A stretch of DNA of 19,256 nt, from contig JBHLSH010000075.1 of NCBI GenBank assembly GCA_048881705.1, positions 1 through 19,256 on the forward strand. Reading direction: 5' to 3'. Shown here piece after piece: positions 1 to 19,256 of the stretch. The notes below the pieces were generated by a model, which was not told the DNA's origin, ran no database searches, and saw nothing but the letters and a program-made list of their open reading frames with translations. Every line of letters begins with the position of its first letter. Within the stretch, counting starts at the first letter, position 1. The DNA comes from Candidatus Heimdallarchaeota archaeon. Lineage in GTDB: Archaea; Asgardarchaeota; Heimdallarchaeia; Hodarchaeales; Hodarchaeaceae. The translations under genes and the position numbers were made by a program.

Positions 1-884
1 CAACAAGTACAGAAAAGACCTATGATCTAATCATAGCTATCGGGTTTTCATCTTTTGCAGGGGTAAATGAATCTGCTCTAAAGCACCCAAACCAAAAATA
101 TATGCTCCTCGATGCCGCCTTGAATCTCTCAAATGTGGCCTCTACTTCCTTCCTAGAACATGAAGGCTCGTTCTTGGTAGGAGCAATGGCTGCTATGACT
201 ACAAAAACCAATAAAACCGCTTTTCTAGGCGGAGAAATTGTACCTCTAATCAAAAAATTCCAGGCTGGCTATGAACAAGGCGTTCATTACATCAATCCTG
301 ACATCGAAATACTAGTCCAATATGCTCCAGATCAGGCAAATCCTTGGGAAGATGTAACAGGTGGTAAAACTGTTGGAAACAACTTCATCGATCAAGGAGC
401 TGATGTTCTCTATGCCGCTGCTGGTAAGACCGGTCTTGGGATGTTTGATGCGGTCGTAGACGCAAATGATGCTGGAGGGGACAAAATTTATGCAATTGGC
501 GTAGATGCGGATCAGGACGGGCTTCATCCAGGCGATATTCTGTGTTCCATGGTTAAGCGAGTAGATATTGCTGTCGAGCGTAATATCAAAAGAATCGTAG
601 ATGGGCAAGATCCAGCTGATTTTCTTGAACAGGGACTGGATACTGGATTGATTGACATATCTAATATGACCTACACCACATCAGAGAAGGACACTGTTTG
701 GAACAGCACCTCGGGCCAAACTCGTTATGAGAAGGTTCAAGAGCTTAAACAAGAGATAATTGACGGAGATATAGTGGTTGCTTCCACAATTGCGGCCACT
801 CCTGGATTTGAATATGGTGGAATGGTCTTTGGACTATTTGTGATTGTGAGTATTCCCTTGATCAGAAGAAAACGTAAACTCTAA
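1..884 (+). CDS. BMP family (PnrA/NupN-like) nucleoside ABC transporter substrate-binding protein, 5'-truncated, with C-terminal PGF-type sorting signal
   Basis: The frame is open from position 3 (TSTEKTYDLIIAIGFSSFAGVNESALKHPNQKYMLLD), so the ORF-track start at 102 is internal. BMP motifs: EHEGSFLVGAMAA, FLGGEIVPLIKKFQAGYEQG, GADVLYAAAGKTGLG, AIGVDADQ, SMVKRVD. Ends TPGF + hydrophobic helix + RRKRKL. Confidence 0.9.
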   Translation, partial: TSTEKTYDLIIAIGFSSFAGVNESALKHPNQKYMLLDAALNLSNVASTSFLEHEGSFLVGAMAAMTTKTNKTAFLGGEIVPLIKKFQAGYEQGVHYINPDIEILVQYAPDQANPWEDVTGGKTVGNNFIDQGADVLYAAAGKTGLGMFDAVVDANDAGGDKIYAIGVDADQDGLHPGDILCSMVKRVDIAVERNIKRIVDGQDPADFLEQGLDTGLIDISNMTYTTSEKDTVWNSTSGQTRYEKVQELKQEIIDGDIVVASTIAATPGFEYGGMVFGLFVIVSIPLIRRKRKL

Positions 885-907
885 GCGTCATAAATCCCTT
901 CAATCCA

Positions 908-923
908 TTTTTCTTTTTTTTTT
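908..923 (+). terminator. U-rich tract (T5-C-T10) after the binding-protein gene; probable partial archaeal terminator inside the operon
   Basis: TTTTTCTTTTTTTTTT lies 24 nt after the stop at 884. Oligo-U tracts are established archaeal termination signals. Confidence 0.5.
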
Positions 924-946
924 ATTCAATTATTCTAATCCTAAAC

Positions 947-2707
947 GTGAAAAAAATGGCCTCAGTTTCATCAGTATCGAGCAAAACATATCCAATATTG
1001 AGACTGCATGGTATAACGAAAGAATTTCCTGGCGTAATTGCTAACGATAATATTTCCTTGGACATAAATAATGGGGAGATATTAGCAGTCTTGGGTGAGA
1101 ATGGAGCAGGTAAATCGACTTTAATGAAAATACTTTCCGGTTTATACCAACCAGATTCTGGGACCATCGAACTAGATCTTAAATGGTTCCAAGGAAATGG
1201 AACCAGCTCAAATGCAACGAGTGAATTAACTCCTTACAGAATATCAAATCCTCGCGTTGCCATCGATTTAGGTATCGGAATGGTTCACCAGCAGTTTCTT
1301 CTTGTCGAAACGATGAACGTTGCCGAGAATATTGTGCTGGGAAAAGAAATTACAAGAGGAAAAAGCCCAATTTTGGATCAAAAACGGGCCAAAACAGAAA
1401 TAAAGCTGTTAGGTGATCGTTATGGCCTTCCCATTGATCCCTTAGCTATTGTTGAAGAATTACCCGTTGGACTGCGTCAACGAGTAGAAATTCTCAAGCA
1501 GCTATATCGAGATGCCCAACTTTTTATCTTTGATGAACCTACTGCGGTTCTAACTCCATCTGAAGTCGAAGAGCTTTTTAAAACTTTGAGGGAATTAAAA
1601 AGCGTAGGTAAAACTGTTATTTTTATTAGTCATAAATTGCGCGAACCTTTAGCAATCGCTGATCGTATTATAGTTATGAGAGGGGGACGATTGATAGGCG
1701 AAACTACACCTGCAGAGTCTTCAGTAGAATCACTAGCTGAAATGCTGGTTGGACGTCGTGTTTTATTACGAATGGAACGTAGAGATATTGCTCCAGGTGC
1801 TCCAGTTCTTGAGGTCAAAAATTTAAATATAAGATTATTGGAATCCCCAAAAGAGATGGGAGATGAAGTAAATTCGTATTTTGTTAATAATGTATCTTTT
1901 ACTGTTCGGGAACATGAAATCGTAGGTTTGGCAGGCGTACAAGGTAATGGACAGACAGAATTGATTGAAGGACTGATGGGTCTGCGAAAAGATGTTTTCG
2001 GAAGCGTTAAATACTTCCCCTCCAGAGACAAGACGAAAATTGAGGAATTAGTAGGAAAATCAACCTTAAAAATTTTAGAACACGGGATTGCTTATATTCC
2101 AGAAGATCGTACGTTGCAAGGACTGATTCAAGAGTTTCCTGTCTTTGGAAATACTTGGTTGGGGTATCAAACTCAATCAAAACTAGCTAGGTCGTATCTA
2201 GATGTAAAACGAGACGATAACAAATCTTCCGAGAAAGATGAAAAGAAACAGGGCAATGGATCCATAATTGGAAGATTTGTACTTCCGTTTTCATTAATGA
2301 AACAATTCGCAACAAAAGTTGTTAAACGAAATGAAATTGCTACTCCAAATATCGGCATTTTAATGAAAAACCTCTCAGGAGGAAATCAACAAAAAGTTAT
2401 TCTTGGCAGAGAATTTGCCAAGAGCCCTCGTTTGATTATTGCAAGTCAACCTACACGGGGAGTCGATATCGGAGTAACCGAAACTGTTAGGAATAGCTTA
2501 TTGGAAATGAGGGATCAAGGATCGGGGATATTTCTTGTTTCAAGTGATTTAGATGAAATCCTCGCACTTTCTGATTATCTGTTGATTATGTACGAAGGAA
2601 AAATCGTCGGTAGAGGCCGGACGGACAAGTTTCCTACCTTGCGCATATCAACGTTAATGGCAACTGGAAAGGATATCGATATTGTAGATCAGGAGCAAGT
2701 TGAATGA
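947..2707 (+). CDS. Nucleoside/sugar (CUT2, NupO/YufO-like) ABC transporter ATP-binding protein with two ABC domains
   Basis: Walker A GENGAGKS, Walker B FIFDEPT, second-domain signature LSGGNQQK and ASQPTRGVD. GTG start; ATG at 956 is an alternative. Confidence 0.93.
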   Translation: MKKMASVSSVSSKTYPILRLHGITKEFPGVIANDNISLDINNGEILAVLGENGAGKSTLMKILSGLYQPDSGTIELDLKWFQGNGTSSNATSELTPYRISNPRVAIDLGIGMVHQQFLLVETMNVAENIVLGKEITRGKSPILDQKRAKTEIKLLGDRYGLPIDPLAIVEELPVGLRQRVEILKQLYRDAQLFIFDEPTAVLTPSEVEELFKTLRELKSVGKTVIFISHKLREPLAIADRIIVMRGGRLIGETTPAESSVESLAEMLVGRRVLLRMERRDIAPGAPVLEVKNLNIRLLESPKEMGDEVNSYFVNNVSFTVREHEIVGLAGVQGNGQTELIEGLMGLRKDVFGSVKYFPSRDKTKIEELVGKSTLKILEHGIAYIPEDRTLQGLIQEFPVFGNTWLGYQTQSKLARSYLDVKRDDNKSSEKDEKKQGNGSIIGRFVLPFSLMKQFATKVVKRNEIATPNIGILMKNLSGGNQQKVILGREFAKSPRLIIASQPTRGVDIGVTETVRNSLLEMRDQGSGIFLVSSDLDEILALSDYLLIMYEGKIVGRGRTDKFPTLRISTLMATGKDIDIVDQEQVE

Positions 2708-2745
2708 AAATAAGAACCCACCGCGATTTTTAAGGAGTTGATGAT

Positions 2746-5334
2746 TTGACTTTCAGTCTACGAACTAGTCTATTAAAAGCACAAGATCGAACGGAAGGAT
2801 TCTTCGTAACCTTGATTTCCTTCGGTTTAGCTCTTATAACGATGGTAATCATCCTTTTTCTATTGAGCCTCGCAAATATTAGATATAGCATCAGTGAAAT
2901 CATTAACAATGCATTTATTGGTATTATAATCGATGAAAGTGGGAGTATCAATTTTGCCAATATATTTGATGCTCTCCGTTGGAGTTTACCACTGGTCTTA
3001 ACCGGTCTTTCAGTCGCAATTGCGTTTCGTGCGGGAGAGTTTAATATTGGGGGTCAAGGACAAATGATCGTAGGAGGGGTATGGTCAGGGATCTGGGCAG
3101 CGGCTCTGGTACCCAACGTGGAATTTCTAAAATTCCTTGACACACCGATTTTGATGATTCCATCGACTCTTCTCGTCGGTATTATAGCTGGGGCAATTTG
3201 GGGAGGTATCCCGGGCTTATTAAAAGCATATACGGGAGCTCATGAAGTTATTACTACAATATTGATGAATTATGTTGCGATTGAATTTACTTGGTTTTTG
3301 ATAGGAAGCGACACAGCACCCTTTGTCGATAGAACTGTTGGCGGAGACGCATATGGTCAGACTGGCCCAATCTCCTCTTCAGCAGTTATTTTTCCAATCG
3401 ATTCTTCGATTAATACTTTCTTAAGTTGGACTATTCTCTTCGTCGTACTAACAGTCATTGTGATGTTTTTTGTTCTTTGGAGGACTAATCTAGGGTTTAA
3501 AATCCGTGCCGTTGGTTTTAGTAGTACGGCGGCAATGGCTGCTGGAATAGATAGCAAAAAATTGACATTTATCGCAATGGCGATTGCAGGTGGTTTGGCA
3601 GGTTTGGCTGGCGCAATTGGAGTCATTGGAATTCCTCCTTATAGATATGTTTTCAGATCAGAGGGTACCGCAGGTTTTGATGGAATTGCTGTTTCATTGA
3701 TTGGCCAAAATAATCCGTTTCCAATCCTGTTAGCTGCAATCTTCTTTGGATTCTTGACTCAGGGTAAGATAAACCTAGATATAAAAACTGATATGCCATC
3801 AGAACTAATAGATTCGTTACTGGCTGTTGTTATATTGTTTGTAGCGGCTCCCGTAATCGCTAGTGCGATATATAAGAGAATCACAAAAGTCTCTGAAGTT
3901 AGGAATGTTAGAGGTATTTTTAGAAGAGAAAATATTGAAAAATTCTCTGTCGATGTAATAACTCATTCAACTGATCTGATTCGACGTTATTGGTTCTTAA
4001 TAGTTTTTGGGATTCTTTTATTAATTGTTTATCTGTTTAGAATTGATATTGGGGCGACTCTTTCGTTATCCATTGTCTTTGGTCAATTTATGGTTGGTTT
4101 AATGCCAATGACCGCGTTATTCGTGCTTCTAATGCCGATTACGTACCTGGGTAGAAAGGTCTTAAATTCCAGAGAAAAGCTCCGATCTGGTGAACCTCAG
4201 AGAAGACTTATCTTTATTGTTGGTATTATCCTAGTTCTCTTTGAACTATCTACCATTATTATATTTGTATTTGCTTTGGTTACAGGGGTTTCACCGAACA
4301 TAATCGATTTTCATTTCGATGTACTTAGAACGTTAGTTTCTACACTGACATTTAAAAATATGTTAAGATTAGGATTTCCGATCATGTTTGCAGCAATGGC
4401 CGCCACCTTTAATGAACGATCAGGGGTAATTAACATCGGTCTTGAGGGAATTATGCTGTTTTCAGCATGGGGTGCTGCATTTTTTACTTTTGCATCAGGT
4501 GGAGATCCATATGCAGGAATACTTGGAGGGATAATCTTTGGTATAACACTGGGTCTTGTGCATGCTATTTTTACAATAACCTTGAAGGCAGAGCAGATCG
4601 TCACCGGTGTGGCGATTAATCTATTTGCTTTAGGAATAACTGACTTGCTTACATTTGTGATTTGGAATCAAAGAGGAGGTTCTCCAGGATTACCCAAATT
4701 TCCAAGCTTTCTCCTTTCTGACGTTCCAATATTAGGCGATTTCTTAGGTTCTCTGCAATTAAAAAACTTCTACGGAGCTATTGTCGTTGGCGATCTCGAT
4801 CTTCTTAGACTGATCCCCGACCCTCTTGCAATAATAAATAATCAATCAGTATTTTTGTTGACAGGATTGTTATTGATACCCGTTTGTCACTTTCTTCTCT
4901 TCCACACAACCTTCGGTTTACGACTGCGTGTTATTGGTGAAGAACCTCAATCTGCTGCAACAGCTGGAATTCCCGTGAGAAAGTACCAATACATTGCTGT
5001 CATTTTCTCAGCGTTCTTGGTCTCAATTGGAGGTATATTTTTACCAATAGGGGATCAGAGTTATTTTTCATCAAATATGTCTGGAGGAAAAGGGTTTATC
5101 GGACTAGCTGCTATGATTTTTGGAAAATGGACAGTTATTGGAAGTGTCCTCTCCAGTCTGTTCTTTGGATATTTCTTCAGTTTGGCTGTTCCCATAAAAT
5201 TACTCGTTCCCACGGTACCACAAGACTTTTTTGATGTATTGCCTTTTATAATTGCCATATTAACGTTGGCTGGAGCTATTGGATTGGCAAGGCCTCCAAA
5301 ATCAATCGGAAAACCCTACGATCCACAAGAATAG
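2746..5334 (+). CDS. Fused ABC permease carrying both nucleoside-transporter permease subunits (NupP/YufP-like + NupQ/YufQ-like) in one 862-aa chain
   Basis: N-half has FRAGEFNIGGQGQ, GAHEVITTILMNY, GFDGIAVSLIG. C-half has ERSGVINIGLEG, GLRLRVIGE, GKGFIGLAAMIFGKW. TTG start is 8 nt after AAGGAG (2732-2737). Confidence 0.9.
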   Translation: MTFSLRTSLLKAQDRTEGFFVTLISFGLALITMVIILFLLSLANIRYSISEIINNAFIGIIIDESGSINFANIFDALRWSLPLVLTGLSVAIAFRAGEFNIGGQGQMIVGGVWSGIWAAALVPNVEFLKFLDTPILMIPSTLLVGIIAGAIWGGIPGLLKAYTGAHEVITTILMNYVAIEFTWFLIGSDTAPFVDRTVGGDAYGQTGPISSSAVIFPIDSSINTFLSWTILFVVLTVIVMFFVLWRTNLGFKIRAVGFSSTAAMAAGIDSKKLTFIAMAIAGGLAGLAGAIGVIGIPPYRYVFRSEGTAGFDGIAVSLIGQNNPFPILLAAIFFGFLTQGKINLDIKTDMPSELIDSLLAVVILFVAAPVIASAIYKRITKVSEVRNVRGIFRRENIEKFSVDVITHSTDLIRRYWFLIVFGILLLIVYLFRIDIGATLSLSIVFGQFMVGLMPMTALFVLLMPITYLGRKVLNSREKLRSGEPQRRLIFIVGIILVLFELSTIIIFVFALVTGVSPNIIDFHFDVLRTLVSTLTFKNMLRLGFPIMFAAMAATFNERSGVINIGLEGIMLFSAWGAAFFTFASGGDPYAGILGGIIFGITLGLVHAIFTITLKAEQIVTGVAINLFALGITDLLTFVIWNQRGGSPGLPKFPSFLLSDVPILGDFLGSLQLKNFYGAIVVGDLDLLRLIPDPLAIINNQSVFLLTGLLLIPVCHFLLFHTTFGLRLRVIGEEPQSAATAGIPVRKYQYIAVIFSAFLVSIGGIFLPIGDQSYFSSNMSGGKGFIGLAAMIFGKWTVIGSVLSSLFFGYFFSLAVPIKLLVPTVPQDFFDVLPFIIAILTLAGAIGLARPPKSIGKPYDPQE

Positions 5335-5363
5335 TAAAAATAGAGTTTAGGACTCCCTCTTAA

Positions 5364-5398
5364 CCAGTATTTTTCATAATACTGGGATCTCTTTTTTT
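5364..5398. terminator. Hairpin plus T-tract between convergent genes
   Basis: CCAGTATT (5364-5371) and AATACTGG (5378-5385) form a perfect 8-bp inverted repeat, followed by T7 at 5392-5398. Confidence 0.6.
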
Positions 5399-5404
5399 CA
5401 ATAC

Positions 5405-6349
5405 TTAGAAGCGAACTGGATTATATCGTGCCCCAAATCCTTTACAGATCTCGCTTCCTAGTTTAACTCCTAGTTCAACGGATTTTGGGATATCTCTTTC
5501 CAAGGTAGTATATCCAGCGATAAATCCAGCAGAAAACCCATCCCCTGCTCCAGTGGTATCTATAACATTTACTTTAGGAGCTGCAATGTGACCTTTCATA
5601 TCTTTTGTAATATAATAACAACCGTTTTCTCCATCAGTAATTAAGACCGTATGCAAATGGGGGGACTGCCTTATTAATCGTAAGCCTACCTTGCTCCATT
5701 CTTTCCATTTGGAATGCTGAACAAGCAAAAGAAATTCATTCCGATTTCCGATTAAAATGTCCGTAAATGGCAGAATTCCGTTGATAATTTCATCCCTACA
5801 TTTTTCTATCGTTGTAAAGGAAGCTAGATTAAATATTACTTCAGGAGACTTTTTTTCTTGGTGTTTAATATATTGAAATAATCTCTTCATGGTGCTTTTG
5901 ATTGGGTTTCTTTCCAACGTATACGCTGAGGTATAAATTATGCCGCTCTGGAATATTTGCGTTAGGGGAAGATCTTTCCAAAGCAAGTCGTTTTGTGATT
6001 CACCATTCTGAACGAAGGACCTTTCTCCGTTAGGCTCGATTATGACCAAAATTGAAGCAGTGGGGTAATCTTGAGACTTTTTTAGAAAGCAATTAACACC
6101 TACCTGTTCTAAATCATTGCGAAGAAACTCTCCCATGGGATCTTTTGCAATTACCCCAAAAAAGGACACTGGTCTTCCTTTAGCTGCAAGCCAATATGCC
6201 ACATTGGCAGCATCTCCACCCCCATGCATAACCAAATCTTGAGACTGTATACACCCCCCGATTTTTGCGGAAATTTCTTCCAAGGTGGCCCGACTGATGA
6301 AAATATCAACAGATATATGGCCTAAACAAAATATCCTGTTATTTAACAT
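5405..6349 (-). CDS. PfkB/ribokinase-family carbohydrate or nucleoside kinase
   Basis: GGDAANVA near the N-terminus, NRNE, ITDGENG, and the PfkB signature DTTGAGDGF. Confidence 0.88.
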   Translation of the reverse strand: MLNNRIFCLGHISVDIFISRATLEEISAKIGGCIQSQDLVMHGGGDAANVAYWLAAKGRPVSFFGVIAKDPMGEFLRNDLEQVGVNCFLKKSQDYPTASILVIIEPNGERSFVQNGESQNDLLWKDLPLTQIFQSGIIYTSAYTLERNPIKSTMKRLFQYIKHQEKKSPEVIFNLASFTTIEKCRDEIINGILPFTDILIGNRNEFLLLVQHSKWKEWSKVGLRLIRQSPHLHTVLITDGENGCYYITKDMKGHIAAPKVNVIDTTGAGDGFSAGFIAGYTTLERDIPKSVELGVKLGSEICKGFGARYNPVRF

Positions 6350-6442
6350 TATGAGTCACTGCCTAGAACTTGTCAACGACATTTTATGAAAAAAATATAA
6401 CTTGAGTCTGTCGATCATTCCAATTCGATTAGAGACATTCAA

Positions 6443-7204
6443 TCATTTTTGATTAGAGGGATTATCCGTCCAAAGCAATTCAATGGCAGCAATAGCACAT
6501 TCGATAGACTTCTGAACCCCTTCGAGAAACTTTTCGTCAACCTCACTACTTATTCCCTCCTCTTTTTGTGTACCTTCAGCTAGATTTCCATCAACAACAA
6601 GAATTGATCCTATTTTCACGCTTTTAGTAATTCCAAAAACGAACAGTAGCGCGGACTCCATTTCAACGCTATTTGCTCCACATTTTGCCCAAATTTTGTA
6701 TTGATCTTTGACTGTTGAGTAATAAATGTCGGTTGTCCATACAATTCCAGAATGAAAATCTATCTTTAACTTCCTTGCAGAACGGGATAACTTCTCGTAG
6801 ATTTCAGGGGTTGCTACCGCTGGAAAAGCCAGAGGTGCAAAATTCAATGAAGTTCCTTCGTCTCGGATTGCTGCATAAGGAATCACTACATCTCCAACCT
6901 TCATGTCCGGTTTTAGAGCTCCACATGATCCTACCCGTATAAAAACTCGGCCTCCTGCTCGATATGCCTCTTCAAGTATTATGGCTGTACTTGGTGAACC
7001 CATTCCTGTCGTAAGTACAGAGACCGAGACGTTAAAATTAGGTGTATTGCCACTATAGGATACTAAGCCTCTGTTACTAGCCACTTCTTGGGATTCTTTC
7101 AGATTCGAAGCTATTATTGGCACACGATCTGGATTCCCACTTATAAGACAAAATTCACTCACCTCGGTTAACCTGAGGTGTGGTTGGATCTTGTTTTCCT
7201 TCAT
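6443..7204 (-). CDS. Nucleoside phosphorylase (PNP/UDP family 1, uridine phosphorylase-like)
   Basis: GNPDRV, GMGSPS, IRVGSCG, RDEGTS and VEMESA motifs. AGGAG SD upstream on the minus strand. Confidence 0.9.
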   Translation of the reverse strand: MKENKIQPHLRLTEVSEFCLISGNPDRVPIIASNLKESQEVASNRGLVSYSGNTPNFNVSVSVLTTGMGSPSTAIILEEAYRAGGRVFIRVGSCGALKPDMKVGDVVIPYAAIRDEGTSLNFAPLAFPAVATPEIYEKLSRSARKLKIDFHSGIVWTTDIYYSTVKDQYKIWAKCGANSVEMESALLFVFGITKSVKIGSILVVDGNLAEGTQKEEGISSEVDEKFLEGVQKSIECAIAAIELLWTDNPSNQK

Positions 7205-7419
7205 TGTTACATCTACTCCTAAGTGAGTGCTTGCGTCATTTGTTCCGATTAAACTATCGATTATTGAAATGGTTCGTGTAAAACATCCATATTGTTCATT
7301 ATAACCTGAAAAACAAAACTGTAAATATCGGTTGTCAATTTATTCATTGTCTGCCTTGAAATTAATGCGGCAAGTATTTGATTATCAGATCTTCGTATCC
7401 TAAAGCGGTGTATCTTCAA

Positions 7420-8082
7420 ATGATTCATTATAAGCCAATCATCTGGGTTGAGGGAATAATTGGCTCAGGAAAGAGTACTTTTAGTAAAATGCTCGCCAAT
7501 GAACTAAATCTAAGATTAATTTCTGAGCCCGTAGATGATGAGTATCTTTCCCTTTTTTATGAGGAACCTGAGAGATGGGCATTCCCTATGCAGATTGACC
7601 TGCTTCATAAACGTTATTCCTTACAGAAACTAGCTGTTTATGAGGCAAGTCTTGCGGCTGTTGGTGAAAGTCCTTTCCAAGGTGTGGTACTGGATAGAGG
7701 CCTGCCTGGAGACCGAGTTTTTGCGAAGCTGCATATGTTAGAAGGGAATATTTCCAAAGTTGAATGGAAAACATATTTACGCGCGTACGAGACAATGACA
7801 TGCTCTTTAATTCCACCAAGTTTGATGATTTTTCTAGATGTTGAGTCTACTACTGCTTTTAAACGAGTTTCTGATCGTGACAGATCCTATGAACGTGCTG
7901 GTGTACCTTTGGAATATCTGGACAAATTACAACGTGGGTATTTTGACCTATTGAGTGAAATTGAGTCTGGGCAACATTCATGGAGCCGTGGGATGGAAAT
8001 TAAGCGAATTCCTTGGAATATCGACAATCAACCGATTAAGGGTATTGCAGATGATTTACGGAAGCAATATAGCTTGAAATAG
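7420..8082 (+). CDS. Deoxynucleoside kinase (dAK/dGK family)
   Basis: P-loop EGIIGSGKS, FY-EPERWAF, LDRG and lid region RVSDRDRSYE. ATG 7420 follows a GGTG SD and is preferred over the ORF-track TTG at 7378. Confidence 0.9.
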   Translation: MIHYKPIIWVEGIIGSGKSTFSKMLANELNLRLISEPVDDEYLSLFYEEPERWAFPMQIDLLHKRYSLQKLAVYEASLAAVGESPFQGVVLDRGLPGDRVFAKLHMLEGNISKVEWKTYLRAYETMTCSLIPPSLMIFLDVESTTAFKRVSDRDRSYERAGVPLEYLDKLQRGYFDLLSEIESGQHSWSRGMEIKRIPWNIDNQPIKGIADDLRKQYSLK

Positions 8083-8130
8083 AAAAAAAAGCAGTTCTTA
8101 AGGAAATTACCGTATTCAAGGAGAGCAGGA

Positions 8131-8727
8131 TTGCCAGTTATTTATAGGCCTGGGTATTTGGAAGCAATTTTTGGACCAATGAAGAGCGGAAAAAGCGAAC
8201 AACTTATCAGATTCTTTAGGGAATTAACTTACTCGGAAATTAGAGGAGTGGCTTTTAAACCAAAAGTGGATATTCGTGATAAAAAGATAGCTTCCCGTGC
8301 CTTCGACCTTGACTTAGATGCCATAATAATCAACGAGTCACATCCAGAACTAATTTTCCAACATCTTGAGGGTTCAGATTACAAAATCATTGGGATTGAT
8401 GAGGCCCAGTTCTTCAACAATCGATTGGTCGAGGTGGTTGACGACCTCCTCAGAGAGAAGTATCATGTTATAGTAAGTGGATTGATGCTTAGCTTCAGAG
8501 GCGAGCCATTTGGTCCTATGCCTTGGATCGTTGGCAGAGCAAACAAGATCACACGCTTGACAGCAATCTGTGATTATCCAGGATGTAATCAAAGAGCGAC
8601 ACGAACACAAAGATTGATAAATGGCAAACCAGCTCAATATAATACCCCATTGATACTCATTGAAGGAACAGTTTCGGGTGAAACACATGAAGCACGTTGT
8701 GTACTCCATCATATCGTCCCGAAATGA
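8131..8727 (+). CDS. tdk: Thymidine kinase (TK1/type II family)
   Basis: GPMKSGKS, IDEAQFF, F-GEPFG and Zn ligands CDYPGC...CVLH. TTG start with AAGGAG upstream. Confidence 0.93.
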   Translation: MPVIYRPGYLEAIFGPMKSGKSEQLIRFFRELTYSEIRGVAFKPKVDIRDKKIASRAFDLDLDAIIINESHPELIFQHLEGSDYKIIGIDEAQFFNNRLVEVVDDLLREKYHVIVSGLMLSFRGEPFGPMPWIVGRANKITRLTAICDYPGCNQRATRTQRLINGKPAQYNTPLILIEGTVSGETHEARCVLHHIVPK

Positions 8728-8876
8728 TTTTATTCCGATTTTGCACGGTTCTTCTATAATTTGTGCTAATTCTCTGATACTTGTCTAACCTCTTGAAAAA
8801 CACCCGATTATGTACTTGAATTTGCTTTGGGAGTTACTTGTGTAATACAATGAGACAGATATCGGTTTAAATCAAA

Positions 8877-10274
8877 ATGTCAGATGATAAATTTCCCCAG
8901 TGGTTTGGTAGCTCTGGTATTCGCGGTAACCTTAAGGATATTGGTCCAGAATTCTGTTTTGAGCTTGGAAAAGCAGTGGCTTTAACGCTAAATAGCCGAA
9001 ATCCTGTATATCTTGCTTCTGACATTCGTTCTACATCAGGCGTGTTAAAAACTGCTTTCATGAGTGGTTATTCCAGCTATTCTGGAGTAATAATAGATAT
9101 AGGTTTAATGACTACCCCCGTTCTCTCGTATGTCTCAGGGAACAATAAAACGCTTGGAGTAATGGTTACAGCATCTCACAATCCGCCCTCTGATAACGGA
9201 TTCAAATTTTTCTTCGATGGAAGAGAATGCGTGGAGGATTTCGAGCGACGTGTAGAAAAAAATCTTCATTTACGATTCGAGAAAAAAACATCTCCTCGTC
9301 CCGCAGTTCCTTGGCATAAAGTGGGTACGGTCTCTTTTCAAAGTAATGTTCGTTATATAGAGGAATATCTAAATTTGCTATCTAAAAAAGTTGAGATGGC
9401 TAATACCGAATATAGGATCATTTTAGATTGCGCAAATAACGTTCCAAGCCTTGTGTCTCCGTTTCTACTCCAAAAATTAGGTTTTGGCGACGTAATGACA
9501 ATCAATGAGGAATTTGATCCGCTTTTTACAAGTCGTCCCAGCGAACCTTCACCAGAAAATCTTAGATTATTGATAGAAACAGTAAAGGAAGAGAATGCTG
9601 ATATTGGCATTGCACATGATGGGGATGGGGACAGATTTGCCATAATCGATGAAAAAGGGAGTTTTTTGTCTTCAACTTCTCTAATTTGCTTTTTTTTGGA
9701 TAATTTAAGAGCTATTGGCTCAGACAGAAAAAAAGTAGTATTGACAAGTGATTGTACAAAGCAGGCTTTCGAAATTGCCAAAAAAAAGGGAGCAGAGATC
9801 GTTACTAGCCAGATTGGAAAGCTCAGAATCTATGCTAATGATCAGGAAGCATATTTTCTGGCTGAACCCTATAAACTCATTTTTCCGGAAATAGGCAATT
9901 GGATAGACGGGATTTTCCCTGTATTAAAACTCTTGGAGATGTTAAAAATGAAAACCATTTCAGAGCAGATAAGACCTTATGATAAACGAAAAATTCTAAG
10001 AAAAGCCTTCAAACTACCATCCAAAGACAGACTCCGTATTAAAAGTCTCTTAAATGAACTCCCCTACCTATGGTCGAGAAGGATTAAGGAAATTTCGACT
10101 CAAGACGGGATAAAAATTTTCTTCAAGGATGATTCAAATCTTTTAATACGATTTTCTGGAACTGAGCTCAAGATAAAATTCTATATTGAATCATCTCTAG
10201 ATTCGAGGAACCAAAAAATACTCAAAGAAATAATTTCTGTATTTGGGTTTCCCCCTCCCAGCTTTGATTGTTAA
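8877..10274 (+). CDS. Alpha-D-phosphohexomutase superfamily enzyme, probably archaeal-type phosphopentomutase
   Basis: FGSSGIRG, catalytic TASHNP, metal loop DGDGDR. The substrate loop reads FLAEPYKLIFP instead of the usual GEES/GEGNGG. Located in a nucleoside salvage cluster. Confidence 0.75.
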   Translation: MSDDKFPQWFGSSGIRGNLKDIGPEFCFELGKAVALTLNSRNPVYLASDIRSTSGVLKTAFMSGYSSYSGVIIDIGLMTTPVLSYVSGNNKTLGVMVTASHNPPSDNGFKFFFDGRECVEDFERRVEKNLHLRFEKKTSPRPAVPWHKVGTVSFQSNVRYIEEYLNLLSKKVEMANTEYRIILDCANNVPSLVSPFLLQKLGFGDVMTINEEFDPLFTSRPSEPSPENLRLLIETVKEENADIGIAHDGDGDRFAIIDEKGSFLSSTSLICFFLDNLRAIGSDRKKVVLTSDCTKQAFEIAKKKGAEIVTSQIGKLRIYANDQEAYFLAEPYKLIFPEIGNWIDGIFPVLKLLEMLKMKTISEQIRPYDKRKILRKAFKLPSKDRLRIKSLLNELPYLWSRRIKEISTQDGIKIFFKDDSNLLIRFSGTELKIKFYIESSLDSRNQKILKEIISVFGFPPPSFDC

Positions 10275-10438
10275 TCCTGGGAGGTACAACTGTAAGCACA
10301 TTTTTTAAGGTGACAGAAAACTTATGCACCACCAAACAATAAATCCAAGATAGAATTAGGCCTTCAAGTATTGATTAACATTGGATCTATCACCAAATTA
10401 TTAAAGTATTCGACGAAAGAATCTCTGGGGTTCATATT

Positions 10439-11548
10439 ATGATCGAAAGAACACCAATTCTAAGACTGGAGAACCTGACCAAGAAATTTGGAGAGGTTAT
10501 TGCTGTCGATGATGTAAGTTTGGATATTCATGATGGCGAAATTATTACTTTACTTGGTCCATCGGGTTGCGGTAAATCCACAACATTGCGCTCAATCGCA
10601 GGGTTGGAAAGAATTGATGGGGGAAACATTTACTTCAAAGGTGGCCGAATTACCGATCTAGCTGTACGAAAAAGGGATATGGCCATGGTTTTTCAATCTT
10701 ACGCGCTATGGCCACATATGACGGTACGAAAAAACGTTGAATTTGGAATGACAATCGGTGATCGCCGGGTTTCTAAGGAGGAAAGAGGAAATCGCGTTCT
10801 CGAATCATTACGACTAGTTGATGCTCAGGAACTAATTGATCGAAAGCCTTCAGAACTCTCTGGAGGTCAACAACAACGGATTGCAGTGGCTCGAGCCATC
10901 GTGGTCAACCCAGCTATCTTACTCCTTGATGAACCGTTTTCAAACCTTGATGCCAAGCTACGGATTGAAACTAGATCTGAAATTCGCCAACTCATAAAAA
11001 AAATTGGACTTACTGCCATTTTTGTCACTCATGACCAAAGCGAGGCACTTTCTATTTCTGATCGGATTGCGATAATGAATAAGGGGCGAATCGAGCAGGT
11101 TGGTTCCCCTTTGGAAATTTGGGGTTCTCCCAGAAATGCTTTTGTGGGAACATTCATCGGAGAAGCCAATCTGGTCGAATGCACCGTTAAGGAGACCGAG
11201 GAATCAAGTGCCCTCCTATGTCTGATGGGGAGTAATGGTAATGAATGCTTTAGATCGAACCAAATCAAAGCCATAAAACCCAAATCGAAAGCACAAGCTA
11301 TTCTCCGTCCCCAAATGCTCGAGATAAATCGAAAAAGGGCCCCTTCACCGAATTCAATAACGGGCCGAGTTATTGAATCGATGTTTATGGGAACTCTCGA
11401 GTATGTCAAGGTTGAACTGGCGAACAAAGCTGTGATTATCATCCACAGGAAGCTCGTACGGGGTAACCCACTTGAACCAAACGAGTCGGTCTTCATAGAA
11501 ATCGATCCAGACCAAACTTTTGTGTACGGTGGAGAATATCAAACCTAG
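10439..11548 (+). CDS. ABC transporter ATP-binding protein (PotA/FbpC/MalK-like, C-terminal TOBE region); no adjacent permease
   Basis: GPSGCGKS, VFQSYALWPHMTV, LSGGQQQR, LLLDEPFSNLD, VTHDQSEA. Confidence 0.9.
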   Translation: MIERTPILRLENLTKKFGEVIAVDDVSLDIHDGEIITLLGPSGCGKSTTLRSIAGLERIDGGNIYFKGGRITDLAVRKRDMAMVFQSYALWPHMTVRKNVEFGMTIGDRRVSKEERGNRVLESLRLVDAQELIDRKPSELSGGQQQRIAVARAIVVNPAILLLDEPFSNLDAKLRIETRSEIRQLIKKIGLTAIFVTHDQSEALSISDRIAIMNKGRIEQVGSPLEIWGSPRNAFVGTFIGEANLVECTVKETEESSALLCLMGSNGNECFRSNQIKAIKPKSKAQAILRPQMLEINRKRAPSPNSITGRVIESMFMGTLEYVKVELANKAVIIIHRKLVRGNPLEPNESVFIEIDPDQTFVYGGEYQT

Positions 11549-11585
11549 AAAATCAACCTTGTATTCATATGGAAGAACCTTCATG

Positions 11586-11662
11586 GGTTCCCAAATGATG
11601 AGAACGACGGTCTTCCGAGGCTAAATCAGCCTATGAAGAAAGTTGCACTTACTGAATGAGCC
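11586..11662 (+). ncRNA. Box C/D methylation-guide sRNA (archaeal snoRNA-like)
   Basis: C box ATGATGA 11595-11601, 13-nt guide, D' CCGA 11615-11618, stem-loop GGCT-AAATC-AGCC, C' ATGAAGA 11633-11639, 12-nt guide, D CTGA 11652-11655. Flanks GGTTC/GAGCC can pair. The D' guide is antisense to conserved LSU rRNA AGACCGUCGU. The ends are estimates. Confidence 0.88.
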
Positions 11663-11670
11663 GTTCTTTC

Positions 11671-12588
11671 ATGTCATTATCGATACTCAAGATCTTTAGA
11701 CAATTGAAACCTATTGATTTTCGGGTTCTTTCTGTTGTAGAGATTTTAATGGCAAAATACGAGGCAGTCCCTACAGAGGAACTCGGAGGATATCTGAATT
11801 ACACCGAAAAACGGATACTTTCCCAGTTAAACAGACTACGAAGGTTAAAACTACTAACATTGTCTCAACAACATTATTTGGGAACGATGTTAACCTTTAA
11901 GGGCTATGATGCCCTAGCCCTTAAAGCACTGGTTGAACGGGGAGTACTCGCCCAGATAGGACCAGAAATAGGTGCAGGAAAGGAAAGTAATATCCATTTA
12001 GCGGTGAATGACGATGGTCACGAATTTCTCGTCAAGTTTCACCGCCTCGGAAAACTAAATTTCCGTTTTACCAAAAAAGCTCGGCATTTTATTGCAGATA
12101 AAGGTCACCTTTCCCCACTCTACCAAAGTCGATTATCGGCACAACGGGAGTTCACTGCACTGTCACGGCTGCACGAGGCGGGAGTGAAGGTTCCACGACC
12201 AGTGGGGTATAATCGTCATGTTGTCGCAATGGAAAAGGTAATTGGAATTGATTTATATCGAATCAAGAAACGGGAACTGGAACCTGAGGCCGTTCGGACA
12301 CTAATAGCCAATATCGTTGAAGAGGTGACCAAAGCAGTTAAACTGGGGTTCATCCATGGAGATCTTAGTGAATATAACATCCGTTTAAATGAAGAGGGTT
12401 ATCCTGTTTTGTTTGATTGGCCGCAATACGTGGAACCAACGTTTGACCAGGCTGAGACAATTCTTGAACGAGATATACAAGGAATATTCAGATATTTCAC
12501 GCGCAAATACCAGATTGAACTCTCGCTTCAATGGCAGGAAGTTTTGGCAGATCTAAAGACGATTTTAATTCGATATGACGAACCATAA
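11671..12588 (+). CDS. rio2: RIO2-type serine/threonine kinase (small-subunit maturation)
   Basis: N-terminal winged-helix region, IGAGKES, KFHRLGK, catalytic IHGDLSEYNI, FDWPQ. ATG 11671 is preferred because ATG 11656 abuts the sRNA D box. Confidence 0.92.
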   Translation: MSLSILKIFRQLKPIDFRVLSVVEILMAKYEAVPTEELGGYLNYTEKRILSQLNRLRRLKLLTLSQQHYLGTMLTFKGYDALALKALVERGVLAQIGPEIGAGKESNIHLAVNDDGHEFLVKFHRLGKLNFRFTKKARHFIADKGHLSPLYQSRLSAQREFTALSRLHEAGVKVPRPVGYNRHVVAMEKVIGIDLYRIKKRELEPEAVRTLIANIVEEVTKAVKLGFIHGDLSEYNIRLNEEGYPVLFDWPQYVEPTFDQAETILERDIQGIFRYFTRKYQIELSLQWQEVLADLKTILIRYDEP

Positions 12589-12680
12589 TCGTAGGATGTA
12601 GTATCGCTATTCGAAAAGAATTTCAACGTGTAGATGAAATTCGGACAAGAATAGCTATTCATTCTCTCTCGTGATTTTTT

Positions 12681-14900
12681 TTGGTCGAGTCTTCACCTAT
12701 TATCTTCGGTTTAGACATTTCAACGCATGGGAAGCGTGAAAATAGAGAGAAAAAATCTTCGGTTTTTTCATTAGCCGTATTACAAAATTTACATCTTGAA
12801 ACATATCCTAAATTAAGCAGACGCGCTTTGTTTTCAAAGATTATGGCCCTAAAACCTGATTTCCTGGCAATGGACAATATTTTCGAACTATCTCCCAATG
12901 CGCAAGGTATTATTCGGTTCCTGGGAAAAATCCCACCAACTACCACATTGGTTCAGGTGACTGGTAATCCGCGCACTGGTATGGAAAAACTTGTCACATT
13001 GGTCAGAAAAAATCATCTTAAGAAAACGTTAAGTTTTCAATTCAACTCCCGAAAATTAAATGCAGTAGAATCGGCGGAAGTTTGTGCCAGATTATGTCAA
13101 CGTCGTGTTGGTCACGAAATTGTAGCTTTTGAAGAGGAGATCCGAATCGCCGTTTCACGAAAGAAAAGTTCAAGGCGAGGGGGACAGAGTGCGCCCCGTT
13201 ATGAACGAAATTCACGAATTGCAGTTGCTCAGGCCGCTGGGGAAGTGGAGAGAATTTTACGTGAGAGAAAAACGTCCTGGGATCTCTTTGAGTACCCACA
13301 AAGACGTGTATACATTGTACAGGTAGAAAAACGTGATCTGGCCCAAATTCAGACGGTTCTAAAATCTTTAACAACCGAGTTGGTTAAGGTCAAATTAGAG
13401 CGTATAACGAAATCTACGTTGGATTTCAAACCATTGGACGTTGCAGTCGCACCTGGTACACGGCCGCTAAGAAACGTAATTCTTGGGATTGATCCTGGCA
13501 CTACCACAGGAATTGCGGTCATAGATCTAATGAAAGGGAGAGTATTATTTCTAGGTTCGAAGCGTGAGTGTGGGATATCAGAAATCATTCGAGAGGCCTC
13601 AAAACATGGTAAAATATCCTGTGTTGCGGCGGACGTAACCCCAGCACCGGCTACAGTAGAGAAAGTCGCAAGAATGACAGGTGCGCGATTAATCACGCCG
13701 CTTAATCTTGCATCAGCCTCTCAAAAGCGCGAATATTTGCAAGATTATCGTGATTTAACTGTTAATTATGGTAGGCTGAATAATCACGAACGAGATGCCC
13801 TTTACGCCGCTTTACGCGCCTTTAATTCCTTGAAGGAACAATTAAGCAAAATCCAAAAAAGTATAGACGAATCAGCCCCACATTTAATGCCAGAACTACC
13901 AGAATTGCAACGTTTAGTATTGGCAGGAAATTCGATTGCGAGTGCGATCGATGTTGTACAAGGAAAAATAAACACACGCGGGCCCCCTCTTGTGGAAACC
14001 AATCAAGAGGGCCTTATTATCTCCTTACGTCATGAAATTAATCAACTACAAAGCAAAATTGATGCGGTTTATGAAGAACTGCATAAACTTGACCAAGAAG
14101 TCACTTTTTGGCGGCAGGAGGCTCGTAAACTAACTACGGAGCTGAAACAGATTCGAGGTCAAAAGGAACGGCGGCGACTTAAACAATCAAAGGATATGCA
14201 AAAACGGATTTCTGAAGCTGTCAAAAGAGAGGTGGGACGAATTCAGGAGGAAAACCTCAATATTCGTCGGCAACTCCGCCAAAACGAGGTGGAAATGGGG
14301 AAACTACGCCAAATCAAAAATTTTTGGATGGAAGGACGCGAAATCCCTTTAAAGGTTCTAAAGACATTCTCAGATGACGCCATACGCGAAACTATTAAAA
14401 ATTTTGGAGTTAACGAAGGAGATATTGTTTTAGTTTTGGATCCAAGTGGTGGGGGGGCACAAACTGCTCAAAAAGTTATCGACCTCGGAATTAGGGGGGT
14501 TCTTGTTCCCGAAGAATCCCCCAAGTTTAGTGATCAGGCCTTAAGAGCCTTTGAGGACAACTGTGTACCTTTTCTTCAACTTCCATTGAGAGAGTTCTCA
14601 AATAGAAACCTTATATATGATCCACAGGATCCTGTTTTGGAATTGCTGGTGTACGATGGCGTATATCTTACTGATATCGCTATCAAAGAGGAAATTCGCA
14701 AACGGGAATTAATACTCCGTGAAAGATTACGCTTAAAACGCCTTGCAATGGCTACAAGTAAATCATCCTTGCTCAATGAGACCACAGAGGATAAAGATTT
14801 TGATATGGATCGTCTGTTAACCGAATTCAAGGACGATTATGAACGCCAGCATGGAGAATCCAATGATATATCTTTGAAGGATAGCGGAGAAGAAGAATAG
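12681..14900 (+). CDS. DUF460 (COG2433)-like archaeal protein with RNase H/RuvC-YqgF-like fold and long coiled coil
   Basis: FGLDI...FSLAV, LAMDNIFEL, SRGGQSAPRYER, LGIDPGTTTGIAVID, HERDALYAA, heptad-rich region, LDPSGGG. TTG start. Confidence 0.85.
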   Translation: MVESSPIIFGLDISTHGKRENREKKSSVFSLAVLQNLHLETYPKLSRRALFSKIMALKPDFLAMDNIFELSPNAQGIIRFLGKIPPTTTLVQVTGNPRTGMEKLVTLVRKNHLKKTLSFQFNSRKLNAVESAEVCARLCQRRVGHEIVAFEEEIRIAVSRKKSSRRGGQSAPRYERNSRIAVAQAAGEVERILRERKTSWDLFEYPQRRVYIVQVEKRDLAQIQTVLKSLTTELVKVKLERITKSTLDFKPLDVAVAPGTRPLRNVILGIDPGTTTGIAVIDLMKGRVLFLGSKRECGISEIIREASKHGKISCVAADVTPAPATVEKVARMTGARLITPLNLASASQKREYLQDYRDLTVNYGRLNNHERDALYAALRAFNSLKEQLSKIQKSIDESAPHLMPELPELQRLVLAGNSIASAIDVVQGKINTRGPPLVETNQEGLIISLRHEINQLQSKIDAVYEELHKLDQEVTFWRQEARKLTTELKQIRGQKERRRLKQSKDMQKRISEAVKREVGRIQEENLNIRRQLRQNEVEMGKLRQIKNFWMEGREIPLKVLKTFSDDAIRETIKNFGVNEGDIVLVLDPSGGGAQTAQKVIDLGIRGVLVPEESPKFSDQALRAFEDNCVPFLQLPLREFSNRNLIYDPQDPVLELLVYDGVYLTDIAIKEEIRKRELILRERLRLKRLAMATSKSSLLNETTEDKDFDMDRLLTEFKDDYERQHGESNDISLKDSGEEE

Positions 14901-14988
14901 TCATAATTCGTAAGATATGGAGAGACAAAGCTTTTTAGAAGTTGAAAAATGAGGGTGAAAATAAATCAAAAGCGGGAAGAAAAACGAA

Positions 14989-15207
14989 ATGCCTCAACCA
15001 TTAGCAGTATTGGAGAAAAATCTCGGGAAAACCATCACAGTGCGCCTTAAAAGCAACCATAATTTCACAGGACGTCTCAAGGTTACCGACCAATATATGA
15101 ATCTAATTTTGCAGGATTGTTCAGAAGTTCAAGACGGCAAGATGACGAAACGGTACGGAAAGGCATTCTTACGAGGGAACAATATACTATTCATAAAATT
15201 AGATTGA
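14989..15207 (+). CDS. Sm-like (LSm/SmAP) RNA-binding protein
   Basis: 72 aa with Sm1 motif (G-L---D-YMNLIL) and Sm2 motif (FLRGNNI). Confidence 0.93.
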   Translation: MPQPLAVLEKNLGKTITVRLKSNHNFTGRLKVTDQYMNLILQDCSEVQDGKMTKRYGKAFLRGNNILFIKLD

Positions 15208-15415
15208 CCATCGCATGCAGGGCTTATTTTTAACTAATTTTGGACCTATAAAGCATCAAAAAAGCAAATTGCTAGAAATCATCATCTAGCAAACTCATAA
15301 TTTAGTTGGGGGCCCTATTTTTGAACGACTTGCTTGGAATTTTGCTTTTTGACCAATGATTTTAATTCGTTGCCATTCAATGATTTACAATCTGAATTCT
15401 GATAATTTTGAATCA

Positions 15416-16411
15416 TCATGATACTGACAGTGGTCTTACCCGTCTACGGATGTACTCTTGTCGATCAAGGATGATTTCTTTGCTGAAATTACCCGTGACT
15501 CCCTTTCTCTCTATTAATAATGAGGATATGCTTGATCCGAAGGCAATTGCGTCCAATTCATTCTGATGAGATACATAGTGGGCAACGAACGAATAAAGGA
15601 ACACATCTCCAGCGCCCGTTTCATCTCTAACCATGCCAGTTTTGTAGGCTGGAATTGAGTAGAAATTGAGATTTCCGGTATCAAGCGATCTAAATCCCAG
15701 TACCGCGCCTCTGGATCCTCGTGTCAAGAGAACAATTCTTGTAGAGGTCTCGAGAATCTGTTGCGTGGACTGAAGAAGATTGTCTCCCTTTCCTAGATGC
15801 ATAACTTCGATTTCTGAGATTTTCAAGCAATCGACGTGACGTAAAATTTCTGGTTCGAACCATTTTTGGAGGATAATCCGTCCTTCGGGGGTGAGGAAAC
15901 GAAAACATCCTTGGGGGTCAAATGCGATAAAACCTGTGTTTTTCCTCAAAAAGCTAAAGATTTTTTCGCTACTAAATTCATGGTAAACAGATCCAATTAC
16001 AACCGTAGGAGGAATAGTAAACTTCCACGGAAATTCCGTTGGATCGAATAACTGTGGGGGGTTCCTGAGATAGATCCTTCTCTCTGAGCTGTTCTTCAGA
16101 TATTCCAGACGAAATTCGGGGCAGGCGTCCCGTATTCTGAGGGTCTTCAAGAGTGGATTTATGCCGGAATAAGACCGTAAAAGATCAATCGCCTTTTGAC
16201 ACGAGTACGCATATACAATTGGAGGCATGGCCCAGGGGAATAGTTGAGAGATTCGAAGCCCGGTAATTAGGCAGAATGCAGGTGGTCCACCAATAGTGAA
16301 CTTCTTTGGAAGCTTTCGGCTTTCAGAGAAGGAATAATGATTGGTCTGATGATGCAATACGGTATCTAATACTGTTTGGCCAATACTAATAATTGGAGGA
16401 GTTAAGTTCAT
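15416..16411 (-). CDS. Divergent PfkB-family kinase
   Basis: GGPPAF near the N-terminus, FDPQG, LKISEIE, LTRGSRG and signature DETGAGDVF. Confidence 0.8.
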   Translation of the reverse strand: MNLTPPIISIGQTVLDTVLHHQTNHYSFSESRKLPKKFTIGGPPAFCLITGLRISQLFPWAMPPIVYAYSCQKAIDLLRSYSGINPLLKTLRIRDACPEFRLEYLKNSSERRIYLRNPPQLFDPTEFPWKFTIPPTVVIGSVYHEFSSEKIFSFLRKNTGFIAFDPQGCFRFLTPEGRIILQKWFEPEILRHVDCLKISEIEVMHLGKGDNLLQSTQQILETSTRIVLLTRGSRGAVLGFRSLDTGNLNFYSIPAYKTGMVRDETGAGDVFLYSFVAHYVSHQNELDAIAFGSSISSLLIERKGVTGNFSKEIILDRQEYIRRRVRPLSVS

Positions 16412-16504
16412 CTGGGGCCCTCACTTCTATGGCCTTTAAGATTATAATCCCGACTATGGTAATAATTCATGTGAACTCGTAGAACAGTGTTCATCCCAAG
16501 GTTC

Positions 16505-16526
16505 TTAATAAAGGAAGGTTTATTAA
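16505..16526. promoter_or_regulatory. Symmetric back-to-back TATA-like element in a divergent intergenic region
   Basis: TTAATAAA-GGAAGG-TTTATTAA is a perfect 8-bp inverted repeat, so each strand reads TTTATTAA. Confidence 0.45.
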
Positions 16527-16634
16527 AACTTCATAAACGGGGACATTCTGAACAGTGATTGAGATCACTTCACAGAAAAAAGCCAAAGGTCTTTCATTCA
16601 ATACCTGCGTATCAGTTTTTATGAAGGTGGAATA

Positions 16635-17069
16635 ATGGCATTCGCGCTTACCGTTGAACAGAAAAAAAAGTTGATTAAACTCTTACAGGAAATAGTCCGT
16701 TTTGCAGATCTAGAAGCTCTAGCACTCGTAACAAGAACAGGGATGAGTGTTGCTTTTTTCTCCGAAAAAGACGCAGATCCAGATCTTTTCTCAGCGTTAT
16801 CTGCTGCGGTGCTTTCTACTGGTGGGATGGTCGTGGATAGGATGGATCATGGCCAACTTTGGGAAGTGCTTGTTCGCGGTGAAAGCGGATACACTGTGTT
16901 GAGTTCTGCAGAGGATTTCATATTGATCGGAGCATCCAACGAGGCCCACTCGTTGGGGCTCGCAGTTCGGGTTCTTCGACGATATTCTCGTAAGATTCCC
17001 GAGATCTTCAAAGAAGAGGAAAAGGATATTAGCTCCTTGGTCTCCGAATTGAAGGATTTACTGTCTTAA
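16635..17069 (+). CDS. Roadblock/LC7 (MglB-like) domain protein
   Basis: Roadblock pattern: helix, ALVTRTGMSVA, DPDLFSALSAAVL, G-L-EVLVRGESGYTVL, ILIGAS, LGLAVRVL. GAAGGTGG SD upstream. Confidence 0.85.
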   Translation: MAFALTVEQKKKLIKLLQEIVRFADLEALALVTRTGMSVAFFSEKDADPDLFSALSAAVLSTGGMVVDRMDHGQLWEVLVRGESGYTVLSSAEDFILIGASNEAHSLGLAVRVLRRYSRKIPEIFKEEEKDISSLVSELKDLLS

Positions 17070-17089
17070 GAAAAAGGGAACGGCATATA

Positions 17090-17755
17090 TTGGCTTCTCT
17101 TTTTTTCTTTTTATTTCTATCAGATCTCGTTTTTCTAGCGATCATCAATTCAATTGATGGAGCGCTCCTACTCATTCTGATTGTTCCTTGGACATTCGCA
17201 ATCTATGGAATTCTTTGTTTTCCAGGTTTTCGTTTTTCAAGAACCGATATACTCCATCATATGGCAGGTAGGCTCTTTTGGATCGGAAAAGGCGCGTTCC
17301 AGTCTACATTAATTGCGGTTTTCAATCTTATGAGTGTTGCGATCTTGGTTTCCGACCAACACTTTGCGCAGATCGATCAGTATTTCGGAGGCGTTACATC
17401 CCTTTTCATCTTGCTTTTCTTACCTCTTCCAGGTTTTCTTATTCTTACGCTTAAACAGGAAGATATGAAACGCGTAAGCGACTTCATGTATCGCGAAATG
17501 ATACAGCAAGGAGAGGTGCCCGCCTTTCTTGGGGTGATGGCGGAACTCCTAAGGACATCTGATAGATTTTCTGAGGCTTTTCGATCTCAACTCGATATTG
17601 TCCTACAGGATTCGACTCGGTTTCTCAAAGCGAATTTCCAAGAAATTTCACCGTATTTTAGTCAAGATCTGGCATTTCATCTCAGTCTCGAAAACCTTGT
17701 CCTTCTACTAACAAAAAAAGTCTTTGCCCCTGAAATCCCCTCCGAATTTGGTTGA
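17090..17755 (+). CDS. Hypothetical membrane protein (about 4 hydrophobic segments plus a soluble helical C-terminus)
   Basis: 221-aa ORF starting 20 nt after the Roadblock stop on the same strand. TTG start with an in-frame stop upstream at 17030. No family recognised. Confidence 0.6.
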   Translation: MASLFFFLFLSDLVFLAIINSIDGALLLILIVPWTFAIYGILCFPGFRFSRTDILHHMAGRLFWIGKGAFQSTLIAVFNLMSVAILVSDQHFAQIDQYFGGVTSLFILLFLPLPGFLILTLKQEDMKRVSDFMYREMIQQGEVPAFLGVMAELLRTSDRFSEAFRSQLDIVLQDSTRFLKANFQEISPYFSQDLAFHLSLENLVLLLTKKVFAPEIPSEFG

Positions 17756-17922
17756 GATATCCCACCTCGATATTATTAGTTTTTACGGCTAAAATTTAAA
17801 ATTCAAGGCAAAGGTGGGGGGAAACAGTAGTATAAAACGATTAAGTCTCATATTCAAATTCAAGAGTATTGAAAACTAGCTAAATTCTTAGAATGGGTTC
17901 GTTTAAACAAGGTGTAACCTTT

Positions 17923-18201
17923 ATGGGTAAAAAACGCAAATCCGGTGGAAGAAGTAAAGGCGGGAAAGGAAATCTTGGGAAGGTTCAGTGTTCCTCATGT
18001 GGGCGTCTAGTTCCACGGGACAAAGCCAAACGAAAGACATCATACAAATCATTGGTTGATTTCTCGATTGGGAAGGAACTACGCCAAAGCGGTACTCGTA
18101 TAGCTCGTGTTCCCTACGTTCGATATTTCTGCGTTTCGTGCGCTATTCATAGGCATCAGGTAAAGATCCGAGCTGCTGATGAACGAAAGACTGGTGGCTA
18201 A
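17923..18201 (+). CDS. rps26e: 30S ribosomal protein eS26 (S26e)
   Basis: KKRKSGGRSK, CSSCGRLVPRDKAK and YFCVSCAIH...VKIR. ATG 17923 follows a GGTG SD and is preferred over 17893. Confidence 0.95.
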   Translation: MGKKRKSGGRSKGGKGNLGKVQCSSCGRLVPRDKAKRKTSYKSLVDFSIGKELRQSGTRIARVPYVRYFCVSCAIHRHQVKIRAADERKTGG

Positions 18202-18355
18202 GCCAGCCATCCCAAAACAATTTTTAACATATCCCGAATTTACGAATTTTCGGGTGGAAAACCTCCGTTCATCTTTTCAAGTCTTGATAAGTTCTAAGTT
18301 GAAGGAACCGAACTTCGGGTCTAGTTCCATGGTAAGGAAGTTTGTAGTTTATGAA

Positions 18356-18430
18356 GGGCTCGTGGCTCAGCATGGATAGAGCATCTGGCTTCGGACCAGA
18401 GGGTCGTGCGTTCAAATCGCACCGAGCCCG
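18356..18430 (+). tRNA. tRNA-Arg(TCG), intronless, CCA not encoded
   Basis: Acceptor GGGCTCG/CGAGCCC, D arm GCTC...GAGC, anticodon stem TCTGG/CCAGA with loop CT-TCG-GA (anticodon 18391-18393), T arm GTGCG-TTCAAAT-CGCAC. Confidence 0.97.
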
Positions 18431-18492
18431 TTTTCAAATCAAACCGTGCATCTCCTCGTCCGCATCTCAGTAAGGTTTTGGGAGCGAATGTC

Positions 18493-19256
18493 GTGTCACA
18501 AAAGAAGCTTCTTTGGCTTGAACACGCTCACCGTTACTGTAATTGCCCTTCAAACCATTTAAATTGCTTAAGTGCGAAAGAATGGACACAACACATGATT
18601 GGGATATGGGAATTTCGTTATGAGAAGCGAGACATACGTGATAAAAAGATACACCCTGCTAGTTTCCCGCTTTCCCTTGCTAGGAAGATTATATCCACCT
18701 ACTCACATATGGGGGAGGTAATACTAGATCCGTTCAATGGCGTAGGTACAACGCTTGTGGCTGCAAAAGATCTCCAAAGACATGCCCTTGGATTCGACCT
18801 AAACCCAGAATATTGTAGGATTGCCAGAGAACGTATTGAAACTCCAGTCCTCACAGATTTTTTTGAAGGTTCAGAGAATCAGCTCCGTTACGAAGTCATT
18901 AATGATGATGCAATGAATTTACTTGATTATATCCCTCCCAACTCAATAGACTTGGTCGTAACGAGTCCACCATATGCGAACATCCTTGACAAGGAACGTA
19001 CGAACAAGAGTAAACATTCCGCAAAGCGAAAAGATTCACGTTTGGGGATTAAGGAACAATATAGTGACGATAGCCGTGATTTGGGTACTCAAATTCCGCA
19101 GGTATTCATTATTACACTTCAAGAGATTTGTTCAAGAGTATTGGAAGTTCTTAAGCCGAAAAAGCGGTTGATAATTAACATCAGGGATGTGGTTCCGTTT
19201 TTTATCCAGCCAGCATTGGTTCCTTCTTTGGAAGAGGTAGGATTTAGTCTTAAAAA
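18493..19256 (+). CDS. N4-cytosine/N6-adenine DNA methyltransferase, 3'-truncated by the window edge (missing from the ORF track)
   Basis: Manual translation from GTG 18493 (GGAG SD at 18481) is open to the end of the window: YCNCPSNHLNCLSAKEW...HPASFP...ILDPFNGVGTT (SAM-binding motif I)...LVVTSPPY (catalytic motif IV). Confidence 0.88.
   Translation, partial: MSQKKLLWLEHAHRYCNCPSNHLNCLSAKEWTQHMIGIWEFRYEKRDIRDKKIHPASFPLSLARKIISTYSHMGEVILDPFNGVGTTLVAAKDLQRHALGFDLNPEYCRIARERIETPVLTDFFEGSENQLRYEVINDDAMNLLDYIPPNSIDLVVTSPPYANILDKERTNKSKHSAKRKDSRLGIKEQYSDDSRDLGTQIPQVFIITLQEICSRVLEVLKPKKRLIINIRDVVPFFIQPALVPSLEEVGFSLK

Follow-up and report, generated by a model that had tools for sequence, protein, structure and literature searches.

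Box C/D sRNAs of the Pyrococcus/Pyrobaculum type are encoded by the dozen in each genome. Archaeal sRNAs typically have a K-loop at C'/D', and methylation hotspots known in archaea include helix 35 and helices 90-93. Dennis et al. 2015 (PMC4644070) predict nucleotide C2864 of their pan-archaeal alignment to be targeted by the D' guide of Pyrobaculum calidifontis sR30 and by Ignicoccus hospitalis sR27/sR124. By counting, C2864 is the first C of the motif AGACCG, 16 columns before the column that Dennis et al. equate with E. coli C2606. On the eukaryotic side, snR73 guides methylation of yeast 25S Cm2959, its orthologues being U35 in human and plants (U35A,B/SNORD35; AtU35) and CD31 in N. crassa, for which the D' guide is the one listed. 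The same site is methylated in human (Cm4506/4536), Arabidopsis (Cm2949/2960), tomato, tobacco and Dictyostelium. A keyword search of the literature for Asgard C/D RNAs or archaeal RiboMeth-seq found no Asgard box C/D guide catalogue.

Here we analyse a window of 19,256 nt (the whole of the stretch studied; contig JBHLSH010000075.1, assembly GCA_048881705.1) in which a sequence-only reading had proposed an unannotated guide RNA of this kind in a probable Asgard archaeon. The host is indeed an Asgard (Thor-type) archaeon. Upstream of rio2, the window contains what is very probably the gene of a box C/D sRNA with two guides, about 65-78 nt long, predicted from its boxes, guides and conservation to act as a methylation guide.

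Architecture of the candidate sRNA

The four boxes C, D', C' and D lie within 11595-11655 in canonical order and spacing, and every coordinate that had been given for them was found correct when the sequence was read again (Table 1). Across the locus, the string is GGUUCCCAA-AUGAUGA-GAACGACGGUCUU-CCGA-GGCUAAAUCAGCC-UA-UGAAGA-AAGUUGCACUUA-CUGA-AUGAGCC. The guide spacers, of 13 and 12 nt, are near the usual length of about 12 nt, the D' spacer having 13 nt and not 12; counted upstream from D', G11610 is in fifth place. Both internal boxes are degenerate: D' (CCGA) and C' (UGAAGA) are off consensus at U positions and keep their GA dinucleotides.

Table 1. Positions of the sRNA elements and neighbouring genes in the window
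Feature	Position	Strand	Remarks
ABC-transporter ATPase gene	10439-11548		PF00005; the element sits between its stop and rio2
Possible terminal stem, 5' half GGUUC	11586-11590	+	Pairs with GAGCC in the MFE fold
Box C, AUGAUGA	11595-11601	+	Read in sequence; UGAUGA invariant in 16 of 16 aligned homologs
D' guide spacer, 13 nt	11602-11614	+	Positions 2-11 (11604-11613) antisense to 23S AGACCGUCGU; N+5 is G11610
D' guide 10-mer ACGACGGTCT	11604-11613	+	Inside the 13-nt spacer
Box D', CCGA (degenerate CUGA)	11615-11618	+	CCGA, CGGA, CUGA or CAGA in relatives; GA invariant
Internal hairpin closing C'/D', stem GGCU/AGCC, loop AAAUC	11619-11631	+	Helix covaries in relatives
Stem arms of the C'/D' hairpin, 4 bp	11619-11622/11628-11631	+	Read in sequence
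3-nt bulge UAU	11632-11634	+	Shares its final U with the start of C'
Box C', UGAAGA	11634-11639	+	All homologs UGA(C/A/U)GA
D guide AAGUUGCACUUA, 12 nt	11640-11651	+	Positions 2-11 antisense to own 23S AAGUGCAACU, helix-35 loop
Box D, CUGA	11652-11655	+	Invariant in 16 homologs
Possible terminal stem, 3' half GAGCC	11659-11663	+	MFE fold
rio2 (RIO kinase, Rio2 N-terminal winged helix)	11671-12588	+	PF01163 and PF09202; directly downstream of the element
739-aa DUF460 protein gene	12681-14900	+	PF04312; downstream of rio2, same strand

Between D' and C', this genome and the nearest relative have an insert of 15 nt, the other congeners one of about 35-38 nt. In the homolog alignment, the C'/D' helix (columns 35-39/66-70) has 92.5% of its cells paired, with compensatory changes at four of its five pairs (GC/AU, UA/CG, UA/CG/UG). 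None of 500 shuffles attained the observed values, and controls in which the helix was slid along the alignment were 15-53% paired. A covarying stem followed by a 3-nt bulge and tandem GA pairs argues that C'/D' is a true K-turn. As judged from the alignment, this motif is thus closed by a helix, unlike the K-loop usual in archaea, and the kink-turn geometry proposed earlier for C'/D' (4-bp stem, UAU bulge, tandem GA) is borne out. The motif AUCAG recurs in the internal hairpin of most homologs, including, within 11619-11631, the shortened form AAAUCAG.

The ends of the RNA are less regular. The possible terminal stem GGUUC/GAGCC (5 bp) is offset from the C/D boxes in the own genome (G000), and the nearest relative, G001, retains this pairing through a C-to-U change. 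The RNAalifold consensus fold of 16 homologs has no terminal stem adjoining C/D. A conserved terminal stem between CCC upstream of C and GGG before the rio2 ATG was also considered and rejected: by eye it amounts to about 3 bp, and RNAalifold does without it.

The genome encodes the proteins of the sRNP, fibrillarin (C27:3520-4182) and Nop5 (C27:2652-3326) from adjacent genes on one contig, and L7Ae from another (C58:3031-3297). By analogy with the mechanism established for the family, L7Ae would bind the C/D and the C'/D' kink-turns, and two Nop5-fibrillarin dimers would then assemble. Each guide would base-pair over about 10 nt with the nascent 23S rRNA. Counting five guide bases upstream from D' or D gives the base whose rRNA partner fibrillarin would methylate at its 2'-OH.

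Predicted targets in 23S rRNA

The D' guide matches 23S AGACCGUCGU perfectly (10/10), its N+5 base pairing with the first C. Assembly of the own 23S stops at model position ~2078, before this target, so the match is confirmed only in two genomes of the same genus, G005 and G008, where a 23-nt target motif, GGGTTTAGACCGTCGTGAGACAG, is exact; there the perfect 10-nt complementarity first claimed against a general LSU motif holds for real 23S genes. For the cognate 23S, pairing is expected from these congeners and from the universal conservation of the site. The 23S gene of G005 (contig C44) overlaps the own 23S up to its break at 84% identity and then runs into domain V. The bin of the nearest relative contains a complete archaeal 23S gene (G001:C57:307-3242), which was set aside as foreign and probable bin contamination, since it has ACACCG at the target site and only 64-71% identity with the 23S of this lineage.

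In a MAFFT alignment to rrlH, the first C of the archaeal AGACCG aligns with E. coli A2590, the position at which the sequence-only reading had placed the target of G11610. Since yeast U2921 is E. coli U2552, yeast C2959 corresponds to E. coli 2590 by the 38-nt offset, assuming no indel. This offset and the literature together support the further equation, already made in that reading, of 2590 with the 25S C2959 of snR73 and human U35/SNORD35. The first of the two predicted methylation targets is this C, the first of AGACCGUCGU, which lies in the peptidyl-transferase centre. Against the 18 tRNAs found by aragorn, the D' guide has no contiguous match of 7 nt or more.

Positions 2-11 of the D guide form a perfect 10-nt match to the own 23S AAGUGCAACU at G000:C9:71241, in the loop of helix 35. 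Guide pairing was assessed on an rRNA set of about 5.8 kb, made up of the own 16S, the own 5' two-thirds of the 23S and the 3' third of a congener's, and elsewhere in this set, domain V included, the D guide has no match of more than 6 contiguous Watson-Crick pairs. Helix 90 is not supported as a D-guide target, the sole 10-nt match lying in the helix-35 loop. The yeast equivalent of the D-guide target would be the U directly 5' of Gm805. This U is absent from the yeast Nm sites in the plant-conserved table, which includes Gm805 and Am807. The nucleotide at N+5 is a U aligned with E. coli U747, both by MAFFT and in the alignment of Dennis et al., and the U747-equivalent column is targeted in none of the seven species studied there. 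This U of AAGUGCAACU is the second predicted target. The locus thereby yields two concrete candidate sites of methylation at functional centres of the subunit, one in the peptidyl-transferase centre and one at the exit tunnel, in the loop of helix 35; both regions (H35 and H90-93) belong to the archaeal hotspots named above.

The 23S genes of the genus themselves bear insertions or introns in domain V. In G008 (contig C8), about 320 nt are inserted between E. coli 2577 and 2578, 9 nt 5' of the D' target, and the 23S of G005:C44 has an insertion of about 45 nt near E. coli ~2450. The 23S contigs of the own genome (end of G000:C9) and of G001 both break off at model position 2078. Isolated 3' pieces of 23S (model 2721-2973) occur twice in G001 and twice in G008, contigs C38, C45 and C52 of G001 being involved in 23S pieces or breaks.

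Both guides thus form 10 contiguous Watson-Crick pairs at positions 2-11, in canonical register and with N+5 covered. Random genomic 12-mers reach at least 10 contiguous Watson-Crick pairs over N+5 in 1.8% of trials, and the joint chance of rRNA matches by both guides is about 3e-4. We further scanned both strands of the 3.96 Mb, 91%-complete genome with a four-box regular expression (RUGAUGA, 11-13 nt, C[UCG]GA, 3-50 nt, UGANGA, 11-13 nt, CUGA); the sole match was this locus, the outcome was unchanged when D' was relaxed to NNGA, and the reversed genome gave no match. Apart from this RNA, the genome therefore seems to have no canonical four-box sRNA, and the lineage may have very few guide RNAs. 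A relaxed scan for half-sRNAs returned 41 matches and, with 19 in the reversed control, amounts to little more than noise. Neither the strict nor the relaxed four-box scan found a second canonical double-guide C/D sRNA in the genome.

At gathering thresholds, Rfam finds only a tRNA in the whole window, and its C/D models score the element at a mere 10-18 bits, below their thresholds. This result, as well as the shortness of the boxes and the degeneracy of two of the four, would fit an accidental grouping of short motifs between two genes. Such an origin has a negligible probability given the single match in the genome against none in the reversed control and the pairing of both guides with rRNA, and it is effectively refuted by the comparative data, the element being kept in all genomes of the genus with compensatory changes in its internal helix.

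Conservation and genomic context

Homologs were sought by BLAST and with a covariance model built from their alignment. The covariance model finds the element in 22 of 22 genomes of the genus, as a single copy (one genome, G006, has it on two contigs, hence 23 loci), and gives no match in the remaining 61 genomes of the class. Among the 16 aligned homologs, the UGAUGA core of C, box D and the GA of D' and C' are invariant, and so are the D' guide core GACGGTCT and the D guide core AGTTGCACTT. This invariance compares with a Rio2 identity of 56-63% outside the closest species. The search for conserved boxes and guide upstream of rio2 that the sequence-only reading had proposed thus has a positive outcome within the genus.

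The D' duplex is not equally long in all members. Five genomes, the own one included, have ACGACGGTCT and hence 10 bp, while about 17 of the 22 have A or U, mostly A, and not C at D' guide position 10, leaving 8-9 contiguous pairs that may be marginal for methylation. For these variant guides, the peptidyl-transferase site is still the best rRNA match. Such a mismatch in most of the genus would suit an sRNP acting as an rRNA-folding chaperone by base-pairing, with one or both sites (especially the D' site with its 8-9 pairs) left unmethylated, and guides that pair but probably do not methylate are discussed by Dennis et al. 2015 (PMC4644070). The version analysed here, however, forms all 10 base pairs at either site, N+5 being in a Watson-Crick pair, and methylation does occur at the eukaryotic counterpart of the D' site, in yeast, human, plants and Dictyostelium. 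We accordingly regard a chaperone role of this kind as very improbable and keep to the methylation guide as the preferred reading.

Related RNAs were then sought outside the genus by scanning 400 genomes of the phylum for the pattern UGANGA-N2-5-GACGGUCU-N-CNGA. It matches in 21 of 21 genomes of the own genus, in all five of family f13 (UGAUGACUACGACGGUCUUCCGA), in all four of family f27 (UGAUGAUUCGACGGUCUCCUGA; genomes of 1.3-1.4 Mb) and once in a single other genome, as against one match in the 400 genomes for the pattern read backwards. The f13 and f27 RNAs (L097-L104) agree with the element in layout, C box, D' guide and D' box and carry a short GC...GC linker, and in one other Asgard family the D' spacer is 12 nt long. 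Their D guides are not conserved, and they lie upstream of purA (adenylosuccinate synthetase), not rio2. Between sRNA and purA, the f13 and f27 loci share a conserved element, TCATTCAAATGCC....

In the own genome, the longest rio2 ORF starts at 11656, straight after box D, and the resulting 5-codon extension is the only ORF overlap with the element. As tblastn alignments to relatives begin at residue 1 of the 11671 frame, the ATG at 11671 is probably the true start rather than 11656. In 22 of the 23 loci, rio2 follows on the same strand 15-36 nt past box D (15 nt here), the remaining locus lying at a contig edge. The RNA is probably transcribed together with rio2 or directly abutting it. In many congeners (L010-L021), TTATGATT/TTATAATT adjoins box D on its 3' side, roughly 27 nt ahead of the rio2 ATG, and may serve as TATA box for a leaderless rio2 transcript; a GATAAT/GATAAA element lies about 30-40 nt upstream of box C in these loci. 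This genome and G001 are without the 12-nt spacer, which makes co-transcription of rio2 with the sRNA more likely here.

The unvarying strand and the short distance to rio2 would also be expected if the element were mainly a cis-regulatory leader, an L7Ae-binding kink-turn for rio2 translation or stability whose rRNA complementarity is secondary or vestigial. Binding of L7Ae to archaeal mRNA leaders is reported (PMC5539422), and the naked RNA folds very stably (z -4.4), its guides pairing with each other. This long hairpin is absent in relatives, however, and is therefore regarded as incidental. A leader function would moreover leave unexplained two invariant 10-nt guide cores in exact N+5 register, as well as the recurrence of this D' guide before another gene, purA, in the two further Asgard families. 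It is thus quite improbable that the element is mainly a leader, although a guide role and a rio2-leader role are not mutually exclusive. As an sRNA guide, the element is of mild interest for its helix-closed C'/D', for being apparently the sole canonical C/D sRNA of its genome and for its genus-wide linkage to rio2, a ribosome-biogenesis kinase gene.

Relation to described guide RNAs

With the eukaryotic snR73/U35 family, including CD23, its counterpart in Dictyostelium, the element shares the target nucleotide. No homology in sequence or structure to this family was detected beyond the guide, and none of the snR73/SNORD35 Rfam models matches 11540-11710 at E values up to 10 (cmscan). Eukaryotic snR73/U35 RNAs are longer, single-target, and either intron-processed or independent Pol II units, whereas the element has a second guide, directed at helix 35. 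The best sub-threshold Rfam match is RF01166 sn3071 (18.1 bits, E 0.17, gathering score 40), a eukaryotic C/D snoRNA of nematodes. In its consensus, AUGAUGAGA...ACGACGGUCUUCCGA reproduces the C box, the D' guide and even the CCGA form of D' of the element; the remainder is unaligned, and the likeness is confined to the boxes and to a guide dictated by the target.

C box, D' guide, CCGA/CUGA D' box and short helix are shared by the sRNAs of this genus and of the two further Asgard families, and this Asgard sRNA might be a direct archaeal orthologue of snR73/U35. If so, the Cm2959 guide-target pair, its D' position and the eukaryote-like helix-closed C'/D' K-turn would have been inherited vertically from the archaeal ancestor of eukaryotes and not reinvented. 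We consider this unlikely. Because the guide is dictated by an invariant target, guide identity cannot separate homology from convergence; homology with snR73 is unproven, and the consistent D' placement and the CCGA/CGGA variants of D' are suggestive only as regards descent. A site common to yeast, human, plants and Dictyostelium is nevertheless predicted to be guided in several Asgard lineages and in Crenarchaeota, which fits an old guide-target pair without proving it.

Among archaeal RNAs, Ignicoccus sR27 and Pyrobaculum sR30 come closest, being likewise double-guide box C/D sRNAs with a D' guide predicted to the same nucleotide (E. coli 2590). Ignicoccus sR27 contains GAACGACGGTCTC-CTGA, and its D' spacer, GAACGACGGTCTC, is the same as that of three congeners of the organism studied here and one base off that of this genome (position 1). 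Their second guides differ from that of the element, targeting G2322 and C2880 respectively. The D'-C' linker of sR27 is 5 nt long and of K-loop form, in contrast to the covarying 4-5 bp helix here, with inserts of up to about 38 nt. Both RNAs moreover belong to hyperthermophilic Crenarchaeota and lie in another genomic context. Since the same nucleotide is already a predicted target in Ignicoccus and Pyrobaculum, the link to the eukaryotic site is not special to Asgard archaea. Of the original proposal that an Asgard archaeon guides modification at the site of a conserved eukaryotic snoRNA, the identity of the site therefore stands, while a notable Asgard-eukaryote link is not supported in that form.

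In a wider comparison, the element shares with the Pyrococcus/Pyrobaculum-type C/D sRNAs (Rfam sR1, sR3, sR11 and sR12) the four-box layout, guides of about 12 nt, the N+5 rule and the L7Ae/Nop5/fibrillarin machinery, and differs from them in having a helix rather than a K-loop at C'/D'. It is a genuine, previously unannotated and fairly ordinary member of this known class.
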